Assembly: GCA_033442325.1 (NCBI GenBank)
Contig: JAWQFM010000004.1
Location: 67,629 to 108,996 of the forward strand
DNA: 41,368 nucleotides
Direction: 5' to 3'
Origin: Salpingoeca rosetta
Taxonomy: Eukaryota > Protista > Choanoflagellata
Both the position numbers and the translations under genes were made by a program. Shown piece after piece: positions 1 to 41,368 of this stretch. Below the pieces are notes generated by a model, which searched no databases, had not been told where the DNA came from, and was given only the letters and a program-made list of their open reading frames with translations. How positions within the stretch are numbered: the stretch's first letter is position 1; every line of letters starts with the position of its first letter.

Positions 1-222
1 TCACTGACAGACACACTCTCCAACCACACATACACGAGCCTATATGGCGTGCTGCAGCGGGCATGATGGGGCGTATTAATCGCAAGACATGTCTGCCCCC
101 CCAGGCACACGACCTCATGCACGTCATTAAGCCAGCCGCCTTTCTGTTTGAGGCGGATGACCCACAAACCACACACAGCGCACAAGGTGCGCTCAAGGTC
201 AAGAGGTCAAGAGAGAGAGAGG

Positions 223-229
223 GTGTGTG

Positions 230-319
<90 letters not shown>

Positions 320-534
320 ATGATCATGTGTGAACATGTCGCTTCGTCGTTTCCCTCCTTTCTCCACTTTCGCCTTGCCAAGCCTCACCGCCACCCCTTG
401 TCGTCCTGCCGCGTTCAGGCTGTTGAGTCGCTGCTTGCTGTGATCCAGGGTTCCCGGCTCCCGCGCATCCCCCAACTCCGGCGCGACCGAGAACTGCATC
501 TCCGTCTTTGTCAAGATTGCACATGGCCTCTCAG

Positions 535-622
<88 letters not shown>
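223..622. repeat. Two long (TG)n microsatellites (~223-316 and ~537-622)
   Basis: Directly visible; representative of dozens of (CA)n/(TG)n tracts in introns across the window. Confidence 0.97.
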
Positions 623-626
<4 letters not shown>

Positions 627-1430
627 TGCGACACTCCTTCTTCGCCGTCCTTTGACATTGGTTGTTTGTTCTTTGTTGTCACGTTGTCGTCGCTTATTCT
701 TTACCTCCTCATCCACCCATCCACCACCAACCCTTGCACAGACGAGATGCTGACACATCTGCTTGACTGGCTGTCTATTACAGAAGACGACGATGAGGCA
801 AAGTACATCTACACATACCTCGTCGAGGTCCTCCAAGCGTGAGTGCTACCGCTGTACTTTGTGTGAGTGAGGGTGTGTGTGTGTGCATGGCCTGGCCGTG
901 CTGCATGTGTCGGTGGTGTGCTCTTCCGCCTGTCGTTCTTGTTCCCGACTAACTCTCCCGTTCCCCCTCCCATTGCTTCCTGTACCTCCCTCTCCTTCCT
1001 TTTGTTGTTGCTTCTGTAGGTAAGATCCACGCGAGACTGCGCCTGAGAGTCCGGTGAAGATTGTGCGTGCATTTGTTTGTGCAGGTGGTTGGCACCCCCC
1101 GCGGCCGCCGTCAACGAGCCCCACTGCCAGGGCATGTACACAGCCTCATGGTGCGTGGGTTGTGTTGTGTGTGATTTATGTGATGTGTGTGTGTTTGCTG
1201 CCTCGAATATGCGCGACTGTCGTGTACTTTGTGTACTTTCCCATCCTCCTCTTCCTCCCTCCTCCTCCTTCCTCCTCCTTCCTCTCCTCATTCTCACGCC
1301 CTCACGTCGTTTCCTCTCGTAGAACATGCAGGATTCGTATGCCTACGGTGTGTTGAGGCAGTTGATGCAGGATCCCGAGGTGCACGCCCGCGTGCAGCGC
1401 GCTGTTAAGGCGCTTGGCTCGTCCGCGTAG
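419..1430 (+). pseudogene. Degenerate 3' fragment (last ~4 exons) of importin-5/karyopherin beta-3-like gene
   Basis: Exons ~419-536, 741-838, 1020-~1150 and ~1324-1430 give AVESLLAVIQ/VPGSRASPNSGATENCISVFVKIAHGLSE, DEMLTHLLDWLSITEDDDEAKYIYTYLVEVLQA, ...ESPVKIVRAF.../...[15 protein letters not shown] and NMQDSYAYGVLRQLMQDPEVHARVQRAVKALGSSA*. These resemble the importin-5 C-terminus (ATENCISAVGKI...WLSWLPLHEDKEEA). Lesions: +1 frameshift at ~449, in-frame TAA at 1021-1023, further frameshift near 1090. No upstream importin exon recognised in 1-418. Confidence 0.72.
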
Positions 1431-1524
1431 TCGCCATGTTGTGATGTGTCGTGTCAACTCGTGCACCAGTTGAACGAATGGCTGAATGTCTGTCGCTTCC
1501 TTTGTCGCATTCCTCTTCTTGCTC

Positions 1525-1580
1525 TCTTCTCTTCTTCTCTTCTCTTCTCTTCTCTTCTCTTCTCTTCTCTTCTCTTCTTC
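1525..1580. repeat. (TCTTC)n pentanucleotide microsatellite
   Basis: Directly visible tandem CTTCT units. Confidence 0.9.
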
Positions 1581-2373
1581 CCTTCCTTCACTCTCCCTCT
1601 CGCCTGCTTGCTGGCTTGCTTATGGCACGCCCTTCTTGTGCTTGCCTGTTGTTTTCATTGTTTGGCGCTGTGTACGGCTGAACACGTTCTTGGTGTGTTT
1701 GGTTGATGTGTGCTGCTGCTGCTGTGTGTGGTTTGGTTCTGGCTTGCAACTGGAGGGTGTTGTTTGATGTGCAGAGGGGTTGGCTGTTGTTTGGTTGGCT
1801 TGGCTTCCTGTTGCGTGTGGGCACTGCTGTGTGTGTGGATGTGTGTGTGTGTTGATGTGTGTTGGACTGGGGCGTTGTTTGTGGGTTGTGTGGCGGACCT
1901 GTTCTTTCCTCAGTAAATGGCTCGATGAAGATGATGAGACCCGCTTGACGGTGGTGATGGTGGAGCGGCGGTGATGTTTGTGGTGTTGGTGTGGCTACAG
2001 ACATTGGTGTGTTGTGCCAACCAGGCAAGACCAAAGAAGCGAGGAGGGCGCGGCTGTTGTTCCTTTCGGCGACAAAGAGCGTCGGGTTGTTTTGCTGGCT
2101 GGCTGGAGGCTCTTCATCCTGTTTGTTTGTTGTGTTCCTGTCGACATGAGATTGTTGACGAACATCTTCCACGGAAGCGCTGCTGTGCGGATAACCTCTG
2201 CAAGGTTTTGCGAATCGTCCAATGGCCGAGTCGCAAAACAACAACACACAAAACAAAGGAAACAAACAAAGCAGCGCGTTGAGTTGTTGTCCTCCATTTT
2301 GTCGTCGTCTTCTTCCAACCACTTACGAACACGTCACAACAAGCCACAAGGAGAAAGACGACGCGCCGTCGCC

Positions 2374-5300
2374 ATGTCCGGCGGAGAGAAGAGAGCAAGG
2401 GAGGAGGTGGAGGCGTTGCTGGCGCAGACGAAGGTGAAGGATGGGGTGAAGAACAAGATCAGGGCCATCGCCAACAACACGTGTCCGGGGGGAATAGAGT
2501 GAGTGCAAAAGCAACCAAAACGACGTGTTGCAACATGCATGCATGTGTTGGACACTAGGCCACAAGGACACTTCTTGTGGTTGTACTCGTGCTTATTCTC
2601 CCCCTCCCTCTCTGCTTGGCTTGTCCTTGTGTTGCAATGGGTGTGGTGTGGCTTGCTGTTGGGTGTTCACGTGTGCGTGTCCTGTCCCCTCGCACCGCCT
2701 GGACACATCAACAGAGAGAGAGTGTGTGTGTGTGTGTTTGTGGCAGGTTGTGACTGACACCCTCATGTTTTTGCTGTCTCGATCCTCAGTCTTCTTGCTC
2801 ATTTCATGACACACACCATTTGAAATTACAGCTTGGGTGGTTATGGCCTCGGCGACATTGGGGCGCGTGCGGTGGCCGAGGCGCTCAAGGACAACACCTG
2901 CCTCGAAACGCTCGAGTGCGTGGTGATGATGAATCTGCATCGTGTGATATGCATGGTTGATTGGGGTGGCGGTGTTGCACGTTGCATCCCTTTCTCCTCC
3001 CCTGCTTGCGCATGTTTGGACGTGTGTTCACCTTCGCTCCCTGCGGTTCTTGTGTGCCTGCACAGCCTGGCAGTCAATTCCATCGGCGATGAGGGCGCTG
3101 TGGCGTTGGCGGAGATGTTGAAGCACAACACGACCCTCAAAATACTCAAGTGAGTGTGTACACGCACACATGCACATGTATGCTGCGTCACTGCCGTTGC
3201 ACCTAACCACGTGCACATGTGTGGTCGATGACTGTGTTGCCACCCACAACAATCATCATCACGCACGCACTCACTCTTCCTCATCCATGTGGCATCATCG
3301 CCCTATGTGGCATCATACCTCTTGACAGCCTGAACAACAATTCCATCGGCGATGAGGGCGCCGTGGCGTTGGCGGAGATGCTGAAGCACAATATGACCAT
3401 GACATGGCTCCGGTGAGTGTGTACACGCACACATGCACATGTATGCTGCGTCACTGCTGCTGCACCTTATCACGTGCACATGTGCACATGTGTGGATTGA
3501 TGACTGTGTTGCCACCCACAGCAATCATCACTCACTCTTCCTCACCCATGTGGCATCATCGCCCTGTGTGGCATCCACCATACCGTCTTGACAGCCTGGA
3601 ACGCAATTCCATCGGCGATGAGGGCGCCGTGGCGTTGGCGGAGATGCTGGAGCACAACACGACCATGACATTGCTCGCGTGAGTGTGTACACGCACACAC
3701 ACACATGTATGCTGCGTCACTGCCGTTGCACCTTTATCACGTGCACATGTGTGGTTGATGACTGTGTTGACACCTACAACAATCATCATCACTCACTCAC
3801 TCACTCTTTCTCATCCATGTGGCAACATCGCCCTGCGTGGCATCATACCGTCTTGGCAGCCTGAGTGAGAACTCCATCGGCCCTGAGGGCGCCGTGGCGT
3901 TGGCGGAGATGCTGAAGCACAACACGACCCTCACAGCACTCGAGTGAGTGGAAGCTCCTCTTTGAAATGTGTGTCTTTAGGCGCTTCTTCTGCAATACCC
4001 ATGTGCAGATGGAGGCACTGCAAGCCACGCATGATGTCTGTGCGACTTGCTTGTTTGACCAACAAATGCTTCCATCCTTCATATGTGCCACAAGTGCTGC
4101 CACATCCTGTGCAATTTGCATTTGCCCCCTTTGCTTCCGCCATTGTGACTTCAATGTCGTAGGACCTGATGTGCGAGCGAGTCCGCGTGCACGTGGTCCA
4201 TCTGCAACCCACTTTCATCCGTGACACTGACACGTGTTGCTTGCCCACCCGTTCCCCTGCTCTTCCAACATGCATTTCTTGCCACTTGCAGCTTGGATAA
4301 CAACTCCATCACCCCGGTTGGCGGTGCGGCGCTGGGTGCCGCACTGGACCAGAACCGCACGCTGGAAGAACTCTGGTTTGTCGATTGCGTTGCGCCTGCC
4401 TCATGAACGCCTGTGTCCTGTTGTGGATTTGTGTGACCAATCGCCACTCTTTTGAGTGCACGCCACACTGTGTGTTCCTCTCTGCTTGCTTGCATTTCTC
4501 CACAACCCTAACCACCAACCCTCCTGACTCACGCACCGCACTTGCTGTTTGTTCCCAACCACACGCTACCACCACGTGTCCTCGTTCAGCATCGAGAAGA
4601 ACTCCACCGCCACCGCCCGCGCCTTTGGTGCCGCGCTGCCCGTCGACCGAGAACTCAGCACAGACTGGTCAGTCAACGCGTGCTTCCACTCTAGTCATTT
4701 GCTCCCTGCCATCTCTCGACCCTTCTCCTCACGCACACATGCTGCGTGGTACTTGCGTGCACATTTCACGTGGGATCACAGGTATGATGACGATGGGGGC
4801 CAGGCCGCCTTTAACGAAGCACGCGAGGAGCAGAAGCGGCAGCATGAGCAACTGTTTGCCGCCTGCAGGGATGGCGACACTCCAGCTGTCACGTCCCTCA
4901 TCGAACAGGACAATGCAGATGTCAACCAACAGGACAAGCAGGTGTGTTCATTATGTGTGTGTGTGTGCTGTGCTTGTATGTGAACGGCGCTCGCTCATGG
5001 TTGCACCGGCCGTGCGTTCGTTTCCAACAGATCCTCACCACACGTGCCATGCCCCTTGCTGCCCCCACCCATCCACAGGGCGACACGCCACTGCACGTTG
5101 CCTGCAGGCACAACCAGCCCGCCGTCGTGGAGCTGCTCATGAAGAAAGATGCAGACACTGCCGTCAAGAACAAGAAGGTGTGCTTCGCGTCGTGTGGCTG
5201 TTTCTGAAGACGTGACACAACTGTTTCTTTGCTTTGTGCTGTGTCCTCCCCCTCTCCCTGCTTCCCTCCTTCCTCAACTCATGCGTTTTACCTTTGCAAC

Positions 5301-5975
5301 ACACGCAGGGAGAGAGGCCCTATGATGTGGCACAGGCCAGCGGTCATACTGCCATCACCAGCATCCAAGGGCTGAAGCCAGGCGGCAAGCCTTTGGAGCA
5401 ACCACAACAGCAACAGCAGCCAAAACAAGAGCCACCTGCGCCCACTCCTGCCGCCGGACCGAAGCAAGAAGAACAAACAGCGCAAGACGTGAGTGATTTG
5501 ACAAGTGCTTGCCAGCAACGCACAAGCAAATGCATCACGTCACCCATGCCATTCCTTCATCACGCTCTCCGTGGTCTCGTATCAAGCATAATCATGTTGT
5601 CTCACACAACCATCACCAGCACCACCATCAGCAGCAGCCCGAGCAGGCGCGCAGGAAGCGTCTCCAGCAGCGCATGCGGGAGGTCATAGCACGCTTCAAC
5701 GCGACCATGGCGGGCAGGGCCAAACTCATCTTCATTGGTCAGGGGCGCGCCGGGAAGACCAGCACGTTCCACTCGCTCATGGGTCACATGTTCAACAAGC
5801 ATGAGCACTCCACCCTTGGCGCCGCCTCAACCGACCTCGCCGTCATTGTCGAATCAATGGACGTTCACGACTGGCAGGTGTGTACCCTTGTCTGGTGCGA
5901 GCATGTGATGTGTGCGACGCATGGGTGTGAAGAGAGGTGGTGGTTGACACGATCATCCCCTCGCACAAGCGTTCA

Positions 5976-6042
<67 letters not shown>

Positions 6043-9000
6043 CCTTTGCAGGAGCTGGATGCGGAAATCTCGGAGCTGATGCGCAGTCTCTGCGGAACGG
6101 CGCTGGCGCAGGAATCGGGCGTGGATTGGGAGATGAAGCAGGCGATGATGAAGGCGAAGGCCGACTTGGAGAGCCGCGTTGCCCAGCACCAACAGCAACA
6201 GCGGCAGCAGGAAGCCGAGAAGGCAGAGAAAGCAACGGCTGCCAAGCAGAAGCAGAAGCAGTTACAGAATGCAAAGGAGACGCGGCCACGTCCATCCTCC
6301 CGCACGTCGCCAGCGACTGTCCCCAAACCCACCAAGGCATCTCATGACTCAGCATCTGCATCCAAGAAGCAGGCCACCCTGAACCCTTCGAGCCAATGTG
6401 ATGCTGCTGCCCGCAATCACAACAACACCGCCACCGCCACGACCGGCATGTCTGCTGAGGACATGGAGAAAGCGATCAAGGAGTTCAACGTGGACGCCGT
6501 CATGGGCGAGGGCAAAGCACGGGTCACGTTCAAGATCTTTGACCTGGGTGGCCAGTCCACCTTCTACATCTTTCACCCTTTCTTCCTCACAGAGTGAGTT
6601 CAAGTTATGTGCGTGCATGCGTGTGTGTCTGTGTGTTTGAGTGTGTGTGTGTGTGTGTGCGTGTGTGTATGTGTCTGTGTGTGCGTGAGTACGGCTGCGT
6701 GCAGTCCCTCCACCACCTCTCCTCCATTCACCTCTCCCTTCATCACCGCACACCCACACCAGGTACGCGGTGTACCTGCTGGTGTTCTCCATGGAGGACC
6801 TGCTTTACCAAGACAAGAGCAAGCGGGCTGAATCGTGGGAGTTTATGGAGCACTGGCTCTCCTCCCTCCACCTCCACGCCAAGGGTGCACCCGTCCTCAT
6901 CGTCGGCACCTTCGCTGATGTGGTCAGCAAGCGTAAGCAGCACGAGAACATATCCCGTGACATCCACAGTCGCCTGCGCCACAACCCGGCCTTCCCTTCC
7001 GTCATCCACAACGACAAGCATGGTCTGTGGTTCTGGCCCGTCGACAACACCAAGTCTATCAACGACACCATGATCCAGGACCTGCGCCAGACCATCTCCT
7101 CCACAGCACTGGCGCAGGAGTACGTGAGTCAGGAGGTGGCTGTGCCATACCTCCACCTCTACGACAAGCTCAACGCCATCGCCCGCGACGAGCAACGGCC
7201 GCTGCTCACGTTTGATGAGGTGGTGGCGATTGCGCGCACATGTGGGCTGCGCACACGTGAGGAGACGAGGGCCTGCCTCCAGTTCCTGCACCTGTACTCC
7301 ATGGTGCTGTACTATGACACCGTGCCAGGCATGGAGGACTATGTGATCCTGAGTCCGCAGTGGGCGGTGGACATGATGACGCGCGTCATCCGAAACTTTG
7401 ATCTGCATCACGACGTGCGTGATGGTGAGGCGAGGGCCGTTGGTGCGCAGCTGTGGGACGACCTGGTTGACCGCGGCATCCTGCACCGTCGCCTGCTGGA
7501 TGTGCTGTGGAAGGACTTGGAAGGTGGCACGATTGAGCCCTTCCTCCAACTCATGATGGAGTACGGGTTGTGTGTCGACTACACGGCACCAATGGTGCGG
7601 CTGTTCGGCCCTCAACAGCAACAACAACACCACCAACAACACCAACAGTACCTCGTCCCAGCCATCCTGCCGATGACGCTGGAGGATGAACAGGCGTCGT
7701 CGTCGGTGACTCTGAGCACGGCAGCAGCACAGCAGGCCAATCCATACGCTGGATATGAGGAGAAGACAGCCTACGTCGCCTTCAGCCTGAGGGAGTTCAA
7801 GAGGGGTGTAAGCGCCAAGATTGCAGACACGCAGCAAGCCTCCTTCCTGCCAGAGGGCCTGTTCCCGATGGTTCTGGCACGCGTGATGGCACACATGCAG
7901 CATGGTGCAACGGAACCGCCCATGTTGAGCCGGACAGACGCCGTAATCTTCATGGACGTGGCTGAGATCGAATTACAGCTCGTGCCGGCTGTTGGCGGCA
8001 TCAAGATCAAGGTCATGACTGCACGTCCTCGCACGCTGCTGCACATGCTGTACGACACCATCACAACAGCTGTCACGCAGCGCTACCCCGAGCTCAAGGC
8101 CACGTTGCTGCTGCCATTTAATGACACGAGACTGCTGTTCTTCGAGGATGTGCACACCCACCACACGAACAAGAAACCGCTTCGCGTTGGCCGCTCACAG
8201 CTGCTGTCACCAGGGGATCTGGTCGCCAAATATGGTCCACTCTTGCCAGTTATGGGTCAGCAGGACAAATACGATGCCTTCATCAGCTACAGGTGGGACA
8301 TGTGTGTGTGTGCGTGTGTATGTGTGTGTGTGTGTGTGCATGAATGTATGGCGCGAACTGGGTGTCTTTCCTTCCCTCTCTCTTCCTTTCTTATTTCGAC
8401 ACTGACCACCACGTCACAGGCAACGCGGCAACCGGGGTTTGGTGATGACATTGTACCCAAAGTTGGAGCAGCACGGACTGGTAACCTTTGTGGACGCCAA
8501 CAACTTGGAGACAGGCGTCAACTTCAAGCACGCGTGCATGACAGCCCTGCACAACAGTACTGTCGCCTGTCCCGTCGTTTCCGTGGGTGCCATCCATCAG
8601 ATGCGCTCGCTCGGCCACACTGACACGTGCGATAACGTCTTGTTGGAGTGGATGGCCATGCTGGAGCTGCAGCAGCTTGCTCGCCAGCATCCAGACAAGG
8701 TCCACCTCCGCCGCATCGTTCCGCTCTTCCTCGGCAGTGGCTGGCACGACAGCAGTCACCATGTTATGAGCAGGGCAGAGGTGAGCGAGTACGACTCGTT
8801 TGACCGCCTGAAGCGGCTGGCAACGAAGTTGCCGGACGTTGTGAGCAAGAACACGACGTCAGCGCTGGATCAGTACTTTTCACAGGTGCTGCGATTGCAG
8901 CCACCTCAGCAACACAAGAGCGTGCGGGAGGCGGTGTTGTCGCTGTTTGACATTGACGCCGTGGTTGCGATGGATGCCGGTGTGGACCGCACGTCGCAGC

Positions 9001-9548
9001 TGCGCGACATTGCGGAGAAGATTCGCCAGGTCGTCGTCTCTGCCAGGAGCGAGGAGCAAGCAGCTCAGGGGCCAGCAGCTGCACGTCGTTCCACGCAGGT
9101 ATAGTTTTGTGGCTGTGTGTTCTTGAGTGGTTGTGTGTGTGTGTGTGTGTGTGTGCGTGTGTGTATGCAGGCGCACTCCTTTCTCTCTTCCGCTTGGCAC
9201 GCGTGCTGTGTCTCACTCAGCCCCTCTAACTTGTCTGCCGTGCAGTCATCTTCCTCGACCTCCACCGCTACAACTCCTGTTACACCACCACCTACCACCC
9301 CATCGCCCTCTTCCACCTCGTCGCCGTTTGAGCCCGAGTTACTTGAATGGCTCAAACGCCACTCGCTGCTGCCGCACGTCGAGTCGGCACTGGTGGAGCA
9401 CGGCATCGACTCCCTGGAGGTGCTGGTCGTGTCCATACAAGAGGGTGACCTGACCAAGGAGGTACTCAGGGAAGCCGGTGTGAAAATTGGGCCGGCAATC
9501 AAGCTGATTCGGGAGGCAAAGAAGTGTGACGTGGACAGTTCTTCATAG
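2374..9548 (+). CDS. Roco-family protein, LRR(RI-like)-ankyrin-ROC GTPase-COR-TIR-SAM; 16 exons
   Basis: Exons: 2374-2498, 2832-2915, 3066-3149, 3329-3412, 3595-3678, 3860-3943, 4292-4375, 4590-4667, 4782-4941, 5079-5177, 5309-5488, ~5620-5877, 6052-6593, 6763-8292, 8420-9098, 9246-9548; GT/AG and phase-compatible. Motifs: LRR (NSIGDEGAVALAEMLKHNTTL), ANK (GDTPLHVACRHNQPAVVELLM), P-loop KLIFIGQGRAGKTS, G3 FKIFDLGGQ, G4 VLIVGTFAD, COR (ACLQFLHLYSMVLYY...VILSPQWAVDMMTRVI), TIR (YDAFISYRQ...TFVDANNLETG...DNVLLEW), SAM (LLEWLKRHSL...LVEHGIDSLEVL...LREAGVKIGPAIKL). Confidence 0.92.
3066..3950 (+). repeat. Tandem array of four 84-nt LRR exons with three near-identical intervening introns (period 263-266 bp)
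   Basis: Exon starts at 3066, 3329, 3595, 3860. The three introns all begin gtgagtgtgtacacgcacaca...catgtatgctgcgtcactgc and end ...tggcatc...atacc(g)tcttg(a/g)cag. Confidence 0.95.
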
Positions 9549-10070
9549 TGCGACGCCTTATCGGCCCTGTTACCTCTCCTGTTTGTCGTTGTTGTTCTGC
9601 GCTGAGTTATTTCTGTTCTCTTTCGTCCTGACGTTCTTCGCCTTTTCATCAATTCCATACGCCCGACTGTCGTAGCTTCTGCCTCCTGTTTCTCCTCACC
9701 TCACTCCTTGCCGACGTGGCGCAAAGATGCGCTTTGCCCTTCTACTTGTACACTGTTCTGCACCTTCCGTGCTTTCGTTGCCCCTCCTGTGTCATGCCGC
9801 CACTTGTTGCTTCACCTTTGTTCCACAATACATCTTCCTCCGTTTCAAAACACACATGCACCACAGCCTGCTTGCCATCACATTCCACGTCAGCCATCCA
9901 CACACCACCACACACTCACAACTGTGAACGCGTCAACTGACTTTGATGTGAATGTGTACATGAACATGACATGTCAACACAGCAAATGCATAACCCTTCC
10001 GCCACCCAACATGATAACCCCCCCCCCCCAGCCACCTGATCACACACGCTCAGGCCTCCTTCCACTGTCC

Positions 10071-12281
10071 TTAGAAGCGGTTCACGAGCGAGACATCAGG
10101 CCACCGCCAATGGTAGTTTGTTGAGTAGCAGTTGCGCAGCACAACGCAGCCAATGTCTGACAGCCCGTGCATGTTGTCAAAGGCGCAACTCTGCAGAACA
10201 AGCCGCTGAATGCCTTGGAAGCAATCAAATTCCAAGATGGCACACTTGTGAAGGTGGCAATTGAATACTTCTCGACAGCCTGTGATTGACAAGCTGCCAG
10301 GACCATCCGACACAACATTGGAGGGGGCAATAATGGGCACATGCTGAGCAGGAGCGGCCCTCACAGTCAATTCGTCAAGCAAAAGCGTGCCAATGGAGGT
10401 GAAGCCAACACGCCCACAACAACTGTGTAGCGAGGCCCTGTGGCAGCGCGCAATGTCTTGATCGAGCGTGCAGGACGTGAGGCGAAGGTATTGTCGGTCA
10501 GAAAGCAGGTGGATGCCGTGCATTGGGTACTGGAATCGCCCGTGGAGAGTCAACGACTGCACCGCCGGCCCAATCCACTCGCAGTGAAGCTCGCCTTTGA
10601 CAAGGCCATGCAGCTCTTTCACACAGGGCGGCACCGGCCCATCCACGTTGACGCCATCGACACAAACGTGCACGTGGTCAGGGATACCATTCAGGGCACT
10701 GACATTCCTCACACAGTCCTTGAGCACGAGCTTGTCGGTGCGCCGGCCGAGGTCCACAAGAAACTCGCGTGACAACACTCTTCGAAACAACTTGAGTGCC
10801 AGTACATTCGCGTGCACAAAGTCGGGCAGCTGCGGCATCGTGAAGGGTGTTTCATCGGCAATCACAATTCTGTCAACGCGAGTGGGGCAAGTGAACGTCT
10901 TCACTTTGGATCGCAGTCGCAACTCAATGTGGGTAGCGTTGGGCAAATGCAACAGTCTTGGCACTTCCAGCATGTGTGAGAGCGTAATACGGGTGCCATC
11001 GAGTTTGTCATTCTGCAACTGCACCTGACGGAGGCTGAGGTGTTGTGCTGCGGTCACCACCGCATCATCGCCGCTCAGGTGTGCGCCAACAATGTCGAGC
11101 TTTTCCACCCCGAGCAGCGGCGACAGGTCCAACGAGCGGCCGTACAAGCGAGCAAGCCTGATTTCCGGAATGCCCGCGTTCAACATGCCCAAGTCGGAGA
11201 TGGAGGTGCTGTCGCTCAGTTCAAACCGCTGCATGTGTTGAATATCGCCACGAAGGGTCCGCTGATTTCGAGCACACCACGTGACACGTTTCACGTCATG
11301 GATTGTAACGTGGCCAATCTCAGTGGATTGGATGTCAAGGAAATCGATGTGACACGCGCTGAGCGACTCCAACGGACTTTGAATGACCAGGTTCACGTCA
11401 ACGCCGCGTGAGTTGGCGAGCAGCGACGTGCGGAGCTCATGCCACCGATCAGCATCACCCTGGCACATGAATTCAGCCGTGAGCGAAAACAGTGCTGGGG
11501 CGAACGCAGCGGTGACTGTGACCCTGTCACCAACGTGCTGTTGCTGCTTCTGAGAGTGCTGTGGTTGGGCGCTTCGGGTGCTTGTCCCTCCTGCATCTGT
11601 GGACGTGCTGGTGCCTCCTTCTTGCTTGCGTGCATCTGCACCGTGCACACTGCTGTCGTGCTCACTGGCGTCGAGTGCCTGATTCACGTCTGCGGCCCAC
11701 GACTCGACGTCTTCAAGGGACGTGTACGTCACGTGTCCAGAGCGTGCGAACCGATGCCAGAAGCTCTGCGTCTGTGGAGGAGACTGGAGCCTGGAGCGGA
11801 GAAAGGTGCACGTGCTTTTCCACGCCACACCCAGCCAACAATACGCGAGGAAGCGGTTCTCCAACCACACGACGACATGCGCAGTGTCGTCTTCTTGTAA
11901 AGGGAGCGCGGTGGTTTGCATGGCCATCGCGAGGGCCATCATTGCCGAGGTGGTCGCTGCGTGGGCGGGCACAAGAAGGTCCCGTTGAAACACGTCAACC
12001 CAGTGCTCAGTCGTTCGGCTCTGGCGATTCCACACGTTTGTGCTCTTTGTGAACACGGTGGACAGGCACCACTTGGGCATGGCCCACGGCAGGTCATGGT
12101 ACAGCTCGCGGCAAGTCAACATGAGGTTGAAGTACGCGCGCGCCACGTCCCGAGGAGGGCACTCCTGGGGCTTGCTGTCCAGCTGTCCCCCGAACACCCC
12201 GGTGCCCTTGTTCTTTGCTGCCTGCTCTGCTTCCAACACCAACGTCTCCGCCACCAGCGCCCACGCTGCGCCGTCGTTCAT
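10071..12281 (-). CDS. Intronless 736-aa hypothetical protein with degenerate C-terminal leucine-rich repeats
   Basis: 2.2-kb uninterrupted ATG-to-stop ORF free of microsatellites. The C-terminal ~400 aa has LRR-like periodicity (MQRFELSDSTSISDLGML, LDLSPLLGVEKLDIVG, TDKLVLKDCVRNVSALNGI, IQRLVLQSCAFDNMHGLSDIGCVVLRNC). Confidence 0.8.
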   Translation of the reverse strand: MNDGAAWALVAETLVLEAEQAAKNKGTGVFGGQLDSKPQECPPRDVARAYFNLMLTCRELYHDLPWAMPKWCLSTVFTKSTNVWNRQSRTTEHWVDVFQRDLLVPAHAATTSAMMALAMAMQTTALPLQEDDTAHVVVWLENRFLAYCWLGVAWKSTCTFLRSRLQSPPQTQSFWHRFARSGHVTYTSLEDVESWAADVNQALDASEHDSSVHGADARKQEGGTSTSTDAGGTSTRSAQPQHSQKQQQHVGDRVTVTAAFAPALFSLTAEFMCQGDADRWHELRTSLLANSRGVDVNLVIQSPLESLSACHIDFLDIQSTEIGHVTIHDVKRVTWCARNQRTLRGDIQHMQRFELSDSTSISDLGMLNAGIPEIRLARLYGRSLDLSPLLGVEKLDIVGAHLSGDDAVVTAAQHLSLRQVQLQNDKLDGTRITLSHMLEVPRLLHLPNATHIELRLRSKVKTFTCPTRVDRIVIADETPFTMPQLPDFVHANVLALKLFRRVLSREFLVDLGRRTDKLVLKDCVRNVSALNGIPDHVHVCVDGVNVDGPVPPCVKELHGLVKGELHCEWIGPAVQSLTLHGRFQYPMHGIHLLSDRQYLRLTSCTLDQDIARCHRASLHSCCGRVGFTSIGTLLLDELTVRAAPAQHVPIIAPSNVVSDGPGSLSITGCREVFNCHLHKCAILEFDCFQGIQRLVLQSCAFDNMHGLSDIGCVVLRNCYSTNYHWRWPDVSLVNRF

Positions 12282-12783
12282 GGTGTCTTTCTTGCTTGCA
12301 AGTTCGGAAAAGTTGTCATATCACCTTTGAAATTTCGCCCGACGTTATCGTTGAGGGATGGTGGCTGGTTGTGCTGACTGCGGTGACAAAGGTGAGAGAG
12401 CAAGCAAGCAAGCAAGCAAGGAGGGACAACAACATGAGTGGTGCAGTGTTCGTCGTGCTATTGCAACATTGCAACTCTAGTGGTAGCCTTGCACTCGTAG
12501 CTGTAGCGTTGATGGTGCAACTCACACCACTCGTTTTCGTCTCCCCCTCACCCCTGTTGCTGCCGCAGACACCTCGTGGGTGTCGCTGAATTTGGGCGTG
12601 TTTGTGTGCGCACGCTGCTGTAACGTGCACCGTTCTCTTGGACGGGCAGTGTCCCACGTTGCGCCAGCTGCTCAAGTCACATCGCGGCTCGAAACGAAGC
12701 AGGTCGGTGGGCTCTGCTTGGTGTTCTTGTTGTTTCTGCAGTGCGCCTACAAAGAGCACACAAATGCTCCACTGTGTACCCAC

Positions 12784-12830
<47 letters not shown>

Positions 12831-13017
12831 CGCACTCTCCGTCACACGTGCTGGCAGCTGTTTGAGTATTTGCAGAATGAACACACGAATGATGTGTGGG
12901 AAGCTACGCTTTCCTCTCATCCAAGCTTTGTGAAACCAAGCATCGACTCCGACATGAAGTGAGGCAGCCGACATGGTGTCTGCGTCACGGTTGGCTTTCG
13001 GTCCACACACACACAGA

Positions 13018-13062
<45 letters not shown>

Positions 13063-13081
13063 CCCACACACACACACAAAA

Positions 13082-13173
<92 letters not shown>

Positions 13174-13230
13174 TCACTCACATAATCCCCCCACACAACA
13201 CACACTCTCTCACTCTCACTCTCCATGCAG

Positions 13231-13900
13231 ACATTGGGCCGGACGACGGGTATGCCGGCGTTGTGTTCGTCAAGGGCAGCTGCTCCCGTCTCGATGTCAT
13301 TCGTCTCGCACGCGACATGAAGCGCGTACGTCGGGAGTGAAGTTGAGAGAGAAAGGGGGGGGAGGACACTGTTTGCTTGTTTGCTTCCATGCACATGCAC
13401 CTGCTGCTTGGGCTGCTTGCCTCTTTGCTTTTGGCGGTGACACGAAGTGCCCCATCACATCTGCCCTGCCCCATCGCATCACGCATACCTTTCTCACACC
13501 ACAAACACAAACACCACCACCACCACCACCACAGGGCATCCATCTTGCCAAGGACCACAAGCGGTGCAAAGTGTACCGCACCCGCGAGTTCAAGATCACA
13601 CCGACCAAAGCCCGCTCCCCCTTCAACATTGACGGTGACCCGCACGACCACGGTCCTGTGCACGTGCGCGTGCTGCACCAGGCCCTCAACATGTTCACCC
13701 TGCCGGAGCGTGGCGAGACGCTGGCAGAGCACGTCGCACACACGGGCATGGCACTGCCTGTCGTGATGGCTGGTGTGAAGGTGAACCAGCTCAACTCGAA
13801 GCAGGGACGCAAGTCTGCACCAGACCACGAGGCCAAGGGCGTCTCCGCGCTCGCCACCGCCATGTTTGAGACCGGTCACGACGGAGCAGGCAGCAAGTAG
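13231..13900 (+). pseudogene. Orphan 3' exons of a diacylglycerol/sphingosine-kinase-like (YegS/DAGK C-terminal) gene
   Basis: Exon 13231-13325 (IGPDDGYAGVVFVKGSCSRLDVIRLARDMKR) splices in frame to 13535-13900 (GIHLAKDHKRCKVYRTREFKITPTKARSPFNIDGDPHDHGPVHVRVLHQALNMF...*). DDG...IDGD/E motifs are typical of the DAGK/YegS accessory lobe. No catalytic GGDG lobe seen upstream, and only ~950 bp separate it from the divergent ORF start at 12281. Confidence 0.55.
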
Positions 13901-13936
13901 CCGCACACGCGTCTGTGTGTGTGTGTGTCTGTGTCT

Positions 13937-13974
<38 letters not shown>

Positions 13975-14289
13975 TTGTACTGTGTCTCTGTGTGTGTGTC
14001 TGTGTTGTACTCTGTATTTGCTGTGTGGTCATCACATTTTGTCATTACCTTACGTCCCATATTGCGACTTCTCCGTTGTTGTCCTTTCCTGACCTACGTT
14101 AGCGCTGCACTGTCCCCAGTGCTCCCATGCTTGTCCCTCTTGGTTTTCTTCGTCGCCTGAGTTCCTTTCGCTTTTTCGTGCTTGTGTTCTGGTGCTTGCT
14201 TCATAACCGCTGTTACATTCAGTTTGTTGGTCTTGACTCGTTTGTACACGTCTCATCTCAACACAAACACTGCAGTGCGCCCGAGAGAG

Positions 14290-14471
14290 CGACAGCGACA
14301 GAGAGACACAGACTGAGACAGACAGACAGACAGAGACTGACGGACAGATAGAGACTGACAGAGAGATAGAGACTGACAGAGAGATAGAGACAGACAGGGG
14401 GATAGGGAGTGTCTGTCTGTCTGTCTGTCTATCTGTCTGCGTGTGTGCCTGTCTGTCTGTCTGTCTGTCTA

Positions 14472-14509
<38 letters not shown>

Positions 14510-14520
14510 AGTCTGTCTGC
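14290..14520. repeat. Adjacent (GACA/GAGA)n and (TCTG)n tetranucleotide tracts in inverted orientation
   Basis: gacagacagacag... (~14290-14397) followed by ...gtctgtctgtctg (~14409-14520). Confidence 0.85.
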
Positions 14521-14545
14521 GTGTGTGCCTGTTTTTTGTCTGCCT

Positions 14546-15590
14546 CTATGTGTGCGCTGTTGCTGGTGCTTGTAGGTTTGTTAAAGCATCAAACAGCTGC
14601 TTGTGCGCCGCAATCTTGTGTGTCCTGCACAGGTAAACAAAGGCATGGAGTGAGCAGGAACAGCATACGTGTATGATGTGGCCTGGAACAGCCTCAGGGA
14701 TGTGATTGGCGACACAACACAACACAACACAACACAACAAACAAACAGCACCACCACCACAGCACCACCTCACCCCTTGAAGTCGAGGTCGACGATGACA
14801 AGTTTCGCCAACACGGCGCCGTCTGCAACGCGATACGACCCGGCCATCGCCCCCGCACGTGCACATGCACGGCTTTCGGTGTCGTGTGTCGGCTCGAGAG
14901 GCGAGCAGAAGGAAACCAACACGCTGCAGTCCTTAAACGCTGCAGCTCTCAAGTGATCGAGCATCAACCACGCTGGTGACACCATCGCTTCCTCACCATC
15001 ACCATCATCATCATGTTGCTGTTGTTTCGCGACCTTGGTCACCTGCTCCCCATCATCATCGGATAGTTCATGTGCACGCTTACCGCCGTCAACACTCGCT
15101 TTCGCCCCTTCCTCCTCCTCCTTCTTCATTCCTTCTCTTCCACGATCACCGTCACCACCACCACCACTACTGCTCGCGAGCGTGTGTTCCCGCCATGTGT
15201 TGACATCGTCTTGAGTGATGACACCACGTGTCGCCGTTCGCGCCGCATCCGCAGCAGCAACAGCAGCAAACGACCGGTCCACAGGGCACCAAGACAACGA
15301 CGATGTTGATGCTGATGTTGTTGACGATGTTGATGTTGGTGTTGATGTTGATGATGGGCGAAGACGGGGAGGTGATTTGGAGGACGCCAAAGAACGTGTC
15401 ACCGCTGGCTGCGCATGGTGTGCCCCGTGTTGGGTCCTGAGCCACGACAGCACACCAGAGGTCGACAGCACCTCTTGTAAGAGCGGTGCCAGCCCGGCGG
15501 CGAGGCAGTGGACGGAAGCTGCTTCGGTCATCGCACCACGACCACCACGACCGCCACCATCACCACCACCATCATCATCAACACCACCAC

Positions 15591-15622
<32 letters not shown>

Positions 15623-16906
15623 CCATCCTGTTGTTGTTGTGGTGGCGACGATGCTGACACGGCGCGGTGCAGAACAGGCGTGGAGGCGGTGGCGTGTGCA
15701 GTGAGGAGACGGAGGTTGTTCTGGGGTGTCTGCAGCAGTTGTAGGATGGCTTCACGCTGTAACTGTGCATCCTGTTCAGGACATGAACGCAAACGCACAG
15801 GGTTGTCAAGCGTAATATGGTCAGAAACACAACGAACGTTTTGAAGCTACACACACTCACGTACACACACACACACTCTCTCTCTCTCTCGCTCTCTCAC
15901 GAACACACACAGTCACTCACACATTCACTCACTCACTCACGTTCCCCCCCCCCCACACACACACGCACACTGCGTGCGTTGCTGAACAGGCGGATTGGGC
16001 AGTATTTGGAGACAGAGGTCCATTTGCCGTTGGCAAGCTTGAGGTGCTGGTGACAACAGAAGCGGCACCAGCGCTGCTCGCTCCGGGCGTGGCACGTGGT
16101 GTCGACGCGAGGTGGAAGTCGAAACACGTCGTCGCAGCTCTTCGGCTTCAGCTCAATGGCAAAGTATGCGTGGTGACACGCAGGAACACGCGTTGCCAGC
16201 AGCCAATCGAGCGCCGCCTGCCCGCCTTTGCCAAGAACGTCAGTCCCAGATTCCCAGAGCCGAAACGCGCACGCGGGACACGACCCCATATCTGGCATCA
16301 AAATTGCGCCCGCACCGCACAGCGCTCGCGTATCAACATTAACAAAGCCTTGGCCTACAGGTACATCCTGCTCCAACAGCTGCAGCCCATCCAAAAAGGT
16401 CTGGGGCAGATCCAAATGCACCTGTACAAACACACACGCGTTTGCATTCATGCTGGTGAGGCACACCATACATGCTTTCTCAGGACATGATTGTCAAAGA
16501 CACAACAAACAAGCGACCCAGGCATTCGACGAAAGAGCACACACACACACACACACACCACACACACCACACGCACACATGCGCACACATGCGCACACAC
16601 GACACTCGCACACACACACATGCGCACACACGACACTCACACACGCACTCACGCAATCAGTTGTACCTGTGGACACGCCCAGGGCGAGGGAACGAGGCGG
16701 GAGAGTGTTTCATGGAACCTTTGCTGCACATGGCGTTCATCCAAACATTGTGTCTGATCTCCTTCCTTCTCCAGACGCCGCAATCGCAGGGCGCACAGCC
16801 GAAGAGCAGCGAGCTCGGGTTCAGCTCCAGCATACCTCAGCACGACGTTTGCACCGCCCACACCACGCACGCGCCACGGCCCACTGGGCAGCCGTGATGG
16901 ACACAT
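14546..16906 (-). CDS. IPK1: Inositol-pentakisphosphate 2-kinase
   Basis: Spliced exons give WRVRGVGGANVVLRY (N-terminal G-loop), AIELKPK, CRFCCHQHLK, YCPIRLFS, QNNLRL, AAAFKDCSVLVSF and IVDLDFKG, the conserved IPK1/IPPK motifs. The last exon ends ...THKIAAHKQLFDALTNLQAPATAHT* at 14546. Confidence 0.88.
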
Positions 16907-17039
16907 GTTCGCCTTTGCACACGCTTGTTGTCACTGCAGCAGCTACACGCAGGTCCAGTCATCAGCGTTGCGAAGTTGCTGAAATCTATGTGTATAGTAA
17001 ACAATTCTCTACAAACACCCCCCAAACGAAGCAACGACG
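16907..17039. promoter_or_regulatory. Probable bidirectional promoter (133 bp) between IPK1 and LRR gene
   Basis: Head-to-head ATGs at 16906 (-) and 17040 (+); spacer lacks microsatellites and has an AT-rich core. Confidence 0.5.
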
Positions 17040-18964
17040 ATGAGCACAGCGGAGGAAGATGGTGCGCCAACCGTGTCAGATGAGATGAGGGAACTTCGAC
17101 AGGAGAAGCTCTCATCGGCACTTGGCAAAGTGAAAGCAGCAGGTAAGGCGAGACCGAGAGAGTGTGCGTGTGTGCGTGTGTGCGTGTGTGCGTGTGTGTG
17201 TGTGTGTGTGTTTGCATGCTTGCTTGCATGTTTGTATTTGCATGCTTGCTTGCTTGCATGTTTGTATTTACATGCTTGTGTCTTCGCATACATGCGTGTT
17301 TGTGCCTGCATGCTTGCGTGTCCAATTGATTACACCTCACGCTGGCTGGACTCTGTGCTGTACTGGGTTAGCCAAAGTGAAGCGAGCGCGTGCCCTGTCT
17401 CAAGAAAATGCCGCGCCATCTTCACGATGGGCAGGAGATGTCGTGCTCAAGCGATGGGAGATGCCACTGCTGTGCAAAGACTTGCAGGACGCAAACCTCC
17501 ACATCCCAGAGCTGAGGTTTGTGTCCTGCTTGAGCTACCTCACAGCCTTGCCGACATGAGCGACCAGCTGTACGATGCGTCCCTCGCACCGCTCCTTCCA
17601 CTGCGAGACGCGTTTTGTTCCGTGATCTCTCATACAGGGACTGATGCTGTTGTTGTATCTATTGTCTTGCCTTGCAGGTTGGACGGCAATGAGCTCACCC
17701 TCCAACAAACACAGGAGCTTGCGCAAGCACTCGCGTCAAACACCACGTTGCGAGTGTTAAGGTACGCGCTCTTTTGCTGTCACGTGATGCAAAGGCATCT
17801 GCATACACGACGCTGCTTACACGTAACACACACACACACACACACACGTAACACACACACACACACACGTAACACACACACACACACACACACGTAACAC
17901 ACACATACACACACGTAACACACACATACACACAAATATTCGTTTCTTGCACATTCGTGTGTCTCCCCTGCCACCAACCCGTGCGCTCACGCACACGTGC
18001 TCGCACTGATACACTCGTGTTGATGACGTCATTGTGCAATCTTCGCTACAGTCTGGCTGGCTGCGGTCTCGGGGACGAGCACATGCAAGCGCTCTCGCAG
18101 GCGTTGGCGAGCACAACAGTCAAGCAGCTCAGGTATAGCAGACACACTTCAAACGACTCCCGCATCGCCTTTGCTGCACTGCGGTGGCTGTCTCTCTTTT
18201 CCTCGCCATTACCTCACCTCGTGCACCCGCCCTCCGCTCATTGTTTGGTGTGCTTGCGTGCCATTCTTTTCTCCTCGTGTCACCCTCTGCATCAGCGTAT
18301 GGGGGAACGCCATCGGGGACGAGGGTGCGAGCGCATTGGCGGCAGCGCTGCCCAGTTGTCAGTCTCTGCAGTCTCTCGAGTACGTCACCTCCTTGTTGGA
18401 GAACCGTGGTTGCATGTGTGTCCCTGTGTCGGTATGCAGACATGTGAGTCAGTGAGTCAGCGTGCATGCGTGTACTTGTGTACACCTGTGCCTGCGTGTG
18501 TGCGTGCACCTTTATCTTCGCCTCCGAACTCACAACATACCTCCCTCCCCCCTGCCAACATGCGTGCACGTCATCACAACAGTTGCGGTCAGAACCACAT
18601 TGGCGACACAGGTGCACATGCCCTCATTGTGGCGGCGCCGAAATGCAAACACCTCAAGTCCATCAAGTACGTCGAAACTTACACATGTGCCTGTTGCCGT
18701 GCAGCCATGACCACCTTGATCATCTTTCCCATTCGAACTACCGTTGTTCCACTGACACACAGACACACAGACTCACCCCCCCCCCCCAAAAAAAAAACCC
18801 CCCTCCCACTTCAACTTCAACACGCTGCTGCCACCACCACCATGACAGCGTGTCGTACAACCACTTGAGCACGAGCGCCGTGCTGGACTTTGCAAAGTGC
18901 TTCGAAGCCACTGCCACCATCACGTTTCTCGGGTACGCGCGCCTCTGCTGCGTTTGCTCACGTG

Positions 18965-19016
<52 letters not shown>

Positions 19017-19373
19017 TTGAGGTGGAAACGCACGCACTTCTGACGTAACAAAACCACCTGCTGGTATTGCTCATCACTCCACTTGCTCCACTCATGAAAA
19101 CTGCTTCAACCTCGCACCCACCACCACCACCACCATGCCATCGTCCAAAACAGCCTGCGCGGAAACGCCAAAGCGCCATCACGAGGACTTCAGCGGACGA
19201 TTCGACGCGTGCAGCGCCTGTCACGGCCGCGTGTCATCGACACAGATGTGCTGCCGTACCATCGCGAGTTTGACTGGCGGCGAGCAAGCACCCTGCGCAG
19301 CTACGTGTACCGTCCACAGCACATCTTGGGGGACGAACTCAAGATTCAGGCACTCAACCTGTCCGGATGGTAG
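17040..19373 (+). CDS. Small RI-like leucine-rich repeat protein, 8 exons
   Basis: Exons 17040-17142, 17435-17516, 17678-17761, 18052-18132, 18296-18379, 18583-18666, 18849-18932, 19154-19373. LRRs: LDGNELTLQQTQELAQALASNTTLRVL, LAGCGLGDEHMQALSQALASTTVKQL, VWGNAIGDEGASALAAALPSCQSLQSL, CGQNHIGDTGAHALIVAAPKCKHLKSI. Confidence 0.85.
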
Positions 19374-19856
19374 CACGGCGTGTCGTGTTTGTAATGGCTG
19401 TTGTATTCGTGTGTGTGAAGTGTGTTTCACGTTGACGCGTTGATGCGTTGGTGTGTTGATACGTGATTTGTGTTCCATTGCACGTTGGTGTGTTGACGTG
19501 TTGATGTGTTGATGTGTGCGGCTTGCATCATTTGGCACCATGGCTGTACTTTGCCCACACCGCTTCCTGCTCTTGCTGTCTCCACCCCTCATTGCTCGCT
19601 CGTTACTTTGCAACCATTCGCTTGTGTGTATCCTGTGCCCAATACAACGCGAGCACCACACGTGCTGGTCATGCTTAAGAGGAGAATACGAAGAAGGTTG
19701 ACTGCTGCACTGCTGCAAAGACACCATGAAGCAACACTCGGCGGTCGTGTCGTCATAACATAACAAAAATTATGTAGTCAGCACATCATTAGGGGAAGGG
19801 AGCAACGCATGAACTATTGCATAGAGTAATGTAAACTGCTTCTACAAGAATAAAAC

Positions 19857-19915
<59 letters not shown>

Positions 19916-20291
19916 TTATGCTGCCTGGGAGACGCTGGTCGTTCGCTCATCGTAGATGTTTTCGTCCGGCGTGCTAGATTCCAGGAACGTGGCTGTCAAG
20001 CGCGGAATGACACAGGGGGGGGGGAGAGAGGCGAGGTGTGAGGCACGGCGAAGTGTGGTGTTCACGTACGTATGCTCACGTATGTGTGGGTCACGCATGG
20101 AGAAGGTACAAAAGCGACATTTGGACGGCATGGGATGAAACGCAAATGGGGCAACACAAATGCACACGTACATGTTGGGCGGCGCGGGGGCGCGGGTTTG
20201 TTCTCTGGTTGAAGGATGAGTGACGTCGAGGTCAGGACAGCACAGTGTGTGAGTGGGGTGCAGGGGTGAAAATGTCACGAAGCTTAACGAG

Positions 20292-20362
<71 letters not shown>

Positions 20363-21189
20363 NNNNNNNNNNNNNNNNNNNNNNNNNNNNNNNNNNNNNN
20401 NNNNNNNNNNNNNNNNNNNNNNNNNNNNNNNNNNNNNNNNNNNNNNNNNNNNNNNNNNNNNNNNNNNNNNNNNNNNNNNNNNNNNNNNNNNNNNNNNNNN
20501 NNNNNNNNNNNNNNNNNNNNNNNNNNNNNNNNNNNNNNNNNNNNNNNNNNNNNNNNNNNNNNNNNNNNNNNNNNNNNNNNNNNNNNNNNNNNNNNNNNNN
20601 NNNNNNNNNNNNNNNNNNNNNNNNNNNNNNNNNNNNNNNNNNNNNNNNNNNNNNNNNNNNNNNNNNNNNNNNNNNNNNNNNNNNNNNNNNNNNNNNNNNN
20701 NNNNNNNNNNNNNNNNNNNNNNNNNNNNNNNNNNNNNNNNNNNNNNNNNNNNNNNNNNNNNNNNNNNNNNNNNNNNNNNNNNNNNNNNNNNNNNNNNNNN
20801 NNNNNNNNNNNNNNNNNNNNNNNNNNNNNNNNNNNNNNNNNNNNNNNNNNNNNNNNNNNNNNNNNNNNNNNNNNNNNNNNNNNNNNNNNNNNNNNNNNNN
20901 NNNNNNNNNNNNNNNNNNNNNNNNNNNNNNNNNNNNNNNNNNNNNNNNNNNNNNNNNNNNNNNNNNNNNNNNNNNNNNNNNNNNNNNNNNNNNNNNNNNN
21001 NNNNNNNNNNNNNNNNNNNNNNNNNNNNNNNNNNNNNNNNNNNNNNNNNNNNNNNNNNNNNNNNNNNNNNNNNNNNNNNNNNNNNNNNNNNNNNNNNNNN
21101 NNNNNNNNNNNNNNNNNNNNNNNNNNNNNNNNNNNNNNNNNNNNATCATCATCACCATGATCATCACACCACCACCATCATCATCATCA

Positions 21190-21273
<84 letters not shown>

Positions 21274-21738
21274 GAGTGCTTACGTCGACGTGCCCGCGCT
21301 CTGCAGCGACGAAGAGCGGCGTCTTGTGATCGCCATCGCGCCGGATCCGGTCAACACGCAGATTCTCGTGCCGTATCAGCAGCTGGTGGTGGTGGTGGCG
21401 AAGGCGAAGGAGCGTTGTTGTTGGTGCAGAGGTGGTGGTGGTGGTGGTGGTGGTGACAGCGGAGCAGATGAGATGGGAACATGGGAACATGGGAAGCGTC
21501 TTGCAGCACATCGCACGAACGAACAAAGAACGCAGGAAAACAGCACGGAGCACGTGTTGGCACATGTATGCATACATTCTCGATTGCTCGCATGTCGCCC
21601 TTCTTTGCGTATTTCTTCAACTTGTCTGTTGAAAACGTTCCCAAGCAACACGGTGCGCGTGAGAACAGTCAACAGCCGGATGTACGTGCGCCAGGAAGAC
21701 AGTTGCATGTACGCCAGCAACACCACTGCACACTCCGC

Positions 21739-21780
<42 letters not shown>

Positions 21781-22348
21781 CACACACACACACACACCTT
21801 CTGGCGGGGAGAAGAACAGGTGGCGTCGGCTGAAGAATTCGTGCGGCTGTCGGTGGGGACGGACAGACTGACACATGTGCACGGATGATGGCCACGGACA
21901 CGGCGATGAACCCACGATGACACGACAACACACGCAAGCACAACAATGCAGCAATGCGTGACATGGAAGGGAAGAGTGAGCAACAACGACGACGACGATG
22001 ACGATGATGATCAGTGGAGGTGGCGAATGTTGTGAACGCACCATTTCCCACGCCATGGCATCATGACAACATCAGACGCGTGGCAACAACCACCACAGCA
22101 ACACGTGCATACCCGCTGGTTGGCGAATGTCCTGCGCTGACCACCGGCCTGAACGGATGCGGCGACGCGATCCTCAACCGATCCGCGATTCTGCACACAC
22201 ACACATACACACACATGTGAGATACACGTGAGATACACAGACGCGCAACCGCGCACACACACGCAGGGCACATGAGAACATGTACGTGTTGAGTCTTTGA
22301 TACGCTCGCCAGCACACACACACACGCGCGCGCACACACACACACGCG

Positions 22349-22416
<68 letters not shown>

Positions 22417-24576
22417 AACGGAGGAACGAAGGAGCGCCGCATGCATTTGTTGTTTCGTATTGTTACATTACCTCGGAGAAGAGAATGGTGATTGCGTTCT
22501 TGAGCAGAAGTTGATCGTCCATGCTTGGCACAAGAATGGAGAGCTGAACATGTTCACAACACGCCATGGGTGAGGGCAAAGGTGGGGGGACGCAGGTTCA
22601 GAATCGAGACGAACGGTAGCAGTGATGTACACGCGAACAAACACACAGACACGCACGTTCACACGGCGACGAGCACTCATGCACACACGTCCATCTACAC
22701 ACGCGTATGACGGAAAACTCAACACGAGCAGCACTACATGCTGACCTGCTTTGCGTTGAGAATGGCAATATGGCGACCAGTGATGCTGTGCTGGCGGAAC
22801 ACTCCTGCACACACGCACACAGAGCAGGCGCCTTGTAAGGAATAGAGAATACACACACAGGTGTATACATCCTCACACACACACACAAACAAAAACACAC
22901 ACACACACACGAACAACCACACAAACACACACACACACATACATACATACACACACACACACAAACACACACCATCACACACCATCACACACCATCACAC
23001 ACACACAACTATACCCCCACCGCCACCACCCCTTCTGGTCCGAGAGCAGCGTACCTGCGTAGCGCTGCAGGTTGAGCATGCTGAGCCACTGCACGACCTG
23101 GTCTGGGCCCCATCGCTCTGGCGGTATCGCCTGCCCGTTCACCTCAATCCGGCCCACAGGTGCTGTGGGCAGCGCAGGGAGGGCGCCAGACCCGCGGGAC
23201 CCACGCCGTCCACGGCCACGGCGGCGACCCGAGCGGTTGGCTGATCGTGCTGGGGGCGGTGTTGGTGTTGCCATCGGGAACAGCGCTGGCGGCGTGATGG
23301 TCGCCACCTTGAACTCGTTGCTGATCGCCGGCGCAGACTGGGACAATCGGAGGAGAGGCGGGCGGGTTGGAGGTGTGGTGAGGGGGCAGAGAGCGGGGTT
23401 GTTTTGACGAGGTGTAAAGCGACGTGTAGAGGTGTGAAGGGTTGACGTGAGGATCATTGGAGGTGACATGACAAACTCGTCCTGTGGGTGAACGTGCATG
23501 TCAACACTACAGAACCAATTGCAACGCACATCAAAGTGACTCACAAGTTTGCAGTTGAGACCCGGGTCCTTCTGCCGCATGAACGTGTCGACGACGTGGT
23601 TGAGACTGCCGTCATATCCGAGCGATTCTGATCACACACATACACATTCACACACGCGCGCACACGCACAGCAGGGATGAGTGGGCAGTTACAACGGGAG
23701 ATGATCACCATAACAAAGAAGCACAGACAAGGGCACGCCACCACAACACAACACAATACGACACAACACAACACAACACAATACGACAACAGCGCAACAA
23801 ACATTACACAACACAACACGACACAACACAACACAACACAGCACGACATACAAAACGCAACATAACACGACAAAACCGCAACACAACACGACACCAACAC
23901 AACACAACGCGACACGACACAGCACCAACACACAACCTGCCACACTCACTTTTGTCGAGGAGCCAGGGCTGACCCTTGTTCTTCTCCAAGATGTGATGGC
24001 TAAAGTTCCCCTCAAATGAATACGAGAGAGCAATCTGAACTTTGTCTGTCGTCACCGTCTTCTCGCGCAGCAGGAACATGCCGTCGAACATGCCCTGGCG
24101 CGACAACAGATCTTCCGCAACCTCGCGCGAGATGGGGCCGTACAGCCTGAGGCAGTGGTGTTGGCGGTGGTGTTGGCGGTGAAGGGTCAACGAGCGAGCG
24201 ATGGACAGCGACACGCACACACATGCGTCAGGAGCAGTCAAGGTCATTATGTTCACACAGACGCGAACATAAACAAAGCACAAACGGATGATACAGAAAC
24301 GACACAAGAACCAACAAACACACACACACACACACAAAATCACATGCAGACAAATCACACACACACACACACACACACCATGCATCTCACCACTGGGGCA
24401 TGGGCTGGCGCGTGTCGAGGTATTCGCTTGCGTCAAGTCGCTCCTCTTCGTTCTCCGGCGAATCCTCCGCCGCCGTGAACGTGAACACCGTCCGTCCTGC
24501 TCGCTCCTCCCGCAATCGCTCAAACTCTTCCTCCTCCTTCGCTCGCTCGTCCACGGGCGCAGGCGCGGGCTTCTGT

Positions 24577-24623
<47 letters not shown>

Positions 24624-25839
24624 CATGGAGTCATATGCGTGAATGTGTGCGTCAGTGTATGCATGTACAATATGTTATCGACAAGGATAAAGGTGTTCTG
24701 TGACCGACCCCTGCCCTCCCATCACCACCACACCATCATCACCACCAGCTGGCGTTACCTTCTTCTGCTTTGGCAGTCGCTTCACAGCGGGATCGACACC
24801 GTCAACGGCAACTTCGTCAATGTCTCCGAGTCGAAGCGCATGCGTGCACTCCAACACCGTGTCAATGAACTCTTCCTCGCCACGTTTGCGCTCAACACCA
24901 CCACCACCACCACCACCATCACCACCACCATCACCATCACGCTGCTGCTGTTCGCCTTCACTCCCCGCCTCCACTGCGTCCTCCGGCGTGTGCGGGTCGG
25001 GTTGTGCTGCTGACGAATTGGCAGAGGTGCGTGGCGGCGGCGGCGGTGGCGGTGCAACCACATCTGCCTCTGGTGCTGATGGTGCTGACGCTGATGACGT
25101 GTCTTCTTCACTCGTGCTTGCGTTCGCGTCTGCATCATTGACAGCGGTTGGGGCGTCTGTGTCAGTCGCAGCTGCATTTGCATCGTCATTGTTGTTGTCG
25201 CTGTTGTTTTCGGTGCTGGCGTTGTCGTCGTTGTTGCTCGCCGCACCACCAGCGGCATCTGCGTCGGCGTGCGTGTCCTCGTGTGCGCGTCCATCCGATG
25301 TGCGGCCAAATCCGTGCTGCTGGTAGTGGTCAACGAGTTCTGCAAGCGACCCAAAGTCCTCCTCAAAGCCAAAGATCTGATATCCGCCCTGGTCGCATCA
25401 AACACGGCACGTTGCGCAGTGGTGCGAGTGAGCATTGAACAAGTGGTGTCACGATGAGTGCAAGACAGGACAGTGCATTTAAAGTGAAAGCGCTGAAAAC
25501 GCTCACTCAAAGAGGTCTTCGTTTCACACACCCACACACACACACACACGCACGCACACACACACACGCACACACACACACACGCGCACACAGACAAATA
25601 CGCTTCTGCATTACCTCCTCCGACTTGTGGATTTTGTAGTGGCGGAATCGGCGCTGTGTCGTGAACGAGAGCACATACCCCGTCGTCCGCTCGTTCACGC
25701 GCACGAGGAACGTGCCCGGCTGTGTTCCGTCGAGCAGTTCCTCGGCCTGGGAGCGGTCGAGCAGTCCGTGGAACCAGGGGAAGATGCGCCCATCCTCGTC
25801 GCAGTGAAACCCTGGGCACACACGCACACACATGCAAGC

Positions 25840-25915
<76 letters not shown>

Positions 25916-26632
25916 CGCGCGCGCGATTGGGTTTGTTTGACATGTGAGGACAACGCGTGTGTGGTCAAGCGAGATCTTATGCACATTTTTTTTTTTGTTT
26001 TGGGAATGGCACGCAGCGGAACAGCGAATATGACGCACCTCCAACGCGCTCGTACTTGAGCCACCACTTCTCAACCTCCTTCCGCGCCTTTGAGAGATTC
26101 TTGAAGTGATTGCGCATAAACTGCCGCCCGTCAGGGCGCGGCTGCAGCGATGATGGTAACGTGATGGTTGTGATGATGGATGGCGATGGTGGTGTTGGAT
26201 GTAAGCAGGGGTATGATGAAGACGTTGGAGTTCATAGACATGGAACACACGACATATTGAACGCAAAACCCACACCACATACACCCACGCGCACACATAA
26301 CATCACACGCCCCCACGCCCCCACGCCCATGCGCACGCATCAAACACCCCATGGCACCACGTGCACCGACCGTTGGGCGATCGAGGCCGCCTGGCCACGA
26401 CTCGTCCTCGTCGATGAGCGACTGCTGCGTGTTGAAGAGACGCCCACTCTTGGAGGAAATCTCCTGCAACAGACCCGTGCCAAGCATTTGGTAGTGCTCC
26501 CGTTGCCGCTGCACTCGCGAAAATTGGTTGGTTGGTTGGTTTGTGTGTGTGGGGGGGGGGGGTGGTTGTCAGGTGCACGTGAGTGTGAGGCAGCATGAAA
26601 AACATGAATGTGTGCAGTCGCAGCGTGCATGC

Positions 26633-26663
<31 letters not shown>

Positions 26664-26716
26664 AACACACACACACACACACACACACAAACACGCAAAC
26701 ACATGCGCGCACATAT

Positions 26717-26770
<54 letters not shown>

Positions 26771-27723
26771 TACACAATACACACACCTGGAGCCTGTCCT
26801 TTGTCCTCCGCCCGAGAAATCCGCGGACGATGGCCTGCAGGTTGAGCGCAGCCGTCTCCACACGCGACACCATAAACGATAGTGCGTCCACGTGCCACCA
26901 CTTGAGAAAAACTTTTGTGCGCCCGATCCGCCACCCATCCAGCGCTGGCTTGCGACCCTGTGGTGGTGATGATGGTGATGGGGGTGTTGGTGATGAGTGC
27001 GTAACAACGTATATTGCTTTACATCCTCAGGAACGTGTCCACGCAACGCATGATCCAACGCACGTGCACACACGCACACACGCACATATCGCACAGCGGA
27101 ACCCAGAGCAGCAGCAGCAACGTATGGAAGCCGAGTGCACAGCAACTGACCGCAATTGGAGTGTCGCCTAGCATGCGCTGTGCGGTTGTGAGCACTTCCT
27201 CGCAGCGCACCCCCGTCGCAATCACGCGCGCAGACGACCGACCCAGGATTGGCGTGTAGTACCTGAGGAGAGGTAGCGGTGGTGGTGGCGGGGAAAGGTG
27301 GTGGTGGTGTGGAGGTGGTGAAGAGGTGGTGACGGAGGAGGGGGAAGCAGGTATCGAGACAGGACGAATAAAGCGACGAGCAAGTACACACGCAAGTACA
27401 CGCGCAAGTACACACGCAAGTACACACTCACGAGCTCAAGTGCACAAACATAAAACAAACACACACGACCATGCACGAGTACGTGCGGACCTGTCGAGAA
27501 AGTCGCGGAAGAGGAGGCGATGGGCAAATCCGTCCTTGCGAATGCGCGTTGTCTCAAACACGCCCGTGTACTCGAGCTGCTTCTTCACAAACATCACGTC
27601 TGCAGCCAGGGAGGGAGGAAGGTGTTATGGGAGGAGATTGAGGGAAGTGAGCACGCGACATGCAAGCAGACATCACGCTCGCACGCACGTCATACACACA
27701 CACATAACAGCCACACATAACAG

Positions 27724-27771
<48 letters not shown>

Positions 27772-29495
27772 CAGCCACACATAACAGTCACACGTACACA
27801 GCCATACACACAGCCATACACACACAAATAATACACATAACAGCACTACAGCGTGTGGGACTGACCAAACTCGACGGGTCTGTTTGCTGTGTTTGGTTTG
27901 ATGCAGCGCACGAATGTTGGCGCACACACGGACATGCGCTCAATCAGTTCATCCAACGACGCCCGGAACTGCCCACTCACCGTCCAGCCCTGTGAGACAT
28001 GTGCACATGCACACACACACATGCACACACATGCACACGGATGTAGGAGCAGTGAGTGGGACGAAACGCATATGCACGCACATATGCACACAAGTATGCA
28101 CACATGGACACGCACATGCACACACACACACTTGCACACACGTACACGCACATGCACACTACACACATGCATACGCGCGAGCACTCACGGCGTCGCGCTG
28201 CTTCCAACGACGGTCGTGATGGTGGTGGTGATGCGAAGACCGATTACGCATGCGGCTGTTGGTGATCGTAATCGTGGTGGTGGTGTTGGATAATGGTGAT
28301 GGATGACGATGGCAGGTAGGCGCGCACGTGCTGGTGTAAGCAGAGATGAAATGAATGGACACAGCTCACTGGTTTGCACAGCAACAGCCAGGCACAAGCC
28401 TGCACGCACCCTTACAATACACCACCACCACCACCACGACGACCGGCAACAACGACAGCAGCAGCAACTAACTCAAGGACATCTGTTGAGAATCTGCGAA
28501 CGGCAGAGCGTCCGGCCATTCGACGCGACGATGATGACGACGACGACGATGGTGACGACCCAGCACCACGCAGGACAACAGCAGCAAACACTTCCGCAAC
28601 AAAGGGGTCGCTGGAGCCTTTGAGCAGCCGGGTCAGCTGTACGTTGCGTGGATGGACGTGCGGTGAGGTGAGGTGAGGAACGTGGAGAGGAGAGATGAAA
28701 TGAAAGAAACCTTCATGGCACCACGCACACACACGCACGCACAGATACATGTGCATAACCACACGCGCTCACACACAAATACACGCGCACACACACACTC
28801 ACACACGCACGCACACACGCATGCACACACCTCCACAGGAAGTGCGTCTCTGTTCTTGTCGAGGAATTCGGCTGCGGTGTATGTGACGTGACCGGCAAAG
28901 TGCTTGATGCGAAACTGGTCTGCAGCGTTGCATGGGGAATACGCGGGCTGCTCTTTCAACGCAGCGCTCAGCTTCCGCACCAGCGTCACGTCCGTGCCTG
29001 GTGGTGGTGGTGGTGCCGGTGGTGGCAGGGGAGGGAGTTGTGGTGGTCAGGAAGGCAGGGGGGTTGTGGTGAATTTCATCACCTGCAATCAGATGTCGTC
29101 ATGAAGAATCGAGATGCATGACGGGCGAGGGGGTAACGCCGTAACACCGTACACCCGAGCACACGCGCACCTGCGCACGACACACCACACGAACACCACC
29201 ACCACATGCAACCATGAACGAATACATCCATGAAAGCGCAGCGTCGTTGTCTCACTGTTCTGGAAGCGTGACTCTTCATCCAGAAGAGAGAAGACGTTCA
29301 TGGACTTGTGGTAGAACAGCTCCAAAGTGTCAAAGTTGTTGGTGAATGTCATGCCCTCGACCTCCACTTCCTCCTTCTCGTAGTCGTTCAACTCCATCTG
29401 AAACACATTCTGTCATCAAAGATGGGCAAAGGACGTGTGTGTGTGTATGTGTGTGTGTGTGTTCGTTTGTGTTTGATTGTGTTTGTTTGTTTGTG

Positions 29496-29526
<31 letters not shown>

Positions 29527-30520
29527 TAGTTTGTGTGTGTGTGTGTGTGAGTTTGTGTGTATGTGAGAGAGAGAGAGAGCACAGCGTGTAGGAGTGTGTG
29601 AGTGTGTCTGCGAATGTGCGCAAGTTTGGGTTTGTGATCGTGCAAGCGAGGGGGCATGGCATGACTGCATCTCAATCATGTGCGTGCGTGCGTGTGGTCT
29701 CACGAGATTGAAGAAGAACTGCAGGCGCTCGTTTGCAACATTGATGCACATCTGCTCAAACCTGACGAAGGACACATGCAACACGCACAGGACGAATGCA
29801 TGGCGTGATCAACACAGCAAAGCCGCAGGACAAGAAGCATGATAGATGAAAACGCACATGCACACACGAACACACACACACACATGAACACAATACACAT
29901 CACACAGTACGCAAACGCACACAAACACACCCATGCACACACGAACACAATACACAACACACACAAGCATACACAACACATAAACATACACAACACACAC
30001 AACAAACATACACAACACAAACACAACTCAAACAACCAAACAGCGCACCCGTTGGTCTTGAAGTTTTCGAAGCCAAAGATGTCGAGGATACCGATATGGA
30101 GCTCGTCGCCGTCGAGTGCGGCCGACGAGTGCAGCATCGTGTCCATGCGCGTGACCAGCCACTCAAACAGCGCATCGTACGCGCACTTTGCCAGCGCCTC
30201 CACCCCCTGATGGCTCTTGTAGACGGTGTTCGGCTTTGTGTAGCGTTCGCCGTGCACAAAGTACTGTGTCTCGACCATGTGCTGGCTCATCGCTGCCGCG
30301 TTGACACCAAGCAGCCCGGCAACCTTCTCCACCACCTGTGATGATGACGCAGAGTGGGGCGGGGGGATGTGATATGTATGAAGGTGGTGATGAGGGGACG
30401 AGGATACGGAGGGATGAAGGAATGAAGAAATGAAGACGAAGGGATGAAGGAGCTGGTGGTGGTGCTTACACAACGCACACACACAGCGAAACACACACAC
30501 ACACGCACGCACGCACGCAT

Positions 30521-30595
<75 letters not shown>

Positions 30596-31062
30596 GCGGG
30601 CGTGCACCTGTGGATCCTGCATCAACTGCCCCAACACACCGTGGGCAGGCGAATCCTGCATGTTCTACGAGAGGAAACGACACGAGGGCGTGAGAATGAG
30701 GAGTGTGAGAATGAGGAGGAGGGAGGAAGAGGAGGAAGAGGATGGGAAAGTACACGAAGTACACGACAATCGCGCATATTCGAGGCAGCAGACACACACA
30801 CACACACACACGACACATAAATCACACACAACACGACCCACGCACAATGACGCTGTGTACATGCCCTGAGCAGCGGGGCTCGTTGACGGCGGCCGCGGGT
30901 GTGCCATCACCTGCACAAACAAACGCACGCACATCTTCATCGGGCTNNNNNNNNNNNNNNNNNNNNNNNNNNNNNNNNNNNNNNNNNNNNNNNNNNNNNN
31001 NNNNNNNNNNNNNNNNNNNNNNNNNNNNNNNNNNNNNNNNNNNNNNACGACGACGACGACAC

Positions 31063-31151
<89 letters not shown>

Positions 31152-33078
31152 GTTGTGCGCGCGTACCTGCGTGTCTGCGACCTGGCTGACGTCTGGACTC
31201 GACTCGTCAAAGTCGATGCGTCCAAGTTCAAGAACAGCGAGCACGAGACGCATGATGGCTGGGATCTCATCACGTGCAAAGCCAACCGTCTCCAGCGCAT
31301 CCTGACAATGGGGGAATTGGAGGGGATGGTGGTGTTGGCGATGACGAGGAGAGCGGGCACTTCACCGCACGCACGCACACAACTACAACCCCAACAACAA
31401 TAGCAACAACGACTGCTACTACCACACACACACACACAGACACGCACACACACACACACGCACACACACACACACACAGCTACAAACCCAACAACAACAA
31501 CTATTACAACTATTGCAACGACTACACATGCACGACACGCGAGCGCACCATGACGTCTGGCCAGGGGACGATGGGTGACCACTCTGTGTCGGGCCAGCGG
31601 AGATAGGGGTACTCCTGCGGCGGCAGCACAGGCAGCTGCTCAAACCAGGGATCCTGGCCAGCGAGCACATGGTAGAAGATGTGGTAGCCGCGCTCGTCGG
31701 GTGTCTGCAGCGTGATGCGCGACTTCTCGAGCAGGTAGTGGCGAATGGTGGCGCCCTTCAGCTCCCCGCCCCGCCCAAACTGCAGAAGCATCAGAGAGGA
31801 AGGGTGTGGTGGTGGTGGTGGTGGTGGTGGTGGTGGTGGTGGTGGTGGCGGGTATGAGGGGCTCGAATGGGCATTGATGATGTATGATGGTACAGGTTGT
31901 GATGGGGTATGATGGTGGTAGTAGCGAAGACCATTGCGGTGGCTGTTGTGACAAATGCGAACACCCTCTTGCCACGTGGGTGGAAAGGAAGAGGCACAGG
32001 GGTGAGATGAGAGACTTGCACACGAACAACACATGACAGTGGACTCACGATGAGGTCAACGTATTTGCCAAACCGGCTGGAGTTGTTGTTCATCTTCGTC
32101 TCTGCGTTGCCAAACGTCTCCAGAATCACATTCGTCTGCGAAAACCCATTGAACGCGCTCGTATGAGGAGGGGACGGAGACGACCAGGAGAACACACACA
32201 CACACACACACATGCACACACACACGCACACTGCACATACACACACACTGCACATACACACACACAACACACGCACACACTGCACATACACAGACGCACG
32301 CACCTTCAAAATGCGATCGTGCAGTGGCTCGTCGGTGTCCCTGATGCTGTGGTGTTTGCACAAATGTGCAAGATGCCGCATGAACAGCTTGGACGTCTCG
32401 GTTTTGCCAGCGCCACTCTCGCCGCTGATGACACACACCTGCACCCCACGAGCGGTCGCAAGGGAACGCGTAAGCCGTAGTCATGGTCTTTCAAGTTCGC
32501 GCGAACACACACACACACATACACACTTACACACACACTTACACACACAAGCACACGCGCATTCACACAACGCACACGCGCATTCACACAACGCACATGC
32601 TACCCGTTGTGCACGACGACGACACACCTGCGACTTGTGGCTTTGACACATGGCGTTGTATACACGGTCTGCTGTGCGGAAGACGTGGGGCGGCAGCGCT
32701 GCAGCGGTTGAATTTGTGTACTTGTTTGCGTGCTCATCATCGTAAATGGGCAATGGCTTGAACGGGTTTACGGCAATGAGAATGTCGCCAATGCAAGTCT
32801 GCAGAAGCGAAGAGCGACAAGGCGTGAGTTGATGTGTGCATGTGTGTGTGCGCGCTCTCTCTGTGTACAACAAGCGCGAGTGCATGCGAGGTCATTTTGT
32901 GAGCCAGCCAGCGATACCACAAACAATGCCGCACGCAGGCAGTGAGGATACGTACGTAGATGCGGTCCTGAGCGAAGCGGTCCTGAAGCGTGTCCAGGAT
33001 CGTCTGCTCCGACAGCGTCGGCAGCTCCGTCAAGTCGTCCATGCCGTGCTGCTTCCCTTTCTCTCTCTGCAGGCGCAT
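19916..33078 (-). CDS. Unconventional myosin (class III/XVI/XXVIII-related head) with IQ-SH2-SH2-SAM-ankyrin tail; 3' end crosses an N gap
   Basis: [45 protein letters not shown]-loop [113 protein letters not shown] ([12 protein letters not shown]). The tail exons splice in frame through two SH2s, a SAM and ankyrin repeats down to 21283. The terminal exon 19916-19992 is assigned tentatively. Confidence 0.88.
20363..21144. other. Assembly gap (N run); further gaps at 30947-31046 and 38205-38304
   Basis: Runs of n, mostly abutting microsatellites. Confidence 0.99.
21145..21273. repeat. (CAT)n trinucleotide microsatellite, intronic
   Basis: Directly visible. Confidence 0.95.
21283..21626 (-). 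other. Ankyrin repeats in myosin tail
   Basis: [17 protein letters not shown] / [33 protein letters not shown]. Confidence 0.75.
22471..23130 (-). other. Myosin tail SAM domain
   Basis: [23 protein letters not shown] / [20 protein letters not shown] / [21 protein letters not shown] across three exons. Confidence 0.85.
23543..24392 (-). other. Myosin tail SH2 domain 2
   Basis: [30 protein letters not shown]...[18 protein letters not shown] / [27 protein letters not shown]. Confidence 0.88.
25305..25812 (-). other. Myosin tail SH2 domain 1
   Basis: [39 protein letters not shown]...FRHYKI / [26 protein letters not shown]. Confidence 0.93.
30590..30946 (-). repeat. Diverged second copy of the importin-5 pseudogene fragment (homologous to ~1048-1397) inside a myosin intron
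   Basis: The reverse complement aligns by eye with 1048-1397, including intron sequence (gctgcctcgaatatgcgcga...gtcgtttcctctcgtagaacatgcaggattcg), with scattered substitutions and indels. Confidence 0.92.
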
Positions 33079-33533
33079 TTGGGCACGAGAGGATAGCCAG
33101 CACCTCGGTGTGAGGAGAAGATCTTCTTGTCAAAATGAATGCAGCCAGAAGAGGCAGCCCAAACAAACAAACAGTCAAAGAACGGGGGGGGGGGGTGTGA
33201 TAAAGAGGGCACACACGTGGTAAAGGCACAACAACAACAAATGGTGAGGGAAGGATCCTCTCACCACTTGCTTTTGCTTGCTTTGTCGTTCTTCAAGCGC
33301 TTCTTCGTGCTCCCTTACCAGCACAGCCACGCCGTTGAATGAACGAAAACGCGTGTGTGGGCGTGGGCGGCGTGAGTTTGCGCTTGTGGTGGGCAAGCAA
33401 GCAAGCCCGTCGGCCAGTTGGGTTGCTAGCTCGCGAGCGCTGTTGTGGGGGTGTTGTCCTCTTTTGCGTTTTGTTGGTGGAATGCCAAGGGTGTAGTGTC
33501 CTTTTTATAGTGATTATGGTTATTTATAGGCCA

Positions 33534-37888
<4,355 letters not shown>

Positions 37889-38617
37889 TGTTACACCAAA
37901 CACACGCGCACGCACGGGTGCAGGTGATGCTGATGGCGATGTTGTTGCTCGTGCGTGTGTCTGTGTGTGTGTGCTCATGTGTGTGTGTGTGTGTGTCTGT
38001 GTCTGTGTGTATGTGTGTGTGCGTCTGTATGTCTGTGTGTGTGTGCCCGTGTATGTGTGTGTGTCTGTTCATCGGGTACACTGCTTCGCCATGGTTCTCC
38101 TTCACGAGTGTGCTGTTGATTTGGGGCGCAGTTGTAAGTTCATTAAACAACGTTAGGCCAGCCACTGCTGACAGGCAAGCAAGGCACGTGCACACACACA
38201 CACANNNNNNNNNNNNNNNNNNNNNNNNNNNNNNNNNNNNNNNNNNNNNNNNNNNNNNNNNNNNNNNNNNNNNNNNNNNNNNNNNNNNNNNNNNNNNNNN
38301 NNNNATTCCCCGTTGCGAACTGGTGGGGTGAGCGCTCCGGCGTGGAAGACTCGTCATATGGTTGTGTACCATGTGTATCATTTCCAGTGAACCGTCTAAC
38401 TGAGCAGCACAATCCTGCATACCGCTAGTTGCTTTTTGACACAGCTTATACTTACTCTCTCTGCTTGCAAAAATGATAAAAGTCAAATTGTCTCTTTTAC
38501 ATTCTTGGTCTTCGTCCATAAACGCACGTTTGACGGAGATACAGGATGTTGCGGTTCTTCGACAGACGACGGCGGCGACTCACGCGGTCTTTCACACACA
38601 CGCACACACACACACAC

Positions 38618-38704
<87 letters not shown>

Positions 38705-38732
38705 TCACATTACACGCGAGCACGTGGTGCCA

Positions 38733-38910
38733 TCAGTCGCGGTCCTTAACTTCGCGTTCCATCTCGGCTTCAACCGCTGCCCGCACAGCAGAGACCTGTA
38801 CACACACGCGCACGAAGAAACGAGGGGGGCATGGGGGAAGGGAAATATGAGGTCGACACACGCACGCACGCACGCACGCGTGTGCTTGAGCATGTGCATG
38901 TCTGTGTGTG

Positions 38911-38948
<38 letters not shown>

Positions 38949-40373
38949 CGTCTGTCTGTCTGTGTTTGCATGCAAATTTGCATGTGTGTGTGCGTGCACC
39001 TTTGCGTCGTGGTCTGCCTGCGCCTGCTGTGCGGCCTGCTTCGCCGCCGTCGCCCGTCGCATCTCCGCCTCCAACTCTGCCAGCGTCGACTCGCAGTTCG
39101 AGTGCCTGATGATGATGATCATCATAATCAATGATGGTGATGATGATGGTGGGTGCAAGGTGAGTGAATGTGTTCACAAGTGCGCTCAACATGCGTGTCT
39201 GTCTGTCTGAGTGTCTGTGTGTCTGTGTGTCTGTCTGTGTGTCTGTCTGTGTGTCTGTCTGTGTGTCTGTCTGTTTGTCTGTCTGTGTGTCTGTGTGTCT
39301 GTGTGTCTGTGTGCCTGTCTGTCTGTCTGTCTGTCTGTCTGCGTATGCATATATGTGGTTGCGCGCATCCGACACCCTCCCCTCCCCCCTCCCGGCACGG
39401 CCTCAGCGCGCGCACCAGGTCGACATGAGTCCGATCATCTTGTCGATATCGCCAGGAACAATATCGCGCCCAAACGTCCAGTCCGCAATCAACTGCAGCG
39501 CAGACGTGCACGTGTGTCGTGAGCTCTGTTCCACATCACATGGGTGTGGCTGTGCAATGACACTGGTCAAACACGCACACAACAACGCACATACTCATAC
39601 ACGGCATAACGCACAACCCACACACAAACACGCACAACCCACACACACACACACGCACAACCCACACACACAGAACACGCGCGCGCACCCTCTGGTTTGC
39701 TTGGTCCATCTTGCCGCCAATGAGTCCGCGGTAGATGGCGTCGATGATGAGGTCCTGTCGAGTCACAACATATGCCGTGAGCACGCAAGCATCCGTTTAA
39801 ACGTGTCAATATCCACCACACACACACACACACACTCACACTCACTCACACTCACTCACACACTCACACTCACTCACACTCACACACTCACACACACGCA
39901 CTCACACACACACACACACTCACTCACACACTCACACTCACACTCACACTCACTCACACACACATACACCCTGCATGCACACGCTGCTTATGTTGTGTGC
40001 ACACCTCAAGTTGTCTTGTGTCTGCCGTGTCCAACTGTTCTTGCATGACTTGATAAGGCACCCTCTGCGAAGCGCGATGAACAAGACCCAGTCAAGTCGA
40101 CAACAATGAGAATGAAGGTTAACTTTGAGCACTGTCAGTGGTTAGCCTCGTGTTCACCGTGCGACAGCCAACATACCTTGAGCTGTGTTGCGAGGGAGAC
40201 GATGGTGAGCAGCTTCAGCTTGCGTGCCTGCTTATCATTCAACTCCGGCAACTCTGCAGCGCGTGCTGCATCGACCAAGACCGTCAAGTTGGAGATGTGG
40301 GCGTGACAGCGAAGATATAGCCGTGACAGTGGGGGGGGGGATGTGAGGTGTACACATTCACACACATGTGCGT

Positions 40374-40415
<42 letters not shown>

Positions 40416-40426
40416 ACAGACACACA

Positions 40427-40460
<34 letters not shown>

Positions 40461-40466
40461 CACGCG

Positions 40467-40502
<36 letters not shown>

Positions 40503-40867
40503 GACCTTTGTAGTCTGGGTAGGTGCCAAAGGCAAAGAGCTTGAGGAGCTCGAGGTGAGCGGCGTGTGGACCGCCTTCCAACTCCGTCACCTGGGGCAGG
40601 TCCAACAGCTCCCCAAACGCATGCACATCTGGCGCGCTCGTCGCCTGTTCACATCCACACGCACACATACAAGGGCCATCATGCGTGAGAGGTGGCTGCA
40701 CGCTGCGTGGCATGCGCGCCTTCACACCCCCCCCCCTGCACCAGCTGCACCAAGCGCACACTTGCACGCAACGTACAGCGCACCTTCTTGATGATCTCCC
40801 TGCAGCCTGCACCGCGCGCCGACTTGGCGAGCAGCAGCACAGCGTCCAGTCCACTGTTCGGGTCCAT
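38733..40867 (-). CDS. COPS7: COP9 signalosome subunit 7 (PCI domain)
   Basis: [28 protein letters not shown] / [22 protein letters not shown]...[16 protein letters not shown] / [21 protein letters not shown] / [11 protein letters not shown]...RQLE / [22 protein letters not shown] / [11 protein letters not shown]...W / [15 protein letters not shown] / ...EREVKDRD*. Confidence 0.92.
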
Positions 40868-41082
40868 CGTCGTCGTTGTGTGTGTCGTCTTGTGAGTGAG
40901 AGAGAGAATTGAATTGATTTGTGTGTGTGTGCAGAGAAGACGAGGAAGGACAGCCACAACAACACCCAACAACACAACACCCACAACGCACTGACCCCCT
41001 GCAACCCCCCCCCCCCCAATCCTCCGTCCCTTCCTCGCTGGTGGCCCTGTATTGCCTGCCGCACACTGATCCCACCGAAGAC

Positions 41083-41285
41083 ATGGTGGGAGGAGGTCGA
41101 GGCGGTGTGCTCGACCGCGCCACGGTGCTGATGTGCGCGGCCAATATCGGCATCTCCTACTGCGATCGCGTGAACATTGCCGTGGCTGCCGTAGTCATGT
41201 CGACCACCTATCACTGGTCCCACATCGACCAAGCCACGGTGCTCGCTGCCTTCTTCTACGGCTACGTTGGATCACAGCTCATCGG
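41083..41285 (+). CDS. First exon of an MFS transporter, SLC17/anion:cation symporter family (continues beyond window)
   Basis: [68 protein letters not shown], containing the YxDRxNI and W...VLxAFFYGY...Q motifs of SLC17; ends at a GT donor. Confidence 0.85.
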
Positions 41286-41316
41286 GTGCGCTGTCTGTGT
41301 GTGTGTGTGTGTGTGT

Positions 41317-41368
<52 letters not shown>

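Follow-up and report, generated by a model that had tools for sequence, protein, structure and literature searches.

Introduction

LRRK2, LRRK1, and the Roco protein of Chlorobium tepidum combine a Roc-COR tandem, which carries a T[F/H]xD G4 motif, with LRR/ankyrin repeats N-terminal to Roc, and a nucleotide-linked dimer-monomer cycle is established for C. tepidum Roco and LRRK2. SARM1, an NADase with the order ARM-SAM-SAM-TIR, has a catalytic glutamate in its TIR domain and SAM domains adjoining it, whereas plant TIR-NB-ARC-LRR proteins (TNLs; RUN1, RPP1, ROQ1, and L6) form an expanded family in which an LRR sensor with variable repeats is joined to a nucleotide switch and an enzymatic TIR. 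Brown-algal LRR-ROCO proteins, of simple architecture, are candidate pathogen receptors encoded with one LRR per phase-2 exon, and they exhibit exon duplication/shuffling and positive selection on concave-face positions (PMC3341825, PMC11378527). Fusions of Roco and TIR have been catalogued in silico in Aplysia (PMC9334734), and a TPR-ROCO-TIR protein is described in the red alga Chondrus (PMC11378527). Both Roco-TIR fusions and candidate receptors of the LRR-Roco type have precedents in other organisms. Choanoflagellate surveys, in turn, revealed no canonical NLRs (Richter et al. 2018, PMC6040629).

Here, we analyzed PTSG_11207, annotated as a hypothetical protein of the choanoflagellate Salpingoeca rosetta and encoded within a 41,368-nt stretch of contig JAWQFM010000004.1 (hereafter, the window). 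Profile and fold searches revealed the domain order of seven RI-type LRRs, ankyrin repeats, Roc, COR-A/B, TIR, and SAM. PTSG_11207 thus resembles LRRK2, LRRK1, and C. tepidum Roco in its Roc-COR tandem, G4 motif, and N-terminal repeats, but it is devoid of kinase or WD40 domains, ends in a TIR-SAM output, places LRRs before ankyrin repeats (the reverse of LRRK2), and differs from the Roco family by a Roc insert of ~150 aa between G1 and G3. It shares with SARM1 the kept catalytic glutamate and the proximity of SAM and TIR; however, it has no ARM, its single SAM follows the TIR (in SARM1, two precede it), its TIR has ~80 extra residues, its regulatory part is LRR-ANK-Roc-COR, and Foldseek ranks plant NLR TIRs first. 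The layout of plant TNLs is likewise recognizable, with a Roc-COR GTPase for the STAND ATPase, a reversed order (LRR first, TIR last), and an extra SAM. The one-LRR-per-phase-2-exon organization, the exon duplication, and the selection on concave-face positions are as in brown-algal LRR-ROCO genes, whose LRR exons are of 72 bp (23-aa LRRs) compared with 84 bp (28-aa, RI-type) in PTSG_11207, which also has ANK, TIR, and SAM; since brown algae and choanoflagellates are unrelated lineages, this likeness is probably convergent. The Aplysia and Chondrus fusions also unite Roc-COR with TIR in a single protein, which in some cases includes LRRs, but are reported as domain-content lists with other accessory domains (Mbt, EF-hand, Death, and TPR) and without family expansion, selection analysis, or SAM (PMC9334734, PMC11378527). 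New in our analysis are a family of ~36 copies, a subclade near contig ends, LRR cassettes varying from 5 to 8, and the dN/dS at the variable LRR positions. With about even confidence, we regard PTSG_11207 as a cytosolic receptor-like Roco protein within a rapidly diversifying family, most likely recognizing non-self (bacteria, viruses, or their effectors).

Results

Gene model and expression of PTSG_11207

The locus spans 2374-9548 (+) of the window and is described by a 16-exon GT-AG model with a stop-free translation, identical over its whole length to the database protein P0151 (PTSG_11207; 1485 aa) with the intron-14 donor at 8293. This donor is supported by P0151 and all paralogues, which read from FISYR directly into QRGN; a donor at 8302 was excluded on the same grounds. 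The features are as follows.

2374..2498, + strand: exon 1, start codon and 41-aa N-terminal cap before the LRRs (model as in P0151)
2832..4667, + strand: exons 2-8, seven RI-type LRRs, one per exon (LRR_6, 92.8 bits)
2832-2915, 3066-3149, 3329-3412, 3595-3678, 3860-3943, 4292-4375, 4590-4667, + strand: the individual LRR exons, all phase 2
4782..5488 (4782-4941, 5079-5177, 5309-5488), + strand: exons 9-11, ankyrin repeats, then a Q/P-rich linker
5620..5877, + strand: exon 12, linker and N-terminal part of Roc with the P-loop GQGRAGKT (5737-5760); Roc E 2.1e-6 on the exon
6052..6593, + strand: exon 13, ~150-aa low-complexity Roc insert between G1 and G3, then G3 FDLGGQ (6538-6555)
6763..8292, + strand: exon 14, C-terminal part of Roc with G4 IVGTFAD (6899-6919), COR-A, COR-B, and first TIR strand
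~7148-7669, ~7835-8122, and 8267-8290, + strand: COR-A, COR-B, and TIR strand KYDAFISY, respectively, within exon 14
8420..9098, + strand: exon 15, remainder of the extended TIR, with the candidate catalytic E1235 at 8646-8648 (motif DNVLLEW)
9246..9548, + strand: exon 16, S/T/P-rich linker, SAM (~9330-9533), and stop codon (9546-9548)

Stranded RNA-seq revealed transcription of the + strand. Reads supported six of the 15 splice junctions (introns 6, 8, 9, 11, 13, and 15), with 35+57 reads and one contig across intron 15, and exon 13 had exonic read depth. In the reads, the exon 12 acceptor lies 12 nt downstream of that in the model (joint 5488>5632), so that this exon begins at 5632, not 5620. 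More than half of the placed reads match at ≥99%, although cross-mapping among paralogues renders expression of this particular copy likely rather than exclusive. PTSG_11207 is a real, expressed choanoflagellate gene. Cross-mapping from paralogues and poly-Q tracts, not circular or aberrant RNA, explains three kinds of read joints: those running backward within 3860-3943, those at 4364>4590/4597 that carry additional letters, and the one at 5420>7622. The single TGA in matches of paralogues to exon 14 is probably a query overrun of 7 nt past the donor into the intron, a GTGAGT-type donor being read as a stop codon; in the annotated proteins of the paralogues, this exon is uninterrupted.

Read cross-mapping, together with the many near-identical paralogues, could also mean that PTSG_11207 is redundant or in decay, a duplicate that contributes no function by itself. 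One close copy (P0161, at C30:57213) indeed has three in-frame stops in the TIR region, and its annotated protein lacks a Pfam TIR match. However, the 1485-codon frame of PTSG_11207 is intact with all motifs present, its core domains are under purifying selection, and most of its reads match at the level given above, all of which renders a decaying copy hardly probable at all.

A Roc-COR tandem behind LRR and ankyrin repeats

Pfam searches of P0151 assigned 92.8 bits to LRR_6 over five stretches, and the repeats have the 28-29-residue length of the RI type. The ankyrin part scored 45 bits for Ank_2 and 39.6 bits for Ank, with exon 10 by itself matching Ank at E 1.4e-7. The N-terminus, MSGGEKRAREE..., is common to most close paralogues. 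Roc matched P0151 at 60.7 bits in two separate pieces, and COR-A at 64.1 (64-67 bits; cut-off, 35.3), whereas the COR-B match was weak (21.6 bits, under the cut-off of 27). The Roc G1, G3, and G4 motifs (GQGRAGKT, FDLGGQ, and IVGTFAD) are all present in PTSG_11207, and their patterns (GxxxxGKT, DxxGQ, and T[F/H]xD) are kept in all paralogues and in most other choanoflagellate relatives checked. The G1-G3 spacing is ~150-245 aa family-wide and also in S. infusionum; comparison with LRRK2 Roc places the insert probably at the beta2-beta3 loop. Among solved structures, this part is closest to LRRK2 (E 3e-10) and C. tepidum Roco, in alignments that run from Roc into COR. From the conserved motifs, the Roc-COR of PTSG_11207 is predicted to bind or hydrolyze GTP and to undergo a nucleotide-dependent dimer cycle. 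No NACHT or NB-ARC match was retrieved for P0151 in Pfam at E≤0.01; PTSG_11207 is therefore not an NLR/STAND member and would resemble an NLR by analogy only, with a Roc-COR GTPase taking the place of the STAND ATPase.

The original prediction, made from the sequence alone, had read the locus as one spliced 16-exon gene with about seven RI-type LRRs and the order LRR-ANK-ROC-COR-TIR-SAM, with ROC-COR in place of NACHT/NB-ARC, in what was probably a unicellular relative of animals. Its coordinates, 2374-9548, proved correct. The exact PTSG_11207 model with its RNA-supported junctions, the seven LRR exons, the retrieval of all six domains, and the identity of the host as a choanoflagellate bear out this reading, as do, for the TIR and SAM assignments, the profile and structure searches described below.

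The TIR domain and its counterpart in an assayed paralogue

TIR_2 scored 32.9 bits on P0151 (cut-off, 28). We modeled residues 1140-1485 with AlphaFold2 (pLDDT 89), and VIA-align superimposed the TIR on that of SARM1 (Z 13.9; rmsd 2.4 A; 140/140 aligned) and on plant NLR TIRs (Z 13.7; Foldseek E 2e-6, TM 0.65-0.72). The SARM1 TIR was also the best sequence match (E 0.003 with the single sequence and 1e-7 with a profile). E1235 (DNVLLEW) lies between strands C and D, in the first helix turn after strand C of the model, and was matched to SARM1 E642 by aligning the sequences by hand. The catalytic glutamate and the tryptophan are ≥90% conserved or invariant in 61 Roc-COR-linked TIR relatives.

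E1235 is also the counterpart of E1118, the listed catalytic residue of the paralogue P0157 (PTSG_12359). The isolated TIR of this paralogue (residues 1034-1255), over-expressed in E. coli, was active and cADPR-positive (Table S4, entry 33; bioRxiv 10.64898/2026.04.20.719644). According to that study, activity was glutamate-dependent in all its active TIRs, mutation of the residue abolishing it, and cADPR production by most assayed TIRs left NAD+ undepleted; the exceptions named do not include the S. rosetta TIR (bioRxiv 10.64898/2026.04.20.719644). The two paralogous TIRs are 89% identical without gaps, which suggests that the TIR of PTSG_11207 itself would produce cADPR. P0157 belongs to the same family, with the same exon structure, Roc, COR, SAM, and DNVLLEW glutamate; it differs in its locus (C13, ~26 kb from the contig end), in its fewer LRRs and truncated annotated N-terminus, and in SAM and LRR surface residues.

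SAM_2 was borderline on PTSG_11207 (20.0-20.7 bits; cut-off, 20.5) but matched 11 of 18 family C-termini (best E 4.5e-6). Because a family SAM profile gave no match against PDB sequences, the assignment was settled by fold search: the last 68 residues (model residues 275-342) matched the p73 SAM (Z 8.4; rmsd 1.8 A; 61/61), and the C-terminus of the model matched the EphA2/SHIP2 SAM (Z 7.9; 33% identity).

These domains could act as purely protein-protein adaptors of the MyD88 type, recruiting other TIR/SAM proteins with no enzymatic activity in vivo. The TIRs of MyD88, TIRAP, and IL-18R-beta also reach Z 12.8 against the model, and other TIR genes exist in S. rosetta. The conserved catalytic glutamate, the cADPR recorded for the paralogous TIR, and the loss of activity upon glutamate mutation in the preprint speak against this option, which we consider very doubtful.

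A paralogue family with a clade near contig ends

The S. rosetta genome contains ~40 loci of this family, ~36 with linked Roc-COR-TIR, and the set looks like an NLR-style repertoire of immune receptors. In the clade of ≥82% identity that includes PTSG_11207, all 13 copies lie 4-80 kb from contig ends, one of these ends being a (CCCTAA)n telomere. The DNA at the contig ends is probably subtelomeric, and proximity to them may partly reflect assembly breaks at repeated genes. Identity along the gene is mosaic between copies. An origin by transposon capture or retrocopying was excluded, as the paralogues share introns and ~1.4 kb of upstream sequence at 85-95% identity. Paralogues also vary at their termini, with a Rab-like N-terminus, no LRRs, or a PNP_UDP_1 nucleosidase-type C-terminus. 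A G6PD_N domain at the N-terminus of paralogue P0163 may derive from a fused gene model and was left out of the domain-swap count. Other choanoflagellates have relatives with TIR after COR, some of them also with N-terminal LRRs. S. rosetta carries further TIR genes.

LRR cassettes and selection at putative ligand-binding positions

The LRR units of PTSG_11207, six of 28 aa (84 bp) and one of 26 aa (78 bp), occupy one exon each, and a 266-bp exon+intron unit recurs in 3.3 tandem copies over 3075-3950. Duplication of such units accounts for LRR counts of 5 to 8 per copy across paralogues. Pairwise Nei-Gojobori comparison of 10 close paralogues, in which pairs are non-independent, yielded a dN/dS of 0.80 in the LRRs and 0.17-0.28 in Roc, COR, and TIR. 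At the x positions of LxxLxLxxN, a canonical motif but fixed as the test set after the sequences had been inspected, the ratio rose to 1.69 (column-bootstrap 95% range, 1.12-2.84), compared with 0.44 for the scaffold of the repeats; of randomly drawn sets of six positions, 3% reached this value. The dS at x columns was also raised (0.36 versus 0.135), so that part of the signal may stem from repeat mis-orthology or gene conversion. This pattern points to diversifying selection at the x positions.

A different interpretation of the same copies is a SARM1-like executioner of stress or cell death under nucleotide or metabolite control, in which LRR-ANK would serve as autoinhibitory module or scaffold and the copies would be a by-product of duplication-prone contig-end DNA, with no selected ligand diversity. 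The top rank of the SARM1 TIR by both sequence and VIA-align, the co-occurrence of SAM and TIR as in SARM1, the location of copies near contig ends, the low LRR dS (0.17), suggestive of gene conversion, and an overall LRR omega below 1 (0.80) are consistent with it. Nevertheless, purifying selection on the LRR scaffold with an omega of 1.69 at surface positions is unlike relaxed constraint, and the domain order, single SAM, and missing ARM depart from SARM1. We regard an executioner without ligand diversity as quite improbable.

Discussion

Analogy with plant TNLs, SARM1, and Roco proteins supports well the view of PTSG_11207 as a ligand-gated, GTP-switched, cADPR-making receptor. As diversifying selection suggests, a variable ligand would dock on the concave side of the seven-LRR array, to which the ankyrin repeats may contribute. 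The intact G motifs and the behavior of C. tepidum Roco and LRRK2 suggest that binding would be coupled to the GTP/GDP state of Roc-COR and its dimer-monomer cycle. The C-terminal TIRs would then be brought together, with SAM helping, by analogy with SARM1 and plant TNLs, and the assembled TIR would cleave NAD+ and make cADPR, as the 89% identical paralogous TIR does in E. coli. More speculatively, the product or the loss of NAD+ might trigger a downstream response, e.g., Ca2+ entry or cell death. S. rosetta has an ADPR-gated TRPM2 channel. A fuller scenario, which we advance only tentatively, posits dozens of LRR-Roc-COR-TIR-SAM receptors, the youngest clade near chromosome ends, whose one-LRR-per-exon cassettes would diversify ligand specificity and whose TIRs would signal through cADPR to a sensor further downstream, for instance this channel.

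The sensor-switch-effector logic anticipated by the original prediction is in line with the intact Roc motifs, the kept TIR glutamate, and the cADPR-positive paralogous TIR. The possibility, also raised there, of a single-copy gene does not hold given ~36 linked Roc-COR-TIR paralogues with diversifying LRRs, and the proposed search for paralogues with swapped effector domains did uncover the PNP_UDP_1 form, besides the Rab-like and LRR-less ones. The claim that the architecture was uncharacterized stands in part: it holds for the whole protein and its family, but Roco-TIR fusions are catalogued in Aplysia and a red alga, and the preprint draws the architectures of the assayed proteins, with LRR, Roc, and COR named in the legend (bioRxiv 10.64898/2026.04.20.719644).

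The same LRR/Roc-COR/TIR chain could instead sense cues from bacteria or the environment and have a developmental or behavioral output, such cues steering feeding, rosette development, or mating and not defense. Specific bacterial molecules evoke responses in S. rosetta. This responsiveness to bacterial cues (PMC8075586), the production of cADPR without NAD+ depletion by most TIRs of the preprint, which fits a messenger role, and the suitability of a large, variable receptor family for sensing diverse prey bacteria all favor such a function. Yet the known developmental cues of S. rosetta are few for ~36 members, both the contig-end setting and the omega above 1 at the putative binding sites are what arms-race genes more typically show, and swaps to PNP_UDP_1 nucleosidase-type effectors are typical of defense and cell-death systems. 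We therefore deem a cue receptor unlikely, and recognition of non-self, with a putative immune role of the PTSG_11207 family, remains our preferred reading.

S. rosetta is culturable in the laboratory and genetically editable, so the receptor idea is directly testable. As its output is an enzymatic TIR and not a kinase, PTSG_11207 also offers a naturally simple read-out for Roco (LRRK2) biology. In choanoflagellates, where surveys detected no canonical NLRs, the family is a concrete candidate for the sensing of intracellular threats. If the fuller scenario of dozens of diversifying receptors holds, it would represent another independent assembly of the LRR, NTPase, and TIR receptor logic, beside plant TNLs and bacterial systems.

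Structure and transcription of the window gene

The window (C4:67629-108996 of a 55.4-Mb, 68-contig assembly that database matches assign to the choanoflagellate Salpingoeca rosetta) was translated on the plus strand over 1900-10100, and frame-preserving GT-AG introns were sought. The resulting model has 16 exons, with the ATG at 2374 and the stop at 9546-9548. The intron-14 donor (GTGGGA) was set at 8293 because every paralogue reads FISYR joined to QRGN. With this donor, the model translates exactly to the database protein P0151 ("hypothetical protein PTSG_11207", 1485 aa), which bears out the 16-exon gene first proposed at 2374-9548; the gene is thus already annotated, though merely as hypothetical. 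The UniRef name of P0151 and its paralogues, "non-specific serine/threonine protein kinase", seems to have been transferred automatically by LRRK-type rules, as Pfam detected no kinase domain in the whole protein. (TG)n/(CA)n microsatellites are common in the introns (e.g., 5966-6049, 6606-6691, and 8295-8352).

Raw reads of two stranded RNA-seq runs of 2026 covered all exons within 3700-9650, with depth dropping in the introns. First mates fell nearly all on the minus strand, indicating, given the usual library type, a plus-strand transcript. Junction reads backed six introns.

Introns of the window gene backed by junction reads
3943>4292, plus strand, intron 6
Plus strand, intron 8
Plus strand, intron 9
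Donor 5489, acceptor 5631 (annotated 5619), plus strand, intron 11
6593>6763, plus strand, intron 13
9099-9245, plus strand, intron 15

Intron 12 is consistent with a loose read end at 5878, and introns 7, 10, and 14 follow the public annotation and the exon structure conserved in eleven paralogues. Use of 5631 as the intron-11 acceptor (6+13 reads), 12 nt beyond the annotated site, drops four residues (HHHQ) from a poly-H/Q linker and may represent an alternative acceptor or paralogue cross-mapping. Because many reads clearly stem from paralogues, expression of this very copy is probable, not exclusive.

Domain order and fold

Pfam matches on the whole of P0151
LRR_6: 92.8 bits, five stretches
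Ank_2: 45 bits
Roc: 60.7 bits, two stretches
COR-A: 64.1 bits
COR-B: 21.6 bits (weak)
TIR_2: 32.9 bits (cut-off 28)

SAM_2 was borderline on the window copy (20.0-20.7 bits versus a cut-off of 20.5) and matched 11 of 18 family C-termini (best E 4.5e-6). Residues 1140-1485 were modelled with AlphaFold2 from an alignment of 61 relatives (mean pLDDT 89), and the model had as top Foldseek matches the TIR domains of the plant NLRs RUN1, SNC1, RPP1, L6, and ROQ1 (E 2e-6 to 3e-4). In an exhaustive VIA-align comparison, the top match was the TIR of SARM1 (Z 13.9, rmsd 2.4 A, 140/140 residues aligned), with those of RPP1 and RPS4 at Z 13.7; in this comparison, model residues 275-342 matched the SAM domains of p73 (Z 8.4, rmsd 1.8 A, 61/61) and EphA2/SHIP2 (Z 7.9, 33% identity). 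Sequence comparison with solved structures gave SARM1 as the best relative of the TIR, and Roc-COR came closest to LRRK2 and C. tepidum Roco (E 3e-10). Pfam, the family SAM_2 matches, and the fold searches thus bear out the six-domain order LRR-ANK-Roc-COR-TIR-SAM, and everything that the original prediction had observed was confirmed. Its interpretation, a candidate intracellular immune receptor, was supported in part. P0151 belongs to the Roco family and, by its TIR, to the class that bears the glutamate; it is neither an NLR nor a SARM1 orthologue. Pfam found neither NACHT nor NB-ARC in the whole protein. An NLR-like and SARM1-like mode of working is plausible.

Conserved GTPase motifs and catalytic glutamate

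The Roc motifs G1 (GQGRAGKT), G3 (FDLGGQ), and G4 (IVGTFAD; compare THLD in LRRK2) are intact in the window gene, as they are in every S. rosetta paralogue examined. G1 and G3 lie ~200 residues apart because a Q/K/A-rich, low-complexity insert of ~150 aa (6052-6540) divides the Roc domain between them. This insert is exonic by RNA-seq depth and, from comparison with the LRRK2 Roc, probably sits in the beta2-beta3 loop. The long spacing is common to all S. rosetta paralogues, S. infusionum, and one metagenomic relative, and the insert therefore marks this clade.

Across 61 Roc-COR-linked TIRs, S18 and W97 (alignment numbering) are invariant, and Y13, D14, F16, Y19, R20, D91, L94, and E96 are at least 90% conserved. 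E96 corresponds to E1235 of the protein (8646-8648), located in the predicted structure at the first turn of the helix after strand C, where catalytic TIRs carry a glutamate.

Expression of TIR domains from many eukaryotes in E. coli has been reported, with S. rosetta named among the cADPR producers, LRR, Roc, and COR listed in the architecture-figure legend, and catalytic-glutamate dependence stated for all cases (bioRxiv 10.64898/2026.04.20.719644). Entry 33 of Table S4 therein lists as active and cADPR-positive an S. rosetta TIR that spans residues 1034-1255 of a 1352-aa protein, with 1118 as the catalytic residue. Short-motif look-ups and coordinates identified this protein as the paralogue P0157 (PTSG_12359), whose TIR is 89% identical to that of the window gene, gapless. 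Synthesis of cADPR has thus been shown, by others, for the TIR of a close paralogue; that the TIR of P0151 acts as an adaptor only is very unlikely.

An expanded family near contig ends

The exon-14 query hit ~40 loci in the assembly (50-95% protein identity), the TIR exon ~40, with ~36 directly downstream of a same-strand Roc-COR match, and the SAM exon ~30. Of the 21 annotated family proteins retrieved, the majority have the architecture LRR-ANK-Roc-COR-TIR. Variants include P0165 (N-terminal Rab-like GTPase plus ankyrin), P0160 and P0004 (more LRRs, without ANK), P0162 and P0168 (without LRR), and P0003 (in which a degenerate TIR-like region precedes a PNP_UDP_1 phosphorylase/nucleosidase domain). 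P0167 and P0168 end after the SAM in CaaX-like motifs (...CALM, ...CLLM), which suggest anchoring to membranes by prenylation; the window gene ends in ...CDVDSSS, without such a motif.

Introns and ~1.4 kb of upstream sequence are common to the paralogues (85-95% identity), which are therefore DNA-level duplicates. Identity along the gene is mosaic. A neighbor 28 kb upstream of the window (C4:31000-39500) shares 85-90% DNA identity in the LRR-ANK half and just 72-77% in the Roc-COR-TIR half, a pattern pointing to recombination or gene conversion among subfamilies. The close clade of the window gene (82% identity or more) has 13 copies, each of them within 4-80 kb of the end of a contig, whereas more distantly related copies are dispersed. 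Telomere repeats, (CCCTAA)n, occur at contig starts C36:1-1500 and C25:1-600, the C36 end being one of those near close-clade copies. Ten other inspected ends near such copies bear none, so that most of these copies are not yet callable as subtelomeric; a subtelomeric location of the clade is likely and could partly be an assembly effect.

Other features of the window
10074-12281, minus strand, uninterrupted 736-aa ORF, tail-to-tail with the Roco gene, without Pfam match
14773-15798, minus strand, inositol-pentakisphosphate 2-kinase fragment (E 3.8e-8)
29703-30818, minus strand, myosin head exon (E 2.1e-18)
20363-21144 (782 bases), 30947-31046 (100), and 38205-38304 (100), N runs, either assembly gaps or withheld sequence

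Paralogue homology stops between ~9420 and 10150, so the 736-aa ORF was not co-duplicated. No defence-related genes were found among the neighbors in the window.

Diversification of the LRR surface

Codons of ten close paralogues were mapped from genomic loci, and Nei-Gojobori dN/dS was computed per domain.

dN/dS by domain among ten close paralogues
N-terminal cap: 0.84
LRR: 0.80 (dS 0.17)
ANK: 0.28
Roc N-terminal part: 0.27
Roc C-terminal part, COR-A, COR-B: 0.17-0.24
TIR: 0.24
SAM: 0.28 (dS 0.96)

That the window gene is a decaying duplicate is extremely unlikely. Since dS rises from the LRRs through the core (0.3-0.4) to the SAM, the two ends of the gene differ in history; of the folded domains, the SAM has diverged the most, with 66% identity across the eight closest copies. 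The LRR introns are in phase 2 throughout, a 266-bp exon-plus-intron unit of the window gene recurs as 3.3 tandem repeats (83% identity), and full-length close paralogues carry 5 to 8 LRRs.

LRR columns were classed by where they fall in the 28-residue unit. At the canonical LxxLxLxxN x positions, which are exposed to solvent, dN was 0.61 and dS 0.36 (ratio 1.69; column-bootstrap 95% range 1.12-2.84) versus a scaffold dN/dS of 0.44 (0.27-0.71), in pairwise comparisons that are non-independent, with position classes set after the sequences were seen and with dN and dS open to distortion by repeat mis-orthology or gene conversion. For the x positions, two sets of pairs sharing no copy yielded ratios of 1.81 and 1.40, and only 3% of random six-position sets attained the observed ratio. 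A SARM1-like stress executioner whose copies expanded neutrally is improbable, and a receptor for developmental or prey cues is a conceivable, if rather unlikely, reading.

Relatives and proposed mode of action

A TIR follows COR in S. infusionum, Didymoeca costata, Hartaetosiga balthica, and Mylnosiga fluctuans, as well as in the chrysophyte Mallomonas and many metagenomic contigs. BLAST matched the window TIR-SAM region in ~70 of the best 150 Roc-COR representatives, mostly just downstream of the Roc-COR match. Proteins with Roco plus TIR have been catalogued in silico from Aplysia (PMC9334734), and the combination TPR-ROCO-TIR is on record from the red alga Chondrus (PMC11378527). Brown-algal LRR-ROCO genes were proposed as pathogen receptors on the grounds of one LRR per phase-2 exon, exon shuffling, and concave-face positive selection (PMC3341825, PMC11378527), the same features seen in the S. 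rosetta family. No NLRs are reported in the main survey of immunity genes in choanoflagellates, and the passages of it that were consulted make no mention of Roco-TIR proteins (PMC6040629). A literature search for Roco with choanoflagellates or Salpingoeca returned nothing relevant.

We consider it an even call that P0151 is an immune or non-self receptor. In the likeliest mode of action, the LRR concave face would bind a ligand, and the nucleotide and dimer cycle of Roc-COR would provide the coupling; this cycle is established for C. tepidum Roco and LRRK2. The TIR would then be activated by induced proximity, with the SAM aiding, as in SARM1 and plant TNL resistosomes, and would trigger a downstream response. 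The ADPR-activated TRPM2 channel present in S. rosetta (PMC6461439) is a possible receiver. The component domains, the Roco-TIR fusion, and the assay of one paralogue's TIR are already on record; in the searchable literature, no account was found of the family as a whole, with its ~36 copies, contig-end clade, surface-diversified LRR cassettes, and SAM tail.

What the first reader, a model, noticed from the sequence alone, without database searches (positions are those of the whole stretch)
2832..4375. One-LRR-per-exon cassettes with hypervariable binding face and conserved introns
Seen: six exons of exactly 84 nt, all phase 2-2 and all starting with C. Four lie in ~265-bp tandem units with near-identical introns and a near-constant exon core (NSIGDEGAVALAEMLKHN). 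Differences cluster in the codons flanking the splice junctions, giving LETLD-LAVN, LKILN-LNNN, MTWLR-LERN, MTLLA-LSEN, LTALD-LDNN, LEELC-IEKN. Established: these x positions of xxLxLxxN form the concave ligand-binding sheet of LRRs. Inference: diversifying selection plus cassette gain, loss and shuffling by recombination between homologous introns. Each beta-strand is split across two exons, so any skip or swap stays in frame and creates a new surface, a combinatorial repertoire like the exon-shuffling LRR-Roco genes of Ectocarpus.
Basis: partly seen in the sequence, partly recalled or inferred. Interest (0 to 1): 0.88.

Follow-up and report, generated by a model that had tools for sequence, protein, structure and literature searches.

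The report
Hypervariable subtelomeric LRR-exon cassettes, choanoflagellate ROCO
The sensor end of a Salpingoeca rosetta ROCO-TIR gene is built from 84-base one-repeat exons whose ligand-facing codons vary far more than the introns, and the gene belongs to a family of about 27 such arrays, most near chromosome ends, that differ in cassette number and share patches of sequence, a design so far described in brown algae.

Summary
Six 84-nt exons lie at 2832-4375. All are AG|C...|GT and phase 2, and each encodes one 28-residue RI/NLR-type LRR. Exons 2-5 sit in a 266-bp tandem array. Its introns are 92-94% identical, but its exons only 80-88%. 14 of the 20 columns in the x-codons of LxxLxLxxNxI vary, against 8 of the other 64 (p=2e-6).

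The gene is an apparently intact LRR-ANK-Roc-COR-TIR-SAM ROCO of Salpingoeca rosetta. It is one of about 27 arrays in the genome. The 15 closest all lie 12-71 kb from a contig end with the 5' end facing that end. Internal cassettes number about 1 to 9 per array.

Across 36 independent cassette pairs, nonsynonymous difference in x-codons is 0.445. Introns show 0.079, core synonymous sites 0.162, and core nonsynonymous sites 0.050.

The same LRR module sits on two barely related ROCO backbones (TIR-SAM and PARP-like). 100%-identical tracts link distant loci.

RNA reads show expression and splicing at family level. Exon skipping was not shown.

Reading: a germline, fast-diversifying intracellular receptor family. 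It is a new variant of the brown-alga LRR-ROCO kind. The scan already found and followed up a paralogue (s1-431386) with the same conclusion.

The parts
2374..2498 (+). Exon 1: ATG and an N-terminal helical cap. It ends in phase 2 (..ATA GA|GTGAGT), so it joins any cassette.
   Evidence: ORF and sequence. tblastn match to PTSG_03500 residues 159-190. RNA depth on the + strand. The AF2 model of the paralogue has a helix here. The exon end is inferred from the GT at 2499.
2832..2915 (+). First LRR exon (type F, ..GLGxIGARAVAEALKDNTCL..), 84 nt, phase 2-2.
   Evidence: There is one such exon at the head of every array. Its x-codons show pN 0.367 against core pS 0.055 among 15 loci.
3066..3149 (+). 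Internal LRR cassette 1 (LAVN...KIL), 84 nt.
3150..3328 (+). Cassette intron (179 nt), a member of a family with at least 76 copies genome-wide.
3329..3412 (+). Internal LRR cassette 2 (LNNN...TWL), 84 nt.
   Evidence: A DNA unitig of run X13 spans 3367-3437 with 0 differences.
3413..3594 (+). Cassette intron (182 nt).
   Evidence: RNA depth is 0 in bin 3427-3533.
3595..3678 (+). Internal LRR cassette 3 (LERN...TLL), 84 nt.
   Evidence: An X13 unitig spans 3635-3723 with 0 differences.
3679..3859 (+). Cassette intron (181 nt).
3860..3943 (+). Internal LRR cassette 4 (LSEN...TAL), 84 nt. The same cassette peptide occurs in the same last-internal position in loci L024 and L025.
   Evidence: The RNA junction 3943|4292 has GT..AG ends and 46 reads.
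4292..4375 (+). Terminal LRR exon, type A (NSITPVGGAALGAALDQNRTL), 84 nt.
4590..4666 (+). Capping half-repeat exon (IEKNSTATARAFGAAL...). It also starts with C in phase 2.
   Evidence: Sequence. RNA joints reach 4590 and run 4666|4781. tblastn.
4782..5380 (+). Ankyrin-repeat exons.
   Evidence: Pfam Ank 4.9e-8. RNA junction 4938|5076. tblastn.
5653..6594 (+). Roc GTPase domain with P-loop GQGRAGKTS. A (CA)n tract lies inside this open stretch and its splicing was not worked out.
   Evidence: Pfam Roc 3.3e-10, 40.7 bits against a cut-off of 27. ORF text.
6758..8293 (+). COR-A and COR-B domains.
   Evidence: Pfam COR-A 3.8e-18; COR-B 23 bits, below its cut-off of 27. 76% identity to PTSG_03500.
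8263..9095 (+). TIR domain (DAFISYRW...), split by a (TG)n intron.
   Evidence: Pfam TIR_2 6.3e-5, 23.9 bits against a cut-off of 28. For the homologous PTSG_03500 segment the best solved relative is the SARM1 TIR, E 8e-4.
9330..9548 (+). SAM-like C-terminal domain.
   Evidence: Pfam SAM_2 1.9e-3, 18.7 bits against a cut-off of 20.5. This match is weak.

Best explanation
Region 2832-4375 is the ligand-binding LRR solenoid of a cytosolic ROCO protein of Salpingoeca rosetta, with the architecture LRR-ANK-Roc-COR-TIR-SAM. Each 84-nt exon encodes one RI/NLR-type repeat. The exon boundary falls inside the beta-strand, so every exon carries the second half of one strand, the constant helix, and the first half of the next strand.

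Because all cassettes are 84 nt and phase 2-2, unequal crossing-over or gene conversion between the homologous cassette units can add, remove or exchange repeats without breaking the frame.

The gene is one of about 27 such arrays. The close subfamily sits 12-71 kb from chromosome ends. There, ectopic recombination keeps introns and helix codons similar and spreads cassettes between loci. Selection keeps the solvent-exposed strand and loop residues (positions 25, 26, 28, 2, 3, 5 and 8) different.

The result is a germline repertoire of receptors with different concave surfaces. They are wired through a Roc-COR GTPase switch to NAD-consuming effector domains: a SARM1-like TIR, or in sister loci a PARP-like domain.

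Shown here: the anatomy, the family, its position near contig ends, the excess of nonsynonymous change, copy-number differences, mosaic tracts, and transcription with canonical splicing at family level.

Inferred: that selection comes from variable ligands (microbes, viruses or prey), that the protein acts as an immune or cell-death sensor, and that the TIR is catalytic.
For: **Anatomy:** and TRF.

**Domains:** Roc, COR-A, Ank above Pfam cut-offs; TIR_2, SAM_2, COR-B below them. The gene is collinear with PTSG_03500 residues 159-1425 with no stops.

**Family:**
- At least 76 intron copies.
- 27 first-LRR exons, of which 15 are at least 91% identical.
- Contig lengths place all 15 within 12-71 kb of an end. 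All 15 have the 5' end facing that end.
- C36 begins with CCCTAA repeats, and other ends share about 86% identical blocks.

**Selection:**
- Pi at first and second positions of x-codons is 0.60. Introns give 0.224, core third positions 0.155, and core first/second positions 0.074.
- In 36 independent nearest pairs, x-codon pN is 0.445, intron p 0.079, core pS 0.162 and core pN 0.050. Fisher p is 2e-111 and 5e-26.
- For positional orthologues of the first exon, pN is 0.367 against pS 0.055 and intron 0.043.
- 13-15 residue types occur at positions 2, 3 and 26.

**Structure:** AF2 strands fall on positions 26-28, 1 and 2, and the helix falls on the constant core.

**Turnover:**
- Array formulas range from FiA to [11 protein letters not shown].
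- Degenerate cassettes occur in four loci.
- Introns are as different within a locus as between loci, 0.116 against 0.118.
- The best-matching locus changes every few hundred bp along the gene, with 100% tracts to C30, C23 and C29.
- The LRR module and 5' flank are 87-95% identical between type A and type B loci, yet their Roc/COR proteins barely align.

**RNA:** stranded reads cover the exons, depth in introns is about 0, and junctions 3943|4292, 4666|4781 and 4938|5076 are seen. Junction reads of paralogues L021, L028 and L014 are also present.
Against: - No codon-model test (PAML or HyPhy) was run. The pN/pS counts use paralogous, recombining sequences, so 'recurrent positive selection' cannot be separated from 'old diversity protected from homogenisation'.
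- Reads of 101 nt cannot be assigned to this locus rather than to paralogues. Many positions show paralogue letters, so expression of this very gene is likely but not proven.
- The assembly is Sanger/454 with gaps, including N runs inside two arrays. The 100% tracts and cassette order could therefore be partly assembly artefacts.
- TIR, SAM, COR-B and PARP matches are below Pfam gathering scores.
- No ligand, phenotype or induction data exist.
- About four to six of the 12 more divergent arrays are not near a contig end: two on C9, one on C2, one on C30 at 75 kb, and C10 and C24 whose contig lengths I did not obtain.
Confidence: 0.75

Rival explanations
1. The diversity is old rather than newly made. 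Gene conversion and unequal crossing-over homogenise introns and helix codons. A fixed, ancient pool of x-codon variants is merely reshuffled and shielded from homogenisation by selection, so this is balancing retention, not recurrent positive selection.
For: - x-codon pN is nearly flat (0.44-0.59) whatever the divergence of the adjacent intron.
- Pairs exist with identical introns but 2-11 nonsynonymous x differences.
- The 5' and 3' x-codons of one exon are uncorrelated (r=0.05).
- The same cassette peptides recur in several loci.
Against: - Positional orthologues of the first and last LRR exon also differ strongly at x-codons (pN 0.31-0.37), while their flanking introns differ by 4-5%. This looks like change since the loci duplicated.
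- 13-15 residue types per site is more than a small fixed pool would give.
- This rival still needs selection for diversity, so it changes the tempo of the best explanation, not its substance.
Confidence: 0.3
2. The pattern is ordinary young paralogues with relaxed constraint. The x positions are simply neutral, the rest is constrained or too young to differ, and nothing is selected for diversity.
For: Whole loci are 83-91% identical over 10 kb, so intron similarity as such is explained by recency and concerted evolution, not by intron function.
Against: Neutral sites cannot diverge faster than introns and synonymous sites. x-codon pN is 0.445, against intron 0.079 and core pS 0.162. The JC-corrected ratio is 3.6-5.9 over core synonymous sites, and 3.8-19 over introns in every bin with intron p below 0.3; it is 1.6 in the most diverged bin.
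Confidence: 0.04
3. Part of the picture (cassette order, copy number, 100% tracts) is an assembly artefact of a repeat family near contig ends in a Sanger/454 assembly.
For: - The assembly method and the manual breaking of misjoins are described in the genome paper.
- N gaps fall inside arrays L014 and L017.
- The window itself has three N runs.
- The public gene model PTSG_13066 is visibly wrong.
Against: - Unitigs of another run (X13, kind not recorded; it may be the sample the assembly came from) match the window's cassette-intron junctions exactly (3367-3437, 3635-3723, 3784-3863).
- RNA reads carry junctions specific to several different paralogues.
- The hypervariability signal comes from about 100 distinct cassettes and does not depend on their order.
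Confidence: 0.08
4. The family senses something other than pathogens, for example bacterial prey or developmental cues, or mating or kin recognition. The TIR and PARP domains would then be signalling scaffolds rather than death effectors.
For: From my own knowledge, not tested here: S. rosetta development and mating are driven by bacterial molecules. In brown algae, ROCO expression responds to many stresses (PMC11378527 abstract).
Against: - The proteins have no signal peptide or membrane segment visible in exon 1, so they would meet only intracellular ligands.
- Hypervariable LRR faces coupled to TIR or PARP-type domains are the hallmark of immune receptors (established knowledge for plant TNLs and SARM1-type TIRs).
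- Nothing tested here separates the two readings.
Confidence: 0.2
5. The cassettes are used combinatorially within one cell by regulated exon skipping or by somatic recombination, giving many isoforms per locus.
For: All cassettes are symmetric (84 nt, phase 2-2, first base C), so any skip stays in frame. Alternative splicing of LRR exons is reported for brown-alga ROCOs.
Against: Of the 15 of 38 RNA joints that were listed, none is a clean cassette-skipping junction. All odd joints carry extra letters that match paralogues.
Confidence: 0.1

Closest known systems
Brown-alga LRR-ROCO genes with exon-shuffled LRRs (Ectocarpus, Saccharina; PMC3341825, PMC11378527)
   Same: - LRR-Roc-COR architecture.
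- One LRR per exon, with all exons the same length and phase 2.
- Variable exon number between paralogues.
- Inactivated exons.
- Positively selected residues on the concave face.
- Proposed role as immune receptors.
   Different: - There: 72-nt exons encoding 24-residue LRRs. Here: 84-nt exons encoding 28-residue RI/NLR-type LRRs, so the cassettes are not homologous in design.
- Here the arrays lie near chromosome ends, carry TIR-SAM or PARP-like effectors, and have a nearly invariant helix.
- Alternative splicing is reported there and not shown here.
- The lineage is Holozoa, not Stramenopiles.
Animal NLR LRR domains (NOD1/NOD2/NLRC3-type) and ribonuclease inhibitor
   Same: 28-29-residue RI-like repeats (Pfam LRR_6) with the pattern LxxLxLxxNxIGxxGaxxLaxxL. 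LRRs of NLRC1/NLRC2 span multiple exons (PMC3879445). From memory, not tested here: many of those exons are 84 nt, one repeat each.
   Different: There is no NACHT domain here; a Roc-COR GTPase takes its place. Bona fide NLRs are reported absent from S. rosetta (PMC3879445).
SARM1 (ARM-SAM-SAM-TIR NADase)
   Same: The TIR's best solved relative is the SARM1 TIR (E 8e-4). A SAM-like domain sits in the same polypeptide.
   Different: Domain order is TIR then SAM, at the C-terminus of a ROCO. The alignment covers only the first 50 TIR residues. The catalytic glutamate was not examined here.
Subtelomeric contingency gene families (for example Plasmodium var, trypanosome VSG, yeast subtelomeric families)
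   Same: Many paralogues at chromosome ends in a fixed orientation, with mosaic sequence sharing between non-homologous ends.
   Different: Those encode surface antigens or adhesins of parasites and are switched in expression. Here the products are cytosolic receptors of a free-living bacterivore. Several paralogues are transcribed in the same sample, and no switching is known.
Plant NLR and LRR-receptor clusters with hypervariable xxLxLxx residues
   Same: Diversifying selection is concentrated on solvent-exposed beta-strand residues. Unequal crossing-over changes repeat number. This is established knowledge.
   Different: Plant LRRs are mostly encoded in large exons, not one repeat per exon. 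The switch domain is NB-ARC, not Roc-COR.

Membership tests
ROCO proteins | Roc (Ras of complex) GTPase domain with P-loop | tested here: met
   Pfam PF08477 at 40.7 bits against a cut-off of 27, E 3.3e-10. GQGRAGKTS is present in the ORF text.
ROCO proteins | COR domain immediately after Roc | tested here: met
   COR-A at 66.2 bits against a cut-off of 35.3. COR-B at 23 bits is below its cut-off of 27, so COR-B alone is inconclusive.
RI-like / NLR-type LRR (Pfam LRR_6) | 28-29-residue repeats with LxxLxLxxN(x)I..G....L...L, folding as an alpha/beta solenoid | tested here: met
   The repeat is exactly 28 residues. LRR_6 scores 60.8 bits on paralogue PTSG_13066. A single exon alone scores 18.9 bits, below the cut-off of 23.4. 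The AF2 model has alternating strand and helix, pLDDT 79.
Exon-shuffling LRR-ROCO system (brown-alga type) | Each LRR on its own exon; exons of equal length and symmetric phase | tested here: met
   Six of six exons here and about 130 across 20 loci are 84 nt, phase 2-2.
Exon-shuffling LRR-ROCO system (brown-alga type) | 72-nt exon encoding a 24-residue LRR | tested here: not met
   Exons here are 84 nt and 28 residues, of another LRR class. This is the same logic with an independent origin.
Exon-shuffling LRR-ROCO system (brown-alga type) | Diversifying selection on concave-face residues | tested here: met
   x-codon pN is 0.445, core pS 0.162 and intron 0.079 in 36 independent pairs. Strand positions come from AF2. 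This was tested by counting, not by codon models.
Exon-shuffling LRR-ROCO system (brown-alga type) | Exon number and order differ between paralogues; inactivated exons are present | tested here: met
   About 1 to 9 internal cassettes per array. Degenerate cassettes occur in L013, L015, L016 and L021.
Exon-shuffling LRR-ROCO system (brown-alga type) | Alternative splicing of LRR exons | tested here: inconclusive
   No clean skip junction appeared among the listed joints. 23 joints were not shown, and the reads are too short to assign to loci.
Animal NLR (NACHT-LRR) | NACHT/STAND ATPase between effector and LRR | tested here: not met
   No NACHT hit in any ORF of the gene or in the family proteins. 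Roc-COR is found instead.
SARM1-like TIR NADase | TIR fold with catalytic glutamate | tested here: inconclusive
   TIR_2 scores 23.9-27.7 bits against a cut-off of 28. The SARM1 TIR is the best PDB hit, but only residues 2-53 align. The glutamate position was not aligned here. Scan note s1-435353 claims it is present; I did not check that.
Subtelomeric contingency gene family | Paralogues concentrated at chromosome ends with inter-end sequence exchange | tested here: met
   15 of 15 close arrays lie within 71 kb of a contig end, all in one orientation. There is a telomere repeat at the C36 start, and ends share blocks. 100% tracts link loci.
Subtelomeric contingency gene family | Switching or mutually exclusive expression | not tested
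   Junction reads of several paralogues occur in the same RNA run. That argues against strict exclusivity in a population, but single cells were not examined.

The most novel reading that the evidence does not exclude
The LRR cassette arrays near chromosome ends recombine ectopically during clonal (mitotic) growth, or are spliced combinatorially. If so, individual S. rosetta cells or lineages would carry or express different receptor surfaces. That would be an anticipatory, diversity-generating recognition system in the closest unicellular relatives of animals, built on ROCO-TIR/PARP rather than on NLR or antigen-receptor scaffolds.
Probability: 0.1. Interest if true: 0.9.

Novelty: new variant of a known kind. 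Interest (0 to 1): 0.66.

Why it matters
Choanoflagellates are the sister group of animals and are reported to lack NACHT-LRR receptors (PMC3879445). This family would show that S. rosetta nevertheless has a large, fast-diversifying repertoire of cytosolic LRR sensors. They use the same RI-type repeat that animal NLRs use, but on a ROCO GTPase switch with NAD-consuming effector domains.

It is a second, independent instance of the one-repeat-per-exon cassette solution first seen in brown algae. Its placement near chromosome ends is a plausible engine for exchange between loci.

In the library searched I found no paper describing LRR-ROCO genes in choanoflagellates. The genome paper mentions shared subtelomeric repeated regions only generically.

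To my knowledge S. rosetta is culturable and genetically tractable, so ligand, effector and diversification questions can be tested directly.

Tried and rejected
1. **Nearest-neighbour concordance of the two introns flanking each cassette.** It gave 0 of 51 concordant. The introns are so alike that nearest neighbours are noisy, so I do not use it as proof of shuffling. The Mantel correlations are partly driven by subfamily structure.

2. **Own-genome search with the COR protein.** It failed twice on the server. I counted arrays with the first-LRR exon DNA instead.

3. **RNA joints that looked like exon skipping or back-splicing** (3140>3860, 3149>4302, and the 'goes back' joints). All carry extra letters that match the cassette junctions of paralogues (L014/L028, L021), so I rejected them as evidence for skipping in this gene.

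4. **Special functional conservation of the introns.** Rejected: cassette introns differ by 12% on average in the main subfamily. That is no less than the 9-17% divergence of the loci overall.

5. **Literature search for 84-bp LRR exons in animal NLRs.** It found nothing usable. That comparison stays a recollection, apart from the multi-exon statement in PMC3879445.

6. **First repeat-finding regex on other ROCO proteins.** It was too strict and found nothing. It was redone.

7. **Full-length spliced protein.** None could be handed to the database or folding tools, because introns prevent a reference. I used the public paralogue model PTSG_13066 residues 27-186 for the fold.

Full report
**1. 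The observation**

Reading 2400-4900 and recomputing the boundaries gives six exons: 2832-2915, 3066-3149, 3329-3412, 3595-3678, 3860-3943 and 4292-4375.
- Each is exactly 84 nt, preceded by AG, begins with C, and is followed by GT.
- Each is open when base 1 is read as the third base of a codon whose first two bases end the previous exon.

Tandem Repeats Finder reports a 266-bp period over 3075-3950, with 3.3 copies.

Introns 2-4 (179, 182 and 181 nt) are 91.7-94.0% identical at aligned bases. Exons 2-5 are only 79.8-88.1% identical. The 22 variable exon columns are concentrated at the two exon ends. 14 of the 20 columns in codons 2, 3, 5, 8, 25, 26 and the split codon 28 vary, against 8 of 64 elsewhere (Fisher p=1.9e-6).

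**2. What the gene is**

Downstream ORFs on the same strand match Pfam as follows:

| Domain | E-value | Against Pfam cut-off |
|---|---|---|
| Ank | 4.9e-8 | above |
| Roc | 3.3e-10 | above |
| COR-A | 3.8e-18 | above |
| COR-B | 7.4e-5 | below |
| TIR_2 | 6.3e-5 | below |
| SAM_2 | 1.9e-3 | below |

An exhaustive HMMER search with the COR ORF returns, as best hits, proteins whose records name Salpingoeca rosetta: PTSG_13066, 03500, 02681, 11903 and 09165.

The window gene is collinear with PTSG_03500 from residue 159 to 1425 without stops. It therefore looks like an intact LRR-ANK-Roc-COR-TIR-SAM ROCO.

For the homologous TIR of PTSG_03500, the best solved relative is the SARM1 TIR domain (E 8e-4, first 50 residues only).

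Exon 1 (2374-2498) also ends in phase 2, and the 77-nt exon after the array (4590-4666) also starts with C. The whole array is thus bracketed by compatible junctions.

**3. The family**

The 179-nt intron finds at least 76 copies on about 18 contigs. The first LRR exon with its intron finds 27 arrays, of which 15 are at least 91% identical.

Contig lengths place all 15 close arrays 12-71 kb from a contig end. They are on the + strand at contig starts and the - strand at contig ends, so the 5' end always faces the end.
- At most 18% of the genome lies that close to an end of the 68 contigs, so 15 of 15 is not chance (0.18^15 is below 1e-11).
- C36 starts with 58 CCCTAA units, 36 kb from its array.
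- Several other ends share blocks that are about 86% identical.
- This fits the genome paper's remark that most telomeric supercontigs share repeated subtelomeric regions. That paper's main text never mentions LRR or leucine-rich repeats.

Some divergent arrays are not near an end: two on C9 (about 250 kb in), one on C2 at 1.30 Mb, and one on C30 at 75 kb. I did not obtain lengths for C10 and C24.

In 10-kb stretches of 19 further loci, every array has the same grammar:
- a conserved first LRR exon;
- about 1 to 9 internal cassettes with the constant core NSIGxEGAVALAEMLKHNT;
- a terminal exon of type A (NSITPVGGAALGAALDQNRTL) or type B (ITExGMVNVLKQLQxIDAKAKI).

Four loci hold degenerate cassettes (truncated, or with small deletions that leave them shorter than 84 nt), and two arrays contain assembly gaps.

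**4. Is the variation more than neutral?**

Over 98 internal cassettes:
- Positions 2, 3 and 26 have 13-15 residue types.
- Position 28 has 11 types, positions 5 and 8 have 7-8, and position 25 has 7.
- L1, A13, L18, N21 and L27 are invariant.

Nucleotide diversity:

| Site class | Pi |
|---|---|
| First and second positions of x-codons | 0.60 |
| 73 cassette introns | 0.224 |
| Core third positions | 0.155 |
| Core first/second positions | 0.074 |

To avoid counting sequences repeatedly, I took 36 independent nearest pairs:

| Site class | Proportion different |
|---|---|
| Intron | 0.079 |
| x-codon nonsynonymous | 0.445 |
| Core synonymous | 0.162 |
| Core nonsynonymous | 0.050 |

Fisher p is 2e-111 for x-codon nonsynonymous against intron, and 5e-26 against core synonymous.

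For the first LRR exon, which is an unambiguous positional orthologue in 15 loci, x-codon pN is 0.367. Core pS is 0.055 and the adjacent intron is 0.043.

Neutral sites cannot outrun introns and synonymous sites, so selection for difference at these positions is needed. Purifying selection acts on the helix (core pN/pS about 0.3).

I could not run codon-site likelihood models. With recombining paralogues, I cannot say how much of the diversity is newly arisen and how much is old and protected. x-codon pN is almost independent of the divergence of the neighbouring intron, which points to substantial reshuffling.

**5. Structure**

AlphaFold2 on residues 27-186 of paralogue PTSG_13066 (single sequence, pLDDT 79.4) gives an N-terminal helix followed by strand-helix repeats. 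The strands at model residues 68-72, 96-100, 124-129 and 152-157 correspond to cassette positions 26, 27, 28, 1 and 2. The helices correspond to the constant GxEGAVALAEMLKH.

The hypervariable residues are the alternate, outward-facing strand residues plus the loop just after them. That the strand residues line the concave binding face is established knowledge for LRR proteins.

**6. Gain, loss and exchange**

- Cassette introns are as different within a locus (p 0.116) as between loci (0.118). Positional introns at the array edges differ by only 0.043-0.052. The internal cassettes therefore behave as one family-wide pool rather than as local tandem copies.
- The closest paralogue (C30, L025) is 100% identical to the window over 1900-2799, then 95-97%. 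It has two internal cassettes where the window has four.
- Further 100% tracts link 7700-8099 to C23, a locus only 68% similar in its LRR region, and 8400-8599 to C29.
- Some cassette pairs have identical downstream introns but up to 11 nonsynonymous x differences.
- Type B loci (C25, C27, C28, C34) share the 5' flank, first exon and cassettes with the window at about 87% overall, and 91-95% in the first-exon region for C27, C28 and C34 (C25 belongs to a divergent subfamily, about 70%). They continue into a Roc-COR backbone followed by a PARP-like domain. That Roc and COR barely align with those of the window (E about 1e-3 over short motifs). So the LRR module has been grafted onto two anciently separated ROCO genes.
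- Non-subtelomeric relatives (PTSG_11903, PTSG_03500, a Salpingoeca infusionum transcript) have ordinary LRRs without a constant core.

Caveat: the assembly is Sanger/454 with manual edits, so long-range order and perfect tracts need long-read confirmation. Short unitigs of another run (X13, kind not recorded, and possibly the assembly's own sample) do match the window's exon-intron junctions exactly.

**7. Expression**

Two stranded RNA-seq runs show reads from the + strand on every exon bin and essentially none in introns. Examples are 0 in 2571-2784 and in 3427-3533, against 54-240 on 3855-3961.

GT..AG junctions are seen at 3943|4292 (46 reads), 4666|4781 and 4938|5076. Many reads carry paralogue letters. 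The odd joints resolve into normal cassette junctions of paralogues (for example LEIL-N|LTKN of C13/C35, and FFNAGLG of the C26 end).

So the family is transcribed and spliced at the cassette boundaries. Locus-specific expression and exon skipping remain open.

**8. Comparison and novelty**

The closest described system is the LRR-ROCO family of brown algae. There each LRR is a 72-nt phase-2 exon, exon number varies, four concave-face sites are under positive selection, and alternative splicing occurs (PMC3341825, PMC11378527).

The present family shares the logic but not the parts:
- 84-nt exons of RI/NLR-type repeats;
- TIR-SAM or PARP-like effectors;
- location near chromosome ends;
- a holozoan host reported to lack NACHT-LRR genes (PMC3879445).

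Searches for choanoflagellate or Salpingoeca together with ROCO found only unrelated papers.

Within this scan the same design was already noted on paralogues (s1-432535, s1-435905, s1-436020). It was followed up on the C4 locus 34 kb upstream (s1-431386) with the same conclusion. ROCO-PARP loci were also noted (s1-434345, s1-434348).

**Verdict**

This is a new variant of a known kind, of good interest to those working on the origin of animal immunity.

Noticed in passing
L027:6757-7878 (C34), L019:6678-7880 (C25); also L022, L023: Sister arrays with terminal exon type B continue into Roc-COR followed by a PARP catalytic-like domain (E 1e-5 to 4e-5, just below the Pfam cut-off). This gives an LRR-Roc-COR-PARP architecture that shares its LRR module with the TIR-SAM genes.
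   Followed up: partly
window 1900-2799; 7700-8099; 8400-8599: Tracts 100% identical to loci on C30, C23 and C29 respectively, flanked by 84-97% identity. They are either recent gene-conversion tracts or assembly artefacts.
   Followed up: partly
L029:3553-3636 and 4020-4103 (C36): The terminal type-A LRR exon is present twice with an identical peptide, a local duplication of the last cassette unit.
   Followed up: no
L013 (C9:1687501-1697500): Two complete arrays (FiiiA and FiiiiiiA) lie in tandem about 250 kb from the contig end. This is the main exception to the end-proximal rule. It may be two genes or a scaffold misjoin.
   Followed up: no
L026:6869-7360 (C32): Three further 84-nt phase-2 LRR exons of a different sequence type (starting with T or G, no constant core) lie downstream of the array. 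The one-repeat-per-exon design is therefore not confined to this family.
   Followed up: no
P0001 = PTSG_13066 (public protein model): The public gene model reads through cassette introns (stretches such as CVCFCCAGGSTAVCHRV) and ends in a stray cassette. Annotation of this family in the reference proteome is unreliable.
   Followed up: partly
window 223-317, 537-623, 5974-6041, 8301-8338, 9132-9164: Long (GT)n and (CA)n microsatellites lie upstream of the gene and within its introns or open stretches, including (CA)34 in the Roc region and (TG)19 inside the TIR-coding region.
   Followed up: no
L036:1-400 (C36 start); L033, L037, L038, L043: C36 begins with 58 CCCTAA units. The terminal 3 kb of the C34 start, C26 start, C26 end and C13 end are about 86% identical to each other in the same orientation relative to the end, so they form shared subtelomeric blocks.
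   Followed up: partly
P0003 = PTSG_02681: Another S. rosetta ROCO relative carries a PNP_UDP_1 phosphorylase-family domain at its C-terminus (E 5e-6). This is a third effector type on a similar Roc-COR backbone.
   Followed up: no
window 20363-21144, 30947-31046, 38205-38304: Runs of N (assembly gaps) lie in the window. The GC dip at 20-21 kb in the composition profile is caused by the first of them.
   Followed up: yes

What the first reader, a model, noticed from the sequence alone, without database searches (positions are those of the whole stretch)
8263..8760. TIR domain retains a SARM1-like catalytic glutamate: possible NAD+-cleaving effector
Seen: DKYDAFISYRQRGNRGLVMTLYPKLEQHGLVTFVDANNLETGVNFKHACMTALHNSTVACPVVSVGAIHQMRSLGHTDTCDNVLLEWMAML, with the Glu codon at 8646-8648. 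Established: SARM1 has DVFISYRR...VFIDVEKLEAG...DCKDWVHKEI, and this Glu is required for NADase activity in SARM1, plant and bacterial TIRs. Inference: activated receptor depletes NAD+ or produces ADPR-isomer signals. The SAM here lies C-terminal to the TIR, the reverse of SARM1.
Basis: partly seen in the sequence, partly recalled or inferred. Interest (0 to 1): 0.78.

Follow-up and report, generated by a model that had tools for sequence, protein, structure and literature searches.

The report
Enzyme-type TIR in choanoflagellate Roco gene
This stretch encodes the TIR domain of a Salpingoeca rosetta Roco-family protein and does keep the glutamate needed to process NAD+. An 89%-identical sister copy was already shown in a 2026 preprint to make cyclic ADP-ribose, with activity reported as glutamate-dependent for all active TIRs, so the idea is right but no longer new.

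Summary
The quoted peptide is encoded at 8264-8292 and 8420 onward, across a 127-nt GT..AG intron, and GAG at 8646-8648 is the Glu.

The gene is Salpingoeca rosetta PTSG_11207 (XP_004987852.1, UniProt F2USQ8, 1485 aa). Its layout is LRR, ANK, Roc, COR, TIR, then a marginal SAM-like tail.

The genome holds at least 43 matches to this TIR type. The CDNVLLEWM motif is invariant in 29 aligned copies despite synonymous codon changes, and dN/dS is about 0.16.

Preprint 10.64898/2026.04.20.719644 (Table S4, row 33) expressed the TIR of paralogue PTSG_12359 (F2UB80), which is 88.7% identical. It placed the catalytic residue at 1118, the same Glu, by structural alignment and detected canonical cADPR. 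It says point mutants abolished production in all cases. It records no NAD+ depletion and no 2'/3' isomers for this TIR.

My structural test was only partial. The fold matches TIRs (Z 6-7.3), with the Glu in the first turn of helix alphaC.

This is not a SARM1 orthologue. The scan had already noted sister Roco-TIR genes elsewhere in this genome.

Verdict: real and correctly read, but already known.

The parts
2374..9548 (+). Whole gene PTSG_11207 (P0012, 1485 aa): LRR_6 repeats, ANK, Roc GTPase, COR-A/COR-B, TIR, SAM-like tail
   Evidence: tblastn of P0012 onto the window gives exons at 100% identity (one at 97.6%, one at 99.8%). Pfam scan of P0012. Accessions.
6758..8292 (+). Exon encoding the end of Roc, COR-A, COR-B and the first TIR strand (residues about 650-1158, plus 2 bases of codon R1159)
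   Evidence: COR-A 66.9 bits and COR-B 23.5 bits. Exact substring of P0012.
8264..8292 (+). TIR strand betaA, DKYDAFISY(R), at the end of the exon
   Evidence: Translation. Aligns with SARM1 DVFISYR in PDB alignments made with paralogue P0019.
8293..8419 (+). Intron of 127 nt, GT..AG, with a (GT)n microsatellite, splitting the TIR after ISYR. The position is conserved in 29 of the 30 paralogue loci read; L017 starts mid-exon.
   Evidence: Sequence. Paralogue loci.
8420..8960 (+). TIR exon 2: helix alphaA to alphaE plus a family-specific C-terminal helical extension (residues 1159-1339)
   Evidence: TIR_2 match. AlphaFold model pLDDT 69.6, pTM 0.71. The top 11 of 48,161 PDB representatives are TIR domains.
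8646..8648 (+). GAG = Glu1235 in the DNVLLEW motif, the predicted catalytic glutamate in the first turn of helix alphaC
   Evidence: Sequence. Helix 72-89 with Glu at model residue 76. Same residue as F2UB80 E1118, named catalytic in Table S4. Codon GAG in 29/29 copies.
8961..9098 (+). Linker after the TIR, partly inside the construct tested in the paralogue
   Evidence: Translation. The tested construct covers paralogue residues 1034-1255.
9099..9245 (+). Intron of 147 nt, GT..AG, phase 0, with a (GT)n tract
   Evidence: Sequence. Exon adjacency in P0012.
9246..9548 (+). Last exon: Ser/Thr/Pro-rich linker, SAM-like domain (about 9336-9521) and TAG stop (9546-9548)
   Evidence: SAM_2 E 8.1e-4, 20.0 bits against a 20.5 cut-off. 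Best PDB hit is the SHIP2 SAM at E 0.44. Family profile finds nothing in PDB. Atlas SAM clusters score only 0.83-0.84.

Best explanation
The region encodes the effector TIR domain of a kinase-less Roco protein of the choanoflagellate Salpingoeca rosetta (PTSG_11207). The TIR is of the enzymatic kind. Glu1235 (GAG 8646-8648), at the start of helix alphaC, is the catalytic residue that attacks NAD+. The most likely product is canonical cyclic ADP-ribose, acting as a signal rather than causing wholesale NAD+ depletion.

Shown or documented:
- The gene structure, the TIR fold family and conservation of the Glu are shown here.
- Glu-dependent cADPR production is documented for an 88.7%-identical paralogue.

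Inferred only:
- In the full protein the LRR/ANK end senses something.
- The Roc-COR GTPase acts as the switch.
- TIR self-association, possibly helped by the SAM-like tail, turns the enzyme on.
For: Identity of the gene and domain:
- Exon translations match P0012 exactly.
- Pfam on P0012 gives TIR_2 at 32.9 bits (above the 28 cut-off) plus LRR_6, ANK, Roc and COR-A.
- For the TIR stretch, all 30 nearest Atlas clusters are TIR or TIR_2 clusters.

Fold:
- The exon-2 model places the Glu at residue 76, in the first turn of helix 72-89 that follows strand 48-54.
- VIA-align against 48,161 PDB representatives puts TIR domains in the first 11 places. These include RPS4 (Z 7.3), SARM1 (Z 6.0, rmsd 3.4, 115 aligned) and C. 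elegans TIR-1 (Z 5.7).
- The SARM1 alignment starts at SARM1 residue 570 against the first exon-2 residue. This fits Y568 aligning with Y1158.
- The Tyr-to-Glu spacing is 74 residues in SARM1 and 77 here (counts).

Constraint:
- CDNVLLEWM is invariant in 29 copies, with synonymous variation at 5 of its 9 codons.
- dN/dS is about 0.16 over 110 codons in 16 paralogues, at a mean dS of 0.52.

Experiment in the literature:
- F2UB80 (= P0004 = PTSG_12359), TIR residues 1034-1255, catalytic residue 1118, is listed 'Active yes, cADPR yes'.
- Residue 1118 is the E of DNVLLEW.
- The text states that activity depended on the glutamate in all cases.
- The 25 differences between our TIR and that construct all fall outside the family's invariant columns.
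Against: - This copy was never assayed, and 25 of 222 residues differ from the tested construct.
- I could not superpose the Glu residue by residue. The tools give ranges only, the model lacks strand betaA, and its pLDDT is 69.6.
- Foldseek found no significant PDB match, and the VIA Z scores are below 8.
- Sequence searches of PDB reach TIRs only at E 0.45-1, and only over the N-terminal third.
- The Trp four residues before the Glu in SARM1 (DWVHKE) is Asn here (DNVLLE). The tested paralogue shares this change and is still active.
- The activity was measured on an isolated domain over-expressed in E. coli, in a preprint.
- The Table S4 text held here leaves the ThsE-activation column empty for this TIR, and I found no separate row for its mutant.
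- I found no expression evidence for this gene.
Confidence: 0.85

Rival explanations
1. Scaffold-type TIR. The domain works only as a protein-protein adaptor, as classically assumed for TLR and MyD88 TIRs. The Glu is retained without being used for catalysis.
For: Some TIRs with a Glu at this position (TLR2, IL-1R9, IL-1R10) showed no activity because the Glu points out of the pocket (preprint discussion). An oomycete TIR with a similar DNLLLEY motif is not marked active in Table S4. Adaptor TIRs (IL-18Rbeta, TRIF, TRAM) score almost as well as enzymatic ones in the fold search.
Against: The 88.7%-identical paralogue with the identical motif produces cADPR. The strict invariance of the 9-mer around the Glu under synonymous change goes beyond what an interface alone would predict.
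Confidence: 0.07
2. SARM1-style executioner. On activation the TIR mainly destroys NAD+ and kills or arrests the cell, and cADPR is only a by-product.
For: SARM1 makes cADPR as a major product while depleting NAD+ (Table S4 controls). The related extended TIR of Guillardia theta (motif DHVLMEW) both makes cADPR and depletes NAD+ overnight. Forced oligomerisation in the native protein could raise the rate well above that of an isolated domain.
Against: The NAD+-depletion column is empty for the S. rosetta TIR. The text lists the depleters and does not include it.
Confidence: 0.25
3. This particular copy is a decaying or silent member of a large, fast-turning-over family. On this reading its intact Glu says nothing about its use.
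For: The family contains degenerate copies. Five of the 41 copies that cover the site have Q, K, K, K or M instead of Glu. One copy is frameshifted across the motif. No expression data were obtained here.
Against: The whole 1485-codon frame is open across canonical GT..AG introns and matches the public model. Against its paralogues dN/dS is 0.10-0.21. All family-invariant residues are kept.
Confidence: 0.08

Closest known systems
TIR of Salpingoeca rosetta PTSG_12359 (UniProt F2UB80), tested in bioRxiv 10.64898/2026.04.20.719644
   Same: Same gene family and same layout (LRR-ANK-Roc-COR-TIR-SAM-like). It is 88.7% identical over the tested 222 residues and has the identical DTCDNVLLEWM motif. 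Its catalytic residue 1118 corresponds to Glu1235 here.
   Different: It is a different locus (contig C13 in this assembly). There are 25 substitutions, all at family-variable positions. Our copy is untested.
SARM1 / dSarm / TIR-1 (animal NAD+ hydrolase)
   Same: Shared motifs: FISYR at betaA, F[IV]D..xLExG at betaB, D.V..E with the catalytic Glu, and IVP at betaD. Fold match Z 6.0 (5.7 to TIR-1). Both make cADPR.
   Different: There is no ARM autoinhibitory domain, and Roc-COR stands in its place. There is one marginal SAM-like domain after the TIR instead of two SAMs before it. Asn replaces Trp at position -4. PDB sequence matches are not significant (E 0.5-1). No NAD+ depletion is recorded for the paralogue. 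A separate preprint places true SARM1-like sequences of choanoflagellates in a bacterial-derived clade. I did not test where this TIR falls.
Plant TIR-NLR and TIR-only immune proteins (RPS4, RPP1, L6, AtTIR, BdTIR) and bacterial Thoeris ThsB TIRs
   Same: An enzymatic TIR with a Glu on alphaC, fused to or working with a sensor and a nucleotide switch. RPS4 is the best fold match (Z 7.3). AtTIR is the best PDB sequence hit. Type VII Thoeris also signals with canonical cADPR.
   Different: The switch is a Roc-COR GTPase, not an NB-ARC/STAND ATPase. The TIR is C-terminal. The recorded product is canonical cADPR, not 2'/3'cADPR.
Roco proteins (LRRK2, DAPK1, MFHAS1, bacterial and Dictyostelium Rocos)
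   Same: LRR-ANK-Roc-COR core: Roc 60.7 bits, COR-A 64.1 bits, weak ANK_LRRK2.
   Different: No kinase or death domain was found, although UniRef names the protein 'non-specific serine/threonine protein kinase'. The output domain is a TIR enzyme.
Guillardia theta L1IYH1 TIR (same preprint)
   Same: An extended TIR of about 225 residues with a D[NH]VL[LM]EW motif and an LPD[VI]V segment after betaD. It produces cADPR.
   Different: It comes from a cryptophyte, depletes NAD+ overnight, and its relationship to this TIR was not measured here.

Membership tests
TIR domain superfamily | Sequence match to the TIR profiles above the curated threshold | tested here: met
   On P0012, TIR_2 scores 32.9 bits against a 28 cut-off (E 1e-7). 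Exon 2 alone falls just below at 25.8 bits. All 24 sequences scanned, 23 of them family proteins, match.
TIR domain superfamily | Flavodoxin-like alpha/beta TIR fold | tested here: met
   The exon-2 model (pLDDT 69.6, pTM 0.71, no betaA) has TIR domains as its 11 best matches among 48,161 PDB representatives, at Z 5.2-7.3. Foldseek alone found nothing significant.
Catalytic (NAD+-processing) TIRs | Glutamate on helix alphaC at the catalytic position (within 3 A of ThsB E85 / SARM1 E642) | tested here: inconclusive
   Here I show only that the Glu lies in the first turn of alphaC, and that spacing and alignment ranges fit SARM1 E642. Residue-level superposition was not available to me. The preprint did it for the family and names the identical residue in F2UB80.
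Catalytic (NAD+-processing) TIRs | Glu-dependent NAD+ turnover or cADPR-isomer production | not testable with these tools
   Documented for the 88.7%-identical paralogue: active, producing cADPR (Table S4). Not measured for this copy.
Catalytic (NAD+-processing) TIRs | Self-association that forms the composite active site (BB-loop contacts) | not tested
   No multimer modelling was possible. The SAM-like tail and COR dimerisation are only inferred helpers.
SARM1 orthologues | ARM - SAM - SAM - TIR architecture | tested here: not met
   Pfam finds LRR_6, ANK, Roc, COR and TIR_2 and no ARM. The single SAM-like segment follows the TIR.
SARM1 orthologues | TIR closer to SARM1 than to other TIR classes | tested here: not met
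   SARM1 scores Z 6.0, against RPS4 at 7.3 and Cat1 at 7.2. By PDB sequence search SARM1 (E 0.5-1) is tied with AtTIR (0.45).
Roco proteins | Roc GTPase immediately followed by a COR domain | tested here: met
   Roc 60.7 bits, COR-A 64.1 bits, COR-B 21.6 bits (below its 27 cut-off). The motifs GQGRAGKT and DLGGQ are visible in P0012.
SAM domain | Match to SAM profiles or structures | tested here: inconclusive
   SAM_2 scores 20.0 against a 20.5 cut-off. Only 4 of 24 family members match at E<=0.01. The SHIP2 SAM hit is at E 0.44. The family profile finds nothing in PDB. Atlas scores are 0.83-0.84.

The most novel reading that the evidence does not exclude
The family of 40 or more Roco-TIR(-SAM-like) genes to which this gene belongs could be a choanoflagellate intracellular immune-receptor repertoire. 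In it a Roc-COR GTPase, rather than a STAND ATPase, would gate a cADPR-producing TIR. The few copies that have lost the glutamate (Q, K or M) would act as non-catalytic partners or decoys. That would be an independent, GTPase-switched counterpart of plant TIR-NLRs in the closest relatives of animals.
Probability: 0.3. Interest if true: 0.75.

Novelty: already known. Interest (0 to 1): 0.3.

Why it matters
The finding places an enzymatic TIR on a GTPase-switched, LRR-bearing protein in the sister group of animals. That bears on whether TIR signalling through NAD+-derived nucleotides predates animals.

The point has now been made experimentally for a sister copy, so this locus adds little on the enzyme itself. 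What it adds is context:
- the exact gene model of a second family member;
- evidence that the catalytic motif is under strong purifying selection across about 40 copies;
- a list of copies that have lost the Glu.

Still open and worth testing are what activates the Roc-COR switch, whether the SAM-like tail drives assembly, and what reads cADPR in a choanoflagellate.

Tried and rejected
- **PDB sequence search with exon 2 alone:** it gave only a Hydra TIR at E 1.
- **29-paralogue profile against PDB:** it reached no TIR. The family profile is too narrow and lacks betaA.
- **PDB search with P0019:** only TIR chains appeared, at E 0.45-1, and the alignments stopped before the Glu. No sequence-level equivalence to SARM1 E642 could be shown.
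- **Foldseek with the exon-2 model:** no significant hit. The L6 TIR came 19th at probability 0.63.
- **Recovering betaA without joining exons:** I folded paralogue L004, whose TIR intron is in frame and free of stops, with the family as alignment. The model was poor (pLDDT 46.1) and I discarded it.
- **Joined TIR not folded:** The complete spliced TIR alone has no reference, and P0012 (1485 aa) exceeds the folding limit.
- **SAM domain:** a family profile against PDB found nothing and the Atlas gave only leads. SAM stays 'SAM-like'.
- **SARM1 sequence not typed in:** I did not enter the SARM1 sequence from the preprint into a script. Motif and spacing comparisons were made by eye.
- **Large representative-protein search not run:** the literature had already settled the question.
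- **Literature searches:** Roco + TIR + choanoflagellate returned nothing.
- **SARM1 orthology:** considered and rejected on architecture.

Full report
**What is in the sequence**

The window is eukaryotic. It has short GT..AG introns rich in (GT)n/(CA)n tracts and many interrupted reading frames.

DKYDAFISYR lies at 8264-8292. A 127-nt intron occupies 8293-8419 and splits codon AG|G (Arg). QRGNRGLVMTLYPK... follows from 8421. The stated Glu codon is correct: GAG at 8646-8648 within GAT AAC GTC TTG TTG GAG TGG (DNVLLEW). A second intron (9099-9245) precedes the last exon (9246-9548, TAG stop), which carries the SAM-like segment.

**Which gene and organism**

The window is contig C4:67629-108996 of a 55.4-Mb assembly. 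A word-based protein search with the TIR region of a paralogue returned 24 proteins, all from Salpingoeca rosetta.

One of them, P0012, is PTSG_11207 (XP_004987852.1, UniProt F2USQ8, 1485 aa). It contains each of my exon translations as exact, adjacent substrings: residues 655-1158, R1159, 1160-1385 and 1386-1485.

Wherever a spliced sequence was needed I used this database record by its id.

Pfam on P0012 gives LRR_6 x5, ANK, Roc, COR-A, weak COR-B, and TIR_2 at 32.9 bits against a cut-off of 28. No kinase domain is found, although UniRef names the protein a 'non-specific serine/threonine protein kinase'.

**The family**

Searching the genome with exon 2 gives 43 matches. In 29 of the 30 loci read, the intron sits at the same place after ISYR; the exception is L017, which starts mid-exon. 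In 29 aligned copies (56-93% identical, mean column identity 70%) the 9-mer CDNVLLEWM is invariant.

This is not just recent copying. Five of the nine codons show synonymous variants, while Glu is GAG in all 29. Over 110 TIR codons in 16 closer paralogues the mean dN is 0.082 and the mean dS 0.516, a ratio of 0.16.

Counting the weaker matches as well, 36 of the 41 copies that cover the site keep Glu. Five have Q, K, K, K or M, and one copy is frameshifted across the motif.

**Is it the catalytic position?**

By sequence alone I could not reach solved TIRs significantly:
- Exon 2 alone hit only a Hydra TIR at E 1.
- The family profile hit no TIR.
- Paralogue P0019 hit only TIR chains (AtTIR, SARM1) at E 0.45-1, and only over betaA to betaB.

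An AlphaFold model of exon 2 (no betaA; pLDDT 69.6, pTM 0.71) shows the expected order of elements. The Glu is at model residue 76, in the first turn of helix 72-89, after strand 48-54.

Foldseek gave nothing significant. An exhaustive VIA-align run against 48,161 PDB representatives did better: the first 11 matches were all TIR domains. They include RPS4 (Z 7.3), Cat1 (7.2), SARM1 (6.0; rmsd 3.4 A over 115 residues) and TIR-1 (5.7).

The SARM1 alignment starts at SARM1 residue 570 opposite the first exon-2 residue. This fits Y568 aligning with Y1158. The Tyr-to-Glu spacing is 74 residues in SARM1 and 77 here.

These Z values are middling and the tools give ranges, not residue pairs. My own structural test is therefore consistent but not decisive.

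A second model tried to include betaA through a paralogue whose intron is in frame. It was poor (pLDDT 46.1) and I discarded it.

**The literature settles most of it**

- It collected about 16,000 eukaryotic TIR domains.
- It called a Glu catalytic when its C-alpha lay within 3 A of ThsB E85 after TM-align.
- It expressed 154 TIRs in E. coli.

Its Table S4, row 33, is F2UB80_1 of S. rosetta: protein length 1352, TIR 1034-1255, catalytic residue 1118, 'Active: yes', 'cADPR: yes'.

F2UB80 is P0004 = PTSG_12359. Its residue 1118 is the E of DNVLLEW, and its tested stretch is 197/222 = 88.7% identical to ours. All 25 differences lie outside the family's invariant columns.

The text names S. rosetta among the non-animal cADPR producers. 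It says that in all cases a point mutation of the glutamate abolished cADPR production. It also says NAD+ was not depleted in most cases, and S. rosetta is not among the listed exceptions.

[quoted passage not shown] The figure legend lists LRR, Roc and COR among the domain abbreviations used for the proteins it shows.

Earlier, Richter et al. 2018 (PMC6040629) had already noted two things: the conserved Glu in choanoflagellate SARM1 homologues, and TIRs joined to ANK, ARM and SH2 domains.

**Mechanism**

Shown or documented: the gene model, the TIR fold family, the Glu on alphaC under strong constraint, and Glu-dependent cADPR synthesis by a near-identical sister domain.

Inferred:
- The LRR/ANK end senses something.
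- Roc-COR (P-loop GQGRAGKT, switch II DLGGQ) switches state.
- TIR self-association completes the active site.
- The SAM-like tail may help assembly.

The SAM call itself is marginal.

**Comparison and novelty**

The domain works like the enzymatic TIRs of SARM1, plant TIR proteins and Thoeris. It is not a SARM1 orthologue:
- It has no ARM domain.
- It has one SAM-like domain, placed after the TIR.
- Asn replaces Trp four residues before the Glu.
- It is no closer to SARM1 than to plant TIRs.

I found no paper that describes the Roco-TIR family of choanoflagellates as such. The specific claim of this finding, however, is already published for a sister copy. That claim is a retained catalytic Glu and a likely NAD+-processing TIR. 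The gene is also in public databases with its TIR annotated.

The scan itself had already noted sister Roco-TIR genes on other pieces of this genome. I therefore rate the finding correct but already known, with modest remaining interest in the family's biology.

Noticed in passing
L017 (G000:C32:30066-30335); L038 (two tandem copies, G000:C25:1025692-1026417); L039 (G000:C31:785083-785298); L037 (G000:C4:1058497-1058859): Five copies of this TIR type have lost the glutamate. One has NVLLQW and is 5'-truncated. Three have DVLLKW together with a 9-residue deletion near strand betaC. One has AVLLMW. They could be decaying copies or non-catalytic partners.
   Followed up: partly
L041 (G000:C30:58867-59361), public model P0024 = PTSG_10524: In this family member the TIR exon is broken into pieces in different frames around the catalytic motif. 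The public protein model reads on in the wrong frame, so the motif is missing from P0024.
   Followed up: partly
L004:1318-2055:- (G000:C23, gene PTSG_11050): In this paralogue the intron inside the TIR is a multiple of three and has no stop codon. Intron retention would insert 38 residues between betaA and alphaA without breaking the frame.
   Followed up: partly
window 20363-21144: An assembly gap (a run of N) flanked by a long (CA)n tract on one side and an (ATC)n tract on the other. It explains the apparent low-GC stretch at 19-22 kb in the composition profile.
   Followed up: yes
window 10071-12281, minus strand: An uninterrupted 736-codon ORF lies convergent with and just downstream of the Roco-TIR gene. 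It has no Pfam family at E<=0.01.
   Followed up: partly
P0012 and 19 of the other family proteins: UniRef names these proteins 'non-specific serine/threonine protein kinase'. No kinase domain is found by Pfam, so the name probably comes from similarity to LRRK-type Roc-COR proteins.
   Followed up: yes
P0018 (PTSG_11903, 1728 aa) and P0021/P0022: Some family members replace the SAM-like tail. P0018 has a long extra C-terminal region after the TIR, and P0021 and P0022 end in a different, Cys-rich tail (...CCALM / CCCLLM).
   Followed up: no
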